From NCBI GenBank assembly GCA_964422195.1, contig CAYRAF010000001.1, positions 946 through 64,945 of the forward strand: DNA of 64,000 bases, read 5' to 3'. Each line of letters begins with the position of its first letter. The stretch's first letter is position 1. Below are positions 1 through 64,000 of this stretch, piece by piece. The notes under the pieces are model-generated. The model had not been told where the DNA came from. It worked only from the letters and a program-made list of their open reading frames with translations, and did not search any database. Made by a program: the position numbers and the translations under genes. The DNA comes from an uncultured Muribaculaceae bacterium (GTDB taxonomy: Bacteria > Bacillota_I > Bacilli_A > RF39 > UBA660).

Positions 1-336
1 ATTTGCTTTTTGATGAAGACCATCTATATTTTGAGTAATAATAGCTTTTAATTTATTAATATCTTCTAATCTTTTTAATAACCTATGTGTATCATTGGGA
101 TTATACTTTAAACAATTAAAGTTTTCTCTATAATAATTATAAAATATATCTGTATGATTAAAGAAACAATCATGACTTAACATATACTCTGCAGGATATT
201 CATAATCTTTTTTATATAATCCATCTTCACTTCTAAAATCTTTTAATCCACTATCAGTAGATACCCCTGCCCCAGTAAAGGCAACTATATAATTAGAATC
301 ATCAATCATTTTCTTTAACTCATCTATTTTATTCAT
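1..336 (-). CDS. Sir2-family NAD-dependent protein deacylase. Only the N-terminal ~112 aa are in the window; the gene runs off the left edge.
   Basis: Reverse-strand translation from the ATG at 336-334 gives MNKIDELKKMIDDSNYIVAFTGAGVSTDSGLKDFRSEDGLY...ITQNIDGLHQKAN. This carries the sirtuin GAGxS-x-SGI-xDFR and TQNIDxLH motifs. A GGTGG RBS lies 6 nt upstream. Confidence 0.7.
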   Translation of the reverse strand, partial: MNKIDELKKMIDDSNYIVAFTGAGVSTDSGLKDFRSEDGLYKKDYEYPAEYMLSHDCFFNHTDIFYNYYRENFNCLKYNPNDTHRLLKRLEDINKLKAIITQNIDGLHQKAN

Positions 337-430
337 GATCCACCTCTTATATATTAGTATAACATATTCTTGCATTAATAAACTTTTTGTTTTATTATAT
401 TAGTGTAAAAGAGGTAAGGATGGTAGTAAT

Positions 431-694
431 ATGAAAAAAGTAGTAACAGTACTTATTACTATTGTTTTTATTAGTATAATGGTATTATCCTTTGTTGGAG
501 TAATATATTATAAAAATGAAAATAATAGTATAGAAAAACAAAACACTAAAATGAAAGTTGATATTAAAAAGATGAAAAAAGATAGTAGTAAATATGAAGA
601 AGAAATAAAAAAACTAAAAGAAGAATCTAAAGAAAAACTAGAGGAATTAGAAATATGGCAAAAAGCAGAGAAGAACGTAAAAAAAGAAAAGTAA
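431..694 (+). CDS. Small membrane-anchored coiled-coil protein (hypothetical)
   Basis: N-terminal TM helix followed by a K/E-rich coiled coil. Overlaps the next ORF by 40 nt in another frame. Confidence 0.35.
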   Translation: MKKVVTVLITIVFISIMVLSFVGVIYYKNENNSIEKQNTKMKVDIKKMKKDSSKYEEEIKKLKEESKEKLEELEIWQKAEKNVKKEK

Positions 695-1593
695 AGAAAA
701 CTATTATCTTCATCGTATTCCTATCTATAATATCAGCTATTACGGTATTTAATGGTGTTCAATTTGCAAGTATTTATAAAAAAAATAGAGTTTTATTAAA
801 AGAAAAAACTTCTATAAAAAAAGAATATATAAGTTTAAAAGAAAAAAACGATAAAATAACTATAGAAATGAATGAAATAAAAGATACTGATAATAAGATA
901 AAAAAAACAAAGGAAAATGTCTTTAAATACGCTAAAGAATTGGAACAAGATATTAAAAATGGTAAATCAAATTCTAAAATTGCTTATCTTACTTTTGATG
1001 ATGGACCCTATTATTTAACTAATGATGTTTTAAAACTATTAAAAGAAAAAAAAGTTAAAGCCACTTTCTTTACAATAGGTGCTAATAAAGAAAAATGTTA
1101 TGATAATCAAGCTGTTAGCTGTCTTGGTACATATAAAAAAATAGTAGATAGTGGTCATACTATTGCCAATCACACATATTCACATGCAATTTTTTATGGT
1201 TTATATAATAGTACAGATTCTTTTGTAAAAGAAATAGAAAAACAAGAAAAAAATATTAAGGATAAAACTGGAGTAACAACTAATATCTTTAGATTCCCTG
1301 GTGGTTCTGCTACTGCAGGAAACTTAAAAAATGGAATAATGTCTAAACTTAGAAAAAAAGGTTATGGTTGGGTAGATTGGACAGCACAAGATGGTGATGG
1401 TGGTGAATTATCATCAACTGAAGAAGCTTGGTCAATATTTACTTCATCCATAGATGATAATATAGAAGTTGTTTTATTTCATGATTATAACTTAATTACA
1501 TATTCTATTTTACCTGATGCTATTGATTATTTAGAAAAAAACAATTATATTATTCTTCCATTATTTTATGATAGTGTAATGATAAACAAATAA
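655..1593 (+). CDS. Polysaccharide deacetylase (NodB/CE4 family), membrane anchored
   Basis: N-terminal TM segment. NodB motifs TFDDGP and HTYSH. Stretch FRFPGG present. Confidence 0.7.
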   Translation: MAKSREERKKRKVKKTIIFIVFLSIISAITVFNGVQFASIYKKNRVLLKEKTSIKKEYISLKEKNDKITIEMNEIKDTDNKIKKTKENVFKYAKELEQDIKNGKSNSKIAYLTFDDGPYYLTNDVLKLLKEKKVKATFFTIGANKEKCYDNQAVSCLGTYKKIVDSGHTIANHTYSHAIFYGLYNSTDSFVKEIEKQEKNIKDKTGVTTNIFRFPGGSATAGNLKNGIMSKLRKKGYGWVDWTAQDGDGGELSSTEEAWSIFTSSIDDNIEVVLFHDYNLITYSILPDAIDYLEKNNYIILPLFYDSVMINK

Positions 1594-1601
1594 AAAGAAA
1601 T

Positions 1602-2480
1602 CTATTTAGATTTCTTTTTTGTTTCAACATTTGTTTTCTTAGTAGTTGATTTTTTCTTAGGAGAAGTTTTTTTAACTTCTTCTTTATTTTCTTCTTTTTC
1701 TTCAATTTTAGCATCCGGTATTTCTGCTTCCTTTACTTTAGTATCTACTACTATTGTAGATGCACATACATCATGTAATCCTCTACCATCTAAACTCATA
1801 GCTATCATAAATAAGATAATCCATTGTACAAGATTTTTAGCTAAACTTGATACATGAAGTATACTATAACAATTATCTTTTGTAGCAATATACGCTACTA
1901 ATATATCTATTAAGAAGAAAACAACATTATATAGAATAATTGCTCTAACAAATAATTGAGCCATACTAGCAGGTTTATGTTCTTTTGTATCTAATGTCTT
2001 TAAACTCATTATCTTCTTTCCAAGTGTTTGGCCAACAAAATATTGGAATATAACAAAATATAATAATATTACAACAATATAAATTATATTACTAACAACC
2101 GAATACTTATTCATCTTATAATTATAATCCTTATATAAATCTTGAAGTTGATCAGTAGCATTATCTAAAATCTTATTATATTCTTTCTTAGTAATCTTTT
2201 TATCATCATATTTTTCTTCTACTAATTTATAATAATTTTCTGTCTTTTTTGAAAGTTTATTTAATTCTTTCTCATCAATTTTTTTATCTTTATAATATTT
2301 TTTAAAATATTTATTGAAGTCTTGATATTCTTCAGTATCCTTCAAATATGCTTCATAAACTTTATTATAATCATCTAATTGAACATTAATAACACTTATA
2401 TTTGATAACGCAGTAGCAAATAATCCTACCAATAGGATATCTATTACAAATGCAAATACCCTCTTAAAAAACATTTTCAT
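1602..2480 (-). CDS. RDD-family-like membrane protein with inserted coiled-coil region
   Basis: N-terminal RxxAxxIDxLLV motif and GQTLGKKIMSLK motif between TM helices. Confidence 0.4.
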   Translation of the reverse strand: MKMFFKRVFAFVIDILLVGLFATALSNISVINVQLDDYNKVYEAYLKDTEEYQDFNKYFKKYYKDKKIDEKELNKLSKKTENYYKLVEEKYDDKKITKKEYNKILDNATDQLQDLYKDYNYKMNKYSVVSNIIYIVVILLYFVIFQYFVGQTLGKKIMSLKTLDTKEHKPASMAQLFVRAIILYNVVFFLIDILVAYIATKDNCYSILHVSSLAKNLVQWIILFMIAMSLDGRGLHDVCASTIVVDTKVKEAEIPDAKIEEKEENKEEVKKTSPKKKSTTKKTNVETKKKSK

Positions 2481-2510
2481 AATAATTCCTCCTATCCAAA
2501 TTATAACATA

Positions 2511-3968
2511 CTATTTTTTCTTTTTAAACAACAATGAAATTAAACTTTGCTTTTCCCTAATTAAAGATTCTATATTATAACTTGGATTAATATTCTTATA
2601 AATAGTTTTAGCTAAATCATAAATATTTCCATAAGGATATATCATAAGTTTTTTTCTAATCTTATTAAGTTCAGGATCTATAATTATTAATGGCACTCTT
2701 TGTGATAAATTTAAGAAAACTTCATTGCCATAACCATCATTTATATTTTTTCTAATACCATAAAGTGACGATATAAATAAAGTATAATTACTATCCTTAC
2801 AAAGTCTATACATTTGTGATAAAATATCATCTATTTTAACAAATTCTTCACGTATATCCTTTATAGTATTAAAACTATCAATATTATAATTTAATACTAT
2901 AAGACCATATTTAGGATTATTAATAATATCAAATAACATAGAAGAATTATATAATATTCCTGTACTTGAATCAAAAAAATCAATATTATCACAAACTATA
3001 TTCTTTAATCCAGCACATCTATAATTTATATTACTAAGTCTATTTTTAGAATCAATTATCGCAGCTTTTGTATAAATGTTTTTCAAATAATTATTTACAC
3101 ATATATCTGTTGTTCTATCAGTAAATGCACTTGGTATTTGATATCCAATAGGAAACAAACTATATATATTATACTTAATACTTTCATATCTTCTTCTTAT
3201 TTTTTCAGGTATTTGCGAAAGTTTTTGAATAAACTTTTTTACATTCATATTAGTATAATTAAATATTAAAATATTATCATTATCAGCAATCTCATATCTT
3301 GTATTTATACAAAAAGTTTTTATATCACATGGCAATGTATTATTAGCAATTAGATTATTTATCTTTTGATCTGTCTCTCTCCATAACTCACTATAACCAT
3401 AAAATAACGAAGTAACATAATCATCTATTTTACTATCATCAGCTTCATCTGATATATAATTCATACCTACTACACTCGCTACTCTTAGCTTAGGAACAAA
3501 CCCATAACCAAACTTAGTAATTACACCTTTTAGTTCTTTATAATCTTTTATATTATCTGAAGTACAAACTAAATGAACATAAGCTTCTTTAACATTAATA
3601 TCCGCTATATTCTCCATAAAGTTTCTCAAATTATCTAACTCTTTTTCAGTATTAACAAAGTATATTACATGAAGCTTAGATTCAGGATTATTTATCTTAG
3701 CTTTAAACTGTAATAATTCATTATTACCAACTATTTTCTTATCTACGCTCTCATTCTTAATAAAACTATAATTTAAACTACCATCAGATCCTAAACTAAA
3801 ACTATTATAACCATCCATATAATTTAAAGCACTACAATCTAATTGAGTAGAAATATTATGTTTTAAATACATATCAAAATTAGGAGATAAATCTTCATTA
3901 TAAAGACTATATGAACCTTTTTGTTCATAGGCATAACCATTAATTAAAAACAAAACACTTTTCTTCAT
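2511..3968 (-). CDS. Hypothetical 485-aa protein, possibly alkaline-phosphatase-superfamily/iPGM-like
   Basis: Long ORF with a good coding signal. The N-terminus (MKKSVLFLINGYAY) is reminiscent of the iPGM start, but no catalytic motifs could be confirmed. Confidence 0.35.
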   Translation of the reverse strand: MKKSVLFLINGYAYEQKGSYSLYNEDLSPNFDMYLKHNISTQLDCSALNYMDGYNSFSLGSDGSLNYSFIKNESVDKKIVGNNELLQFKAKINNPESKLHVIYFVNTEKELDNLRNFMENIADINVKEAYVHLVCTSDNIKDYKELKGVITKFGYGFVPKLRVASVVGMNYISDEADDSKIDDYVTSLFYGYSELWRETDQKINNLIANNTLPCDIKTFCINTRYEIADNDNILIFNYTNMNVKKFIQKLSQIPEKIRRRYESIKYNIYSLFPIGYQIPSAFTDRTTDICVNNYLKNIYTKAAIIDSKNRLSNINYRCAGLKNIVCDNIDFFDSSTGILYNSSMLFDIINNPKYGLIVLNYNIDSFNTIKDIREEFVKIDDILSQMYRLCKDSNYTLFISSLYGIRKNINDGYGNEVFLNLSQRVPLIIIDPELNKIRKKLMIYPYGNIYDLAKTIYKNINPSYNIESLIREKQSLISLLFKKKK

Positions 3969-4049
3969 AGTACCTCTCCTATTCTAACTATTAAGATTAT
4001 AACATAAATATTAAAAAAAAAGAATAGTTTCCTATTCTAAATATTGTAG

Positions 4050-4511
4050 CTATTTTTTATCAGTAGAGCCAAATCCACCTTGTCTAACTCCAGTAGCGTT
4101 ATCATTATCTACAGTTAAGTATTTCATAAATACAACTTGTCCTATTACATCACCTTTTTTTACTTCAATATCATGATCACTACAGTTGAAGTATGCAAAA
4201 TAGAAATGACCATCATTATCTGGATTTCCATAATAATCACTATCAATCAATCCAACACTATTTGCCATTAAAAAACCTTTTTTTGGTCCACTACTACGAT
4301 TTAATAGTAAAAAGCATTCATCATCTTGACAATACGCTTTTAAACCAGTTGGTATTAATGTAGGTTTTATTCCTGGTGTAAATTTAGGAATTATTATATC
4401 CTCACCAGCTTCTACATCATATCCCGCTGCTCTAGCAGTCTTTCTTTCCGGAAGATTAATTCCTTTATCTTCCCATCCCTTTGCAATCTCAAATCCTCTT
4501 GACTTTTCCAT
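4050..4511 (-). CDS. dut: dUTP diphosphatase (trimeric dUTPase)
   Basis: Motifs AAGYDV, RSSG, GLIDSDYYG and C-terminal GGFGSTD. Sits directly downstream of nrdD. Confidence 0.75.
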   Translation of the reverse strand: MEKSRGFEIAKGWEDKGINLPERKTARAAGYDVEAGEDIIIPKFTPGIKPTLIPTGLKAYCQDDECFLLLNRSSGPKKGFLMANSVGLIDSDYYGNPDNDGHFYFAYFNCSDHDIEVKKGDVIGQVVFMKYLTVDNDNATGVRQGGFGSTDKK

Positions 4512-4520
4512 ATATACCTC

Positions 4521-6623
4521 CTAATCAAAAATCCTTTCAGAATTCTCCCTTGTTATCATATCATTTGAATATCCACAATTTTTTCTAATAATATCCATTT
4601 TATTTCTATCTTTATTACCACACTTTGGGCATACTAATTCATTATTTTCTTCATTAAATTTACCTTCATATCCACACGCATGACAATAATCATATTTTGA
4701 ATTAAATTCCACATATAATACATTTTCATATGCATATTTTAAAATAGTCTCTAAATCTTCTAAACTTTTATATTTATCTGGAACATCTAAATATATAATA
4801 GATCCCCCACTAGTTAAATCTTGGAATTCTCCCTCTAATTTCAATCTTTCAAATACATCTATATCATTACCATCTATATGATAAGAATTAGAATAACAAT
4901 CCTTATCAGTAACATCTTTTATAATACCAAATTCCTCTTTATCACAACTTAAGAATCTACATCCTAAGAATGGTGATTCTACACCACATAAAACAAATCC
5001 TAAGCCAGTTTCTTTTTTCCATCTATTACAAGAATCAATCATAGTTTTCATTATTTTTAAAGCAAATTTCTTACCATTTTCTTCTCTAATTGTCTCTTTA
5101 GTTAAATACTTTACAACTTCATGTATACCAACATACCCTAATGATAAAGTAGAATAGCCATTTTTTAAAAGCTTATCTATTACTTCACCCTTTTCTAATC
5201 TAGATATTGCTCCATGTTGCCAATGTATAGGAGAAGTATCAGAATATGTACCAAGTAAAGAATGATATCTGCACATTAATGCCTCGTAACATAAATCTAA
5301 TCTTTCTTCCAATAATTCCCAAAACTTATCTATATCATTTTTAGACTCAATTGCTATTCTAGGTAAATTTAGACTAATAATTCCTTGATTAAACCTACCT
5401 TCAAATTTATACTTATTATTACTATCTTTATAAGGAGATAAAAAACTAGTACATCCCATAGGACTAAAAACATTACCATTATAGATTTCTCTCATCTTTT
5501 TCGCAGAAATAAAATCTGGATATAGTCTCTTAGATGAACACTTTAAAGCAAGTGTAGTTAAATAATCATATTTACCACCATTTAAACAATTATTCTCATC
5601 AAGCACATAAACTAATTTAGGGTATATTGGTGTTATTAATAAACCATCCTCATTTTTTATTCCCTCATATCTTTGATTAATTATTTCTTCTATTATCATT
5701 GCATTTTCTTCTATATAAGGATCGTCATCAGCTAATCTTAAAAACAAAGTAACTGAAGGGGCTTGACCTGTAGTAGTCATCAAAGTATTTATTTGATATT
5801 GCATAGTTTGTACCCCAGATGATAATTCTTCTTTAACCCGATCATCAACTATACTCTCAATTATCTTTTTATCTATTTTTCCTTTATATTTATCATTTAA
5901 TTTCTTTAAAAATTTATCACGAGAAACTCTTAAGTATTTTCCTAAATGACTAATATCTATAGATTGTCCACCATATTGATTAGATGCTACTGCAGCTATT
6001 ATCTGAGTAGTAACAGTACAAGCCACTTGAAAAGATTTAGGTGACTCAATCATTTTACCATTCATCACAGTACCATTATCTAACATATCTTCTATATTAA
6101 CTAAACAACTATTAAAAATTGGTTGAATAAAATAATCCATATCATGAAAATATAAGACTCCTCTATCATGAGCTTCTATGATTTTTTCTGGAAGTAATAT
6201 TCTTTGAGTAATATCTTTAGAAACTTGACCAGCAATAAAGTCTCTTTGTGTAGAAGCAATAGATATAGTCCTATTAGAAACTCCTGGTGTTAAATCTCTA
6301 TTTTCATTTCTTATAATACTTAAAATAGATTCATCGGTCTTATTAGCTTTTCTAACCAAAGCCCTAGTATATCTATAAACTATATATTTTTTAGCAAGTT
6401 CAAACTTTTTAAATTCCATTAATTTCTGTTCTATAATATCTTGAATATCTTCTACTAATATTCTCTTTTTATTTAAAGATTCTATATATTCTATAATCTT
6501 TTCAATTTGTTTTTGAGTAGCTTTTTGTTTACCCTCAACTTCTGCATTAGCTTTTGATATTGCAAGTTCTATTTTAGATTTATCATAATATACTTCTTTA
6601 CCATTTCTTTTGATTACTTTCAT
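4521..6623 (-). CDS. nrdD: Anaerobic ribonucleoside-triphosphate reductase (class III)
   Basis: N-terminal ATP-cone (VIKRNGKEVYYDKSKI). C-terminal zinc ribbon CHACG...CPKCG followed by a glycyl-radical tail. 700 aa. Confidence 0.9.
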   Translation of the reverse strand: MKVIKRNGKEVYYDKSKIELAISKANAEVEGKQKATQKQIEKIIEYIESLNKKRILVEDIQDIIEQKLMEFKKFELAKKYIVYRYTRALVRKANKTDESILSIIRNENRDLTPGVSNRTISIASTQRDFIAGQVSKDITQRILLPEKIIEAHDRGVLYFHDMDYFIQPIFNSCLVNIEDMLDNGTVMNGKMIESPKSFQVACTVTTQIIAAVASNQYGGQSIDISHLGKYLRVSRDKFLKKLNDKYKGKIDKKIIESIVDDRVKEELSSGVQTMQYQINTLMTTTGQAPSVTLFLRLADDDPYIEENAMIIEEIINQRYEGIKNEDGLLITPIYPKLVYVLDENNCLNGGKYDYLTTLALKCSSKRLYPDFISAKKMREIYNGNVFSPMGCTSFLSPYKDSNNKYKFEGRFNQGIISLNLPRIAIESKNDIDKFWELLEERLDLCYEALMCRYHSLLGTYSDTSPIHWQHGAISRLEKGEVIDKLLKNGYSTLSLGYVGIHEVVKYLTKETIREENGKKFALKIMKTMIDSCNRWKKETGLGFVLCGVESPFLGCRFLSCDKEEFGIIKDVTDKDCYSNSYHIDGNDIDVFERLKLEGEFQDLTSGGSIIYLDVPDKYKSLEDLETILKYAYENVLYVEFNSKYDYCHACGYEGKFNEENNELVCPKCGNKDRNKMDIIRKNCGYSNDMITRENSERIFD

Positions 6624-6669
6624 GAAAAACCTCCATTATCTTTATTATAATAAATTTTTAATTTATAAA

Positions 6670-6687
6670 TTGTTGCTTTTGCAACAA
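6670..6687. promoter_or_regulatory. Perfect 7-4-7 palindrome TTGTTGC-TTTT-GCAACAA. Putative FNR/CRP-family operator for nrdD and the divergent regulator gene.
   Basis: Seen directly in the sequence. The centre lies about 41.5 bp upstream of the TSS predicted from the nrdD -10 (TATAAT at 6649-6644 on the minus strand). It also overlaps the -35 region of the divergent crp/fnr-like gene. Confidence 0.4.
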
Positions 6688-6740
6688 AAATAAAATATAA
6701 TATTTTTAAGCAAATACCAATTTAATAGGAGCTTTATTTT

Positions 6741-7376
6741 ATGGGAAAAATGACGTTATTTAATAACATTACAGAAGAAGATAAAAATAAATTATTAAAC
6801 TGTCTACAATGTCGTCAAGTTACATATAAGAAGGAACGTACTATCATCTCAAATTTAGTAAATACCCGTCTAATATGCATTGTTATTGATGGTATAGTAG
6901 ATTTAGTAAAATATGACTATAATGGAAACAGAACAATAATTGAAGAATTAGTTAAAGATGACGTTTTTGGTGAAGTGTTTTCTGCCAATCTTAGTAGCGA
7001 TATTGCAGTTGTTGCCAAAACAGACTGTGAAATTATGTTTTTAGATTATCATAACGTTATTACTAGATGTAAAAAAAATTGTCCTTTTCATGATAAACTA
7101 ATCGAAAATATGTTAAATATGATATCTAGTAAAATTATTGATAAGAATGAACGTATCGATGTATTAACTCAAAGATCAATTAGAGATAAGCTATTAAGTT
7201 ACCTAGAAAAACTAGCAAATCATAAACTATCTAAAACTTTTGTTATTCCTATATCATATACTGATCTAGCAGATTACTTATCGATTGATAGATCAGCAAT
7301 GATGAGGGAAATAAAAAAATTAAAAGATGAAGGATTTATAGATACAAATGGCAAAAAAATCACTATATTATATTAG
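6741..7376 (+). CDS. Crp/Fnr-family transcriptional regulator
   Basis: cNMP-binding beta-barrel plus C-terminal HTH (SYTDLADYLSIDRSAMMREIKKL). Cys-containing N-terminus (CLQC...C...C). Confidence 0.75.
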   Translation: MGKMTLFNNITEEDKNKLLNCLQCRQVTYKKERTIISNLVNTRLICIVIDGIVDLVKYDYNGNRTIIEELVKDDVFGEVFSANLSSDIAVVAKTDCEIMFLDYHNVITRCKKNCPFHDKLIENMLNMISSKIIDKNERIDVLTQRSIRDKLLSYLEKLANHKLSKTFVIPISYTDLADYLSIDRSAMMREIKKLKDEGFIDTNGKKITILY

Positions 7377-7382
7377 TGATTT

Positions 7383-8297
7383 TTATTTAAACAATTTTTT
7401 TAAATTTTTCTTCGGAAGTAATAATTCAACTACATAACTATTTTTAATAATAAACTCATCACCATTATCTTCTAATTCATCACCATCAATACACCAATTT
7501 TTTTCTAATTTATTATTAAATTTTATTTTTAACTCATTAGTTCGATAAAACTCAAATCCTGGTGCTTCATTAATCTTCCCTTTAAGCAAATATCTAATAT
7601 TTTTAAATATTTTATATCCACTAGTTAAATTGCAAAATAATACTTCAAATCTATCATCATCTAGTTTTATATCCTTATAAACATTATTAAATCCCGCTAT
7701 TCTATCAGCATTAGAAATAATAGCAAAAGTATATTTACCATGATGTTTCTCTTTACCAACTTCAAAATCTATATCATATAATTTAGGTCTACCAGCAATA
7801 TCTTTTAACATATAAACAACATATGCCAAATAACCTATTTTCTTTTTTAATTTAATTGGTGTGGTATACGGTATATCAGTAAATTTCCCAAAACAAGCAG
7901 AGTATGAAAAGACATTATCATTTATAGTACAGATATCTACTTTTTTAATCGTACCTGAAAGAATATTTTTCAAATTAGTAATTATATTAGTACCATAACC
8001 ATACATACTAGCTATATCATTAGTTGTTCCTTGCGGTAAAATAGCTAATACTAGTGGTTTTTTTCTTTGTACATTAGCACTAACTATTTCACTAAATGTA
8101 CCATCCCCACCCATAGATATAACTAAATCTGCATAATCAATATTATTTACTATTTCACTTGCATGGCCTCTATATTTAGTATATATAATTTCTAAATCAT
8201 AATTGTATTCAGATAATACTTTTCTAATTCTATCAAAAATATTATTAACCAATTTTTTACCACTTTTTGGATTATAAATAATAACACATTTTTTCAT
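7383..8297 (-). CDS. Diacylglycerol/lipid kinase family protein (YegS/DgkB-like)
   Basis: DAGK_cat motif ISMGGDGTFSE, ~300 aa. Confidence 0.75.
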   Translation of the reverse strand: MKKCVIIYNPKSGKKLVNNIFDRIRKVLSEYNYDLEIIYTKYRGHASEIVNNIDYADLVISMGGDGTFSEIVSANVQRKKPLVLAILPQGTTNDIASMYGYGTNIITNLKNILSGTIKKVDICTINDNVFSYSACFGKFTDIPYTTPIKLKKKIGYLAYVVYMLKDIAGRPKLYDIDFEVGKEKHHGKYTFAIISNADRIAGFNNVYKDIKLDDDRFEVLFCNLTSGYKIFKNIRYLLKGKINEAPGFEFYRTNELKIKFNNKLEKNWCIDGDELEDNGDEFIIKNSYVVELLLPKKNLKKLFK

Positions 8298-8349
8298 ATT
8301 ATCACCTAATTGCTAAACTAATTATATCATACAACGAAGAAAGAGACAA

Positions 8350-9441
8350 TTAATCTGCCTCCTCTGTTAACTTAACTTTAGCGGTATGTTCTTTACCATT
8401 TCTTATGTAAGTAATATTAACTGTATCTCCTACTTTATGTTTAAATAATTCATATCTTAAGTATCCTACTGAAACTACTTTTTGATTATCTATTTTTATA
8501 ATAATATCACCTTTTTTAATACCTGCTTTTCCAGCTCCAGAATTTTTATAAACTTCCGCAACTACAGCACCTTCAGTAATATCGCCAACATTAAATCCAT
8601 ATTGATATAAAGCAGTAGTATTAGATACATTTATTAATGTAACACCAAGCATTGGTCTTTTGATCGCTTTTCCACTTTCTAATTCATTTATATGTGCCAT
8701 AGCATACTCTATAGGAATAGCAAATCCCATACCTTCTATTTCGTCTTGAACTAATTTCATTGAATTAATTCCAATAACTTCACCATTTATATTAAGTAAA
8801 GGTCCACCAGAATTACCTGGATTAATAGCAGCATCAGTTTGTAAAACCTTCATAGCATAATTTGCTGAAGAAGAATCACCAACAGCTACTTCTACTATTC
8901 TATTTCTACCTGATAAAATACCACTAGTTACTGTTCCTCTATAATCATATCCAAGCGGAGAACCAACAGTAAATACTGAATCCCCTAATTTAGATTTTTC
9001 ACTATTACCAATCTCTGCAACTGCTAATACCTTATTTGCAGGTATTGTGATTACAGCTAAATCTAAGTACTCATCTCCTCCAACATAAGTAGCTTTTACT
9101 TCTTCATCTGTTGATAAAGTTATCCTTATATCTTTGGAACTTGAAACAACATGATAATTAGTTAATATATACCCCTTATCATTTATTTTTTTATAAACAA
9201 ATCCAGTTCCACTACTAGCTAATTTATTATTAGAATAATTTCTTATTAATACAACAGCATTATATACTTTTTCTACAGAAGCACTAATACCATCTTTATC
9301 AATAATAGTTGTTTTTTTATAAACTGTACTATTTTCAAATAATTTTTTACATAGTGGACTAGTCATAAAGAAAAACATACAAGCTGCCCCAACTATCACT
9401 GAAAATATTACTAAACATATTCTTATACTTTTTTCTCTCAT
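8350..9441 (-). CDS. htrA: HtrA/DegP-family serine protease with PDZ domain, membrane anchored
   Basis: N-terminal TM. Catalytic triad context: H..D and GNSGGPLLN. C-terminal PDZ domain. Confidence 0.85.
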   Translation of the reverse strand: MREKSIRICLVIFSVIVGAACMFFFMTSPLCKKLFENSTVYKKTTIIDKDGISASVEKVYNAVVLIRNYSNNKLASSGTGFVYKKINDKGYILTNYHVVSSSKDIRITLSTDEEVKATYVGGDEYLDLAVITIPANKVLAVAEIGNSEKSKLGDSVFTVGSPLGYDYRGTVTSGILSGRNRIVEVAVGDSSSANYAMKVLQTDAAINPGNSGGPLLNINGEVIGINSMKLVQDEIEGMGFAIPIEYAMAHINELESGKAIKRPMLGVTLINVSNTTALYQYGFNVGDITEGAVVAEVYKNSGAGKAGIKKGDIIIKIDNQKVVSVGYLRYELFKHKVGDTVNITYIRNGKEHTAKVKLTEEAD

Positions 9442-10388
9442 TATAACCTCTCCATTTCTATATTCTTTATATCTTCCCAGTTAGAAGGAAATCCCATCCT
9501 ATCATATACCTTATTGATTGTTATAGTATGTAAATTATATTCTAAGTTGTTTATACACCTCTTTATCTCTTCAACCATATTAGAAAACTCATATTTACTA
9601 AGCATTCTCTTTAATATTATAACTAAAGCAAACAAATCATCTTTACCATAAATATATTCGCCATCCATTTTATCTATATTAAGTAATTTATGATAAATAC
9701 AATCATCTATAGAAACCTTAGTTCTATTCTCATAAACTATATCTTCATGAGCACATAAATTACGATAATTAGCCAATATTGGTAAATACCTATTCAATTC
9801 CTCTACACTTATATTATATTGATCAGCCAAAGCTTTTTGATCATCAATTTTTAATATTGCAAATAATTCAGTAACTATTCCAAAGGATAAAACTTTAACT
9901 AATACCCATAAAGGAACATAACCATAATTAGTAATATAATGAAGCGTCGCAGAATGTTGAGCACCATTTGCTCTTACTTGCTTCTTCATCTTTTTTATTA
10001 AATCATTTACTTGCTTACTCTTAGCTGAATCTTCAACAAAGTTTTTAGGATTCAAATAATCTTTTTCTTTATATCCATATTTTTTTGATAATTGATAGGA
10101 TATCATAGATTTCAAATTATTTTCAATAACTAATAAATTTTTAAATAAAATATATCTAAAATCGCGATCAAATAGGAATAAGCTATATAATTCTTCAAAA
10201 GTAGTACCAGCTAAAAAAGATTTATCTTTACTAGACTTCATAAATAAATGTCTATATCCATTTATAAAGAAATAATTCTCTCTAAATAAAACTTCTTTAG
10301 CTAAAGCTTCATCATTAATTAATAAACCTTTAAATTTAAGAATTTCTACTTGTTCATCTAAATTTTTAAATTGCTTTATCCCCGCCAC
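9441..10388 (-). CDS. Abi_2 (AbiD/AbiF-like) abortive-infection family protein
   Basis: The N-terminus (KQFKNLDEQVEILKFKGLLINDEALAKEVLFRENYFFINGY) matches the Abi_2 family signature. Its stop overlaps the htrA start (TAATG). Confidence 0.55.
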   Translation of the reverse strand: MAGIKQFKNLDEQVEILKFKGLLINDEALAKEVLFRENYFFINGYRHLFMKSSKDKSFLAGTTFEELYSLFLFDRDFRYILFKNLLVIENNLKSMISYQLSKKYGYKEKDYLNPKNFVEDSAKSKQVNDLIKKMKKQVRANGAQHSATLHYITNYGYVPLWVLVKVLSFGIVTELFAILKIDDQKALADQYNISVEELNRYLPILANYRNLCAHEDIVYENRTKVSIDDCIYHKLLNIDKMDGEYIYGKDDLFALVIILKRMLSKYEFSNMVEEIKRCINNLEYNLHTITINKVYDRMGFPSNWEDIKNIEMERL

Positions 10389-10518
10389 TTATTCTCACCT
10401 ATTATAAATTATACCACAAAATATTCAGAAAATATATGATATTTTTATTAAATTTAAAGTTTATAATAGCCCAGACAATATTTAATCATTATCATACATT
10501 AAAATAACGGAGGTTATT

Positions 10519-11325
10519 ATGTATTCATTTATCTTTAATTTACCATATCCTGTGCAAGCACTACTTGCTGGTATATTTACTTGGGGAATAACGGCTTTAG
10601 GTGCAAGTATTATATTTATGTTCAAAAAAATAAACAAAACTTTTTTAGATGGAATGTTAGGTTTTTCTGCAGGTGTTATGATTGCAGCATCTTTTTTCTC
10701 ATTAATACAACCCGCTATTGAAAAATGTTTAGAATTAAAAATGATGCCTTGGTTAATGGTATCAATAGGCTTTTTATCAGGAGGTTTACTCTTATTTATT
10801 GGAGATAAAATATATGATATTTATAATAAAAAACATCCCCAAAATAAAAAAAACTCAAAAAATGAAAATATAAAACGTTGCATTATGCTAATATTTGCTA
10901 TTACACTACATAACATACCTGAAGGTATGGCAATAGGAATAGCCTTTGGTTCTATTAAATATGGTATGAATACTACTATGGCAGCACTTATTCTAACATT
11001 AGGTATTGGTATTCAAAATTTTCCTGAAGGAAGCGCTATAAGTGTACCATTAGTTAGAGAACATTTTTCTAAGAAAAAAGCATTCTTTCTTGGACAATTA
11101 AGTGCAATTGTTGAACCCATATCAGCATTCTTAGGAGCTTTAATTGTTATAAAAATGAATACTATTTTACCATTTATGTTATCTTTTGCAGCAGGTGCTA
11201 TGATTTATGTTGTTGTGGAAGAATTAATTCCAGAAAGTCAAACTAACGAAAGAAAAGATATTATGGCTTTATTCACCTTAATTGGCTTTTCTATTATGAT
11301 GATTTTAGACGTTGCATTAGGATAA
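10519..11325 (+). CDS. zupT: ZIP-family zinc transporter
   Basis: 8 TM segments. Conserved HNIPEGMAIG and QNFPEG motifs. Confidence 0.8.
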   Translation: MYSFIFNLPYPVQALLAGIFTWGITALGASIIFMFKKINKTFLDGMLGFSAGVMIAASFFSLIQPAIEKCLELKMMPWLMVSIGFLSGGLLLFIGDKIYDIYNKKHPQNKKNSKNENIKRCIMLIFAITLHNIPEGMAIGIAFGSIKYGMNTTMAALILTLGIGIQNFPEGSAISVPLVREHFSKKKAFFLGQLSAIVEPISAFLGALIVIKMNTILPFMLSFAAGAMIYVVVEELIPESQTNERKDIMALFTLIGFSIMMILDVALG

Positions 11326-11356
11326 AAAAAAGAAACTTTTAAGTTTCTTTTCTTTA
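11324..11356. terminator. Bidirectional rho-independent terminator between convergent genes
   Basis: A8-AGAAACTT-TTAA-AAGTTTCT-T4 hairpin, seen in the sequence. Confidence 0.45.
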
Positions 11357-11388
11357 CAATTAAACTACATAATATTCTTAAAACTTAT

Positions 11389-12921
11389 TTACTTCTTGTC
11401 TATCTTATCTTTTACAAAGCTTGCAAGGGCATTATTATCAATTGCATTATTAACCATTTTCATACCAAAACTTTTTGTTTTACCTACTTGCTTTCCTGGG
11501 TTAGTACCATGAACTATAGTATTATTAGCCCCATCCATTCGAGCATTACTAAGACCTTTCTTGGTTTTAATGAAATCATCAACCTGTCTTAGGTTAGTCA
11601 TATCACGTTTTGTTTCTTTTTCATATGTATGTCTAGCTCCAGTATTACGATATTTAGCATATATAATACCAAAGTAAATAAAACCACCAAATAGGAATAA
11701 CCAACTATAATCAGAATCAACAAAGAACATCATTAAGAAACATAATATTTCTATAATAGTTGAAATACCAACTAGTTTAGGCATATGAATAGGAACACTT
11801 CCCATTGTTTCTTTTGTTCTAGCATTAACTGCAACATAGTGAAGTAATTTTTTATCCCCACTAACCTGTTGATAACTATATAGCCATACTGGCAAATATG
11901 CTGCTTGCCATTGCTGACCTTTAGTATTCATATCTTCACTGGACCAAGCAACTCCACGATCATATTGCTTTAATGTATCATTTGCTGCAAAACGAGCAAC
12001 ATCTTTTGCTTGAGTATCCACTAATGTTTGTAAATCATCTATATTTGTATCACGCTTTTCAGAAGTATATCCTTTTAAATAATTAGCATTATATTTAACA
12101 CAATTTTCTGTATCAAAAGGCATAATAGCATTAATAATATTATTGGTTTTTTCTTTTGATGTAGTATTCAAGCGATCTGAACTTGATTCAACCGATAATC
12201 CTTGTATAGTTAAATCAAATTCTCTTTCTACATGATATAAATCAGCATCATATCTAGCTTCTTGATCATCACCAGAACCTACATAATACTTTCTTCTTAG
12301 ATGTTCTCCTTCACCATTTAAATTAACATGAGCATTAACATCAACTAACATATATGGAAAATATACTCCCATAATATTATTTGTAGTAAACTCAGCTTTA
12401 AATTTTGGATGAGCAAAAAATTTTCTTTTTCCAACAAATTGTTCAATAGAAACTTGTGCATCATTTTTAGTAACATTAAAAGGTAATACAACATCTGGAA
12501 CAGCGCCGTTTGGTATTTGCTCATTAACAGATAACGTATTTCTACACCAGTGACATCTAGCTTGGTTAGCAGAAGCTGTATCAATAACAACTTCTGCACC
12601 ACAACTACTACACTTAAATGTTAATACATCTTTAGTATCAGCCACTATATTTTGAGCACCTGAACCAATTACTTTTCCTTTTAATGAACTAATATCTTCC
12701 ACCATTCCTTTTACCTTTTCAGGTTCAAATTCATGGCGACAAAAGTTACATCTTAGTTTTCCATTTTTTACATTTGTTTCTATATCTGTTGCTCCACACT
12801 TTGGACATTTGTTTTGTCCATCTTTTGCTCCTACATCTGTTTTAATAACAGTTGTTTCTGAAGATGTAGTAGGAACTTCTTTATTCTCTGGAGCAGCCAC
12901 CTTACTATCATCATTATTCAT
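11389..12921 (-). CDS. YdjG/YdjH-like protein: two N-terminal zinc ribbons plus C-terminal TM helices
   Basis: CPKCG...CNFC and CSSCG...CHWC ribbons. C-terminal hydrophobic helices. Sits upstream of, and in an operon with, the SPFH protein, as in the B. subtilis pspA-ydjGHI arrangement. Confidence 0.5.
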   Translation of the reverse strand: MNNDDSKVAAPENKEVPTTSSETTVIKTDVGAKDGQNKCPKCGATDIETNVKNGKLRCNFCRHEFEPEKVKGMVEDISSLKGKVIGSGAQNIVADTKDVLTFKCSSCGAEVVIDTASANQARCHWCRNTLSVNEQIPNGAVPDVVLPFNVTKNDAQVSIEQFVGKRKFFAHPKFKAEFTTNNIMGVYFPYMLVDVNAHVNLNGEGEHLRRKYYVGSGDDQEARYDADLYHVEREFDLTIQGLSVESSSDRLNTTSKEKTNNIINAIMPFDTENCVKYNANYLKGYTSEKRDTNIDDLQTLVDTQAKDVARFAANDTLKQYDRGVAWSSEDMNTKGQQWQAAYLPVWLYSYQQVSGDKKLLHYVAVNARTKETMGSVPIHMPKLVGISTIIEILCFLMMFFVDSDYSWLFLFGGFIYFGIIYAKYRNTGARHTYEKETKRDMTNLRQVDDFIKTKKGLSNARMDGANNTIVHGTNPGKQVGKTKSFGMKMVNNAIDNNALASFVKDKIDKK

Positions 12922-12924
12922 AAG

Positions 12925-14151
12925 CTATAGTCCTAAAACTTCTGCTTTTACTTTATCATATTCTTCTTGTGAAATAGCTCCAGCATCAAGAAGTTTTTTC
13001 ATTTCTAATAGCTTTGCAGTTGGATCTTGAGCTGGTGCAGCTTGAGTTTCTGGTGCTGCAGCAGGTTGTTGATTAAATCCTGGTTGGTAAGCAGGTGGAG
13101 TATTAGGTTGTTGCATACCTCCCATCATACCACCGGCAGCATTCATACCCATTCCCATAAAGGCCATACCTGCTCCTCCTCCGTTTTCTCCAGCAGCTTG
13201 CATACCACGAGCAACAGATTGTTGCATAAACGCATTTCCTCTTGCTCCACTTAATGCATCAGCAGATTTAACATCTTTCATTAATTGTTTAGTATCTTCA
13301 TCATATTCAATAGCTAAAATAGCTGTTTTTACGATTTCAAGTCCACGATCAGTTTTCCATTGATAAGCATCTTCTACAGCTTGAGCCATAGCTTGTGCAA
13401 ATCCAATTTGATCTCCTTGAATCTTAGAAATTCTATTTCCTTTTGAAGGATCATTTGTATAATTTGAGAATGCAGCAGATAATGTACCAACTACTTCATT
13501 AAATAATTGTTCTCCTGCAGGATTATCCATATCTGCAAAATCAAATATTGGTGCTCCTGGCTGTAAATAAGATGCAGGAACAAAGTTCTTAACAAATAGT
13601 AATGGATCTACTATTTTTAATGTATAAGTACCACGAGTTACAGCTCCTACTTGTGTACCAAAGAAAGCATCATCCCAATATATTTCAGATTGTGTTCCAA
13701 ATCTGTTATTAGGAATTTCCTTTAAATTAACATAGAATGCTAATTGTTGTGCTCCTGGTTGACCACCAAATTTTACCTTTTCCCATGTAGACTTAATTGT
13801 TTGTCCAAAAATACCATCTCCAGCAAACATAGATTTTGAATTAGGATCATCAGATCTATATTCAAATCCACCTGCTTCGGCCACTATACCTGTTATTTGT
13901 CCATCTTGCATTGTAATTAATGCAGTGCCTTCAGGTACAATTATTTTACTTCCGTTTGTAATAATATTTTCATTACCTTTTGTGTTTTCTCCTCTTCCGT
14001 TATTTGTTCCTTGTGGAACAGCTTGAAATACTGCAGCTGTTGGTGTAATATCACTTCTTGGTGTATAAAAATCTTTCCATTGATCAGCAAAGGTTCCACC
14101 CAAAGCTCCAGAAAACGCTTTAATAAATCCCATAAAATACCTCCTTATCAT
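12925..14151 (-). CDS. SPFH/band-7-like protein (COG4260 virion-core-like, YdjI-like) with Gly/Met-rich linker and C-terminal SHOCT domain
   Basis: Matches the YdjI family pattern. The C-terminus (LLEMKKLLDAGAISQEEYDKVKAEVL) is a typical SHOCT domain. Confidence 0.6.
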   Translation of the reverse strand: MIRRYFMGFIKAFSGALGGTFADQWKDFYTPRSDITPTAAVFQAVPQGTNNGRGENTKGNENIITNGSKIIVPEGTALITMQDGQITGIVAEAGGFEYRSDDPNSKSMFAGDGIFGQTIKSTWEKVKFGGQPGAQQLAFYVNLKEIPNNRFGTQSEIYWDDAFFGTQVGAVTRGTYTLKIVDPLLFVKNFVPASYLQPGAPIFDFADMDNPAGEQLFNEVVGTLSAAFSNYTNDPSKGNRISKIQGDQIGFAQAMAQAVEDAYQWKTDRGLEIVKTAILAIEYDEDTKQLMKDVKSADALSGARGNAFMQQSVARGMQAAGENGGGAGMAFMGMGMNAAGGMMGGMQQPNTPPAYQPGFNQQPAAAPETQAAPAQDPTAKLLEMKKLLDAGAISQEEYDKVKAEVLGL

Positions 14152-14312
14152 TTTAAGATTTATTTAATAGATAGATAAAATTCATTATCATCCCTATCCT
14201 TTTTAATTATATCATATTTTTTTATATTTAGAATTAAAAAAAACATCGAATTTATTTCAATGTTTTTTATTGATTTTATCCTAATAATTTCTAGTTTAAA
14301 GATCCAAGCACA

Positions 14313-14930
14313 TTATTTTATTTCTATATTAATAAGTTCATTATTATCATCAAACTCCAATTTAAAAATTTCACAATTTTTTATTACCCCTTCTAATAAT
14401 ATTTTACATTTATAACTATATCTTAATTTATCATCAACAAGTTCAATATCACACCATTTTCTTAATAAATATGAAATAGCTGTAGCATGACTAACAATTG
14501 CAATTCTTTTTTCTTTACATTCATTTAAAATTTTCATAATTATAGCGTACATTCTATTCCTTACTTCTTTTTGACTTTCACCATTACCATATTTATAATT
14601 TTCATCTAAGAACTGTTTTCTTTCAAAGTTTTCAGGTAATTCTCCCCAATATGATATTCCAAATTTTCTTTCTCCTAAATCGCTAACTACATTTATCTCT
14701 AAATCATTTTTTTCTGCAATATATTTAGCCGTTTGAATAGTCCTAACATAATTTGAAGAAAACAAAACATCAATGTTAGTTAATTCTTTAGATGTAAGCT
14801 TTTCCTTTGCTAAATTCTCTCCTTCTATCGAAAGACAATACTTTTCGTTTTGAAGCTGCATTTTATCACTATTGTATTCATTATTAACTAAGAAAGCTTT
14901 TGAATGCCTTATTAAGTATAATGTTGTCAT
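14313..14930 (-). CDS. Histidine phosphatase family protein (PGM-like)
   Basis: N-terminal LYLIRHSKA (RHG-type motif). Later SHATAI His motif. Confidence 0.7.
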   Translation of the reverse strand: MTTLYLIRHSKAFLVNNEYNSDKMQLQNEKYCLSIEGENLAKEKLTSKELTNIDVLFSSNYVRTIQTAKYIAEKNDLEINVVSDLGERKFGISYWGELPENFERKQFLDENYKYGNGESQKEVRNRMYAIIMKILNECKEKRIAIVSHATAISYLLRKWCDIELVDDKLRYSYKCKILLEGVIKNCEIFKLEFDDNNELINIEIK

Positions 14931-14975
14931 AAATTAATTACCTCCATATAATTATTAAAAACTAGTTTTATATAC

Positions 14976-15449
14976 TTAGTATATAATTTTATCATCTTTT
15001 TCTAAAAAGTCATTAAATGTTTTTATAGTTTCATCTCTATAAATAGATTTTAATTCTAATTTATCACTATTAGATTTTATTTCTATTCCTTTAATGAAGT
15101 CATATATATAATCATCTTTAAAACCAATTTTAGCAGCATCATCAGTAGTATTTCCATAATATACAATTTTGATATTAGCCCAGATTATAGCAGATAAACA
15201 CATTGGACAAGGATAACAAGTTGTATATAATTCACATTCACTCAAATCATAAGAACCTAGAAATTTACAAGCATTCCTTATAGCAACTATTTCTGCATGT
15301 GCAGTAGGATCGTTAGAGCTTAAAACTTGATTTGACCCCTTTCCTATAATCTTACCATCTTTTACAACACAAGCTCCAAAAGGACCTCCAGCATTTGTTT
15401 TTAAATTTTCTTCTGCTAATTCCTTAGCCTCTTCCATATATTTATTCAT
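14976..15449 (-). CDS. guaD: Guanine deaminase (CDA fold, GuaD-like)
   Basis: GGPFGACVVKDG...SNDPTAHAEIVAIRNACK...CYPCPMCLSAI aligns closely with B. subtilis GuaD. 157 aa. Confidence 0.75.
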   Translation of the reverse strand: MNKYMEEAKELAEENLKTNAGGPFGACVVKDGKIIGKGSNQVLSSNDPTAHAEIVAIRNACKFLGSYDLSECELYTTCYPCPMCLSAIIWANIKIVYYGNTTDDAAKIGFKDDYIYDFIKGIEIKSNSDKLELKSIYRDETIKTFNDFLEKDDKIIY

Positions 15450-15489
15450 ATTATCTCCTATATCCTCTTATCAATATCTTAGTATTTTT

Positions 15490-15930
15490 CTATTTTGTTT
15501 TGTAATTTTTTAAAAATACTTCTAATTGTTCTTTATTATCAAAAATATCTTCAAAAATATTATACAATGTATCGGTAGTTTCATATTCACCTATTGCATA
15601 GCATTTTTTCCCTAATCCATAGGCTATCCCTGATTCAATATGCGCAGCTTTTCCTGCAGGTAAAACTAATAATAAATTCCTAGAACTTTTCTCTCCCTCT
15701 AAATCATCATGAAAAAGATTCAATACAATATCACTTTTTAACCCTAATGATTCAAATTCCTGCTGTCTTTCTTCTGGTGTTTGATCTTTATTACCATATC
15801 CCCAATTATCCTCATTTTTTAAAAAGCAATAATAAGAAATACTATATTTATCAAACATATCACAAATTCTTAATATATTATCTTTATTTCTTGCTCTACC
15901 TGCAATAAAAAATTCATATTTAATATCCAT
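15490..15930 (-). CDS. Nucleoside 2-deoxyribosyltransferase-like protein
   Basis: N-terminal FFIAGRAR and C-terminal HIESGIAYGLGKKCY resemble the DRTase-fold motifs (AGP...E.G.A.GKP). Confidence 0.5.
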   Translation of the reverse strand: MDIKYEFFIAGRARNKDNILRICDMFDKYSISYYCFLKNEDNWGYGNKDQTPEERQQEFESLGLKSDIVLNLFHDDLEGEKSSRNLLLVLPAGKAAHIESGIAYGLGKKCYAIGEYETTDTLYNIFEDIFDNKEQLEVFLKNYKTK

Positions 15931-16057
15931 ATTACCAACTCCAATATAATTATATCATATAAATTCTTAATTTGTTCACCTAGCTTGTTCTACTAGCTTA
16001 AGATAAATAAAGGGTTTGTAAAGTTTTGTAGCCTACATAACAGGGTTCCAATGTTCT
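15931..16057 (-). repeat. Leader/promoter module copy A. Contains a GTAGGCTAC palindrome, GCTAG-N2-GAAC direct repeats, an extended -10 TGATATAAT and a GGAG RBS.
   Basis: Near-identical to the copy at 18209-18335 and related to the copy at 17157-17290. Each sits immediately 5' of a minus-strand gene. Confidence 0.6.
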
Positions 16058-16101
16058 TATTGATATCTTAGTAATTTTTTACATATTTTTAAATTATATT
16101 A

Positions 16102-16130
16102 TTGATTACAGAACATTTGTTTGCTATAAT
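16102..16130 (+). promoter_or_regulatory. Sigma-A-type promoter for the small toxin-like mRNA: TTGATT-17 nt-TGcTATAAT
   Basis: Seen in the sequence. The predicted TSS at about 16138 coincides with the start of a 12-nt sequence (GGATACGTTTGA) that is complementary to 16360-16371. Confidence 0.45.
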
Positions 16131-16195
16131 ATATCTTGGATACGTTTGAAATATATCAGATGTTTTCCCTTCTAATTAAGAAGGGAGGTGGTATC

Positions 16196-16285
16196 GTGAC
16201 TAAAAGAGAGAAATCTCTATTTTTCATTATACTCCTTCTATTTATTATAATATTTATACTCTTGTATATTTTATTTTTTAGATAG
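16196..16285 (+). CDS. 29-aa hydrophobic peptide VTKREKSLFFIILLLFIIIFILLYILFFR. Candidate type I toxin.
   Basis: Strong SD AAGGGAGGTG, 5-nt spacer, GTG start. The SD is sequestered by the upstream CCCTTC/GAAGGG hairpin. Single TM helix with a charged N-terminus. Not in the ORF track because it is too short. Confidence 0.45.
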   Translation: MTKREKSLFFIILLLFIIIFILLYILFFR

Positions 16286-16287
16286 AA

Positions 16288-16399
16288 ATTAAAAACATCT
16301 GATTTCAACAATCGTTGACTTCAGATGCTATCCCAAGGGATTACGTCTGATTCGAGCAATCAAACGTATCCTTTTTTATTATATGAAGTTTCCCTCATC
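16288..16399 (-). ncRNA. Putative antisense antitoxin sRNA convergent with the toxin mRNA 3' UTR
   Basis: Minus-strand promoter TTGATA-17 nt-TGaTATAGT (plus coordinates 16435-16407). The minus-strand terminator hairpin CATCTGA...TCAGATG (16296-16327) is followed by a T-run, right next to the toxin stop codon. Overlap with the toxin mRNA is about 90 nt. Confidence 0.3.
16338..16378 (+). terminator. Putative terminator of the toxin mRNA, also the 3' half of the 5'/3' terminal pairing
   Basis: GGAT(T)ACGT...ACGTATCC followed by TTTTTT, seen in the sequence. Confidence 0.35.
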
Positions 16400-16478
16400 T
16401 GTATACACTATATCATAAATTTGAATTTTTATCAAGTTCTATAAACTTCTATCAATATCTTAGTGTTTTTTTATTATT

Positions 16479-17156
16479 TTATTTTTTTAATTTTCTTAGT
16501 GTTAAGACATGCCAGTTTTTCTGTTCTTTTCCACCTTCGTTATGATATTCTTCAATTTCAAATAAATTTTTTCTTAAGTTATCAATATCCTCTTTACTAA
16601 AATAAGCAAAAAATCTTTTTTCTTTTGTTTGTTTATCCTCTAAAATTTTATAATTATATTTAGTTCCATTAGGAAGAATCTCTGCTTCTGGATGAACTTC
16701 TGCGTTTTGAAAATTAATTATTAATAATCCATTATCTGATAATCCATTATATGCTACATCAAACAATTTTTTCATATCATCCATATCCAAATGCGGATTT
16801 CTCCATGATACTATAAGATCTGCTTTAAAAGCAAAAGTATCATCATACTCGTCAGATAAAAAATTATACTTTTTAACTTTTTTAATGCCAATTCTTTCTT
16901 GTTCGTTTAAAAAAGCATCAACAGTGTCCGTAGCTATAACATCATAACCTGCAGATTGAAGCATAAAAGCAAGCTGTCCACAACCACTTCCAAATTCAAT
17001 TATTTTTTTATTCTTATCTTTTTGTAGACCAGCATCTACATAGTTAAATAATCTTTCCCATTTTTCTGTTTCAGGCTCAATTTTATTTTGTTCTATATAT
17101 TCAAGTGCTCCACCAGAATTATACATATTTATAGTTTTTGAATTATGTTGGCTCAT
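16479..17156 (-). CDS. Class I SAM-dependent methyltransferase
   Basis: Motif I IIEFGSGCGQLAF, acidic motif II VIATD. 225 aa. Confidence 0.8.
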   Translation of the reverse strand: MSQHNSKTINMYNSGGALEYIEQNKIEPETEKWERLFNYVDAGLQKDKNKKIIEFGSGCGQLAFMLQSAGYDVIATDTVDAFLNEQERIGIKKVKKYNFLSDEYDDTFAFKADLIVSWRNPHLDMDDMKKLFDVAYNGLSDNGLLIINFQNAEVHPEAEILPNGTKYNYKILEDKQTKEKRFFAYFSKEDIDNLRKNLFEIEEYHNEGGKEQKNWHVLTLRKLKK

Positions 17157-17290
17157 ACAATATACCTCCTATATATGTATATATATAATACCATAGTAAT
17201 TGCTACTTTGTCACCTAGCTGGTTCTATTAGTCTAAAATAGATAAAGGTTTTGTGAAGTTCTGTAGCCTACGGCCTCTAAAAAGTGTATA
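17157..17290 (-). repeat. Leader/promoter module copy B (diverged), with GTAGGCTAC
   Basis: Shares the GTAGGCTACAGAACTTCACAAAACCTTTATCTATTTTAGACTAATAGAACCAGCTAGGTGA core (minus sense) with copies A and C. Confidence 0.5.
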
Positions 17291-17309
17291 TTTTTAATAT
17301 TTAGGCATA

Positions 17310-17334
17310 GAAAAAAGCCCGCAAATACGGACTT
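17310..17334 (-). terminator. Rho-independent terminator. A paralogous copy of the rpsI terminator, preceded by a duplicated rpsI 3'-end fragment.
   Basis: Minus strand GTCCGTATTTGCGGGC + T6. The upstream 21 nt (AATTTAGTAAGAGATAGGAAA) are identical to the last codons and stop of rpsI. Confidence 0.5.
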
Positions 17335-17464
17335 TCCAAAAGCTTTCCTATCTCTTACTAAATTAGCGTCACTTTATTTATGCGAGTTTACGGACATTTT
17401 GTAGCCTACTCGTAGCCTATTCTTAGTAGTACCTTAGTAATTTTCTTCTTTTCTATATATATTA

Positions 17465-18208
17465 TTAATATCCTCCATCAATTACCAATATTTCACTATT
17501 AACATAGCTTGATTCATCACTTGATAAATAATAAATTGTTTTTGCAATTTCTTCTGGTTTAGCAAATCTTTCTAAATATATTTTAGCATTTTCATCATCT
17601 ATATATTCTTGCGGCAATTCTTTATTCATATCAGTATCTGCCCAACCAATTGCAACTGCATTTACTCTAATGTTTGGCTTAAACTGATATGATAAATCTC
17701 TAGTAAGACTCTGTAATCCTATTTTAGAGACATTGTAATCTAAACATTCAGGAGAAATAGTTTTTGTACCATTGGTAGATGAGACATTTACTATAGTACT
17801 ACCCTTTTTCATATATTTTGAAGCCTCTCTTGAAACAATGAAGGCACCAATTACATTTACTTCTAATGTTCTTTTAAACTCCTCAACAGTAATACTTTCA
17901 AAATCTCTATCAAATACAATTCCTGCATTATTAACTACAGCATCAATTCTACCAAATACATTTATTATTTGCTCAATCATATTTTTTACTTCTAATTCGT
18001 TAGACACGTCAGCTTTAATTGCTAATGCTTTATTGTTAAATTCTTTTTCAACATATTCTTTCAATTCATCTGCAGCACTTGCAATTTTATTATAATTAAT
18101 AACGACATTATAGCCTTCTGAAGCAAACTTAATTATAGTAGCTTTGCCTATTCCTCTAGCACTACCAGTTACTAAAACAACTTTTTTATCCATTATTATC
18201 AACTCCAA
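17465..18208 (-). CDS. Short-chain dehydrogenase/reductase (SDR, FabG-like)
   Basis: TGSARGIGKA cofactor motif, NAG, YNVSK catalytic motif. Confidence 0.8.
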   Translation of the reverse strand: MELIIMDKKVVLVTGSARGIGKATIIKFASEGYNVVINYNKIASAADELKEYVEKEFNNKALAIKADVSNELEVKNMIEQIINVFGRIDAVVNNAGIVFDRDFESITVEEFKRTLEVNVIGAFIVSREASKYMKKGSTIVNVSSTNGTKTISPECLDYNVSKIGLQSLTRDLSYQFKPNIRVNAVAIGWADTDMNKELPQEYIDDENAKIYLERFAKPEEIAKTIYYLSSDESSYVNSEILVIDGGY

Positions 18209-18335
18209 TATAATTATATCATAAAAATTCTTAATTTGTTCAACTAGCTTGTTCTACTAGCTTAAGGTAAATAGAGGTTTCCCGAAGACTTTGTAGCCTA
18301 CCTGTAGCCTACTCGTAGCCTACGACGCTAGAAAC
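18209..18335 (-). repeat. Leader/promoter module copy C, with three tandem 11-bp-period GTAGGCTAC palindromes (18293, 18304, 18315)
   Basis: Seen in the sequence. About 90% identical to copy A over roughly 75 nt, including the extended -10 TGATATAAT and the RBS. Confidence 0.6.
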
Positions 18336-18362
18336 GTTCAAAAAGAAGATTTTTAGTCATGC

Positions 18363-18388
18363 AAAAAAGCCCGTAATACGGACTTTTT
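18363..18388 (-). terminator. rpsI rho-independent terminator
   Basis: Minus strand GTCCGTATTACGGGC followed by T6. Confidence 0.55.
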
Positions 18389-18410
18389 GAAACATATTGA
18401 ATAGTATTTC

Positions 18411-18833
18411 CTATCTCTTACTAAATTGTGGTGCACGTCTTGCTTTCTTTAAACCTGGTTTCTTTCTTTCTTTTACTCTAGAATCTCTTGTAATGAACCC
18501 TTCTGCTTTAAGAATTTTTCTAAAACTTGTTTCACTTGTTGGATCAGTATCTTTATCCATTTCAAGTAAAGCTCTAGTGATTCCTAAACGAATTGCTCCT
18601 GTTTGACCTGAGAATCCTCCACCTCTAACATCTACTTCTACATCAAAAGTTTCATTTGTATTAGTAGCAACTAAAGGTTGAGATAAATCCATAACTAAAG
18701 TTTCATAAGGTAAATATTCATGAACATCTTTACCATTAACAGTAATCTTACCAGATCCTGGGATTAATTTAACTCTAGCAATACTAGCTTTTCTACGTCC
18801 AGTTCCAGTATAAACATTTTTATCTTTTGCCAT
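18411..18833 (-). CDS. rpsI: 30S ribosomal protein S9
   Basis: Canonical S9 sequence, C-terminal ...[11 protein letters not shown]. Confidence 0.95.
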
Positions 18834-18848
18834 AAATAAACCCTCCTA

Positions 18849-19277
18849 TTATATATCCATTTCTTCTGGTTTTTGTGCTGTATGTGGATGATTTTCATTT
18901 TCATATACAAATAATTTTTTGTACATTGCTCTTCCTAAACGGTTATGAGGAAGCATTCCTTTAACAGCTCTTTCCATCATTTCAATTGGATATTTTTCTT
19001 TCATAACTTTAGCAGTTCTTTCTCTAAGTCCACCTGGATACATAGAGTGATTATAATACATTTTCTTTTCTAACTTGTTACCAGTTAAAGCAACTTCTTT
19101 TGCATTAACAATTATTACATAATCTCCACAATCAATATGTGGTGTATATGTAGCTTTGTGTTTACCGCGAAGTATTACAGCAGCTTTTGATGCAACTCTA
19201 CCTAATGGTTTACCTTTAGCATCTATAACATACCATTTACGTTCAACAGCTTCTTTTTTTTGCATAAAACTTTTCAT
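18849..19277 (-). CDS. rplM: 50S ribosomal protein L13
   Basis: Canonical L13 ([17 protein letters not shown]...). Confidence 0.95.
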
Positions 19278-19297
19278 ATTATTTCTCCTTCTTAGTT

Positions 19298-19320
19298 TTA
19301 ACTCTCCGGAACAGAGTTAA
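19298..19320 (-). promoter_or_regulatory. rplM leader hairpin (TTAACTCT-gttccgg-AGAGTTAA). Possible L13-leader-type autoregulatory element.
   Basis: Perfect 8-bp inverted repeat in the 5' UTR, 10 nt upstream of the RBS. Confidence 0.3.
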
Positions 19321-19354
19321 TTAATAATTGGGATTTCTAAATGTACCGATTAAG

Positions 19355-19383
19355 ATTATACTAAATATATGATTGAAAGTCAA
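19355..19383 (-). promoter_or_regulatory. rplM-rpsI promoter: TTGACT-17 nt-TATAAT (consensus)
   Basis: Seen on the minus strand. Confidence 0.55.
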
Positions 19384-19452
19384 TAAATTTTCTATGATTT
19401 TCCTTAATTTTAAGTATTTTGTGCTATAATGATAAAGGAAGGTAGTGATAAA

Positions 19453-20082
19453 ATGGCATCTGCGATTATACATATTGCTGTAGCAAATGAGTTAAATAAA
19501 AAACTTAAACGTAATAGCTCTAAATTACTTATTGGTACCATCGCACCAGATATTTCTAAAGAAATAGGACAAAATAAAGTTAAAAGTCATTTTTTAGATA
19601 GTAAAGATACTGATATTCCGAATATTAAAAAGTTTTTAAATAAATATAAAAATAATTTAAATGATGATTTTGTATTAGGATATTATATTCATCTATATAC
19701 TGATTATCTATGGTTTAAGTATTTTGTTACTGAGTTTATACATGATAATATGATAACAAAATTAGATGGTACCCCTGTTAAAATAACAGATAATATGGCA
19801 ACACTATACATATATAATGATTACACAGATATGAATGTAAAAGTAATTGATGCTTTTAATTTAGATTTAAAAATCTTTTACAATGAAATTCCTATTCTAA
19901 AAGATATTATAAAAGAAATACCAATGAAAAATATAGATATTATTGTAAATAAGATAGGAAAAATAATAGAGGCATCTAAAGATAAAAAGAATTTAGTATT
20001 TAATATTGATAATATTAAACAGTTTGTAAGCACCTCAATTGAGTTGATAGAAGCAGATTTAAAAGATTTAAATATATTATAA
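19453..20082 (+). CDS. Hypothetical protein, possibly a metal-dependent hydrolase-like protein
   Basis: Start moved to the second ATG, which has an AAGGAAGG RBS and an upstream TGcTATAAT. No secure family assignment. Confidence 0.45.
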   Translation: MASAIIHIAVANELNKKLKRNSSKLLIGTIAPDISKEIGQNKVKSHFLDSKDTDIPNIKKFLNKYKNNLNDDFVLGYYIHLYTDYLWFKYFVTEFIHDNMITKLDGTPVKITDNMATLYIYNDYTDMNVKVIDAFNLDLKIFYNEIPILKDIIKEIPMKNIDIIVNKIGKIIEASKDKKNLVFNIDNIKQFVSTSIELIEADLKDLNIL

Positions 20083-20094
20083 AAAAAGGATTAT

Positions 20095-20838
20095 TTAATA
20101 ATCCTTTTTTTTATAATTAACTTTCATTAAACACAATCCACAACTCTTAGCGCAATAAATATGATTTTTATTCTTTCCTTCTAACATTGTTTTTATCATT
20201 TCAGGTTCTATCTTATTCCTACCTATCTTTATTAATGTACCTACCATATTACGTATTTGATATTGCATAAACCCATTACCTTCAAAAGAAAACTCAATAA
20301 TATCTTTTATTCGTTTAATATTTGCTTTATATATAGTTCGGCTATAATCTTGTTTTTCAGTATCCCCACCAACAAACAATTCAAAGTTATGAGTACCTAC
20401 AAAAAATGAAATACCCTTATTCATTTTTTCTATATCTAAACTTTTACAATATTGATAAATATAATCTTTTTCTAAAGGATTAAACTCACCTATATTCAAT
20501 CTATAAATATACTTTTTACTAACTGCATTATATCTAGCATGAAAATCATCAGATACTATTTCAACCTTGATAATATGAATATCATCACTAATATTACTAT
20601 TAATTGCTCTTTTTAGTTTTTCTAAAGTAATATCAATATTTAAATCAAAATGGGCAGTTTGTCCTAAAGCATGAACTCCTTTATCAGTTCTACCAGATGA
20701 ACATATATCAACATGTTTACCACCATTAATAAAGGTTAAAGCATTTTCAATCTCACCTTGAATAGTCTTTAACCTAGGTTGTTTTTGATATCCATTATAG
20801 TTCTTTCCATTATATGAAAAAGTAATTAAATATCTCAT
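20095..20838 (-). CDS. truA: tRNA pseudouridine(38-40) synthase
   Basis: MRYLITFSYNGKNYNGYQKQP...GRTDKGVHALGQ catalytic Asp motif. Confidence 0.9.
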   Translation of the reverse strand: MRYLITFSYNGKNYNGYQKQPRLKTIQGEIENALTFINGGKHVDICSSGRTDKGVHALGQTAHFDLNIDITLEKLKRAINSNISDDIHIIKVEIVSDDFHARYNAVSKKYIYRLNIGEFNPLEKDYIYQYCKSLDIEKMNKGISFFVGTHNFELFVGGDTEKQDYSRTIYKANIKRIKDIIEFSFEGNGFMQYQIRNMVGTLIKIGRNKIEPEMIKTMLEGKNKNHIYCAKSCGLCLMKVNYKKKDY

Positions 20839-20846
20839 ACTAACTC

Positions 20847-21641
20847 CTATACATGTTTATATATATCTTTAATTAAATCCCTAATATCTTTATGATAATG
20901 TAATTTAGCTCCTTTTTTATTAGCCAAATTAGTAAACTTAACTAATTTTGGAACATCAACATTATTACTAATTAAAGTTTCAATATCTATAAATACTTCA
21001 CTAGAATTATATAGTTTAACTTTATTACAATCATCTGCGAATATTACATTTTCTGTATATTGATATAAGAAATCTACATCTTCTGATAAAATAATAATTG
21101 TTTTATGATATTTTTGTCTTAATAAATTTATTAATTTAAGGACTTTTCTTTTATTATTAAAATCTAATCCTTGGGTTGGTTCATCAAGTATTAATATTTT
21201 AGGATTATATATTAACACTGTCCCAAGCATAAGCAGTTTTATTTCACCGGTTGATAATGTATTAAGTTTTCTAAGTAAATATGATTCATCAAGACCAACC
21301 ATTTTTAAAGCATCTTTAATTCTAACAGTGATAGTATTATGTTCATAATTACTATGATCTAAAATACTTACTATATGATGTAATACACTATAATTTAAGA
21401 AACTTTTATCTAAATCTTTTTTTACATAACCAACCATTTTATTGATTTTTTCTTGATTATCTTCATTAACTAATACATCGCCAACACTCACATCCCCAAC
21501 CATAGGATATATATTTCCAACTATCATATTAGCGATATATTCTTTATTTTTTCCAATTATACCTACAATTGATGAATTTATAATAAAGTTAGTATAACTT
21601 AGATTACTTTTATAACCTACATCATTAAATCTTATTTCCAT
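20847..21641 (-). CDS. EcfA-like ABC ATPase paralog with degenerate Walker A, Q-loop and H-loop
   Basis: Walker A is GIIGKNKEY instead of GxxGxGKST. LSTGE signature and ILILDEPT Walker B retained. H-loop His replaced (SED). Confidence 0.65.
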   Translation of the reverse strand: MEIRFNDVGYKSNLSYTNFIINSSIVGIIGKNKEYIANMIVGNIYPMVGDVSVGDVLVNEDNQEKINKMVGYVKKDLDKSFLNYSVLHHIVSILDHSNYEHNTITVRIKDALKMVGLDESYLLRKLNTLSTGEIKLLMLGTVLIYNPKILILDEPTQGLDFNNKRKVLKLINLLRQKYHKTIIILSEDVDFLYQYTENVIFADDCNKVKLYNSSEVFIDIETLISNNVDVPKLVKFTNLANKKGAKLHYHKDIRDLIKDIYKHV

Positions 21642-22417
21642 AATTTATTCACCAACTTTTCTATATCAAAATAAATATCATCAACAAGATCATACATTTT
21701 TAATTTCAATGATAAATCAACTTCAAAAGGTAACTCAATACCTACTTTCAATAATAAACTATCATGTTTTAAAACTTCTTTTGTATCACCAGATATAATA
21801 ATATTCCCATCATGTATTACATAAGTTATATCTGAATATAAAATATCATTGATATCATTAGTAGTATAGATAACAGAAATCTTATCATTAACTAACTCCT
21901 TATATACCCTTGTAAGAACTTTTTTTAAATCATAACTTACATCAATGTTTGTATAATCAATCAGTAATATACTTGGTTTTTTCATTAATGCTTTACAAAA
22001 TTCAACTTTTATAAAATTATCCTTACTTAATCTACTTAAAGGCTTATCTAATAAGTTTTGAATATTAAATAACTCTAGCAAATAATTAAATTGATTATTA
22101 TCTCTTCTACTCACTTCTTCTAAAATATAATCATTAACTCTTTCTGACGAAGTATCACTATCTTTATTTATAAGTCCTATTTTCTTATAATAACCGTATT
22201 TACTTTTTTCATTTAAAGTTACTTTACCTATGGTTATCATGTCATTTGTATGATATATACCACCTAAAATATTAATAAGTGTACTCTTACCACATTTGTT
22301 GGAACCTATAATAGATATTATTTGTCCTTGTTTAATATTCATATTTAGATTGTCAAAAATAGTTCTATTATCAATAGTATAAGATAAATTATTAACTACT
22401 AATAACCCATTATTCAT
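21632..22417 (-). CDS. EcfA-like ABC ATPase paralog with intact Walker A but no catalytic Glu or His and a degenerate signature
   Basis: Walker A GSNKCGKST is intact. Walker B is ILLIDYTN (Glu replaced by Tyr). Signature LSKDN. H-loop TTND. Confidence 0.65.
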   Translation of the reverse strand: MNNGLLVVNNLSYTIDNRTIFDNLNMNIKQGQIISIIGSNKCGKSTLINILGGIYHTNDMITIGKVTLNEKSKYGYYKKIGLINKDSDTSSERVNDYILEEVSRRDNNQFNYLLELFNIQNLLDKPLSRLSKDNFIKVEFCKALMKKPSILLIDYTNIDVSYDLKKVLTRVYKELVNDKISVIYTTNDINDILYSDITYVIHDGNIIISGDTKEVLKHDSLLLKVGIELPFEVDLSLKLKMYDLVDDIYFDIEKLVNKLWK

Positions 22418-22486
22418 ATTTACCCCTCCAAACAGAAGAATATAGTATACTATAAAACTAAAAAAAATGCAATAAAAAAGGAAAAA

Positions 22487-24283
22487 TTATATTTGTTTAA
22501 CTTTTCCTTTATTTTTATTAATTAAATATTCCTTTAATTTTTTATAACCTTTATTTTCTATTTGATCTATTCTTTTATCTCTAACACTATAGATAGCAGC
22601 AAGTTCAGATAGTTTATAAACATACCCATCTAATCCTAATCTTTTACTTAATATATCTTGTGTTCTTAATGCTATATAAATACATTTATTACCAAGATGT
22701 TTGTTTTTATTCTCTTCAACACTTAATTCTACTGGAGTATAGTTTATATATATATTATGTTCAATATTATAAAATCTAGTTAATTCCATCATTTGTTCAA
22801 GTGTTATACATTTATTTTTTTGAGCAGTTGCTAACATTTCATTAACATAAATTTCTTTAAATTTTATGGAAGCATTAGGTTTAGTATTTCCCTCATATAA
22901 CTCTCTTAATACTTCACTATCATATAATTTATTTATACTGGTTACTATTTGATTTATTTTATTAGTAGACACTTTATTATTACTTAACATCACTTTTAGT
23001 CTAGCGTCATATTTTTGTGTTGATGTCTTTAAGGTTTCTTTAAAAACCCAAAAATCATATATTCTATTAATTTGGTCATTTAACTCTTCTATTCTTTTTA
23101 TATCACTAACAGTATATATTTTCTTGCTTAATAATTGTCCAAATTCTAAGATAATCTTTTTCTCTTTTTCAGTATACATACCAGTTACATCAATATATTC
23201 TTCATTAATATTAATATAGTACTTTTCCATATTTATAATGGCACTACGTACATTATCAATTGATTCTTTATCCTCTAATAGTTTTTCTATATTTTTAATA
23301 CTCTTATCCTCTACTACTTCAAATAAATCACTATTATCATCTTCTGTAATAGTAGCATTTAAAGAAATAGTATCATAGTTACTTTGTATACTCTTGATAT
23401 TTTCCATTAATTTTTTATACTTATTATCAAACTTTTTCATCAATTGATCTGTTATAGATAATTCTTCACTTAATATCCTATAACATGCGGCAATATCATC
23501 TTTACTAGTATTTTCTGCATATAATAATTGTTGATATTGATATAAAGCTTCAACTTGCCTTTCGTTAAGTCCTAGCTTATCATAAAACTCTTTTAATGTC
23601 TTATCATTTTCATAAAAAGCAATTAATAATTCATGAAGAGTCATATTTCTCTTATAAGTTTCTTTAAATTTATCATTTAATTGTCTTAATTTGTTTTGAT
23701 CTCGTGCTATATTAGATGGTACTTTAATATTTCTAGAGTTTATATATAAATATCTACTAATATATTGACGTATCCAATAAGTAGCATAAGTGCCAAACTT
23801 AACTTTTTTGGATACATCAAATTTTTGAGCAGCTTTATGAAGCCCTATATTACCTTCTTGTATTAAATCTAAAAAATTATCTTCGCTAGCATATCTTCTA
23901 GCAATGGATAAAACTAATCTTAGGTTAGATACTATCAATTTATCTAAGTATTTACTATCAAATTCTTTTTTTACTGCACATTCTAATTCTTCTTCTGGTT
24001 CTAATAACGGATATCTACTAATTTCTTCATAATACTTTTTAATAGAGTCTTCAGTATAATAATCATCTTCACTAAGCATTTGTTCATTAAATTCTTCAGT
24101 TATAGTTTGATTATCTTTAATAGATACTTTTTCTTCTTCTAATAATTCATATAGCATATCCAAATCATCATCTAAAAACAAATCATCCATCATTTTATTA
24201 ACTTTAGATAACGATATACTTTTATTACCATTCTCTATAATACTATTATCTCTAATAAATTTTAATACTTTTTGTTTATCCAT
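22487..24283 (-). CDS. RpoD-like sigma-70 family factor (598 aa) with a large insertion between regions 3 and 4
   Basis: Region 2 (LDLIQEGNIGLHKAAQKFDVSKKVKFGTYATYWIRQ) and region 4 (LSELAAIYSVRDKRIDQIENKGYKKL) are clear. About 330 aa of unassigned sequence lies between them. Confidence 0.75.
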   Translation of the reverse strand: MDKQKVLKFIRDNSIIENGNKSISLSKVNKMMDDLFLDDDLDMLYELLEEEKVSIKDNQTITEEFNEQMLSEDDYYTEDSIKKYYEEISRYPLLEPEEELECAVKKEFDSKYLDKLIVSNLRLVLSIARRYASEDNFLDLIQEGNIGLHKAAQKFDVSKKVKFGTYATYWIRQYISRYLYINSRNIKVPSNIARDQNKLRQLNDKFKETYKRNMTLHELLIAFYENDKTLKEFYDKLGLNERQVEALYQYQQLLYAENTSKDDIAACYRILSEELSITDQLMKKFDNKYKKLMENIKSIQSNYDTISLNATITEDDNSDLFEVVEDKSIKNIEKLLEDKESIDNVRSAIINMEKYYININEEYIDVTGMYTEKEKKIILEFGQLLSKKIYTVSDIKRIEELNDQINRIYDFWVFKETLKTSTQKYDARLKVMLSNNKVSTNKINQIVTSINKLYDSEVLRELYEGNTKPNASIKFKEIYVNEMLATAQKNKCITLEQMMELTRFYNIEHNIYINYTPVELSVEENKNKHLGNKCIYIALRTQDILSKRLGLDGYVYKLSELAAIYSVRDKRIDQIENKGYKKLKEYLINKNKGKVKQI

Positions 24284-24299
24284 TTGCTAAATCACCTTA

Positions 24300-24581
24300 C
24301 TACTTATTAACCTCATTATAATAACTTCTTTCTGATAAATCCATAGATAGTTTTTCTAAATCATCAACATCACCATAAGAATCAAAAATAACTCTTTCTA
24401 TTTCAAATACTAAATCTTTTAAATTAGTATAATTATTATAGCTTATGTGATATTTATTTAAAATATATTTTTCATTATCATTTAGCATTATACCAGATTT
24501 ACTTTTCTTTAAATAATCTTCATTAATCATAATCAAATCATTTATATCATATTCTTTATTATTTATTATCACTATTATCAC
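24300..24581 (-). CDS. Hypothetical 93-aa protein
   Basis: ORF only. Overlaps the start of the downstream gene. Confidence 0.3.
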   Translation of the reverse strand: MIIVIINNKEYDINDLIMINEDYLKKSKSGIMLNDNEKYILNKYHISYNNYTNLKDLVFEIERVIFDSYGDVDDLEKLSMDLSERSYYNEVNK

Positions 24582-25812
24582 CTAAATTACTAATAGCGCT
24601 TAATAGAGCTAATTTACCATATTCATATGTTAATGATCCCTGTTGATATGCAATATATGGTTCTCTAATAGGGCCATCACAAGATATTTCAATAGATGAG
24701 CCTTGAATAAAAGATCCACTAGCCATAATAACTTGATCATCATAACCAGGCATATCTGAAGGCAAAGCTAAAGCATTAGAATCAATTGCTGAAGCTTTTT
24801 GTATACCTTGAACATACTTAATTAATTTTTCTTTATCTTTAAATATAATATTCTGTACTATATCTACTCTTTCTTCATTATATTTAGGTTCTACTAAATA
24901 ACCTAAATTTTCCAAAACTTTGCTAGTTAAAAGAGCTACTTTTAAACTATTTAAAACTACTGTAGGTGCTAAATACAAACCTTGTAATATATATCGATTA
25001 ATTCCAAGCGTAGGTCCAACTTCATTTCCTTCCCCTGGTAAAGTTAATCTCTCCGCACATAAATCAACCAACTCTTTTTTACCAACTATATATGCTCCAT
25101 TTGGTGCTATTCCACCACCAAGATTCTTTATTAAAGACCCTACTGCTAAATCACAACCTATTTCTATAGGTTCTTTAGTAGTAACAAACTCACAATAACA
25201 ATTATCCACCATAATAATTATATCTCTATCAATTTTCTTAATAAACTTTACTACTTTTTCTAGCTTTTCTATAGAAATACTCTTTCTCGTAGAATACCCT
25301 TTGCTCCTTTGAATTTCAATTACTTTAACCTTTTCTTTACTCAAATAATCTTTTATTCTATCATAATCAAAATCATTATCTTTAAGTTCGATTTCATCAT
25401 ATAAAACTCCAAAAGATTTTAAACTAGATGGATTATCTTTTATACCAATAACTTCGTGAAGAGTATCATAAGGAGTTCCTGTTATACTAAGTAATCTATC
25501 ATTTGGTCTTAGTAAACCAAATAAAGCTACCGTTAAAGCATGTGAACCTGAAATAAATTGACTTCTAACTAAAGCACTTTCACTTTTAAAAATATCTTTA
25601 TAAACATTCTCTATTGCATCTCTACCTATATCATTATATCCATATCCTGTAGTTGAATTAAAGTGTACTTCACTAATATTGTTATCATGAAAAGCTTTTA
25701 ACAGTTTCATACTATTATTCATACAAATACTTTCATATTTATTAAATTCTTCTCTTAGTTCTTTTTCACTTTCATTGATAATATCCATATATTTATTATT
25801 CATTATTATCAC
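24559..25812 (-). CDS. YnbB-like PLP-dependent enzyme (aluminium-resistance / Cys-Met-metabolism lyase family)
   Basis: N-terminal region aligns with the B. subtilis YnbB family. 417 aa. Confidence 0.65.
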   Translation of the reverse strand: MIIMNNKYMDIINESEKELREEFNKYESICMNNSMKLLKAFHDNNISEVHFNSTTGYGYNDIGRDAIENVYKDIFKSESALVRSQFISGSHALTVALFGLLRPNDRLLSITGTPYDTLHEVIGIKDNPSSLKSFGVLYDEIELKDNDFDYDRIKDYLSKEKVKVIEIQRSKGYSTRKSISIEKLEKVVKFIKKIDRDIIIMVDNCYCEFVTTKEPIEIGCDLAVGSLIKNLGGGIAPNGAYIVGKKELVDLCAERLTLPGEGNEVGPTLGINRYILQGLYLAPTVVLNSLKVALLTSKVLENLGYLVEPKYNEERVDIVQNIIFKDKEKLIKYVQGIQKASAIDSNALALPSDMPGYDDQVIMASGSFIQGSSIEISCDGPIREPYIAYQQGSLTYEYGKLALLSAISNLGDNSDNK

Positions 25813-26494
25813 CTCTTAATATAATCAGAGAACCATTTTCTTTATTACCATTTAATATTTCTAAAACCACTTTACTAATCTCATCAGGTTCTATTAATTT
25901 AGCTTGTCCTATCCTTTTCATTTCATTTTTTAAAAATTCAGGATTCATTTCTTTAATAGACTCTGTATTAACATAATTAGGTGCAATTGTATAAAAATTA
26001 TTATTAGGTAGCGCATATACTAAAGACTTTGTTAATTGTATTAATCCTGCTTTTGATACAGCATAATCAATGTTATATTCATTATAAGTATATATACCAT
26101 CTGTAGATGAAATGTTGATGATAATTGATTCATTTAATAAATCTAATCCATTCTTTATTATTAAAAAAGGTCCAACTATATTAGTATCAAGTGTCTTAAT
26201 AAACTCATCTTTAGTTTTATCATAAATATTATTTCCAATATCTATACCTACATTATTTATAAGTAAATCAATATGTTTATACTGTTTTTTTATCTCCTGA
26301 TACATATTTATTATAGAATCTTCGTTAGTAATATCACATTGAAGTACTAATGCTTTATTTTTATAAGTACTAACTAAATTTTTATTATTATAGTATGTAA
26401 TTATGACTTCAAAGTCATTTTTTATTAAAGTATCTACAAGAGTAGTACCTATACCTATAGAACATCCTACTATTAAAGCAACTTTTTTATCCAC
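25796..26494 (-). CDS. SDR-family oxidoreductase
   Basis: VGCSIGIG cofactor motif, YAVSK catalytic motif. Confidence 0.7.
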   Translation of the reverse strand: MDKKVALIVGCSIGIGTTLVDTLIKNDFEVIITYYNNKNLVSTYKNKALVLQCDITNEDSIINMYQEIKKQYKHIDLLINNVGIDIGNNIYDKTKDEFIKTLDTNIVGPFLIIKNGLDLLNESIIINISSTDGIYTYNEYNIDYAVSKAGLIQLTKSLVYALPNNNFYTIAPNYVNTESIKEMNPEFLKNEMKRIGQAKLIEPDEISKVVLEILNGNKENGSLIILRGDNNE

Positions 26495-26546
26495 ACTACC
26501 ACCTCAGATAACATATTATAACATAAAACAAAAAAAAGATAAATAT

Positions 26547-26912
26547 TTATCTTTTTGTAAAAGCATATACTAAAGTTAAATAATTATAGCTAATTATTAT
26601 TAAAAAATATATACTACTATTTAAACTAAAATCATATGAAATACTAGCTAGTGATATTAGCACTAATAAAAAACTCTCTATTAAGCATTTTACTTTTCTA
26701 TATGATTTAGTTTTTATCCTATATAAATCATCAACTATCATGCATGTAAGTATAATTGGGATAATTTTTAAAATCGTACTTAATATAAGATGAAAATTAT
26801 ATATATCATTATTAAATATCATATTAGCTATTATCCCAATTATTAGTACAATACCAAACATTATAGTAAATTTATAATTTCCTATTAATTCATTATCAAC
26901 TTTTTTCTTCAT
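26547..26912 (-). CDS. Small integral membrane protein (hypothetical)
   Basis: Four predicted TM helices. Confidence 0.35.
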   Translation of the reverse strand: MKKKVDNELIGNYKFTIMFGIVLIIGIIANMIFNNDIYNFHLILSTILKIIPIILTCMIVDDLYRIKTKSYRKVKCLIESFLLVLISLASISYDFSLNSSIYFLIIISYNYLTLVYAFTKR

Positions 26913-26949
26913 ATTATCACCTAATTAAAAAGTTGTTTTACAACAACTT

Positions 26950-27522
26950 TTATTTAACACCTGCATTTTTTAAGAAATCAATATATTCATCATATTCAGT
27001 ATATCCTACTAATCCATCAACATATTTACCATCTTTAGCAACTATAACAAGTGGTGTAGCTCCATAGTTTTCTTCTAAGAAATCATTAAGACCAGCAATT
27101 TTTTCAGCAGTTTCTTCATCAACAGTAGTTATATCTAAATATTTAGTAGTGAATCCCATTTCTTTTTGTGCTTTTTGCATACTTGGTAAGAATGCTACAC
27201 AATAATGACAAGTTTCTCTTCCTAAATAGATTACACTTGTTCCTTTACCACTACCTTTTAATAATTTAATAAAATCATTACCACTAATAGCTTCAAACAT
27301 ACTTACATCATATTCAGTATTTTCAGTTTCTTCAGATCCAGTTGAACTAGACTTACTAGTTGTAGATGTATTATCACCAACTGCTATTAATAATAAAATA
27401 GTATTTACAACAGCTATTACTGTTAATATTTTAGCAAATAACAATAACTTTTTTAAAATATCTTCGTTTTTCATAATAAAACCTCCTAGTAAAATAATAA
27501 CATAAATATAATTTTTAATCAA
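26950..27522 (-). CDS. Membrane-anchored thioredoxin-like thiol-disulfide oxidoreductase
   Basis: Signal/TM, then Ser/Thr-rich linker, then a CHYC (CxxC) thioredoxin fold. Confidence 0.6.
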   Translation of the reverse strand: MIKNYIYVIILLGGFIMKNEDILKKLLLFAKILTVIAVVNTILLLIAVGDNTSTTSKSSSTGSEETENTEYDVSMFEAISGNDFIKLLKGSGKGTSVIYLGRETCHYCVAFLPSMQKAQKEMGFTTKYLDITTVDEETAEKIAGLNDFLEENYGATPLVIVAKDGKYVDGLVGYTEYDEYIDFLKNAGVK

Positions 27523-27586
27523 TAATAATAAACGTTTACTTTCTTCAAAAAAACTGATATAATACTTAATTAATTCGGAGGTAACT

Positions 27587-28864
27587 ATGAAAATAGATAA
27601 AAGTTATGCGGCTATTTCATTATTTAATTATATATCTAAATATTCCATTACGAGATTATCAACAGAAAACCTAGATTTTCTTTTAGATACTATTATTGAT
27701 GAAATATATGATGAATATGAGATTAACTTTTCATTAAATAATGATATGAATACAAATCAAAGTTTTACGAGTGAGCTAAGTATTAGTGAAAAATATATAT
27801 CAATTAATCCTAATAATCATATCCCACTATATATGCAATTATTTAAATGCAAAAAAGTTAATCAATTAAATGATTATTTATTATTTGATAAATATTTTAA
27901 CAGAGTATTAGATAGCGAGTATATAACAGAAGCTTTAAATCGTGTACATAAGGATATAAAAAAAGAATCTACAAAGCATATAGAAGATGCCTTAGTCCTT
28001 TATACTGAAATTATTGAGCATTATAGGAAATTAAAATCAGCAGAAGAAAATGAACAACATAGTCTATATGAACAAGAACATAAAATACTATGTAACCTCC
28101 AAAGAATAAAGGAAGAGTTAATAAATGATATTTTATATAATTATGTTAGTTTAGAAGCAATCAATATATTATATAATGAAAAACCAGATACATATTTCGA
28201 TATAAAAAACCCTAATATAGTATTAAGCAAATTTATAAATGATGTATTAAATGAAAAAGATATCATAGATATGGAACAAAAACAAAATATAGTTGAAAGT
28301 ATGAACTTTAAAGGAGCTACAGCTGTTTCAGGAGCATTAATTGATATTATACTAAAAGAAATAGTAACAGATGAATATTTTAATATTTTAAATACCTTTA
28401 TAAAGAATAATCCTCTAAACTTTGGAAGATCAAATTTCATAGAATTAAAATATGCTATTTTAGTTTACTCTACACAGTATGAAAGAAAGTTCTTAAATTC
28501 AAGCAACAAGTATTATGATGATAAAACAGTAAATAAAAATGTTGTAAAACAAGCTATCAGTTATACAAATATATATGAAAATAAATTAAAACAATTAACA
28601 AATTATATATTAGAAAAAAATAATGATTATTATAAAGATAATGATTGTTATATGAGTGTTATTGATAAATGTATTCTTTTACAAGCTTATCTAAACACAT
28701 CACCTAACAAGAGAATATATTCTACATATCAAGATATATTCAAAGCACATAAAAACAGTGATAAAAATAATTATTCTATTTCAAATTTTATGTTAAAAGA
28801 ATTAGTAACAAACCCAGAACAAAAAGGAAAAACAAAACAAAAAAAACTAGGAGAAAATAATTAA
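27587..28864 (+). CDS. Hypothetical 425-aa protein
   Basis: No recognisable motifs. Convergent with addA, with overlapping stops. Confidence 0.45.
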   Translation: MKIDKSYAAISLFNYISKYSITRLSTENLDFLLDTIIDEIYDEYEINFSLNNDMNTNQSFTSELSISEKYISINPNNHIPLYMQLFKCKKVNQLNDYLLFDKYFNRVLDSEYITEALNRVHKDIKKESTKHIEDALVLYTEIIEHYRKLKSAEENEQHSLYEQEHKILCNLQRIKEELINDILYNYVSLEAINILYNEKPDTYFDIKNPNIVLSKFINDVLNEKDIIDMEQKQNIVESMNFKGATAVSGALIDIILKEIVTDEYFNILNTFIKNNPLNFGRSNFIELKYAILVYSTQYERKFLNSSNKYYDDKTVNKNVVKQAISYTNIYENKLKQLTNYILEKNNDYYKDNDCYMSVIDKCILLQAYLNTSPNKRIYSTYQDIFKAHKNSDKNNYSISNFMLKELVTNPEQKGKTKQKKLGENN

Positions 28865-31800
28865 TCTTCTAGTTTTTTTAATTCATTATTAAGTATAGAA
28901 TATAAATAAGTATAAATAGGTTTATTTGTTTTTGTAGAAACAAAATCTTTATAAATTTCAAGTTGTTTTTTATAAGCATCATCATCTATATTTTTAAGTT
29001 TATAATCAATTACCTTAATATGATCAGGATATACAATAACCAAATCAATAATACCATTAAATTCTTTATTTTCTTTTTCATAAACAAATTCATACTCTTT
29101 ATAAAATTTGGCATTTTTTATATTTCCAATTTTTTCTATAAAATTGCTAATATATACATAGTATTTATTATCTTTATACTTATCTACATTATTAAAATCA
29201 ATTGTCTCAAATAAATAATGAATATAAGTACCTAAATTAAGCTTATCTACTTCATCGTGAGTAATTAATTTATTAATATTTTTAGATACCTTTGAAGTAC
29301 TTATCATTTTACTATCAATAACTATATTATTAATTGTAACTTTATCATCACTTTTTCTTATAATGTCTTTAATACTTATATCTTTAGAAATATTATAGTC
29401 TTTGCTGATATTCAAGTTTTTTATATCTACCTCTTTTATATTCGTTTTTAAAACACTATTAAGTGATACTAAAATATCTAAAAATGAACGATAATTTTCT
29501 CTAACACTATTATCTACTTCAATATCCTCTAGTTCTTTTAATGAAGTAACTATTATCATTTTTTCACGTGCTCTAGTTAAAGCAACATATAATAGCCTAA
29601 TCTTTTCACTTATCTCTTCACTATAGTATTTAACACTTACTAATTTATTAAGTATTGTTTTTGATATGCCTTCATTATTGATTGGAGTTATAATACCATA
29701 TTTATTATCAAACATAAATCTACTCTCTATATCCCTAAAATTAAACTTTTTATGAAAACCAGAAAAGTAGCAAACAGGGAACTCTAATCCCTTAGATTTA
29801 TGAATATTCATAATTTTAACATTATCCCCTTGCTTATTATTAATTGAATACTTAATATCATTATCACTACTATCCATTTTATTTAAGTAGTCTCTAAACA
29901 TATAAGGGCTATAACCAAGTTTATTCAAATTATCTGCGATATTTTTTAAATTATCTATTCTAACAAAACTATCTTCAACCTTTGAGATGGTTATACATCT
30001 TTCATATACATTAAATTTAGCTATTATCATATCTAATAATTCTATATTAGATACACTATCTATATTATAAGCTATTTCTTCACAAATTCTATATATTTCA
30101 GTTTCTTTGTATTTATCATTAGTAAATACTTCAAATATTTCTTGATCATTCATATCAGATAAAAAACTTCTAGCGACAGATGTATAATAATATTTAAACT
30201 CTTGATCAAAAATACCATCTTTTATTTTTAAACATAAATTTATTATACTTTTTATAACTAAGATATCTTTTTCTTCATTTAACTTTTGATCCATATAAAT
30301 AGTTAAAGGGATATTTAAATACTCAAATATTTTCTTATATATAGTAAAGGCACTACCACGATCCATAATAATACAAAAATCATTATAAGTAGCTTTTCTA
30401 ATTTTACTCATATCTTTATCAAAAACTAAATATCCATCTTCTATCTTATTTTTAATATCATTAGCAATTATAAAGGCTTCTATCTCTTCTTTACTATACT
30501 TTTTATCATCATAATTATAATTATATATATCCAAGTTATTATTATGTCCTACATCTTCTAAATCATATAGAGTTAAACCATAATTCATCTGGTGTGAATC
30601 CTTATAATCTGCCCCACCAATATAATTATCCATTATTATATTAAATATTTTATTAATATTAGTTAATACTTCACTTCTTGATCTAAAGTTTTTAAGTAAA
30701 TCTATTTTTTTACCATTAATCCCTTTACTATAATTATCATATTTATTTTTAAATATTAAAGGATTAGCATTCCTAAATCTATATATAGATTGCTTAACGT
30801 CTCCAACCATGTATAAATTATTATTCTCAATTAAAGACATAAATTTTTCTTGAATATCAGAAGTATCTTGATATTCATCTAATAGTATTTCATTATATGT
30901 ATTCTTTATTTCTTCTAAAACACCTGGATTATCTTCTAATAATCTAATAGCCATAAGTGCTATATCATTAAACTCATACGTATCATTTATTTGCTTATAA
31001 GAAATTAATCTTTCATCTAATATATTTATTATTTTTATAATTATTTCAACATAATTCTTAGTACTTAAAATATCATTTTTTATATCATCTAAAGATTCAT
31101 ATTTTACTAAGTCTTGTAATTCTTTATAATAATCTTTTATTAATTTAGCTTGTTTTCTAAACATTAAAGAAAACTTACCCATTAATTTAAAATCTTTATT
31201 AGATAGTTTTTTTATTTTTAGATAATCTTTAGTTCCTATTAAATCTTCTAATACTCCACATATTTCTTGATATTTATTATTATCACTATCAGTCTCTATT
31301 AAACCTTCTAATATCTTTAAATTAGAATTTAGTTTATCAATTGTATTATGTATTAAATTTAAATACTCATTAACTATACTATCTAAGTATTCATCATTAT
31401 AAAAGTTATCAACATAATTTGTTAAAAACTCTTGCTTATTTATCAATTTATCTAAGTCATTGTTTATATTATAAATATAGTTTTTTATTGTTTTATCATC
31501 TTTTACACAAAAATCTGTGATTAGTTTTAAGAATTTTTGATCTTCTTCCATATATAATTCATCAAATATTTCATCTAGTAACTCTTGCTCTTTAATATTT
31601 ATAATAGATGAATCTATAATTGAAATATCCTTTGATACATTAAGTAAGTAATGATATTTTTTAACCATAGATAAAGAGAATGAATCAAAAGTAGTAATGT
31701 ATGCAGAATCTATTAAATCAAGTTGACGACTTAAACTATCATCTTTTTCAATTTTTTGTCTTATTCTTTCCTTCATCTCATTTGCAGCTTCATTAGTAAA

Positions 31801-31962
31801 AGTTAGTATTAATAATTTATCTATATTAACACCACTCTTTAATTTTCTTAAAACTCTTTCAGAGAGCACTGCGGTTTTTCCAGAACCTGCACCTGCAGAA
31901 ACAATAATATTACTACCTTCTTCATTTATTGCTTGTAATTGTTCTTCAGTAAATTTAGGCAT
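28861..31962 (-). CDS. addA: ATP-dependent helicase/nuclease subunit A (UvrD-type helicase plus PD-(D/E)xK nuclease)
   Basis: Walker A SAGAGSGKT. UvrD motifs. 1033 aa. Confidence 0.85.
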   Translation of the reverse strand: MPKFTEEQLQAINEEGSNIIVSAGAGSGKTAVLSERVLRKLKSGVNIDKLLILTFTNEAANEMKERIRQKIEKDDSLSRQLDLIDSAYITTFDSFSLSMVKKYHYLLNVSKDISIIDSSIINIKEQELLDEIFDELYMEEDQKFLKLITDFCVKDDKTIKNYIYNINNDLDKLINKQEFLTNYVDNFYNDEYLDSIVNEYLNLIHNTIDKLNSNLKILEGLIETDSDNNKYQEICGVLEDLIGTKDYLKIKKLSNKDFKLMGKFSLMFRKQAKLIKDYYKELQDLVKYESLDDIKNDILSTKNYVEIIIKIINILDERLISYKQINDTYEFNDIALMAIRLLEDNPGVLEEIKNTYNEILLDEYQDTSDIQEKFMSLIENNNLYMVGDVKQSIYRFRNANPLIFKNKYDNYSKGINGKKIDLLKNFRSRSEVLTNINKIFNIIMDNYIGGADYKDSHQMNYGLTLYDLEDVGHNNNLDIYNYNYDDKKYSKEEIEAFIIANDIKNKIEDGYLVFDKDMSKIRKATYNDFCIIMDRGSAFTIYKKIFEYLNIPLTIYMDQKLNEEKDILVIKSIINLCLKIKDGIFDQEFKYYYTSVARSFLSDMNDQEIFEVFTNDKYKETEIYRICEEIAYNIDSVSNIELLDMIIAKFNVYERCITISKVEDSFVRIDNLKNIADNLNKLGYSPYMFRDYLNKMDSSDNDIKYSINNKQGDNVKIMNIHKSKGLEFPVCYFSGFHKKFNFRDIESRFMFDNKYGIITPINNEGISKTILNKLVSVKYYSEEISEKIRLLYVALTRAREKMIIVTSLKELEDIEVDNSVRENYRSFLDILVSLNSVLKTNIKEVDIKNLNISKDYNISKDISIKDIIRKSDDKVTINNIVIDSKMISTSKVSKNINKLITHDEVDKLNLGTYIHYLFETIDFNNVDKYKDNKYYVYISNFIEKIGNIKNAKFYKEYEFVYEKENKEFNGIIDLVIVYPDHIKVIDYKLKNIDDDAYKKQLEIYKDFVSTKTNKPIYTYLYSILNNELKKLED

Positions 31963-31985
31963 CTAATCACCTCTTTTCTTATCTA

Positions 31986-34343
31986 TTACTCATCTAGAAA
32001 ACTTAAATCTTCTTTTTTTTCTAATTTAACATAATCTTTATTACTAACATAACATATATCTTTAAACTTACAGTATTTACAGCCAATTATGTCTTTAGCA
32101 CTATCACCTATCTGTTTAGGATTAATGCTAAAGTCTACATCTAAAATATTATCTATAGTTTTATCCACTACATTTTCTGTTACTGATATCAATTTATCTA
32201 TTTGATCGTTAGTTAATACTTTTTTAGTCTTAAAATTACCATTTTTATATAAACCCATTCCACTTATAACACTAGAATTTACATAATCATCATCTAACAT
32301 CTTTAAAATATCAACATCACTATTACTATAACCCCTTAATTTTAAATTATCTTTTTTTACTTCTTCTAGACTTTTTTTATCATCTTTTAATACTTCATCA
32401 TTTAAAATTGTTTGTAAGTAAAAGCCAGCAAAAACTACATTTTCTAGCTTTTTATAGTTTTTAGATAGATATAAATAAATTGGTAATTGTATTCCAATAC
32501 CATATGAACTATTTATTATATCTATAGGAGTATTACCTGTTTTATAATCTATAATTGCAACAACACATCTATCTCCTACTTTTTTATAACAAATCTTATC
32601 AATAAATCCCTTAAAAGTAACTTTTATATCCCTACTTTTATCAATTTCAATCTTATTTTCACACAACACATTAGATAAAACACTATGATTCATTTGTTCT
32701 TTAATAGTATCAATTATAAAGTATAATTCTTTAATTAACTTTTTAAGTAAAAACTTCTCCTTAACAGTTAAAACTCTTTCATTATTATTTAAATAATTAC
32801 TAACTTCTTCATCAACACTTGTATCACTCATTAAACATTTTTCTAAAACATAATGAAATAGTGAGCCAACAAAAGTAATAAAGTTATCTTCATATATATC
32901 TAGTTTTAAAACATTAGTCAAATAATACCTAAAAGCACATTTATTATAATTATCTAAAGTAGAATACGAAAGACATAGTTCATGATTTATGTAATTATAA
33001 AACATTTCTTTATCTATTCCACTAAACCTATTATCATAGTTATTATAATTTATTGAGATACTATTTCCTAATAAATCTATATCCTTATCCTTAGTTCCAA
33101 ATTTAATATAATTATCTATTTTTTTAGCTAATTTTATCTTAATCGCAGTATTAGAATATTTATAATCATAAACACCTTCTTCTACATCTAATTTTAAAGT
33201 ATTAATTAAATTAGAAGGGTAATATGATTTAGTATTAGACTTATCTTTATATGTAATTACTAAATTCTTTATACTTAAAATCTTATTTTTAGTTCTTTCT
33301 AGTATTAATTTATTTTCTTCTTCTGTAGTATCCAAATCAACTAGCTTTTTAATATTATCACTAATAAAATCTTCATCTTTTTTATATTTAGGAATACTAT
33401 TTAAGTTAAAGTTTAATAAGAAAATATAATCATCTTTACTAGCTTTACTTAATGGTATAACTTCTACCGCTTTATCAATTTTTTCACTTATAACTTTAGT
33501 ATTCTTTAAATCACTAATTATAAAATCTTTTACTTTATATTTATCATCTACAAAACTATATGAATTACATATTTCTATTATTTTATTAACTATAACTCCT
33601 GTATATTTATTCTTTAACTTATCTATAGTTTTACTAATATCATTATCAAAATTATCTAAAAAATATTTAGAGATATTAGTAGCCAGAATAGAAACCCCTG
33701 TATTAAAATTTGTTGGTATATTATAATAATCAAATATTCTTTTAAGAGAGTTTTCATAATCAGCATCTACTCCAACTAACTTTATTTTATTTATATCAAT
33801 ACCATCTACTATTAAATCTAATATCTTATTAGCAACAAACTCTACTTCATCTTCTAAACTATCTAAATGATATACTTTTGGTTTGTATGTATTAGCATCA
33901 TCACTTATATAAGATACTTCACCAAGTTTTGTTAGTAGACTTTTATCAAACTTAGATAAATAGTTCAGATTATAAGCAATAATCTTTTTATCTTTTATAT
34001 AATCCAGGAAGAAATCATCATATATTAAAAGATTTAAATCATCTAATCTTTTCTTTAATTCCACTAATTGATCTAACTTCAAATTATTATATAATTTATC
34101 CTCAATATAATATAAATTATCTATATATACTTTAGCAACCTCAGGCTTAACTCTTAAAAACTTTGAAGTTTCATATATAGCTTCTTTTGTATAATCGAAT
34201 AACAACTTTTTCTTAAGTTCACTCATGGTAAAAAAATGAACACTATACATCTTATCTTTATGACTTATATAGTCAATAAGTAAAGATTTATCTTCATTAC
34301 TACAAATAATAAACATATCTTTTTCTTCTTCTAAAAACTTCAT
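31986..34343 (-). CDS. addB: ATP-dependent helicase/nuclease subunit B
   Basis: C-terminal nuclease with Fe-S cysteines (C...CKYCKFKDIC). Located upstream of addA. Confidence 0.8.
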   Translation of the reverse strand: MKFLEEEKDMFIICSNEDKSLLIDYISHKDKMYSVHFFTMSELKKKLLFDYTKEAIYETSKFLRVKPEVAKVYIDNLYYIEDKLYNNLKLDQLVELKKRLDDLNLLIYDDFFLDYIKDKKIIAYNLNYLSKFDKSLLTKLGEVSYISDDANTYKPKVYHLDSLEDEVEFVANKILDLIVDGIDINKIKLVGVDADYENSLKRIFDYYNIPTNFNTGVSILATNISKYFLDNFDNDISKTIDKLKNKYTGVIVNKIIEICNSYSFVDDKYKVKDFIISDLKNTKVISEKIDKAVEVIPLSKASKDDYIFLLNFNLNSIPKYKKDEDFISDNIKKLVDLDTTEEENKLILERTKNKILSIKNLVITYKDKSNTKSYYPSNLINTLKLDVEEGVYDYKYSNTAIKIKLAKKIDNYIKFGTKDKDIDLLGNSISINYNNYDNRFSGIDKEMFYNYINHELCLSYSTLDNYNKCAFRYYLTNVLKLDIYEDNFITFVGSLFHYVLEKCLMSDTSVDEEVSNYLNNNERVLTVKEKFLLKKLIKELYFIIDTIKEQMNHSVLSNVLCENKIEIDKSRDIKVTFKGFIDKICYKKVGDRCVVAIIDYKTGNTPIDIINSSYGIGIQLPIYLYLSKNYKKLENVVFAGFYLQTILNDEVLKDDKKSLEEVKKDNLKLRGYSNSDVDILKMLDDDYVNSSVISGMGLYKNGNFKTKKVLTNDQIDKLISVTENVVDKTIDNILDVDFSINPKQIGDSAKDIIGCKYCKFKDICYVSNKDYVKLEKKEDLSFLDE

Positions 34344-34390
34344 TTTCTCACCAACTATATTGTATCACAAAATAAAAATCTATAGAATGT

Positions 34391-34852
34391 CTATAGATTA
34401 TTTTCATTTAATTTTTTTAACATTGTTTTAGTTTGATTATATACAGTAAATTGTTCATATCTTTCCCTATTCATATATATTGTTTTACCATTCAACCATT
34501 TTTGAACTTTTTCTATTTTTTGATCAAAATTTTCATAAGGTGAATCTTTAACTTTAATTTCATGCTCAAAACTGTAATATACAAGTAATGTTTCACTTAC
34601 TCTATTTCCTTTATCATCTACTGGTCCAAATACAAAAGCACTTAAATATTCTTCTTTATTTGGATTAATATCATACAAAGGGTAATTAGCTTTCATAAAT
34701 TTAACCCCTATATTAATATCTCCTGATTTCAAAGTTTCAATAAAAGCTTCTGCTAATTCTTCAGGAAAATGTTCCCTTATCCAACTTTTTTCCCTATTCT
34801 TTGTTAAAACTGTAGAATATCCTTTAGCTATTATCATAGTATTCCTCCCCAT
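34391..34852 (-). CDS. Hypothetical 153-aa protein
   Basis: ORF only. Confidence 0.4.
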   Translation of the reverse strand: MGRNTMIIAKGYSTVLTKNREKSWIREHFPEELAEAFIETLKSGDINIGVKFMKANYPLYDINPNKEEYLSAFVFGPVDDKGNRVSETLLVYYSFEHEIKVKDSPYENFDQKIEKVQKWLNGKTIYMNRERYEQFTVYNQTKTMLKKLNENNL

Positions 34853-34881
34853 TTATATGAAATATTATAGTTGTCTAACAA

Positions 34882-35430
34882 TTAAATGTCAATGAATAAA
34901 TGTAATATGTTTTTTACTTCATCTATATTATTACAAATATAAAAATTATGTATCCTATCTTTATGAATAAAACCTGTATTCAAATTATTATTTATAAATT
35001 TGATAATATCGTCATAAAAAGAATTGATGTTAAAAAGTATTATTGGTTTATTATACAAGTTTAGAGAAGTATCCGTTAGTACTTCAAAAAATTCATCTAA
35101 TGTACCAATACCACCTGGAGCTATTACAAAAATATCAGCTTCTTCTTCCATGATTTTCTTTCGTGAATGCATACTATCAACGGATATTACATTAGTACAG
35201 TTGTCATAAATATCTTCAAACTTTTCCATAAATCTAGGAACAACACCTGTAATTATTGATTTTTCTTTAGCAAATCCTCTAGCTATTGCTCCCATAAGGC
35301 CAGTTGCTCCTCCACCAAAAACTAAATCAAAGTTTTCACCAAGATATTCACCTAATTCTTCTGTTTTATCTACATAATTTTTTTCTATATCTTCACTAGC
35401 TGCACCAAAAAAACATATCTTTTTCTTCAT
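34882..35430 (-). CDS. LOG-family (TIGR00730) Rossmann-fold nucleotide-binding protein
   Basis: GGGATGLMGA and PGGIGTLDEFFE motifs. Confidence 0.7.
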   Translation of the reverse strand: MKKKICFFGAASEDIEKNYVDKTEELGEYLGENFDLVFGGGATGLMGAIARGFAKEKSIITGVVPRFMEKFEDIYDNCTNVISVDSMHSRKKIMEEEADIFVIAPGGIGTLDEFFEVLTDTSLNLYNKPIILFNINSFYDDIIKFINNNLNTGFIHKDRIHNFYICNNIDEVKNILHLFIDI

Positions 35431-35476
35431 TAAATCACCTAGTAATTATATGAATAGGAGTATAAAAAAAGAACAA

Positions 35477-36340
35477 TTACTTGTCCTTTAATAAACGTTT
35501 TACCTTTCTTTTTAAATTAACTTGAGACATTTCATACTTCTCTTTTACTTTAATCAATGCCTCCTCATAAGTTAAATCCTCAAGTGACATTGTTTTTAAA
35601 GTTGATCCTACAATCCAAAATATTTGATCAGAAATATTTCCGTCTTTATCTATTTTAACAAATGTTGTTAGAGACCTATGCTCATCTTCATCATCTTGAT
35701 TAGATATGTCTATTTGCGTAACTCCTAAAGCTATATCATTTTTATATATATAATCAGATAACCAATCCCCAATAACGTTATCTTCTAAAAATTCCGCAAT
35801 TCTTCCATAATCTTTTATAAGAATATCATCAAAATCTGGACTAAACATCTGAGTTTTATAATTATAAAATTTTCTTTTTTCCCCTGATATTCCCATAAAG
35901 ATATAAATAGAATCATTAAAATACTTGCTCCTATCAATATAAATATCATCATCAGCTGAAAACAATGATATTTCTTGTAATCCATCTGGAGTAACAATTA
36001 AATGCTTAACAGCTTGTCCATTTCCATTTTTTTCTAAAATAAACATATTATTATCATCTATAAAAGGATCACGTTTTCTCCCATTAAACGGTCTATTATA
36101 ATATGGAACATACCCATTTTCATCTGTTTTAGTTGGACTATATAATACCTTTCCTTCCTGGTTAAAAATAATGAAATATGGAGTACCATAAGATAAATTC
36201 ATGGATTCATAATCATTTCGTATTTGAGCATATATTAATCCATTTTTTTCAAATATATCTGCACAGTCTGCACAATAAGGATCTACTTCTCTTACTTTTG
36301 AAAGAGCAAATTTTTTCTTTTCTATATAATCTTTTAACAC
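35477..36340 (-). CDS. Hypothetical 287-aa protein
   Basis: ORF only. Confidence 0.4.
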   Translation of the reverse strand: MLKDYIEKKKFALSKVREVDPYCADCADIFEKNGLIYAQIRNDYESMNLSYGTPYFIIFNQEGKVLYSPTKTDENGYVPYYNRPFNGRKRDPFIDDNNMFILEKNGNGQAVKHLIVTPDGLQEISLFSADDDIYIDRSKYFNDSIYIFMGISGEKRKFYNYKTQMFSPDFDDILIKDYGRIAEFLEDNVIGDWLSDYIYKNDIALGVTQIDISNQDDEDEHRSLTTFVKIDKDGNISDQIFWIVGSTLKTMSLEDLTYEEALIKVKEKYEMSQVNLKRKVKRLLKDK

Positions 36341-36424
36341 GCTATCACCTCTTATGACTGCTTATTATAACTGATAATTATGATAATTGCAATAAAAAAG
36401 AACCATAAAAAAGAACCATTGGTT

Positions 36425-37429
36425 CTATTTTGTCATTAAATATTTAGCTGTTCTAACCATTTGTGTTGAGTAGCCCATCTCATTATCATACCAAGCTACT
36501 ACTTTAACTAATTGTTTTCCTTCTACTTCAAGAACACTTGTTAATAATCCATCTACTACTGCTCCATAATGTGAACCAATAATATCACTTGAAACAATTG
36601 GATCTGTAGTGTACTTAATAGTTTTATTCTGATTGTCTTCAAAAGCCTTGTTTATTTCTTCTACTGTAACATTCTTTGAAAGCTCTAATACTAAATCTAT
36701 AACTGATCCAGTAGGTACAGGTACACGCATTGCCGTACCTGATAGTTTTCCATCTAATTTAGGAAGAACTTTACCTATAGCTTTCGCAGCTCCAGTAGAA
36801 GACGGAATAATATTCATGGCAGCTGCTCTACCGCGTCTTTCATTAATATCTTTTTTATGAGCAACATCTAATGTTACTTGATCATTTGTATAAGCATGTA
36901 CTGTAGTCATATATCCTCTTTCTACACCAAAAGTTTTATCAAGTATATCAAGTACTGGTGCCAAACAATTTGTTGTACAAGAAGCTGCAGAAATTATATC
37001 TTCACTACCATCTAATATATCATGATTTACATTATAAACAACTGTTTTTAAATCTCCCTTAGCAGGAGCAGAAATAATAACTTTCTTAGCTCCAGCATCA
37101 ATATGAGCTTGTGCTTTTTCTTTATCTGTAAATAAACCAGTACATTCAAATACTACATCAATATCTAAATCTTTCCACGGCAAATTAATAGGATCTTTTT
37201 CTGCATATACTTTTATTTTCCTATCTCCAATAATAATCTCATCTTCATCAAATGAAATTTCATCTTCTCTATAATTTCTATGATTAGTATCATACTTTAA
37301 TAAATGAGATAATTGTCTCGCATCAGTTAAATCATTGATGGCAACTACTTCTAAATCACTATCTTCTTCCATAAGTCTAAATACTAATCTTCCTATACGA
37401 CCAAATCCATTAATCGCAACTCTAATCAT
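36425..37429 (-). CDS. gap: Glyceraldehyde-3-phosphate dehydrogenase (type I)
   Basis: MIRVAINGFGRIGR and SCTTNC motifs. Start moved to M6, which has a GGGAG RBS 8 nt upstream. Confidence 0.9.
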   Translation of the reverse strand: MIRVAINGFGRIGRLVFRLMEEDSDLEVVAINDLTDARQLSHLLKYDTNHRNYREDEISFDEDEIIIGDRKIKVYAEKDPINLPWKDLDIDVVFECTGLFTDKEKAQAHIDAGAKKVIISAPAKGDLKTVVYNVNHDILDGSEDIISAASCTTNCLAPVLDILDKTFGVERGYMTTVHAYTNDQVTLDVAHKKDINERRGRAAAMNIIPSSTGAAKAIGKVLPKLDGKLSGTAMRVPVPTGSVIDLVLELSKNVTVEEINKAFEDNQNKTIKYTTDPIVSSDIIGSHYGAVVDGLLTSVLEVEGKQLVKVVAWYDNEMGYSTQMVRTAKYLMTK

Positions 37430-37462
37430 TTTATCATCTCCCAAATTTATTTTACCATTTTT

Positions 37463-39148
37463 TTATTCTTTATAACAACTTCCTCCAATAAATTCCCTTA
37501 AAATAGAATCTGCTGGTATTGCTTCTGATGAAATAGGTAAGAATATTTTTATTAAATTTAATAATCTTCTTGCCTCTTCATAATAAGGTGAATCTTCACT
37601 AACAGAGTATAAAAGAGGTTCTACATAAGTTCTTAATACTCCAATTTCATAAATGGAATATGTATTAAAAACAAAATTGGCATTATCTTGATATGGATAT
37701 ATATTTTCTTCTTCCCCAATACGAACCTTCTTCCATTGTTTTAATGATTCTTCTACATTGATTCCTCTAGTATAAGTATCCCTAACAATTCTCCTTAATA
37801 ATCTTGTATCAGAAGAAGAAAATCTATTATGAGAATCTAGATTGGTTTTAGTAAATGGCGCTAAGTATATTTTAAATTTTTTCTCATCAGGAATATCTTT
37901 TAATAGCACCGGATTTAAACAATGAATCCCTTCTATTACTAATACATCATCCTCTTCTAAACTCATATCTTTAATAAATTCTTTTTTAGCTTGTTTAAAG
38001 TTAAATACTGGGGCTTTTATTGTCTCTCCTTTTAATAGAGCAGATATTTGTTCATTAAATAAATCTATGTCTACAGCACCCAAAGATTCAAAATCATAGT
38101 TTCCTTCTTTGTCCTTCGGAGTATCTTTACGTTCCTTAAAATAATCATCTAAAGATAGCATTTTTGGTCTTACACCATAATTTTTTAGCAAAACACATAG
38201 TTTTCTAGTAGTTGTTGTTTTTCCAGAGGATGAAGGACCAGCTAAAAGAATTACCCTTATATTCTTTCTATTTTGACTAATATCCTTAGCTAGATGTATT
38301 AATTTGGTGTTATGAACCACCTCGTTAACCCTAATCAAATCATCTATTTCTGCACGTGTTACCACATCATTCAAATCTGCAACCCCATTTATACCTATAG
38401 TTTTTTGCCATAATCTATAATCTTCATACATATCATATATAGAACTTCTATGTCTATAATCCTTTATAGTATCGCAATATACTGTGGGATAACGCAAGAC
38501 AAAACCTTTATTATTAACGCAACTAATTTCAAAATCCGTTAATACTCCAGTATCCATAGGCATTATACAAAAGAAATAATCATAGATATTATTTAATCTA
38601 TAAAGAGTTATATATGTATTAGTATTATAATTTAACATACCTGCCTTCGGTAAATCATTAATACTCTCAAAATATTTTATAGCATCTTTTCTTAATGTAT
38701 TTACTTTTTTTATTTCTAGCTTTTCTTTTGCTAATTCTCTAATTTTAGTTTCTATCTCATCAGTAATATCCTCATTAACGTTAAAATTAGTAGATATATA
38801 CATACTTTTATCAATAGAATGTTCTACAATTATTTCTTTATCACTACCATAAAGTTCTTTAATTGCTACATTACAAGCAAATACTAAAGTATTAACATAC
38901 ATCATATTTCCATATGAAGTTGATAAATCAAAAAATTCCACAATCGCATCTTTATTCAATTGATAACTTAATTCTTTTATTACATTATCAACATAAGCTC
39001 CTAGTATAGAAAATTTAAATGATGAAGCATACCTTTTAGATAATTCTAGTAAAGTTGTTCCTTTTTTTACTTCTATTTCTTTATCCCCAATTTTTATTCT
39101 TACATCATCCATAGTATCACCTATTGTAATTATACCATAATAAGACAA
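37463..39148 (-). CDS. TGS-domain / uridine-kinase-family P-loop nucleoside kinase (about 560 aa)
   Basis: Walker A LLAGPSSSGKTTT. N-terminal ThrRS-like TGS region. Confidence 0.55.
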   Translation of the reverse strand: MSYYGIITIGDTMDDVRIKIGDKEIEVKKGTTLLELSKRYASSFKFSILGAYVDNVIKELSYQLNKDAIVEFFDLSTSYGNMMYVNTLVFACNVAIKELYGSDKEIIVEHSIDKSMYISTNFNVNEDITDEIETKIRELAKEKLEIKKVNTLRKDAIKYFESINDLPKAGMLNYNTNTYITLYRLNNIYDYFFCIMPMDTGVLTDFEISCVNNKGFVLRYPTVYCDTIKDYRHRSSIYDMYEDYRLWQKTIGINGVADLNDVVTRAEIDDLIRVNEVVHNTKLIHLAKDISQNRKNIRVILLAGPSSSGKTTTTRKLCVLLKNYGVRPKMLSLDDYFKERKDTPKDKEGNYDFESLGAVDIDLFNEQISALLKGETIKAPVFNFKQAKKEFIKDMSLEEDDVLVIEGIHCLNPVLLKDIPDEKKFKIYLAPFTKTNLDSHNRFSSSDTRLLRRIVRDTYTRGINVEESLKQWKKVRIGEEENIYPYQDNANFVFNTYSIYEIGVLRTYVEPLLYSVSEDSPYYEEARRLLNLIKIFLPISSEAIPADSILREFIGGSCYKE

Positions 39149-39208
39149 AAATACTAAGTATAAATTTAATAATATTTAACTATTATATTTATAGGAAGTG
39201 ATATTTAT

Positions 39209-39793
39209 ATGAATTTAACTCCTATCGTTATTGATAAAGAGAATAATATTGAAAGAAGTTATGATATTTTTTCAAGATTATTAAAAGATAGAATAATTAT
39301 CCTTAGTGGTGAAATAAATGATGATAGTTCTAATAGTATAGTGGCACAACTTTTATATTTAGATTCTCTAAATCATAGTGATATAAGTTTATATATTAAT
39401 TCACCTGGTGGTTCTATTACTGCAGGTATGGCTATATATGATACTATGAATTTTATTAAAAGTGATGTTTCAACTATATGTATTGGTATGGCAGCATCAA
39501 TGGGAGCTTTTTTATTATCAAGCGGAAAAAAAGGAAAAAGATATATATTACCTAATTCAGAAGTTATGATACATCAACCATTAGGTGGTGTTAAAGGTCA
39601 AGCCACTGAAATAAAAATAGCTGCTGAAAGAATATTAAATTTAAAAGAAAAAATTAACAGAATTCTTGCAAAAAACACTTCTAAGAGTATTAAAACGATT
39701 GAAAGAGATACTGAAAGAGATAATTTTTTAGATGCTACTGAAGCATTAGAATATGGTATCATTGATAAAATAATCAAAAAAAAAGATAGTTAA
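39209..39793 (+). CDS. clpP: ATP-dependent Clp protease proteolytic subunit
   Basis: Ser (GMAASMGA), His (MIHQPLGG) and Asp triad context. Confidence 0.9.
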
Positions 39794-39800
39794 CTATCTT

Positions 39801-41171
39801 TTATTTTTTTAGTATATTTACTTTTACTTTTGTTACTTTAGGCTCATAAGTTGCTCTCAAGTCACTACCAGTAACTTTAACTTCTACTTCATGTGTTCCT
39901 ACGCCTAAACCTTCTAAATCTATATACGCACTTATTGAAGACGCTTCTATATCTTTTATAACACTCTTTGTACCACTAACTACTACTGCAACTTGACTAT
40001 CTTCTTTAGAAGAAGCCTGTACTTTTAATCCATCTCCTAAATTACGAGTTTCTATATATATATCATTGAATGTTTTATCTTTATCTAAATCACCAACAAT
40101 AACATTAACTTTAGCTTTAGTAGAACTTAATGTTTTGATTCCTTTAGGTTTATCTATAGTTACATTATATTCCTTATTTACTGCAAGTCCTTTAACATCA
40201 AGTTTAACAGAAATAGATTCAACTTTTTCTAATGCTTTTTCAGAACCATAAATAACTACTGTATTAGTATCAGATCTGATGTCTTCTATACCTTTACCAA
40301 ATGCCAACGTTCCAGTAGGAACATACTTAATTGGAACACTCTTAGATGGAGATTCTATTGTTATAGTAGCATCCACTTTTTTAGGAACTATCTCTACATC
40401 AACTATTTCTCCTTTTGAATCATAAGCTACTAACGGAATATCTTCTAAAACAGTCTTTCCTGCAGTAGGTGATTTCATATTATTAACATCAATTAAAGCT
40501 TTTATACTAGCAACTTGATCTAATCTGTATTCAGCCCCTTTTACTACTACATCACTACTTGATAAATCAACATCTGTTATTTGTAGTTTTTCATTCAATT
40601 GATTTTCATGTAGTATATCATATGATAAAGACATCTTTTTAGATTGCTTTTCATAAATAACAATAGACGCAGTTGATGGATCTATTTTATAAGAAACAGA
40701 TGAAACTGCTTGTGAATATTTAAGTTTAACTGTATGACTGCCTGGTTTTAAGTCACTTAAATCAACAGATACTTCTTGAGTTGGATATTGTTTAGCAAGA
40801 TATACATCAGATTTTCTACCAATTAATGTAATATCTACTGTTTCTGGTAAACCATCTACTACATAAGCTTCTTCATTATAAATAGCAGTTACTTTTTGCC
40901 CATATAAAACTTCTGCAGAATTATCAAGTAAATTAATTGTCTCTCTATCTACCAAAAAGAACACTAATAACGCTATTGCTAAAGAGAAGATTATTAAGAA
41001 TTGTTTATTATTTAAAAGTCTATCAAACAAGCCTCTGCTTCCTTGTTTAGAATCCATATATCTAACAAACACCTTTGCTAGTGGAGTTATTATTATTTTA
41101 TCTATTACTCTATATATTGCTTTAAGGATTGCTAGGATGATTAATCCTATACCATTAATTATTTTCTTCAT
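39801..41171 (-). CDS. cdaR: YbbR-domain protein (CdaR, regulator of diadenylate cyclase)
   Basis: N-terminal TM plus repeated YbbR-like domains. Immediately downstream of cdaA, with overlap. Confidence 0.7.
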   Translation of the reverse strand: MKKIINGIGLIILAILKAIYRVIDKIIITPLAKVFVRYMDSKQGSRGLFDRLLNNKQFLIIFSLAIALLVFFLVDRETINLLDNSAEVLYGQKVTAIYNEEAYVVDGLPETVDITLIGRKSDVYLAKQYPTQEVSVDLSDLKPGSHTVKLKYSQAVSSVSYKIDPSTASIVIYEKQSKKMSLSYDILHENQLNEKLQITDVDLSSSDVVVKGAEYRLDQVASIKALIDVNNMKSPTAGKTVLEDIPLVAYDSKGEIVDVEIVPKKVDATITIESPSKSVPIKYVPTGTLAFGKGIEDIRSDTNTVVIYGSEKALEKVESISVKLDVKGLAVNKEYNVTIDKPKGIKTLSSTKAKVNVIVGDLDKDKTFNDIYIETRNLGDGLKVQASSKEDSQVAVVVSGTKSVIKDIEASSISAYIDLEGLGVGTHEVEVKVTGSDLRATYEPKVTKVKVNILKK

Positions 41172-41988
41172 ATATCTCTTCCTCTTCCATTTTGTTTGAA
41201 TATTCTGTTTCTTGACTAGGTTTTAATTCATCAATTAACATCATTCTAACTTCATCAATTGTTAAGTTATAAAATAATTCTCCTTTTAAAGCAATAGATA
41301 TTTTTCCTGTTTCTTCTGATACTACTACAATTATAGAATCAGTTTCTTCACTAAGACCAATAGCCGCTCTATGACGAGTACCAAGAGTCTTTCTTCCTTT
41401 AACATTATTACTTGTTGGGAATACTGCACTAGCACATGTAATTCTATCACCTTGAATAATTACACCACCATCATGAAGTGGATTATTAGGAAAAAAGATA
41501 GATATCAATAACTCACTAGTTAAATCTGCATATAAAGGTTTAGCTTTAGCTATATAATCGGATAAAGATATATCTCTTTCTATAACTATCAAAGCTCCTA
41601 TTTTTGCTTTTCTCATATAATCAACTGCCTGAGTCATTTCATAAACAACTTTTTCTCTCTCGTCTACAGTTAAAACTTTATGTCTACCTAGCAATTGAGA
41701 TTTACCTAATTGTTCAAGTATTCCTCTGATTTCTGGTTGGAATATAATAATTAAGGCAAGTGGTCCCCACATAATTACATACTCAAGTAATAAGCCAACT
41801 GTTGTAAGTCCAAATAAACCACTAGCAAACTTTAATACCAGTATAATTATTACACCCTTTATTAATAAACTTATTTTTACATTATTCTTAATGTTTTTGA
41901 AAATATAATATAGTAACACCCATACTATCATTATATCTGCAATTTTTTTCACAATATTTAATATATTATTTAAAGTCATTATCAACAC
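41155..41988 (-). CDS. cdaA: Diadenylate cyclase
   Basis: Three N-terminal TM helices. DAC domain with DGGVII and GTRHRAAIG. Confidence 0.85.
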   Translation of the reverse strand: MLIMTLNNILNIVKKIADIMIVWVLLYYIFKNIKNNVKISLLIKGVIIILVLKFASGLFGLTTVGLLLEYVIMWGPLALIIIFQPEIRGILEQLGKSQLLGRHKVLTVDEREKVVYEMTQAVDYMRKAKIGALIVIERDISLSDYIAKAKPLYADLTSELLISIFFPNNPLHDGGVIIQGDRITCASAVFPTSNNVKGRKTLGTRHRAAIGLSEETDSIIVVVSEETGKISIALKGELFYNLTIDEVRMMLIDELKPSQETEYSNKMEEEEIYEENN

Positions 41989-42029
41989 TCCTCTTTTTTA
42001 ATTATAACATTAAATCATTTATTTAAAAA

Positions 42030-42296
42030 CTATATTACCTCATCTTTATTATTTTTATTAGGAACATGAGTTATTATTTCCTCATTCTGTGAGTATAAAG
42101 TTTGATCACCTAATACCGTTTCTTCATCAGTTTTTCCATTATAATTTTTAGTTAATATAAAGTTATTCTCTATATTAAACTTTCTTTCAGATAAAAAGCC
42201 AATAATCCCCAATATGATAATAATAGAAATTATTGTAGTTATAACGTATACATATCCACTTAATGTTTCCGTAAAAAAAGATAACACTGCATCCAC
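42030..42296 (-). CDS. Small membrane protein (hypothetical)
   Basis: One TM helix, ORF only. Confidence 0.3.
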   Translation of the reverse strand: MDAVLSFFTETLSGYVYVITTIISIIIILGIIGFLSERKFNIENNFILTKNYNGKTDEETVLGDQTLYSQNEEIITHVPNKNNKDEVI

Positions 42297-42390
42297 GCTA
42301 ACACCCTCTATCTTTTAATATCATATCATTTTATTTAGATTTTTACAACTAGAAGAAAAAAAGTAATCAGTTTTTTTGATTACTTTACGT

Positions 42391-42627
42391 TTATACATGC
42401 TTTTCCATGTATTTTTTAGCATAACTACATATAGGTATTATTTGTTTATTATTCTCTTTTGCTATTTTAATTATTTTCTCCATGAGTTCTTGAGCTATAC
42501 CTTGTCCTCTATATTCTTGCTCTACAAATACACTTACTATCGATATATTGTCATTATCTATATATATAAGTTTTCCTATAACTTTATTATCAATTACTTT
42601 TGTTATTTCTTCTTTCAAAACAATCAC
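42391..42627 (-). CDS. Small GNAT-family acetyltransferase (78 aa)
   Basis: QEYRGQGIAQELM acetyl-CoA-binding motif. Confidence 0.5.
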   Translation of the reverse strand: MIVLKEEITKVIDNKVIGKLIYIDNDNISIVSVFVEQEYRGQGIAQELMEKIIKIAKENNKQIIPICSYAKKYMEKHV

Positions 42628-42646
42628 CTACTAAAAAAGCATATTA

Positions 42647-43702
42647 CTATGCTTTTCTTTGATATTTTAATTCTCCCATCCTAGATGTAGGTACAAATCC
42701 TGCTTCTGCAGCTACTACGTCTGGAATTCTATTAACAATAGCTGAACATGTTAACTCAACAGTGTTTGGTCTTGTAATAACTAAATTAGTATCAGGATCA
42801 CCATACACTGTCCAATCATTTCTATCACAATCTTCAGGAGCATATACTTTACCAATACACTCCGTTTCTAAAGTTATTCCTTCTTCTGTCTCTGTAGTAA
42901 CAACCGCAGACATACCAGTAGCATCTCCAGCCTTAACAGTCATACCTAATGTAGAAGATTCAATGTCTTCTGTATGAGTCATAGGAACACATTTTTGTGT
43001 TTGACTTTTTACTGTTAATCCTAATTTATCACATAACCAACCATTAACATTCCACATATATGAAGGTAAGAATTCTCCGCTATCAATTAATTTTTGCCTT
43101 TCCTCTTCACTAATTCTATCAGCAGATGCAACCTCTTTATCAAAATCTTCTAAAGTCAACCCTGCTCCATGAGCCTTAGCCAAAGCTATACCATAATCTT
43201 CTACATTATAAGAAGAACTACCCTTTATCTTAGTAATATTATGCGTAGATCCTGCAAGAGTCGTAATTAAATTACCCCAAAAAGCATCTTGGTATCCACT
43301 ACCTGTAATAGTACAATTACTTTCTTTTGCTAACTTATCAATTTCAGCAGTTAATCTTGGACTAGAATTAGATGGATAGAAAGCTTCTTCACAAGTAGTA
43401 ATTGCATTTATACCAAGTTCAGCACATAATAATAAGATATCTTTTACATCTTGCATTAAACTCATAGTAGTAACAATTACTATATCTGGTTTAACTTTCT
43501 CAAGTAATTTTCTTGTATCATCAGCACTTGTGATTTTTATTCCTTTTTCTTCTGTTTCCATAACAACAGAAATATCCTTTCCAATAACATCTGGATTAAT
43601 ATCAATAGCTCCTACTATTTCAGAACCATTTTCATAAACATATCTCATAATATATTTACTCATTTTACCGCATCCATATTGGACTACTTTAAATTTTTTC
43701 AT
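42647..43702 (-). CDS. DapB-like NAD(P)-dependent amine dehydrogenase family (2,4-diaminopentanoate-dehydrogenase-like)
   Basis: N-terminal Rossmann VQYGCGKMS. About 350 aa, architecture like Ord/DapB-N. Confidence 0.4.
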   Translation of the reverse strand: MKKFKVVQYGCGKMSKYIMRYVYENGSEIVGAIDINPDVIGKDISVVMETEEKGIKITSADDTRKLLEKVKPDIVIVTTMSLMQDVKDILLLCAELGINAITTCEEAFYPSNSSPRLTAEIDKLAKESNCTITGSGYQDAFWGNLITTLAGSTHNITKIKGSSSYNVEDYGIALAKAHGAGLTLEDFDKEVASADRISEEERQKLIDSGEFLPSYMWNVNGWLCDKLGLTVKSQTQKCVPMTHTEDIESSTLGMTVKAGDATGMSAVVTTETEEGITLETECIGKVYAPEDCDRNDWTVYGDPDTNLVITRPNTVELTCSAIVNRIPDVVAAEAGFVPTSRMGELKYQRKA

Positions 43703-43793
43703 AAATACCTCCTATTATCTAATTTTATTATAGCATTTTTCAATAATTTAAAAACAAAAAAAAGAAAAAGTTTACACTTTATAACAACTTTTT

Positions 43794-45200
43794 CTAATCT
43801 TCAAAAAAAGCTTTATATGCTTTATAAGCAGTATAAATATCAAATTTACTTGTAATTTCATATGGCGAATGCATTGATATAACTGGTACCCCACAATCAA
43901 TAACATCTACACCTTTATTGGCAAGTATATATGCAATAGTACCACCACCACCGATATCTACTTTACCAAGCTCTGACATTTGGTACTTAATACTGTTTTC
44001 TTCAAATATTTCGCGTATTTTAGCTACATATTCAGCATTTGCATCACTAGCTCCAGCTTTTCCAAAAGATCCAGTATATTTATTTATATCAATACCAAAA
44101 CCAATATATGAAGCGTTGTTTTTTTCTGATACACTTTGATAATTTGGATCAACACCACCATTAACATCTGCTGATAACATCATAGAGTTACAATAAGCTC
44201 TATTTAAAGCTCCTATATTATTATTACCTGTCTTATTTAAAAGCTCATTCATAAAATAATCAAACATTTCTGAACACATTCCAGTATTACCAACACTACC
44301 TATTTCTTCTTTATCTGTAAACATAGCTACAATTGTTCTATCATTATTCTTAGCATCCAATAATGCTCGTAATGTTGCATATGAACACGCTTTATCATCT
44401 TGACCATATGACGCTACCATACTTCTATCAAGCCCTAAAGTTCTTGCTTTAAATGCTGGTACAACCTCTAGTTCCGATGAATAGAAATCTATTTCCTTGA
44501 TATCATACTTTTCATTAAGTATTTTCAAAATATTTTTCTTAATAGCATCTTCCTTATCCTTAGTAGGAATAGAACCAACTACTAAATTTAGATTTTCTCC
44601 CTCAATAACCTCTTTTAATTTTTTCTCTTCATATTCAACAGATAAATGTGGAAGCAAATCAGTAATCGTAAATACTGGATCTTTATCATCTTCACCTATA
44701 CAAACATCAATCTTTTCTCCACTAGGTTTAACTATTACCCCATGAATAGCAAGAGGTATAGTAGTCCATTGATATTTCTTTATTCCACCATAATAATGAG
44801 TTTTAAATAATGCTAATTTTGCATCTTCATATAAAGGATTTGGTTTTAAATCCAATCTTGGAGAATCTATATGAGCTCCTATTAGATTTATTCCATTAAT
44901 AATCTCCTCTTTCCCAATAATTGCTGCATAAATACTTTTATCACGATTAATCATATATACTTTAGAACCAACTTCTAATTTTTCTAAAGTTTCTATATCA
45001 GCAAAACCGTTTTCTTCTAAAGAAGCTTTTATAAACTTAGAAGCTTCTCTTTCTGTTTTAGAATTATTTAAAAAATTAATATAATCATCAGAAAAAGCAA
45101 AAATTACATCTTTTTCTTTTTCATCTAAATCCAACCATCCACTTGTTTTTTTATTTAATAAGTCTTCCATAATATCCTCCTTATATTTATGATACCACAA
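43794..45200 (-). CDS. M18-family aminopeptidase
   Basis: About 465 aa. His/Asp/Glu metal-ligand-containing blocks typical of aminopeptidase I. Confidence 0.65.
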   Translation of the reverse strand: MWYHKYKEDIMEDLLNKKTSGWLDLDEKEKDVIFAFSDDYINFLNNSKTEREASKFIKASLEENGFADIETLEKLEVGSKVYMINRDKSIYAAIIGKEEIINGINLIGAHIDSPRLDLKPNPLYEDAKLALFKTHYYGGIKKYQWTTIPLAIHGVIVKPSGEKIDVCIGEDDKDPVFTITDLLPHLSVEYEEKKLKEVIEGENLNLVVGSIPTKDKEDAIKKNILKILNEKYDIKEIDFYSSELEVVPAFKARTLGLDRSMVASYGQDDKACSYATLRALLDAKNNDRTIVAMFTDKEEIGSVGNTGMCSEMFDYFMNELLNKTGNNNIGALNRAYCNSMMLSADVNGGVDPNYQSVSEKNNASYIGFGIDINKYTGSFGKAGASDANAEYVAKIREIFEENSIKYQMSELGKVDIGGGGTIAYILANKGVDVIDCGVPVISMHSPYEITSKFDIYTAYKAYKAFFED

Positions 45201-45251
45201 AGATATAAAAAAAATGTAATTTTTTAATACAAAAAAAATAGTTATTTTTAA

Positions 45252-47360
45252 CTATCTTTTCTTTCTAAATAATGTTTTAATTTTAGAAATATTCTTACTA
45301 ACAGAAATATCCATTATATCATTATATTTTTCTACAAACTCAGATGCTGTTTTAGGAATATACTTCATTCCACTAACTCTTAAGGTGCTTCTTAATGATA
45401 CATATCCATTTTTTAGTTTTTCTTTAATACTATCATCAAATTTTATTTGTTTTCTTCCTTTACTAGTTTGAACTTCTACTAATCTAGATAATGAAGAAGC
45501 TTTTTGGTCATAACTTTCCTTTACAGTATCATAAATCTTATCTGTAGCTTCTTCTGTTGCTTCTATATACTCCTTCTTTCTTCTAGCAGATATTCCAGTT
45601 ACAACTGCCATAGCTAATGCAGTAAGTGCTTCTGTAGGATTAACATTACCAACTTTAAATGTTAGCATGCTTTTTTCTTCATTCTTATCATCATTTATTT
45701 CTTCAACTTCTAAGTTTTTTATCTGATATTCTATTCCATCGCTACCTTTTACTTTAGAGCCATTTTTAAGTAATTTACCATCTTTATCAGTTATTTTTAT
45801 ATCAGCAGTTTGATTACTAGCAGTTTGTATTGTAATAGTATCACTATATGTGCAAACACCATCATAATCTTTAGTTGATTCTAATATAGTATTTGTTTTA
45901 TTACTAATTTTTTTATCAGCATGATCTAATAAATCATTAACACTTACCCAACCTGTTGGACCATTACCAAGATGTATCATTGGCTCTAAATCATCAATAC
46001 TACATCCTAATCTTTTGGACTCATTTTTTAAAACTTTAGATAGATTTATGCCTGTATTATATGCAACATTTTGTATTTCACCTTTATATAATACAGATAT
46101 ATATTCTACATTATAGTCACCAGGTTCTCTTATACCATCATACTTAAAAGTGCCATATTTTGCATCTCCATTATATTTGGCATCACTAGATACATAGTAA
46201 TGAACACCAGCTGGTACAGAAATATTTTCTCCCGTTTTAATATTTTTAGCAAAACTTTGCATATCAACAACTGTTTCCTTACTTTTTGATTCTTTATAAG
46301 TATTTTGTGATACTTTATATGATAATTTCTCCGTACCTTTAGCAATATGTTTTACTATTTTTTCAGAGCCAAACATAGATGCTACCATAATTGCAGCAGT
46401 AGTTAATGATAAGGTTACAGGAACAACTCTACCTCTATAGAATCTATAAAATATTTTATATTTTTCCTGTTTTTTTTCTTTTTTTATTTCTTTTTGTTCT
46501 TCTGATTTATGTTCTTCATTATCGAATGTTTTAATTAATTCATATAAATCAGTTTTTGGTTCTTCTTTAACTTGTATTTCTTCTTGTTTTTCTTCTGTAC
46601 TAGTTACTGGATCTTCATAATCATCAATAGATGTGTTAGCTTCAGTTTCTTTTTCAATTAAATCATATAAATTAACTGATTCTTTTTCTGTTGATATTTT
46701 TTCTTCTTTTGCCTTGTTTAATTCAATTATTCTTTTTTCTTTATCTTCTTGATCATATAAACTGAATAAATCAACCTTTTCATCCTCTGCAATAGCATAC
46801 TCGTTTAGTACTTCTCTTATTGAATCTCTAGTGTAATAGACTCCATTAGCTAAATCATTATTCTTCTTTCCAAGCATCAACATTCCTTTTTTTATTTCTT
46901 TTTCATCATAACCTGATTGTTTGATACTTAATTTTTTAGAGTATTTATTATCTCTCAAAATTATTGAACTATGATTTTCCTCTATTTTTTTACTAATTAT
47001 TGATACTAACTCAGCCTTTTCAATTCTGGCACCTGTATTTCTATTAATTAAACTCTCATTTTCAGCTATTGTATCAACATATTCTAAAATAAGCGGTTTT
47101 ATTTGTTCCCAAGAAATATAATTACCATTTTCTAGTTTTACATGATTTTTATTAAATCCCATCATAATATTTGAACTTCTTTTAAATTTTTTACCATCAT
47201 TAGATACTAATACTCCTCTATCCTCTCTATTAACATTTACAGGAGCATCAATTATACATAATTCACTACAGTTAAGCAAATTAATTCTCAAGTTTCTTAT
47301 TTTTGTATTTTCATCAATATTCACACTACCACCTGACTTCAGTGTTGTATTATAATACAT
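45252..47360 (-). CDS. Hypothetical 702-aa membrane protein. Acidic/K-rich repeats on the cytoplasmic side, single TM, then an extracellular domain.
   Basis: ORF plus hydrophobic segment LSLTTAAIMVASMFG. Internal repeats LYDLIEKE / LYELIKTF. Confidence 0.5.
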   Translation of the reverse strand: MYYNTTLKSGGSVNIDENTKIRNLRINLLNCSELCIIDAPVNVNREDRGVLVSNDGKKFKRSSNIMMGFNKNHVKLENGNYISWEQIKPLILEYVDTIAENESLINRNTGARIEKAELVSIISKKIEENHSSIILRDNKYSKKLSIKQSGYDEKEIKKGMLMLGKKNNDLANGVYYTRDSIREVLNEYAIAEDEKVDLFSLYDQEDKEKRIIELNKAKEEKISTEKESVNLYDLIEKETEANTSIDDYEDPVTSTEEKQEEIQVKEEPKTDLYELIKTFDNEEHKSEEQKEIKKEKKQEKYKIFYRFYRGRVVPVTLSLTTAAIMVASMFGSEKIVKHIAKGTEKLSYKVSQNTYKESKSKETVVDMQSFAKNIKTGENISVPAGVHYYVSSDAKYNGDAKYGTFKYDGIREPGDYNVEYISVLYKGEIQNVAYNTGINLSKVLKNESKRLGCSIDDLEPMIHLGNGPTGWVSVNDLLDHADKKISNKTNTILESTKDYDGVCTYSDTITIQTASNQTADIKITDKDGKLLKNGSKVKGSDGIEYQIKNLEVEEINDDKNEEKSMLTFKVGNVNPTEALTALAMAVVTGISARRKKEYIEATEEATDKIYDTVKESYDQKASSLSRLVEVQTSKGRKQIKFDDSIKEKLKNGYVSLRSTLRVSGMKYIPKTASEFVEKYNDIMDISVSKNISKIKTLFRKKR

Positions 47361-47423
47361 AATTAGCTTTTTGTACAGAAAAAAATTGATTATTTTATGA
47401 TTTTATGCTATAATTTGCTACAT

Positions 47424-47764
47424 GGGGATGTAATGGTTTCGACGGGAATATTTGAGCTTAAGTAGCAAGTCGTAAGTTATACGTTACATACAAATTTAAA
47501 ATATCTGGAAACAGAAACGAATTAGCTTTCGCCTAAGTTTAGAAAGCACTACTATACTCTGATATCTACTAAGAGATATAGTGGTTCATTTTTGTAGGTT
47601 ATACTATTTAAGTGTCTATATTAAATAGCGAACTTTTATAGACTAGCTATAATGTTACTTGTTAGTTTGTTTACGTTATAGCAAATCTTTTAAACTAACT
47701 AAGCTTGTAGAAGCTTTTGTGTTAATATTTTCGGACAGCGGTTCAATTCCGCTCATCTCCACCA
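47424..47764 (+). ncRNA. ssrA: tmRNA (SsrA)
   Basis: 5' GGGGATGTAATGGTTTCGACGGG and 3' GGACAGCGGTTCAATTCCGCTCATCTCCACCA. TGcTATAAT promoter at 47406-47414. Predicted tag frame GGA...GCC TAA (47508-47537) encodes (A)GNRNELAFA. Confidence 0.85.
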
Positions 47765-47883
47765 TTGAGATTAATATACGCACACCTTTATTAGATGTGT
47801 GTTTTTTTATATAGTTATCTAATAACTTTTATTTTATTTTATACTTAAAAAATGTATGTTATAATAAATTAGGATGTGAGAGT

Positions 47884-49680
47884 ATGATAAAAGATAATAT
47901 CAAAATTATTAAAGATTTTTTTAAGTTAGTAAAAGGAAGCAAAAAATGGATATTCTTTTTATTCCTAGGTTCAATAATGGCTCATATATCAAGTTTAATT
48001 ATTCCAATTTTTGCGGCAAACATCATTTATGAAGTTACAAACGCAAATGCTAATGCTACTTACTTGAATATTTGCTTACTTGCTATTGCTTATGTAGCTT
48101 ATAATCTATTTTGGTATTTAAACTATGTTTCTTACTCGTACAATTTTGAATATAGTTATAAAAATTTAAGAGGAAAAATTATGGACAAAGTATTTACTTA
48201 TGATACAGAATTTTCAGATAAAGTATCTAAGGGTGCTATTTTAAATACAGTAAATACCGATACCGCTAATCTGTCAGAAATGATAGACAATATTTGTGAG
48301 ATTATTGTTGTTTTTATAAAATTAATAGTTATGCTATTCATATTCTTAAAAACAAACGTTGTTATTGGAATTCTTACTTTACTACTAGAGTATTTATATA
48401 TAAAATCGTTTGATTATTGCAACGTTCAAAGCACAAAACACTTACGAAGCCAATTAAAATATAGAGATAAATTAACAGATAATTTATCGCAAATCTTAAA
48501 TGGCCTTGGAGAAATAAAAACTTTTAATATATATAACAAGATGAAAAACAACTTTTATATCATTGCTAATAAATGGTCTAAGCAATATTTAATGAAAAGA
48601 AAATATGCTAATATTAGAGAAAGTTTATTACCATTTATTATTCATATAGGTAAAATTATGTTATATCTTTTATTAGTTACTTTTGTTTTAAAAGGAAAAT
48701 TCGAAGTCAATATATTAATTTTACTGATTAGTTATTTTGAGGAAATTATGTCAGATACAGAAGAAGTAATGGGATATTCTAGACAAATTAGAGAATGGTC
48801 TATTTCAATTACCAGAATCAATAATATATTGAACTATTCTAGTAAAGAACAAATAACATTTGGGATGAATGATAATGATTATATTACTGGATTAGTAGAG
48901 TTTAAGAATGTTAACTTTTCTTATAAATCTAAAAATAAAGGAAATATTAAAAATATTACTTTTAATGCTGAACCTAATAAAATTACTGCTTTAGTCGGAC
49001 ATAGTGGTAGTGGTAAAACAACTATTACAAATTTACTACTTCGTAAATATAAAACAGATTCTGGTAACATATTGATCGATAAAGAAAATATTTATGATTA
49101 TTCTGAAGAAACTTATTCTACTAATGTTGTTGGCGTAAATCAATCTCCTTTCTTGTTCAATATGAGCATAAAAAAGAATTTAAGCTTAATTGATCCAAAT
49201 GTAAAAAATCAAATAGAAGCTTGTAAACGTGTTGGAATCCATGATTACATTATGTCTTTACCTAAAGGATACAATACTATTCTTACTGAAAATGCAGTTA
49301 ATTTTTCTGGTGGGCAAAGACAATTACTGGCTATTGCTAGAACATTGCTTTCACAAGCAGAAGTATTAATTTTTGATGAAGTAACTAGTTCTCTTGATAC
49401 AATATTAGTAGAAAAAATTAAAGATATATTTGAAAATTTAAAATTAGATCATACAATTATTATTATCACCCATAAAAAAGACGTTATGAAAATTGCTGAT
49501 CATATAATTGTCTTAAATAAAGGAAAAATTGTGGGACAGGGAACCCATGAAAAGTTAATGAAAGATAATAAATATTATATTGATTTACAAACTAATAATT
49601 ATTCAAGTTCACATAAAAAGACATTAGAAAAAGAGATTGAAGATGATGAAGAAGGTGATGAGGAAGAAGAAGAAAAATAA
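47884..49680 (+). CDS. ABC exporter, fused permease-ATPase (MsbA/LmrA-like)
   Basis: Six TM helices plus NBD with GHSGSGKTT, LSGGQRQ, IFDEVTS. Confidence 0.85.
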   Translation: MIKDNIKIIKDFFKLVKGSKKWIFFLFLGSIMAHISSLIIPIFAANIIYEVTNANANATYLNICLLAIAYVAYNLFWYLNYVSYSYNFEYSYKNLRGKIMDKVFTYDTEFSDKVSKGAILNTVNTDTANLSEMIDNICEIIVVFIKLIVMLFIFLKTNVVIGILTLLLEYLYIKSFDYCNVQSTKHLRSQLKYRDKLTDNLSQILNGLGEIKTFNIYNKMKNNFYIIANKWSKQYLMKRKYANIRESLLPFIIHIGKIMLYLLLVTFVLKGKFEVNILILLISYFEEIMSDTEEVMGYSRQIREWSISITRINNILNYSSKEQITFGMNDNDYITGLVEFKNVNFSYKSKNKGNIKNITFNAEPNKITALVGHSGSGKTTITNLLLRKYKTDSGNILIDKENIYDYSEETYSTNVVGVNQSPFLFNMSIKKNLSLIDPNVKNQIEACKRVGIHDYIMSLPKGYNTILTENAVNFSGGQRQLLAIARTLLSQAEVLIFDEVTSSLDTILVEKIKDIFENLKLDHTIIIITHKKDVMKIADHIIVLNKGKIVGQGTHEKLMKDNKYYIDLQTNNYSSSHKKTLEKEIEDDEEGDEEEEEK

Positions 49681-49714
49681 CAAAAAAAACATTAAAATAA
49701 AATGGAGGTATAAA

Positions 49715-50106
49715 ATGTATAAAGAAGATCTAGAACTTGCAAAGAAAGCAAGACTTAATGCTCATTCACCATATAGTAACTTTCAAGTAGGAGCAGCACT
49801 TAGAACTAAAAATGGAAAATTGTATACAGGATGTAATATTGAGAATCATGGTATACAAGGAATATGTGCAGAACGTACAGCATTTGCAAAAGCTATTTCT
49901 GAAGGTGAAAAAGATTTTGAATGTATAACGGTTGTTGGAGCTTTGAAAAACACAGAGCCTCAGAAGAATGTATGCCTTGTGGATATTGTAGACAATTTAT
50001 GAGTGAATTTGTTGATAAAGATTTTAAAATTTATGTTGCTAATGAAAACAATGATATAAAAGAATATTCAATATCAGATTTATTACCACACAGTTTTGAT
50101 TTTTAA
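49715..50106 (+). pseudogene. cdd: Cytidine deaminase disrupted by a frameshift
   Basis: First frame: MYKEDL...CAERTAF...ITVVGA then a stop 19 codons later. Second frame (49921-50106) carries MPCGYCRQFMSEF, the second zinc-ligand motif. The junction is near the A-run at 49945-49953. Confidence 0.7.
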
Positions 50107-50119
50107 TAAAAAGAACAAA

Positions 50120-51337
50120 CTACTTTGTTCTTTTACTTTTATCTATTTTACTTGAAAGTAGGCTAGCTGGAATAATAGAATCAAATCCATACTTATCTTT
50201 GATTTTATCTAAAGCTACGTCTACCTTTTTTTTATTAATATCTTCTTCCTTTTCAAATAAACTTACTTGGTAAGAAGAATCTTCTACTAAATCAGCAAGT
50301 CTTATTCCAATATTTCTAATATAATCTTTTTTCCAAGTTTTTTGGAATAATGCAAATGCTGTTTCATAAATAACCTTAGTTTCATTAGTAGCATTTCTTA
50401 ACTTAGTTTGATGTGAATAATCAAAAAAATCTTTATTTCGAAGTGTAATAGCAATAGTTTTGGCATACCCTTTTTGTTTCCTTAAAGTTCTTCCTACTTC
50501 TTCTGCTTCTTGTAATAATACCTTTTTTATAAATTCGATATCCACAGTATCTGTTGATAACGTTTTAGAAACACTAATATTTTTATTTTTACTTTGGTAT
50601 TTTCCATTTCCAACTTTACTATCATCTATTCCATTTGCATGCCTTATCATAACAATGGCATTATTTTTAAAATGTTTTTCCAGTTTTTTAACATCAGCAT
50701 GAGCAAGATCATAAATAGTTTTAATACCAAGTTCATTTAACTTTTTTGTTGAACTCTTCCCCACCATAAATAACTCACCAACAGGAAGTGGCCACATTTT
50801 ATTTTCAATTTCTTCTTTATATAATGTATGTACTTTATTTGGTTTTTCAAAGTCACTTGCCATTTTTGCACATAATTTGTTATTTCCTATTCCGATATTG
50901 ACAGTAAATCCAAAGTTTTTTTCTATATAATCTTTTATCTGATAAGCAAGTTTTTCTAAGTCTTTATAAATATATTTAGTATTACTCATATCTAAAAAAC
51001 ACTCATCTATAGAAAATATTTCCATATTAGGTGAAAAATCACTTAAATAATTAAACAATTTATAACTCATTTTACTGTATAGTTTATAATTAGGGGGATA
51101 TATTTCTAAGTTTTTACATTTCTTTTTAGCCATATATATTGTTTCTGCAGTTTTAATACCATACTTTTTAGCAACAGGACTTTTAGCAAGTACAATACCA
51201 TGTCTTTTGTCTTCATCTCCACCAATAATAGAAGGTACTTTTCTTATATCTTTTTTATAACCTTTATTTAAAAGATCTACTGCAGTCCATGATAAAAAAG
51301 CATTATTAACATCAATATGAAATATAACTCTATCCAT
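50120..51337 (-). CDS. dinB: DNA polymerase IV (Y family)
   Basis: MDRVIFHIDVNNAFLS...SIDECFLD motifs. Confidence 0.9.
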   Translation of the reverse strand: MDRVIFHIDVNNAFLSWTAVDLLNKGYKKDIRKVPSIIGGDEDKRHGIVLAKSPVAKKYGIKTAETIYMAKKKCKNLEIYPPNYKLYSKMSYKLFNYLSDFSPNMEIFSIDECFLDMSNTKYIYKDLEKLAYQIKDYIEKNFGFTVNIGIGNNKLCAKMASDFEKPNKVHTLYKEEIENKMWPLPVGELFMVGKSSTKKLNELGIKTIYDLAHADVKKLEKHFKNNAIVMIRHANGIDDSKVGNGKYQSKNKNISVSKTLSTDTVDIEFIKKVLLQEAEEVGRTLRKQKGYAKTIAITLRNKDFFDYSHQTKLRNATNETKVIYETAFALFQKTWKKDYIRNIGIRLADLVEDSSYQVSLFEKEEDINKKKVDVALDKIKDKYGFDSIIPASLLSSKIDKSKRTK

Positions 51338-51351
51338 AGCATCACCTACTA

Positions 51352-52206
51352 TTAATTATTAACTTCTATTTGTTTTTCATCTACATATTCATAATTTAAC
51401 CTATTATCTTTATTCACAATACTTTCTCCTAAACTTTTTTCTATATCGTCTCTAGCAACTTTTGCAGCATGTCCACCAAGTTTAGCAACTTTTTTATTTG
51501 CATTAAGTCCTTGTGGTTTTTGTTTTTTTGCCAGTCTTTTAGTAACTTCTTCTCCCAAGTTTGCAAGAGTAACTTCCAAACTATCCATATTATCTCTTAA
51601 AGACTCTTTGCGAAGCCCTTTATATTGTTTATATTCTTGTGCTGTCATCCCAGACCATTCTTTATATATTTCATTAGTTAATATAGCATACTCTTTTTCC
51701 TCAGTTATTCCTCCATCTTTCCAAGTATCAGTTAATGATTTTCTATCTTGTATACCCTTTATACGTTTTGCAATCCAGTATTCATCATAACCTTTAGCTC
51801 TATATGTATCAATTGCTCTTTGTACTGTAATTGATGGATCAAAAACCTCATCTATTCTTTCTTTTCCTAAATGTGCAAGCCACTGTTTTATGGGTTCAGC
51901 ATTTTTACTAGGAACCGCTTCAATAATTCTAAACATTCCTTCTATATCAACTACATCTGTCATACTATATTTACCATCTATAGATTTTAATTTAAAATAG
52001 TTAAAATTTGTAAAGGTTTCATTTCCTTCATCTTTAAGTCTCTTTTTTAAGACCCTCCAATAAGTCTGAACATTTTTACTATCAGTCAAGACTCTTACTA
52101 TATCTACGACACTGATATAATATTTTTCTTCATCCTTATTCCATACTGTTCTTATTGTTTCATTATTAAATATTTTGTTAATTAAATACATCTTATTTTG
52201 ATTCAT
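51352..52206 (-). CDS. DinD-like DNA-damage-inducible protein (Bro-N-like N-terminus plus DinD-like C-terminus)
   Basis: The N-terminus resembles the Bro-N fold. The C-terminal part (QEYKQYKGLRKESLRDNMDSLEVTLANL) aligns with E. coli DinD. Same operon as dinB. Confidence 0.5.
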   Translation of the reverse strand: MNQNKMYLINKIFNNETIRTVWNKDEEKYYISVVDIVRVLTDSKNVQTYWRVLKKRLKDEGNETFTNFNYFKLKSIDGKYSMTDVVDIEGMFRIIEAVPSKNAEPIKQWLAHLGKERIDEVFDPSITVQRAIDTYRAKGYDEYWIAKRIKGIQDRKSLTDTWKDGGITEEKEYAILTNEIYKEWSGMTAQEYKQYKGLRKESLRDNMDSLEVTLANLGEEVTKRLAKKQKPQGLNANKKVAKLGGHAAKVARDDIEKSLGESIVNKDNRLNYEYVDEKQIEVNN

Positions 52207-52287
52207 TTTTTTCTCCCCTGATATTTTATTTTTTACTACTTATAATTAAATTTTATATTAACAAATTGTAAAAGTCAATACAAAATT

Positions 52288-52299
52288 GTACATTTGTTC
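52288..52299 (-). promoter_or_regulatory. Possible LexA (Cheo-box-like) site GAACAAATGTAC abutting the -35 of the dinD-dinB promoter
   Basis: Minus-strand GAAC-N4-GTAC has one mismatch to GAAC-N4-GTTC. Followed by TTGACT-17 nt-TAAAAT. Confidence 0.3.
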
Positions 52300-52346
52300 T
52301 ATTTTTTTGTAAAGAAAAAGCAACATTTTTAGCTGCTTCAATTTTA

Positions 52347-53864
52347 TTATATAATTAAACTTTTACCAGTCATCTCCTCTGGTATTTCCATATTCATAAG
52401 AGTTAGCATTGTTGGTGCAATATCAGCAAGTTTACCATCTTTTAATTCTATTCCTTCTTTAGTAATGATACATGGTACTGGGTTTGTAGTATGCGTAGTT
52501 ACAGGTCTTTTTTCTTTATCCCACATAATATCACAGTTTCCATGATCAGCAATAATAATTAAAACACCACCAAGTTCATTAACCTTATTATATATTTTAT
52601 CTAAACATTTATCCATATGTTCAACCGCTTCTTTAGCAGCTTCATAAACACCGGTATGTCCAACCATATCACCATTCGCAAGATTCATAATAGTAACATC
52701 ATAATTACCTACTTCCCTTAAGAATGCATCTGTAACTTCATATACACTCATTTCTGGTTTTAAATCATACGTAGCTACTTTAGGTGAAGGAATAAGTATC
52801 TTCTTCATATCATCATATTCTATTTCTTTTCCCCCATCAAAGAAGAATGTAACATGTGGATATTTTTCTGTTTCTGCAACCCTAAGTTGACTTAATCCAT
52901 TGTTATGTAAATAATCAACCATAATATTTTTCATATCCAAATCATCAAAGGCATGAGGACAAGTTACTGTTTCCGTAACTGGATACATTGTCATAACTTT
53001 CAGATTATTAAAATGTTTAACCTTTATTCCTTTTTCACTAGCATCTTTTTCATAGGCATCAGGATTACTAAATAAAGTAAACATTTCTCTTAATCTATCT
53101 TTTCTAAAATTAAAAGCTATTATTCCATCATTATCATTTAATGGATTAGAATCAATTATACCAGGAATAACAAACTCATCAAACTTGCCGTTTTTATAAT
53201 TGTCATCAACTAATTCTTTATATGTATTATATTTTGGGCCATCTCCATATACTATTGCATCATATGAAAGTTTTAATCTATCAAAATTGTTATCCCTATC
53301 CATTCCATAATATCTTCCAGATATTGTATTTATCTTTCCAATTCCTATCTCATTCATTTTATCATTTAATTTATCTAAATAAGTTAAAGCACTTTTTTCA
53401 TAAGTATCTCTTCCATCAAGGCAAATATCAAAGTATACGTTATTAACCCCTTCTGCTTTACAAATATCTAAAAGAGCCAACGCATGATCTATATGTGAAT
53501 GAACTCCACCATCAGATAATAAACCAAATAAATGTAAATTACTATTATTGCTTTTTACATGATTAAGTACATCTAATATTTCTTTGTTTTTATATAAATC
53601 TTTACTTTCTATTGCCCCTGTTATTGCCTCAAGTGGTTGAAGAGCAATTCTTCCTGATCCTAAATTCATATGCCCTACTTCACTTGTTCCCATTTGACCT
53701 TCTGGAAGTCCTACAGCTGGACCACTTGCTTGAAGTATGGAATGAGGATACTTATCCATTAACATATCGAGTGTAGGAGTATCTGCATTTTTAAAAGCAT
53801 TACCATCACTATCTTCTCTTACTCCACATCCATCTAATATACATAATACTAACGGTTTTTTCAT
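52347..53864 (-). CDS. gpmI: 2,3-bisphosphoglycerate-independent phosphoglycerate mutase
   Basis: N-terminal LCILDGCG. Ser-phosphorylation and metal-binding blocks. 505 aa. Confidence 0.9.
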   Translation of the reverse strand: MKKPLVLCILDGCGVREDSDGNAFKNADTPTLDMLMDKYPHSILQASGPAVGLPEGQMGTSEVGHMNLGSGRIALQPLEAITGAIESKDLYKNKEILDVLNHVKSNNSNLHLFGLLSDGGVHSHIDHALALLDICKAEGVNNVYFDICLDGRDTYEKSALTYLDKLNDKMNEIGIGKINTISGRYYGMDRDNNFDRLKLSYDAIVYGDGPKYNTYKELVDDNYKNGKFDEFVIPGIIDSNPLNDNDGIIAFNFRKDRLREMFTLFSNPDAYEKDASEKGIKVKHFNNLKVMTMYPVTETVTCPHAFDDLDMKNIMVDYLHNNGLSQLRVAETEKYPHVTFFFDGGKEIEYDDMKKILIPSPKVATYDLKPEMSVYEVTDAFLREVGNYDVTIMNLANGDMVGHTGVYEAAKEAVEHMDKCLDKIYNKVNELGGVLIIIADHGNCDIMWDKEKRPVTTHTTNPVPCIITKEGIELKDGKLADIAPTMLTLMNMEIPEEMTGKSLII

Positions 53865-53876
53865 AAATATCCCTCC

Positions 53877-55145
53877 TTAATTTCCTAAACAAAATGTTGC
53901 ATATACTGGTACATATTTAATATTCTTTTTCTTACTAAAATTATCTTCAGTAATTCTTATTGCTTCTAGTACTGTATACTTTCTCATAAATATTCCTAAA
54001 GACTTAGATTTAGATAAATCTTTATTAACAAGTTCTATAGGCACAATTCCTCCAACTTTATTTTGAATTACAAAGCTAAGGCCACTTTTTCCCTCAGATT
54101 GATAATAGAATACATTCATATTTTGACGAGATAAAGAAATAGCTACACTGTTTTCATAAAGCAAGTTTTTTAACTTTTGATCAGTTAAAAATCTCATTCT
54201 AGAAACATTTAAACTATTAAATAAAATTCCGGTATCGTTAAAATACAATTTAAAACTATCTTTATCCTTACAACTTGTAAGTGGAGACTTTGCTTCACTA
54301 ATTCTATGTATTTTATATAAAAAGTTATTTACACTTAAAAAGTTAATGCTTGATTCATACTCTTTTGCTCTACTTCCAGTACCCATAAGTCCATACTGAA
54401 ATTTTCTATTTTCTTTTTGTAATTGATAAACTGCACTATTCATAACTTCTACACTTCTAGGTGTATCTATTAAGTTTTTCATACGATAAAAGTCTTTATA
54501 ATAAGTATCCCTAATCTTACTTTGAATAGTTTTTATTGTTAATACATCTGCGCCATTTATACTAGCTTCTACTACTTCAGGAAGACCACCTGTCATAACA
54601 AACTCATTAAATAAGTCTAAAGCTACACTATGAAAAGGCATTGGCTTATTATTCTTAAAAGACTCTTTTATAAAATCTATTAATTGTTTTTGATCTCTAG
54701 CAATCAAATATTCCTCAAAATCCATCGGAAACATTTGTTTAAACTGTAATTCCTCGCCCTTAAATCTAACAAGATTTGCTTTTAATGATGTAATCATAAT
54801 AATATGATATTCAGATGTAGGCATACCAAACTTCTTAATACCTTTTACAATATCACTATTATTAACATTATCTATTACAATCAAAGTATCTTCTTTCTTT
54901 ATTTCCTCACCAGAAAGTAATGATAAATTAAATATTATTTTTTCTGGAGTATTCTCTGTTTTAAATATTTTAATTAAATCATTGTAATTTTCACTATTAA
55001 AATAAGCAATATTCTTATAATTAGTTCTTCCAAATTCTAATACACTATATGTTTTGCCTATCTGTTTTGTACCATATATAAGTAAAGGTTTTCTAGAATC
55101 ATCCTTTCTCCACCTTTGCAAAAAAACATTAATTTTTCGTTCCAT
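53877..55145 (-). CDS. AAA+ ATPase with C-terminal DUF4143-like domain
   Basis: Walker A GTKQIGKT. About 420 aa, architecture of the ATP-binding-protein family. Confidence 0.6.
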   Translation of the reverse strand: MERKINVFLQRWRKDDSRKPLLIYGTKQIGKTYSVLEFGRTNYKNIAYFNSENYNDLIKIFKTENTPEKIIFNLSLLSGEEIKKEDTLIVIDNVNNSDIVKGIKKFGMPTSEYHIIMITSLKANLVRFKGEELQFKQMFPMDFEEYLIARDQKQLIDFIKESFKNNKPMPFHSVALDLFNEFVMTGGLPEVVEASINGADVLTIKTIQSKIRDTYYKDFYRMKNLIDTPRSVEVMNSAVYQLQKENRKFQYGLMGTGSRAKEYESSINFLSVNNFLYKIHRISEAKSPLTSCKDKDSFKLYFNDTGILFNSLNVSRMRFLTDQKLKNLLYENSVAISLSRQNMNVFYYQSEGKSGLSFVIQNKVGGIVPIELVNKDLSKSKSLGIFMRKYTVLEAIRITEDNFSKKKNIKYVPVYATFCLGN

Positions 55146-55225
55146 AATATGTATCCTCCTTACTATAATCCTAATTTAAGTATACATTTTTACTAACACA
55201 AAGTCAATCATTCGTAAAAAAAAGA

Positions 55226-56032
55226 CTATATCTTAGTCTTATGAAATTCTAATCTTAAGTTATCTGCGACTGTGACAATGAATTCACTATTAGTTGGTTT
55301 TGCTTTATCTATATCAACACTGTAACCAAAAATATCTTCCATCAAATCCCAGTTACCCCTATTCCAACTAACTTCAATCGCATGCCTAATTGCTCTTTCT
55401 ACTCTAGATACTGTTGTATCAAATTTATCAGCAATTCTAGGATATAAATCTTTAGTAATTCTTCCTGTTAATTCTGGATTGTCATATATCATAGATATAC
55501 CTTCTCTAATATATTGATACCCCTTAATATGTGAAGGTACTCCAAGTTCATGTAATATCTTTGTAATAGATATTTCCAAATTATTATGATAAACATCTAT
55601 TGAGCTTTTACTATAATTATTGTTTCCCATACATTCTATTATACGTTTTTCTAAATCTGCAAGTTCAAAAGGTTTTAATATAAAGTAATCAATACCAAAC
55701 TCTGATACCCTTCTTATCATAGCTTGAGTATTATAAGATGTAAGAATAATTACCTTTTTGCTTATTCCCTCTTTTACCATACTTTCTAATACTTCTACTC
55801 CATCTTTTTTAGGCATAATCAAATCTAGTAAAATTAAATCATAATCATTTTGTTGCTCTCTAATTATCTTTAATCCTTCCTCACCGTTTTCTGCCTGTAA
55901 TACTACTTTTATATTAGCGTGATCATTAAAATACTCCTTGATCATTTCTATTAGTTCTATATTATCATCAATCATTAGAACCCTTATGTTTTCTTTCATT
56001 ATATCTCCTTTCTTACTACCACGCATATACAT
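55226..56032 (-). CDS. spo0A: Sporulation master regulator Spo0A (receiver plus Spo0A_C)
   Basis: Receiver domain (LMIDDN...LLDLIMP). C-terminal [18 protein letters not shown]...[18 protein letters not shown] signature. The true start is probably M12 (MKENIRV). Confidence 0.85.
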
Positions 56033-56096
56033 TATATAATAAATTTCTACATAAAAAAAGAGCTAATAATAGCTACTTTTGTCGAAAAACATAATT

Positions 56097-56813
56097 TTAC
56101 ATTTTTGTTATTAATTCTTGTAGTTTATTTAAATCTAAGCTTATACTTCCAAGTAAATAACCATCTAATCCTTTTATTCTATTTATTCTTTCAATATTAC
56201 TATTATTAACACTTCCACCATATAAAACTCTAATTTTAACTTTAAAGTTTTTATATATTAAATCCTTTATATATAATATAATTTCTTCTATTTCATTAGA
56301 AGAAGGAGTTTTACCACTACCAACCGCCCATACAGGTTCATAAGCAATAATTATATTAGATATATCCTTAGAATTTATCTTACTTAAAGATTCTTTTAGT
56401 TGTTGACTGATTACTTCTTTAGTTGTATTAGTACTTTTTTCAATCATAGTTTCTCCTACACATAGTATAGGCTTTATTTTATTTAAAAGTAATAATCTAA
56501 TCTTTTTATTTATATCTTGATCATTTTCATTAAAATTCTTTTTTCGTTCACTATGACCAACTAAAGAATATTTAACTCCTAAAGATTTAAGTTGTAAAGC
56601 TGAAACTTCACCAGTGTATGCGCCATCTTTATTAGAAGATGAATTTTGACTTCCTACAATAAATCCATTATCTATAAAATTTGTTAAATATATATCGCTA
56701 GGGCAAACCACTAGTTTATTACCATTAATATCTATATTAGTTAGATCAACAATATACTTTTTAATATTCTTATATTCTAAATTCATTTTATGATTTAAAA
56801 TAAGATACTTCAT
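56097..56813 (-). CDS. tpiA: Triosephosphate isomerase
   Basis: VGHSERK and AYEPVWAVGSGK motifs. Confidence 0.85.
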   Translation of the reverse strand: MKYLILNHKMNLEYKNIKKYIVDLTNIDINGNKLVVCPSDIYLTNFIDNGFIVGSQNSSSNKDGAYTGEVSALQLKSLGVKYSLVGHSERKKNFNENDQDINKKIRLLLLNKIKPILCVGETMIEKSTNTTKEVISQQLKESLSKINSKDISNIIIAYEPVWAVGSGKTPSSNEIEEIILYIKDLIYKNFKVKIRVLYGGSVNNSNIERINRIKGLDGYLLGSISLDLNKLQELITKM

Positions 56814-58036
56814 TTTTTATCAACAACCTTCTTATATAGTTTAGATATCCAACCAAATCTTTCTTTTTTATTTTCTAAAGCATACTTATAAACATTTAAT
56901 ACAGCTTCAGCATAGTATTTTGAACTATACTTATCAGCGCTTCTCCTAGCCCCGTTTGCAAGTCTTTCTAATTCTTTTTTATTATTTGAAAGTTCTAGTA
57001 CTATAGATGCACATTCATCTTCAGTTTTAAATATTTTACCATTCAAACCATCAACAACAACATTTAAGAAACTTTCATCTTCAATACAAATTGGAGGAAG
57101 TGATGCAGCCATAGCCTCTATAACAGTTAATCCTTGAGTCTCTGTAGTTGACGCTGTTACAAAAAGATCAAATAAATTATAATAAATTGGTACTTCTTCC
57201 CAAGGAACTTTACCAGTAAATATAGTAATATTATCTATTTTTAGTTTTTTAGATAATTTCTTTAAACTATCAACATCAGGACCATCACCTACAATAACCA
57301 ATTTTATATTATTATTCTTTTTATAGACTTTACTAACAACATTAAGTATTGTATCTATACTTTTTTCTTCAGCTATTCGACCAACATAACCAATTATAAA
57401 ATCACGTTTTTTTAAATCCAAAGACTTTCTTAAATCATCAATATCTTTTTGTTTAACATTTTCTTTATAAAATCTATCTATTTCTATACCAGTTGGTATT
57501 ATATGAACATTACGATCAACTTTATATTTGTTTTTAAATAAGTCATATGTTTTTTTAGTAGGCACTATCAACTCAGTTACAGTTTTATCACAATAAAATA
57601 AGCTTAAATACTTAACAATTTCTTTACTAGAGTTATTAAAATATCCATGAGTTATATAGTGTACATAATCTTCATACATTGTATGATAAGTATGTACCAG
57701 CGGAATATTTAACTGATTAGCGCATATTCTAGCAAAGTTACCAACACCAAATTCAGTATGTGAATGAATTACATCTAAATTCCATTTTTTAACTTGTCTA
57801 AAAGCTCTTATAGACATAGCTCCACTAATTCTATAATCGTACAGCTTTACAGGAATTCCTGGTAATCTAACAACGTGTTCATCTTCTTCATATTTATATT
57901 TCATAGCTTCTGGATTAACAGTTACTACATAAACGGTATGACCAAGTTTTTCTAATGCTCTTTTTAACATACAAACACTAGTAGATACACCATTAATAAA
58001 AGGTGGATATGTATCAGCAAATAAACCTATTCTCAT
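56810..58036 (-). CDS. GT4-family glycosyltransferase (glycolipid synthase-like)
   Basis: MRIGLFADTYPPFINGVS N-terminus. C-terminal E-x7-E GT4 region. Confidence 0.75.
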   Translation of the reverse strand: MRIGLFADTYPPFINGVSTSVCMLKRALEKLGHTVYVVTVNPEAMKYKYEEDEHVVRLPGIPVKLYDYRISGAMSIRAFRQVKKWNLDVIHSHTEFGVGNFARICANQLNIPLVHTYHTMYEDYVHYITHGYFNNSSKEIVKYLSLFYCDKTVTELIVPTKKTYDLFKNKYKVDRNVHIIPTGIEIDRFYKENVKQKDIDDLRKSLDLKKRDFIIGYVGRIAEEKSIDTILNVVSKVYKKNNNIKLVIVGDGPDVDSLKKLSKKLKIDNITIFTGKVPWEEVPIYYNLFDLFVTASTTETQGLTVIEAMAASLPPICIEDESFLNVVVDGLNGKIFKTEDECASIVLELSNNKKELERLANGARRSADKYSSKYYAEAVLNVYKYALENKKERFGWISKLYKKVVDKK

Positions 58037-59040
58037 TTTTGCTCATCTCCTTTATATAGATTAAATATTATACCTCCAATAATAATAGGAATATAATATG
58101 ATATAGTTCTAAATATAATTAATATAGCAGGCAGTGTCGCCCCATTTATAAAATTACCAAAAAATGACATAAATGAATACTCAAATCCACCGGTAGCACC
58201 TGGTAAAGGTATAAATGAAGCAACTAAATATACATATGCAGAGGCTGTTATAACTTCAATCGCATTTATATTACTTATACCAAAACCATACGCCACAAAT
58301 AATGGGGTTATATAAAAGAAACATAAACCAATAAAATTAATTATAACGCCCTTAATTAATATCTTTTTATTAGATAATAAGTATTTAGCATTACTATGGA
58401 ATTCTTTTAACTTTTTATCAACTTTTGTTAATGTTTTCTCTTTATTCTTAATAATTCGTAATTTAATTAATATCTTAGTAATACCTCTAACAAAGAAATC
58501 TGTTATTCTTTTATCCAAACTGATAATTATTAAAGCAATTACAACTAAAGTATTAAATAAAAATCCTAATCCTACCAATAGTCTTAATATATCTATTCTA
58601 GTAAAAAAATGGCAAAAATAATTGATGCTAACAGCAATGACACCTAATATAACCAAAGCTATTTGGTAGAATATAAATTCCTGAATTACTATATTTGTAG
58701 ATTTAGATACCGATATATTATTCTTTCTTAACATATATACTTGCATAGGTTGTCCACCTGTTTGAAATGGTGTTATTCCATTAAAGAATTGTACTATTAA
58801 ATTTTGCAAAAAAGCTTTCTTATAAGTAAATGACTTATTATTGTTAATTGCAACAATCCTCAACGATTCAGCTTTACACATTAAATATATTAAAAAAGAT
58901 AACATAGATAATACTATAAATATTACTCTCATATTTAATAATTCATGTACGATATCATTAAAATCATCTTTTAATATTATATACATTGCAATAACAGTAA
59001 TAATTAATATTATAAATGTATTTTTTTTAAAGTTTTTCAT
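58033..59040 (-). CDS. UPF0104 / LPG-synthase-TM-like flippase-type membrane protein
   Basis: Eight TM helices. Coupled to the GT4 gene, with overlapping start and stop. Confidence 0.55.
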   Translation of the reverse strand: MKNFKKNTFIILIITVIAMYIILKDDFNDIVHELLNMRVIFIVLSMLSFLIYLMCKAESLRIVAINNNKSFTYKKAFLQNLIVQFFNGITPFQTGGQPMQVYMLRKNNISVSKSTNIVIQEFIFYQIALVILGVIAVSINYFCHFFTRIDILRLLVGLGFLFNTLVVIALIIISLDKRITDFFVRGITKILIKLRIIKNKEKTLTKVDKKLKEFHSNAKYLLSNKKILIKGVIINFIGLCFFYITPLFVAYGFGISNINAIEVITASAYVYLVASFIPLPGATGGFEYSFMSFFGNFINGATLPAILIIFRTISYYIPIIIGGIIFNLYKGDEQK

Positions 59041-59047
59041 CTCATCA

Positions 59048-60241
59048 CTACTTTTTCTTTATATTTTTTAATCCTGGAAGTTCTTTTCCTTCCAAATATG
59101 TAAGTGTAGCACCACCACCAGTAGAAGCATGTGTTACCTTATCCTTATATCCAAGTTCTAAAGCAGCCGCTACTATATCTCCTCCACCTAAAATACTAAT
59201 TGCTTTGGTATTAACAACCTTATCTAAAATAGCTTTAGTTCCTTTAGAAAAATTTTCTTTTTCATAGACCCCAAGAGGTCCATTCCATAAAATGGTTTTA
59301 GCCTCTTCTATATAACTACTAAATAGATCTATAGTTTTATCACCAATATCTACTCCTTCTAAAGAAGAATCAATATTTGTAACATTAGAAATCTTAACTA
59401 TTTTATTACTTTCTATATCATCTGTTAATACTGTATCAACTGGTAGAACTATTTTGTCTTTGTATTTAGATAACATTTCCTTACAGAACTCTATATTATC
59501 ACTATCTAACAATGATTTACCAATATCATAACCTAAAGCTTTTAAAAAGGTATAACTCATTCCTCCACCTATTAATATTTTATTAGCTTTATTAACTAAG
59601 TTAGTAATAACGCCTATTTTATCACTAACCTTTGATCCTCCTAATATAACTATAAATGGTTCTTCAGGATTATTTAATTTAGAAAGTTCTTTTAACTCCT
59701 TTTCAACAAGAAATCCAATACCACTTTCTAAATAAGTAGAAATACCAACATTAGAAGCATGTTCTCTATGAATAGTACCAAATGCATCATTTATAAATAC
59801 ATCACCTAAGGATGCCCAATATTTACCAAGTTCTATATCATTAGAACTCTCTTTCTTACCATCTAAATCCTCATATCTAGTATTTTCCATTAATAATACA
59901 TCACCATTATTTAAACTATTAATTGCATCTTCCAATTCTTTGCCTCTAGTTTTATCAATAAAAATGACTTCTTTATTTAATAATTCACTTAATCTAATAG
60001 ATACTATTTTTAAACTATTATTAGCTAAATCTTCTTTTTCTTTAATTCTTCCAAGATGTGACATCAAAATAATTTTAGCACCTTCACCTATTGCATACTT
60101 AATAGTCTCTAAACTTCCTACTATCCTATTATCATCTATAATTTTACTATTCTTTATAGGAACATTATAATCACATCTAATAATAACTTTCTTATTCTTA
60201 ATATTTATATCTCTTATCGTCTTATACATTTTCTTCACCAT
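59048..60241 (-). CDS. pgk: Phosphoglycerate kinase
   Basis: RCDYNVP and GGGASLE-like motifs. 397 aa. Confidence 0.9.
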   Translation of the reverse strand: MVKKMYKTIRDINIKNKKVIIRCDYNVPIKNSKIIDDNRIVGSLETIKYAIGEGAKIILMSHLGRIKEKEDLANNSLKIVSIRLSELLNKEVIFIDKTRGKELEDAINSLNNGDVLLMENTRYEDLDGKKESSNDIELGKYWASLGDVFINDAFGTIHREHASNVGISTYLESGIGFLVEKELKELSKLNNPEEPFIVILGGSKVSDKIGVITNLVNKANKILIGGGMSYTFLKALGYDIGKSLLDSDNIEFCKEMLSKYKDKIVLPVDTVLTDDIESNKIVKISNVTNIDSSLEGVDIGDKTIDLFSSYIEEAKTILWNGPLGVYEKENFSKGTKAILDKVVNTKAISILGGGDIVAAALELGYKDKVTHASTGGGATLTYLEGKELPGLKNIKKK

Positions 60242-60291
60242 AATTATTATATCATTTTAATAAACAAAAAAAAAGATATGAATACTCATAT

Positions 60292-63200
60292 CTATTTTTT
60301 TATCTCTATATTTAATTTACCAGATATATGGAATATATCATTACTATATATTACTACTGGTTCAAATACATATCTACCATTGTTAGTAGCAACAAAAGGA
60401 ATATTAATATCAACTTTCTTTTGTTTTGGTGATACAGTTATAACTAAATAATTATTTTTAACATCACTAACATAATAATTATCATTTAATTTTAACTCTT
60501 CACTATTATAAGCAAGTCCTCTAGGTATAACTATTTTTATATCGCTATATTCTTTAGAATTATTAGTATATTTAACGTTTAAATTAACTTCTTCATTTTT
60601 ATTAACTTTATTTTTGATGCTTGTTTTAACATCTTTCTTAATTTTATTAGAAGATATTTCATCTATAGAAGTTGTATAATAATAACTTACTTTTAAGTTT
60701 TTAGAAGCATTTTCAAACTTTAATGTATCTAAATCTTTATTATTTAAAGTTATTTCTTTAACCTTAAATCCATTAACACTAACTTTCTCTTTATTTTTTC
60801 CATAATTAACAGTTATAGTTTTTTTAACTTCAATATCACTTGTACTATGTTCTAAATAAGATATAATAGCAAAATTTAAATATGTACTTGTACTATTTTT
60901 TTGAATTAATAAGTCTATGATATTTGCAGCATTTCCTTTATCTACCATACTAGCAAGAATAGAAATAAGTGAAGATATATCATCATTTTCAATTTTATTT
61001 TTACCTACATATATTTCGTTATCCTTTATTTTTACTTTTAGTGATTTATATATAGATTTAGCATTATCATAATCTCCTGAGAATGCATACGCTAAAGCTA
61101 ATGTAACATTTTCTTCTATATCCCTATCTTTATCTTTAGTTTTTAAAGTATCTAAATCTTCAAGTATAGCCTCAGAACTTGCAGCTTTATATAAATATAA
61201 TCTATATTTATTTTTTAAATTATTATCTAACTTATTAATATAATCTGTGCTTATATCAATTGATTCTCCATAGTAACTCAAGAAATATAAATTAGCATAT
61301 TTCTTTGTAATAGCTGTTAATAATAAATCACCAGTGTTTTCCTTACCGTACTTAGTTACTAATCCATCATAAATATAATTATCAAGATTTGGATATACAT
61401 AATCATTATCATCATCATTGTAATATTTTTGATTTAATCTAGAAGCTTCATAATAACCTATTTGAGTATCAACTCTAACATTAAAGTTCTTTTGTAATGT
61501 ATCAATATATTTTAAATATTTTTCTAAATTATTATCATATATTTCTAATTTAATAGGGCTCTTAGTAGCTTTTATGTTAGTTTTATCTATAATATCAACT
61601 GTTGTCTTATCAGGAACTTCTTGTGTATAACCAACTATCTTAACTGTATACTTGATAGCATCTGATAATTCTCCATTTTTAGCACTTATCTTAACTTCAT
61701 ACTCACCAACATCAAATTTGCCAAAATTAGCACTTACGTATTCATCAACAATACCATCTACATTTTGTTTTTTACCATTAACTTCAAATGTATATTTAAC
61801 ATCATCCTTTGCTTTTTTTCCATGACTTATAGCATTTATTACTAAATCATCACTATATTTAACACCTGTTGGAGTTACACTTTCTATGAAGAAATCATTA
61901 GTTGATACTATTGTCTTAGTATTAACACCAACATAATCATCTTTATTGGCAGCATGTACAGTTATTCTAAATTTAGTTATATTGTCTGGAAGTTTAAACT
62001 TAACAGTTGCAGTTCCATTTTTCTTAGTTTCAACAGTAGTAAAGAACGCTGTATCTTTAAAGACGCCTCTATAATTCTGTTCTCCTCCTGTAGATCCTCT
62101 TCCCCCTGGTGGTAATAAATAATAATCTCTATCTGTAGACATTTGATACATGTCATAATATCTATCAGCAAATAATGTTTCTAAAATACTTGTATCATCT
62201 TCCTTAATATTAAATATTGCTTCATCTACAACACTAATATTTAATTGAGTTTTAAGCCCTTTATTATTTTTATCTTTAACATTAACTGTTACTTCTACTT
62301 CATCACCAGGCTTATATTCCTCTTTGTCAGTTTTAACATCAACTGTCAATTTCTTGTTTTCTTCATTAAAATCAACATAATTTCTAACTATACTGTAAAC
62401 CTTACCATCTTTTAGATAAGCCCCTGCAATATTAACTCCAGGATATAAATCATTAGTAAATTTAAATGACAAACTATCTTTTGTAACAAGTGAAGTATTC
62501 TTAATTTGCTCTTTATAGAAAACCGTTAATACCGTACCCTCATTTTCTATTTCTTTATAACTATTATCTGTTAACGTATAAGACACTTTATCTCCAACGT
62601 TTGCCTTATCACCATTGACCTTGAATACATAACTATAAGGATAAATCTCTCCATAATCATAATAATCCCCATTATAATTATCATAATCTAATTCATAAAA
62701 ATAATCTGTATATTGATATTCTCTACCTTTAGAATCTTTAATTGTCATACGGGCATAATAATCAACTGTTTTGTTTTCTTCATTTACTGGAGTGTAATTT
62801 AAATCCTTAATAGTATATTTACCATCTTTTAATTTAACATTATAAGTTTTTACTAAATCCTCTGTACTTTCCCAATTATATTCTTTTTCCATCTTGCCAG
62901 AGTACTCATTATAATATTCACCACTTTCTATTCCGCGTGATTCATATTTATATATTTCAACTTTAACATCAGTATTATAAGCTTCTTTTACAAACTTATC
63001 ATAATCCCACCATAAGTATTCTTCTTTTTCTATTTTAGCTGTATCCCATTTATTGGCTTTAATTGTTAAACTAAAATCTCCTTTTTTTCCGCTTATAGTA
63101 CTATATGAGTATATATCATAATTTAATACATTAATATTAGTACTAGCAAAAGGAACAAAGTTTTCATCCTCATAGTTACCAGTATATACATATAATTCAT

Positions 63201-64000
63201 AATTACTAACAGCAATATCCTTTTCAAAAGGTGCATTTATTTCAAAATGAGCAACACCTTGCGCATCAGTAACAGCCTTATAATCCCTATCATTAAAACG
63301 AGCTTTTACTGATTTATTTTTAACTTTAATACCAGTAATATGAGTTACTGTTACATCAAAACTAATTTTTTCACCAACACTATATGTATTTTTCTTAATA
63401 TCAAGATCATATTCATATGTTGGTTTAACATAATTATAAATTGATACATCTCTAGTTGCTAATAAGCTATCATTATATAAAAGACTTATAGTATAGAATT
63501 CACTATCAACATTATTTTTTAAATCTATTGTTGTATTAAATGTTCCATCTTTATTTAAAGAAATTCTCTTTTTAAATCCAGAATATTCTAATACAAAATT
63601 ATTTGATATTTTATCAATAAATTGGTTTTGTGGAACATATCCCCATACTTGTATAGTATCTTCATTTTTATAAAGTGGTCTATCAGTATAAATATAGGCA
63701 TTAGGATAATTGTTAATATCATAATTAGCTACTTCTACTAATATAGGATTTTTAGAATTACTATCAATAGTAATATAAGTATTATTGTTTTTATTATTGT
63801 TGATACTTGTAAATTTAGCAATACCATTTTTATCAGATTTAATAGTTTTTCCATTAAATTCCACAGGTATAGATGTTTTTACTTTACCATCTTTTATAGT
63901 CCATACTAAAGTATCTCTTTCAGTATTAATAACATATCCTTGTATATCACTAACTTGAATATATTGATAACCAACCCGTCCATTTAAAACTATTTTTGCA
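60292..64000 (-). CDS. Alpha-2-macroglobulin-family-like giant surface protein (thioester Cys absent). The N-terminus lies beyond the window edge.
   Basis: More than 1200 aa of MG-like beta-rich repeats. GGEQ in place of CGEQ. A helical TED-like segment follows. The ORF continues in frame to the window end. Confidence 0.45.
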   Translation of the reverse strand, partial: AKIVLNGRVGYQYIQVSDIQGYVINTERDTLVWTIKDGKVKTSIPVEFNGKTIKSDKNGIAKFTSINNNKNNNTYITIDSNSKNPILVEVANYDINNYPNAYIYTDRPLYKNEDTIQVWGYVPQNQFIDKISNNFVLEYSGFKKRISLNKDGTFNTTIDLKNNVDSEFYTISLLYNDSLLATRDVSIYNYVKPTYEYDLDIKKNTYSVGEKISFDVTVTHITGIKVKNKSVKARFNDRDYKAVTDAQGVAHFEINAPFEKDIAVSNYELYVYTGNYEDENFVPFASTNINVLNYDIYSYSTISGKKGDFSLTIKANKWDTAKIEKEEYLWWDYDKFVKEAYNTDVKVEIYKYESRGIESGEYYNEYSGKMEKEYNWESTEDLVKTYNVKLKDGKYTIKDLNYTPVNEENKTVDYYARMTIKDSKGREYQYTDYFYELDYDNYNGDYYDYGEIYPYSYVFKVNGDKANVGDKVSYTLTDNSYKEIENEGTVLTVFYKEQIKNTSLVTKDSLSFKFTNDLYPGVNIAGAYLKDGKVYSIVRNYVDFNEENKKLTVDVKTDKEEYKPGDEVEVTVNVKDKNNKGLKTQLNISVVDEAIFNIKEDDTSILETLFADRYYDMYQMSTDRDYYLLPPGGRGSTGGEQNYRGVFKDTAFFTTVETKKNGTATVKFKLPDNITKFRITVHAANKDDYVGVNTKTIVSTNDFFIESVTPTGVKYSDDLVINAISHGKKAKDDVKYTFEVNGKKQNVDGIVDEYVSANFGKFDVGEYEVKISAKNGELSDAIKYTVKIVGYTQEVPDKTTVDIIDKTNIKATKSPIKLEIYDNNLEKYLKYIDTLQKNFNVRVDTQIGYYEASRLNQKYYNDDDNDYVYPNLDNYIYDGLVTKYGKENTGDLLLTAITKKYANLYFLSYYGESIDISTDYINKLDNNLKNKYRLYLYKAASSEAILEDLDTLKTKDKDRDIEENVTLALAYAFSGDYDNAKSIYKSLKVKIKDNEIYVGKNKIENDDISSLISILASMVDKGNAANIIDLLIQKNSTSTYLNFAIISYLEHSTSDIEVKKTITVNYGKNKEKVSVNGFKVKEITLNNKDLDTLKFENASKNLKVSYYYTTSIDEISSNKIKKDVKTSIKNKVNKNEEVNLNVKYTNNSKEYSDIKIVIPRGLAYNSEELKLNDNYYVSDVKNNYLVITVSPKQKKVDINIPFVATNNGRYVFEPVVIYSNDIFHISGKLNIEIKK

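What the first reader, a model, noticed from the sequence alone, without database searches (positions are those of the whole stretch)
18293..18323. Iteron-like array: 9-bp palindrome GTAGGCTAC repeated with exact 11-bp periodicity
Three tandem copies sit at 18293, 18304 and 18315. Two copies at 11-bp spacing sit at 17401 and 17412, and there are single copies at 16028 and 17263. GTAG-G-CTAC is a palindrome, and one-helical-turn spacing places successive sites on the same DNA face. That looks like a cooperative operator for a dimeric DNA-binding protein rather than an RNA structure. All copies are confined to the 16-18.4 kb accessory island, always at the distal end of the leader modules or next to the duplicated terminator.
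Basis: seen in the sequence. Interest (0 to 1): 0.55.

Follow-up and report, generated by a model that had tools for sequence, protein, structure and literature searches.

The report
Integrase arm-site repeats flanking rpsI cassettes
The 11-bp-spaced GTAGGCTAC repeats are most likely the accessory ("arm-type") binding sites of a tyrosine integrase, marking the borders of tiny integrase-less gene cassettes stacked behind the ribosomal protein S9 gene, not a repressor operator or a replication iteron.

Summary
The window holds six exact GTAGGCTAC copies (read on the minus, gene-sense strand) against 0.1 expected. All lie in 16.0-18.3 kb, all point the same way, and the spacing is exactly 11 bp. 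The copy at 17412 has one mismatch.

The repeats sit at fixed distances from the 3' end of rpsI and from a duplicated copy of that end. A 3-copy array starts 87 nt after the rpsI stop. A 2-copy array ends 36 nt before the duplicate.

The same layout recurs in about 28 species-level genomes of uncultured low-GC gut and rumen Bacilli, with hypervariable cargo genes between the junctions.

Outside that clade, GTAGGCTAC arrays lie next to tyrosine integrase genes. In 57 of 63 metagenomic loci with an rpsI-specific integrase, a triple 11-bp-period array starts about 90 nt after the rpsI stop. The motif differs between lineages there.

I therefore read the arrays as P and P' arm-type sites of lambda-style att sites. 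The 16-18.4 kb stretch of the 11.3-18.4 kb island then looks like a tandem accretion of mini elements that lack an integrase.

No integrase was found in the window or in the clade loci, so current mobility is unproven. The operator reading is only partly supported.

The parts
18411..18833 (-). rpsI (ribosomal protein S9), the target gene of the integration site
   Evidence: ORF ending ...RRAPQFSKR. Homologues carry PF00380.
18407..18427 (-). Core copy 1: the last codons of rpsI plus stop (AATTTAGTAAGAGATAGGAAA)
   Evidence: A 21-bp exact direct repeat with 17344-17364 (D12).
18363..18388 (-). rpsI terminator hairpin plus T-run. It lies in the P' arm, between core and array.
   Evidence: Read from the sequence. 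The T-run ends 40 nt before the array here and in more than 20 related junctions.
18293..18323 (-). The finding: 3 x GTAGGCTAC at an 11-bp period. Proposed P' arm-type site array, starting 87 nt after the rpsI stop.
   Evidence: The same position (88-91 nt) holds triple arrays in integrase-bearing rpsI elements.
18213..18260 (-). Conserved module CTAGTAGAACAAGCTAGTTG plus -35 and extended -10 promoter driving the SDR gene
17465..18193 (-). Cargo gene 1: short-chain dehydrogenase
   Evidence: Pfam adh_short_C2, E = 6e-59.
17421..17446 (-). Phased TAAG repeats at the cassette 3' end (AAAATTACTAAGGTACTACTAAGAAT)
   Evidence: (D2/D4). Its function was not tested.
17401..17420 (-). 2-copy array (ATAGGCTAC GA GTAGGCTAC). 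Proposed P arm-type sites, ending 36 nt before core copy 2.
   Evidence: The 36-nt gap recurs in 15 junctions of other species.
17344..17364 (-). Core copy 2: the duplicated rpsI 3' end
17311..17336 (-). Duplicated terminator
   Evidence: (D9).
17263..17271 (-). Single GTAGGCTAC, 40 nt after the duplicated terminator (P' arm of the next unit)
16479..17156 (-). Cargo gene 2: class I methyltransferase-like
   Evidence: Weak Pfam methyltransferase hits.
16037..16478 (.). Small cassette resembling a type I toxin-antitoxin, bounded on its right by the 16028 copy
16028..16036 (-). Single GTAGGCTAC at a 'short' junction (cassette end - array - module - promoter)
15949..15996 (-). Module plus promoter for the next operon (146-aa protein, deaminase, histidine phosphatase; 14313-15930)
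11326..18410 (-). The whole variable island between rpsI and the ZIP transporter gene
   Evidence: A relative with 94% identical RpsI has only one GNAT gene (0.76 kb) between the same flanking genes.

Best explanation
The GTAGGCTAC arrays are most likely arm-type (accessory) binding sites of a lambda-style tyrosine integrase that has an N-terminal arm-binding domain.

They form the P' arm: rpsI core, then terminator, then 40 nt, then 2-3 copies. They also form the P arm: 1-2 copies, then 36 nt, then core. Both belong to att sites whose crossover core is the 3' end of rpsI.

The 16-18.4 kb stretch is a head-to-tail accretion of very small, integrase-less, att-flanked units. Each unit carries one gene, or one small toxin-like locus, with its own promoter. 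The variable island as a whole runs from 11.3 to 18.4 kb.

In such a system, integrase monomers bind the phased arm sites and the core at the same time. This bends the DNA into an intasome that sets the direction of integration or excision.

Shown here: the site geometry, the duplicated core, conservation across species, the association of identical and analogous arrays with integrase genes, and hypervariable cargo.

Inferred: that the integrase N-terminal domain, rather than an excisionase or another factor, reads the 9-mer. Also inferred: that the units can still be moved by an integrase supplied in trans.
For: 1. Geometry in the window. The array of 3 starts 87 nt after the rpsI stop. The array of 2 ends 36 nt before a 21-bp exact copy of the rpsI end, followed by a copy of the terminator and another 9-mer 40 nt later.

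2. The same geometry in about 28 low-GC Bacilli genomes. Terminator-to-array is 40 nt in more than 20 junctions. Array-to-core is 36 nt in 15 junctions. Internal cores keep the FSKR-stop coding with synonymous variants, so they are displaced rpsI ends.

3. Outside the clade, GTAGGCTAC arrays lie 8-450 bp from tyrosine integrase genes or fragments in L002, L005, L008, L009, L014, L017, L025, L034, L050 and L051 (PF00589). They lie next to tRNA or rpsI 3' ends at about 90 nt. L051 shows integrase, array x3, partial tRNA, then array: a complete attP.

4. In 57 of 63 metagenomic loci with an rpsI-convergent integrase, a triple 11-bp-period array starts 88-120 nt after the rpsI stop. None of 277 control windows reached that score. 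Motifs differ by lineage (ATGCAACA, TTGCAACA, CAAGGAGCA, GTAAACAGC), and L017 has GTAGGCTAC.

5. Viral homologues of these integrases carry 11-bp-period repeats of yet other motifs just past the integrase stop.

6. Cargo turnover is high. The 68 sense ORFs downstream of rpsI in 23 species fall into 61 families. A small cassette is 82-97.5% identical between species whose rpsI is 72-79% identical. The island is 7.1 kb here and 0.76 kb in a close relative.

7. rpsI 3' ends are a known tyrosine-integrase target, and integrase-less att-flanked relics (CIMEs) accrete in tandem (PMC5704250, PMC5090054). Arm-binding domains read arm sites near the core (PMC8138268).
Against: - No integrase gene was found in the 64-kb window, in the roughly 28 clade loci (8 kb each), or within 9-10 kb downstream of rpsI in three further relatives.
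- Pfam does not recognise the N-terminal domain of the associated integrases, so 'arm-binding domain' rests on position and motif resemblance.
- Left and right junction parts recombine freely at the array itself, which could also mean the array is a crossover point.
- In some relatives the arrays are decayed, so those in the window could be recent relics rather than working sites.
- In the short-promoter class the last copy sits at the -35 position, so a transcriptional role is not excluded.
Confidence: 0.78

Rival explanations
1. The array is a transcriptional operator. A regulator binds the phased 9-mers cooperatively and controls the cassette promoters.
For: The 11-bp phasing is exact. Arrays lie upstream of promoters. 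In about 10 junctions the extended -10 starts exactly 16 nt after the last copy, which puts ...GCTACA at the -35 position.
Against: Many arrays precede a core copy and terminator rather than a promoter, and some units are empty. All copies are unidirectional. No regulator co-occurs. Equivalent arrays in related elements are non-palindromic and flank integrase genes.
Confidence: 0.08
2. The arrays are themselves the crossover sites of a cassette recombinase. This would resemble integron attC/attI sites, or a serine recombinase cutting the 2-bp spacer. The units between arrays would then be the mobile cassettes.
For: All combinations of left parts (terminator+N40, or gene end) and right parts (N36+core, module+promoter, short promoter) meet at the array. 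'Empty' units exist. Contig L001 is 100% identical to the window from the first base of the triple array onward and only 56-92% identical before it.
Against: L001 is probably a k=31 assembly chimera. The triple array is exactly 31 nt, and the same sample also yields a contig 100% identical to the window. The duplicated rpsI ends with synonymous variants point to a crossover inside rpsI. In integrase-bearing relatives the arrays lie about 30-100 nt from the target gene end. Deletions between the directly repeated arrays explain the mixed junctions.
Confidence: 0.07
3. The 9-mers are binding sites for an excisionase or another accessory factor of the same recombination system, rather than for the integrase itself.
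For: Excisionase sites are also short, phased direct repeats. Nothing here identifies the reader protein. L005 and L009 carry a second, different triple repeat next to the GTAGGCTAC triple.
Against: The same motif occurs on both arms in a 2 + 3 arrangement, as integrase arm sites do in lambda (my own knowledge). Excisionase sites are normally confined to one arm.
Confidence: 0.06
4. The array is a set of iterons of a replication origin, or a structured RNA.
For: It consists of tandem direct repeats.
Against: No rep gene, DnaA boxes or unwinding element is nearby. The units are 9 bp, against 17-22 bp for iterons. RNA folding gives z = -0.25. Rfam gives no hit. The array lies after a terminator.
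Confidence: 0.01

Closest known systems
Arm-type sites of phage lambda attP (P1, P2, P'1-P'3), bound by the Int N-terminal domain
   Same: Both are short direct repeats, distinct from the core, on both sides of the core. Both show a 2 + 3 arrangement and roughly helical phasing. The integrase gene lies next to the P' arm in full-size relatives.
   Different: The sequence differs: GTAGGCTAC, a near-palindrome. The tandem spacing is exactly 11 bp. No integrase is present in cis here. Binding has not been tested. The lambda layout is recalled from my own knowledge.
rpsI-targeting integrative elements of streptococci (IMESag-rpsI; ICE/IME with tyrosine integrases; PMC5090054, PMC5704250)
   Same: Both integrate at the 3' end of rpsI and duplicate the gene end.
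   Different: Those elements are about 9 kb or larger and encode an integrase, a relaxase and replication functions. The units here are 0.14-2.2 kb with one cargo gene and no mobility genes.
CIMEs (cis-mobilizable elements) and tandem accretion (PMC5704250)
   Same: Both are integrase-less segments that keep attL and attR, stacked in tandem at the target gene end.
   Different: The units here are far smaller and more numerous. Each has a promoter fused to the P' arm. They recur in more than 20 species. Mobilisation in trans has not been shown.
Integron cassette arrays
   Same: Both form a fixed platform with tandem, co-oriented, mostly single-gene units and hypervariable cargo.
   Different: There is no attC-type imperfect inverted repeat and no adjacent IntI. 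The cassettes carry their own promoters. The sites follow lambda-type arm/core architecture.
Plasmid iterons
   Same: Both are tandem direct repeats.
   Different: Unit length differs. There is no Rep gene or origin features. The context is chromosomal, at the end of a gene.

Membership tests
Arm-type sites of an att site of an arm-binding-domain tyrosine integrase | Short repeats, different from the core sequence, on both arms of a core that is duplicated at the element ends | tested here: met
   Cores lie at 18407-18427 and 17344-17364. Arrays lie 87 nt downstream of the rpsI stop and 36 nt upstream of the second core.
Arm-type sites of an att site of an arm-binding-domain tyrosine integrase | The same position is occupied by such repeats in homologous elements that encode the integrase | tested here: met
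   57 of 63 loci with an rpsI-specific integrase have a triple 11-bp array 88-120 nt after the rpsI stop, against 0 of 277 controls. GTAGGCTAC itself occurs in L017, L014, L050 and L051.
Arm-type sites of an att site of an arm-binding-domain tyrosine integrase | A cognate integrase encoded in the element or genome | tested here: not met
   phmmer finds no integrase in the window or clade loci or downstream of rpsI in relatives. The rest of these genomes could not be searched.
Arm-type sites of an att site of an arm-binding-domain tyrosine integrase | Direct binding by the integrase N-terminal domain | not testable with these tools
   This needs a gel-shift or footprint. Pfam does not recognise the N-terminal domain.
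CIME / tandem accretion | attL and attR retained, with integration and transfer genes lost | tested here: met
   The SDR unit at 17365-18406 is flanked by core copies with both arms. It has one cargo gene and no mobility genes.
CIME / tandem accretion | Mobilisable in cis or trans by a related integrase | not testable with these tools
   Only indirect evidence is available: cargo turnover and cross-species identity of one cassette.
Operator of a dimeric repressor | Symmetric sites overlapping a promoter, with a cognate regulator nearby | tested here: not met
   The copies are unidirectional. Many arrays have no promoter. No regulator recurs.
Iterons | 17-22 bp repeats next to a rep gene and an AT-rich unwinding region | tested here: not met
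   The units are 9 bp, and no rep gene is present.
Integron attC | Imperfect inverted repeats (R''-L''/L'-R') of 57-141 bp, with an IntI integrase | tested here: not met
   No such inverted repeats appear at the junctions. No IntI is present.

The most novel reading that the evidence does not exclude
An uncultured clade of gut and rumen Bacilli may maintain an integron-like cassette platform behind rpsI, built on lambda-type att sites rather than attC sites.

In this reading, promoter-bearing single-gene units of 0.14-2.2 kb are each bounded by a complete arm/core/arm junction. An rpsI-specific integrase with an arm-binding domain, encoded elsewhere or on incoming elements, would capture, excise and shuffle them in trans.

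The last arm site doubles as the -35 of the cassette promoter. Integrase occupancy could therefore couple recombination to expression.
Probability: 0.3. Interest if true: 0.7.

Novelty: new variant of a known kind. Interest (0 to 1): 0.5.

Why it matters
The array itself is a new example of a known device: integrase arm sites. The GTAGGCTAC motif does not appear in this role in the searched literature.

The setting is the less ordinary part. More than 20 uncultured Bacilli species carry tandem mini units at the end of an essential ribosomal gene. Each unit is single-gene, carries its own promoter, is flanked by att sites, and has no integrase nearby.

If these units are still moved in trans, this would be a cassette-capture system analogous to integrons but mechanistically different. 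It would also give a simple sequence signature for finding such platforms and their cargo in metagenomes: a target-gene end, about 90 nt, then a triple 11-bp repeat.

Tried and rejected
- Literature search for the 9-mer: only primer coincidences.
- Rfam at gathering and E-value thresholds: nothing in the region.
- RNA fold of the array: not better than shuffles.
- Viral-contig scans for single-copy patterns (array+AAA...ATAAATAAAGG; terminator+N36-44+9-mer): no hits for the first, and 16 unrelated chance hits plus L050 again for the second.
- L001 as evidence for a crossover at the array: rejected as a probable 31-mer assembly chimera.
- Search for the second att site of L017-like elements within 5-kb flanks: not found, because the elements are larger.
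- Look-ups of window proteins and RpsI homologues to find an integrase or strain-level cassette gain or loss. They found the same arrangement in four samples, one diverged SDR allele, and decayed arrays in relatives, but no integrase.
- Pfam on the integrase N-terminus: no family.
- PDB sequence search: only the catalytic and core-binding domains match.
- Phage database: the closest named phages (Butyrivibrio phages Idris and Arawn, Fusobacterium phages) are about 33-36% identical, and I know of no att-site characterisation for them (own knowledge, not checked here).

Full report
**Observation**

The motif GTAGGCTAC occurs six times exactly in the 64-kb window: at 16028, 17263, 17401, 18293, 18304 and 18315. 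Shuffles give 0.10 expected, and none reached six. A seventh copy at 17412 has one mismatch: ATAGGCTAC on the minus strand. Tandem Repeats Finder reports 18292-18323 as a period-11 array of 2.9 copies.

The motif as written lies on the minus strand. That is the sense strand of rpsI (18411-18833) and of every gene downstream of it. The 9-mer is a 4+1+4 near-palindrome with an asymmetric centre. All copies share one polarity, so they are direct repeats.

**Local anatomy, read on the minus strand**

1. rpsI ends in AATTTAGTAAGAGATAGGAAA (18427-18407).
2. Its terminator follows (18388-18363).
3. A 40-nt gap follows.
4. The triple array follows (18323-18293).
5. A conserved module and an extended -10 promoter follow.
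6. A short-chain dehydrogenase (SDR) gene follows (18193-17465).
7. A phased TAAG motif follows.
8. The double array follows (17420-17401).
9. A 36-nt gap follows.
10. An exact 21-bp second copy of the rpsI end follows (17364-17344).
11. A second copy of the terminator follows.
12. A further 40-nt gap follows.
13. A single 9-mer follows (17271-17263).
14. A module and promoter follow.
15. A methyltransferase-like gene follows.
16. A roughly 450-bp small cassette follows.
17. A single 9-mer follows (16036-16028).
18. A module and promoter follow.
19. A three-gene operon follows.

The SDR unit is therefore bracketed by two copies of the rpsI end. A 9-mer array lies on the inner side of each copy.

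**Relatives**

A scan of 185,579 species genomes for two copies at 11-bp spacing returned 45 loci. By my own estimate from the base count, chance predicts at most about 17.

About 28 of the 45 are low-GC (24-31%) metagenome-assembled genomes from ruminant and other guts. Their records label them Erysipelotrichaceae, Bacilli, Mycoplasma or Tenericutes. In 22 of these loci (23 counting the window itself) the first array lies directly downstream of rpsI.

Across these loci:
- Arrays have one to three copies.
- Exact neighbours are 11 bp apart in 48 of 50 cases.
- The last copy is followed by AAA in 49 of 63 arrays.

Distances are strikingly fixed:
- The terminator T-run to the array start is 40 nt in more than 20 junctions.
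- The array end to an internal copy of the rpsI end is a 36-nt gap in 15 junctions.
- The array end to an extended -10 is 16 nt in about 10 junctions.

Internal copies of the rpsI end keep the FSKR-stop reading with synonymous codon variants, for example AGTAAACGTTAG against AGTAAGAGATAG. They are therefore displaced gene ends from different hosts.

Units between successive cores measure 0.14-2.2 kb, and some are empty.

Cargo is hypervariable:
- The 68 sense-strand ORFs within 4 kb of rpsI in 23 species fall into 61 families.
- The first ORF belongs to 19 families in 20 loci.
- A relative whose RpsI is 94% identical has a single acetyltransferase gene between rpsI and the ZIP transporter gene. 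The window has 7.1 kb there.

**Link to integrases**

Outside the clade, GTAGGCTAC arrays lie 8-450 bp from tyrosine integrase genes or fragments (PF00589). The loci are L002, L005, L008, L009, L014, L017, L025 and L034, plus phage contigs L050 (five copies) and L051.

These arrays sit about 60-95 nt from the 3' end of a tRNA gene, or of rpsI in L017. L051 shows integrase, a triple array, a partial tRNA, then a further array. That is a complete attP with sites on both arms.

These integrases share an N-terminal motif, NG(F/Y)GSV..SG.RRKP...RVT, ahead of the core-binding and catalytic domains. The catalytic residues are conserved.

A metagenome scan with relatives of the L017 integrase gave 80 loci, and 63 of them have rpsI convergent to the integrase gene. 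In 57 of these 63, a triple 11-bp-period repeat starts 88-120 nt after the rpsI stop, most often at 90 nt. None of 277 control windows reached the same score.

The repeat sequence differs by lineage: ATGCAACA, TTGCAACA, CAAGGAGCA or GTAAACAGC. L017 has GTAGGCTAC. None of the others is palindromic.

Viral homologues likewise carry 11-bp-period repeats of other motifs just past the integrase stop.

The triple array of the window starts 87 nt after the rpsI stop. That matches the position of this element family's P' arm.

**Interpretation**

The arrays are best read as arm-type sites of a lambda-style att site whose core is the rpsI end. The 16-18.4 kb stretch then looks like a tandem accretion of integrase-less mini elements.

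This matches established knowledge:
- rpsI ends are known targets of tyrosine-integrase elements that excise as circles (PMC5090054).
- Integrase-less att-flanked relics accrete in tandem (PMC5704250).
- N-terminal arm-binding domains read accessory sites near the core (PMC8138268).

The 2 + 3 arrangement mirrors lambda P1-P2 and P'1-P'3 (my own knowledge).

Two steps are inferred and not shown. First, that the integrase reads the 9-mer, rather than an excisionase or another factor. Second, that the units are still mobile.

**Caveats**

- No integrase was found in the window, in the clade loci, or downstream of rpsI in further relatives.
- Pfam does not recognise the integrase N-terminus.
- In some relatives the arrays and cores are visibly decayed. 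A continuum from intact to relic sites therefore exists.
- Junction parts combine freely at the array. I attribute this to deletions between the directly repeated arrays, but a crossover at the array is not excluded.
- Contig L001 looked like proof of such a crossover. It is 100% identical to the window from the first base of the array onward and only 56-92% identical before it. It is probably a chimera. The triple array is exactly 31 nt, which I believe is the k-mer size of that assembly collection (own knowledge, not checked). The same sample also yields a contig identical to the window.

**Evidence of horizontal movement**

- The small cassette at 16037-16478 is 82-97.5% identical between species whose rpsI is only 72-79% identical.
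- A strain with the same RpsI protein carries a diverged SDR allele.

**Rejected readings**

- RNA structure: fold z = -0.25 and no Rfam hit.
- Iterons: 9-bp units and no rep gene.
- Operator as sole function: many arrays have no promoter, and no regulator recurs.

The fixed 16-nt spacing to an extended -10, with the last copy at the -35 position, leaves room for a regulatory side effect.

**Verdict**

The finding is real and non-random. It is best explained as integrase arm-type sites, which is a new member of a known kind. They mark an unusually fine-grained, promoter-bearing, integrase-less cassette stack at rpsI, which is a new variant of tandem accretion. Interest is moderate.

Noticed in passing
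window 16037-16478: A roughly 450-bp cassette with no long ORF that looks like a type I toxin-antitoxin locus. It has a plus-strand promoter, an RBS, and a 29-aa hydrophobic peptide (16196-16285). It also has a 12-nt 5'/3' inverted repeat (GGATACGTTTGA) and a convergent minus-strand promoter. It is 82-97.5% identical in five other species whose rpsI is only 72-79% identical. Rfam gives no hit.
   Followed up: partly
window 18236-18263 and 15972-15999: Two 13-bp direct repeats (AAGCTAGTAGAAC / AAGCTAGTTGAAC) sit in the promoter module 32-33 nt after the arrays. The second repeat overlaps the -35. The module is conserved in more than 10 species, and its function is unknown.
   Followed up: partly
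window 17421-17446, 16040-16066, 16447-16467, 15465-15490: A phased TAAG-repeat motif (AAAATTACTAAGRTAYYNNTAAGAAC) follows the stop codon of each cargo gene. It is usually about 20 nt before the P-arm array. It may be a further protein-binding element.
   Followed up: no
L001 (Logan contig) versus window 18324/18323: The identity breakpoint falls exactly at the outer edge of the 31-nt triple array. This is most likely a k=31 assembly chimera between two species that share the array.
   Followed up: yes
L025 and L032: A second family of tandem att-like junctions carries the same 9-mer (CT/TT spacers). They lie next to tRNA genes and a truncated integrase, in low-GC rumen genomes.
   Followed up: partly
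L005 7640-7670 and L009 4410-4444: A different triple repeat with a 10-bp period (CTCCGGCGYC or GGCGTCCTTA) lies immediately upstream of the GTAGGCTAC triple. It may be the site of a second protein.
   Followed up: no
L019, L027, L033, L049: In deltaproteobacterial phage-like contigs, GTAGGCTAC pairs and an inverted pair flank a replication-type module with a DnaB-like helicase. There the same 9-mer may have a different role.
   Followed up: no
L132-L211: The start of the triple arm array after the rpsI stop clusters at about 90, 100, 110 and 120 nt, in steps of about one helical turn. Some loci show tandem remnants of the rpsI end.
   Followed up: partly
window 11389-14151: The distal part of the island holds a 510-aa zinc-ribbon protein and an SPFH/SHOCT protein, with locally higher GC (0.37). 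No recognisable att remnants were found. An Abi_2 gene (9441-10388) lies just outside the island and is conserved in relatives.
   Followed up: partly
window 47424-47764: A tmRNA gene (Rfam RF00023, 150 bits).
   Followed up: no
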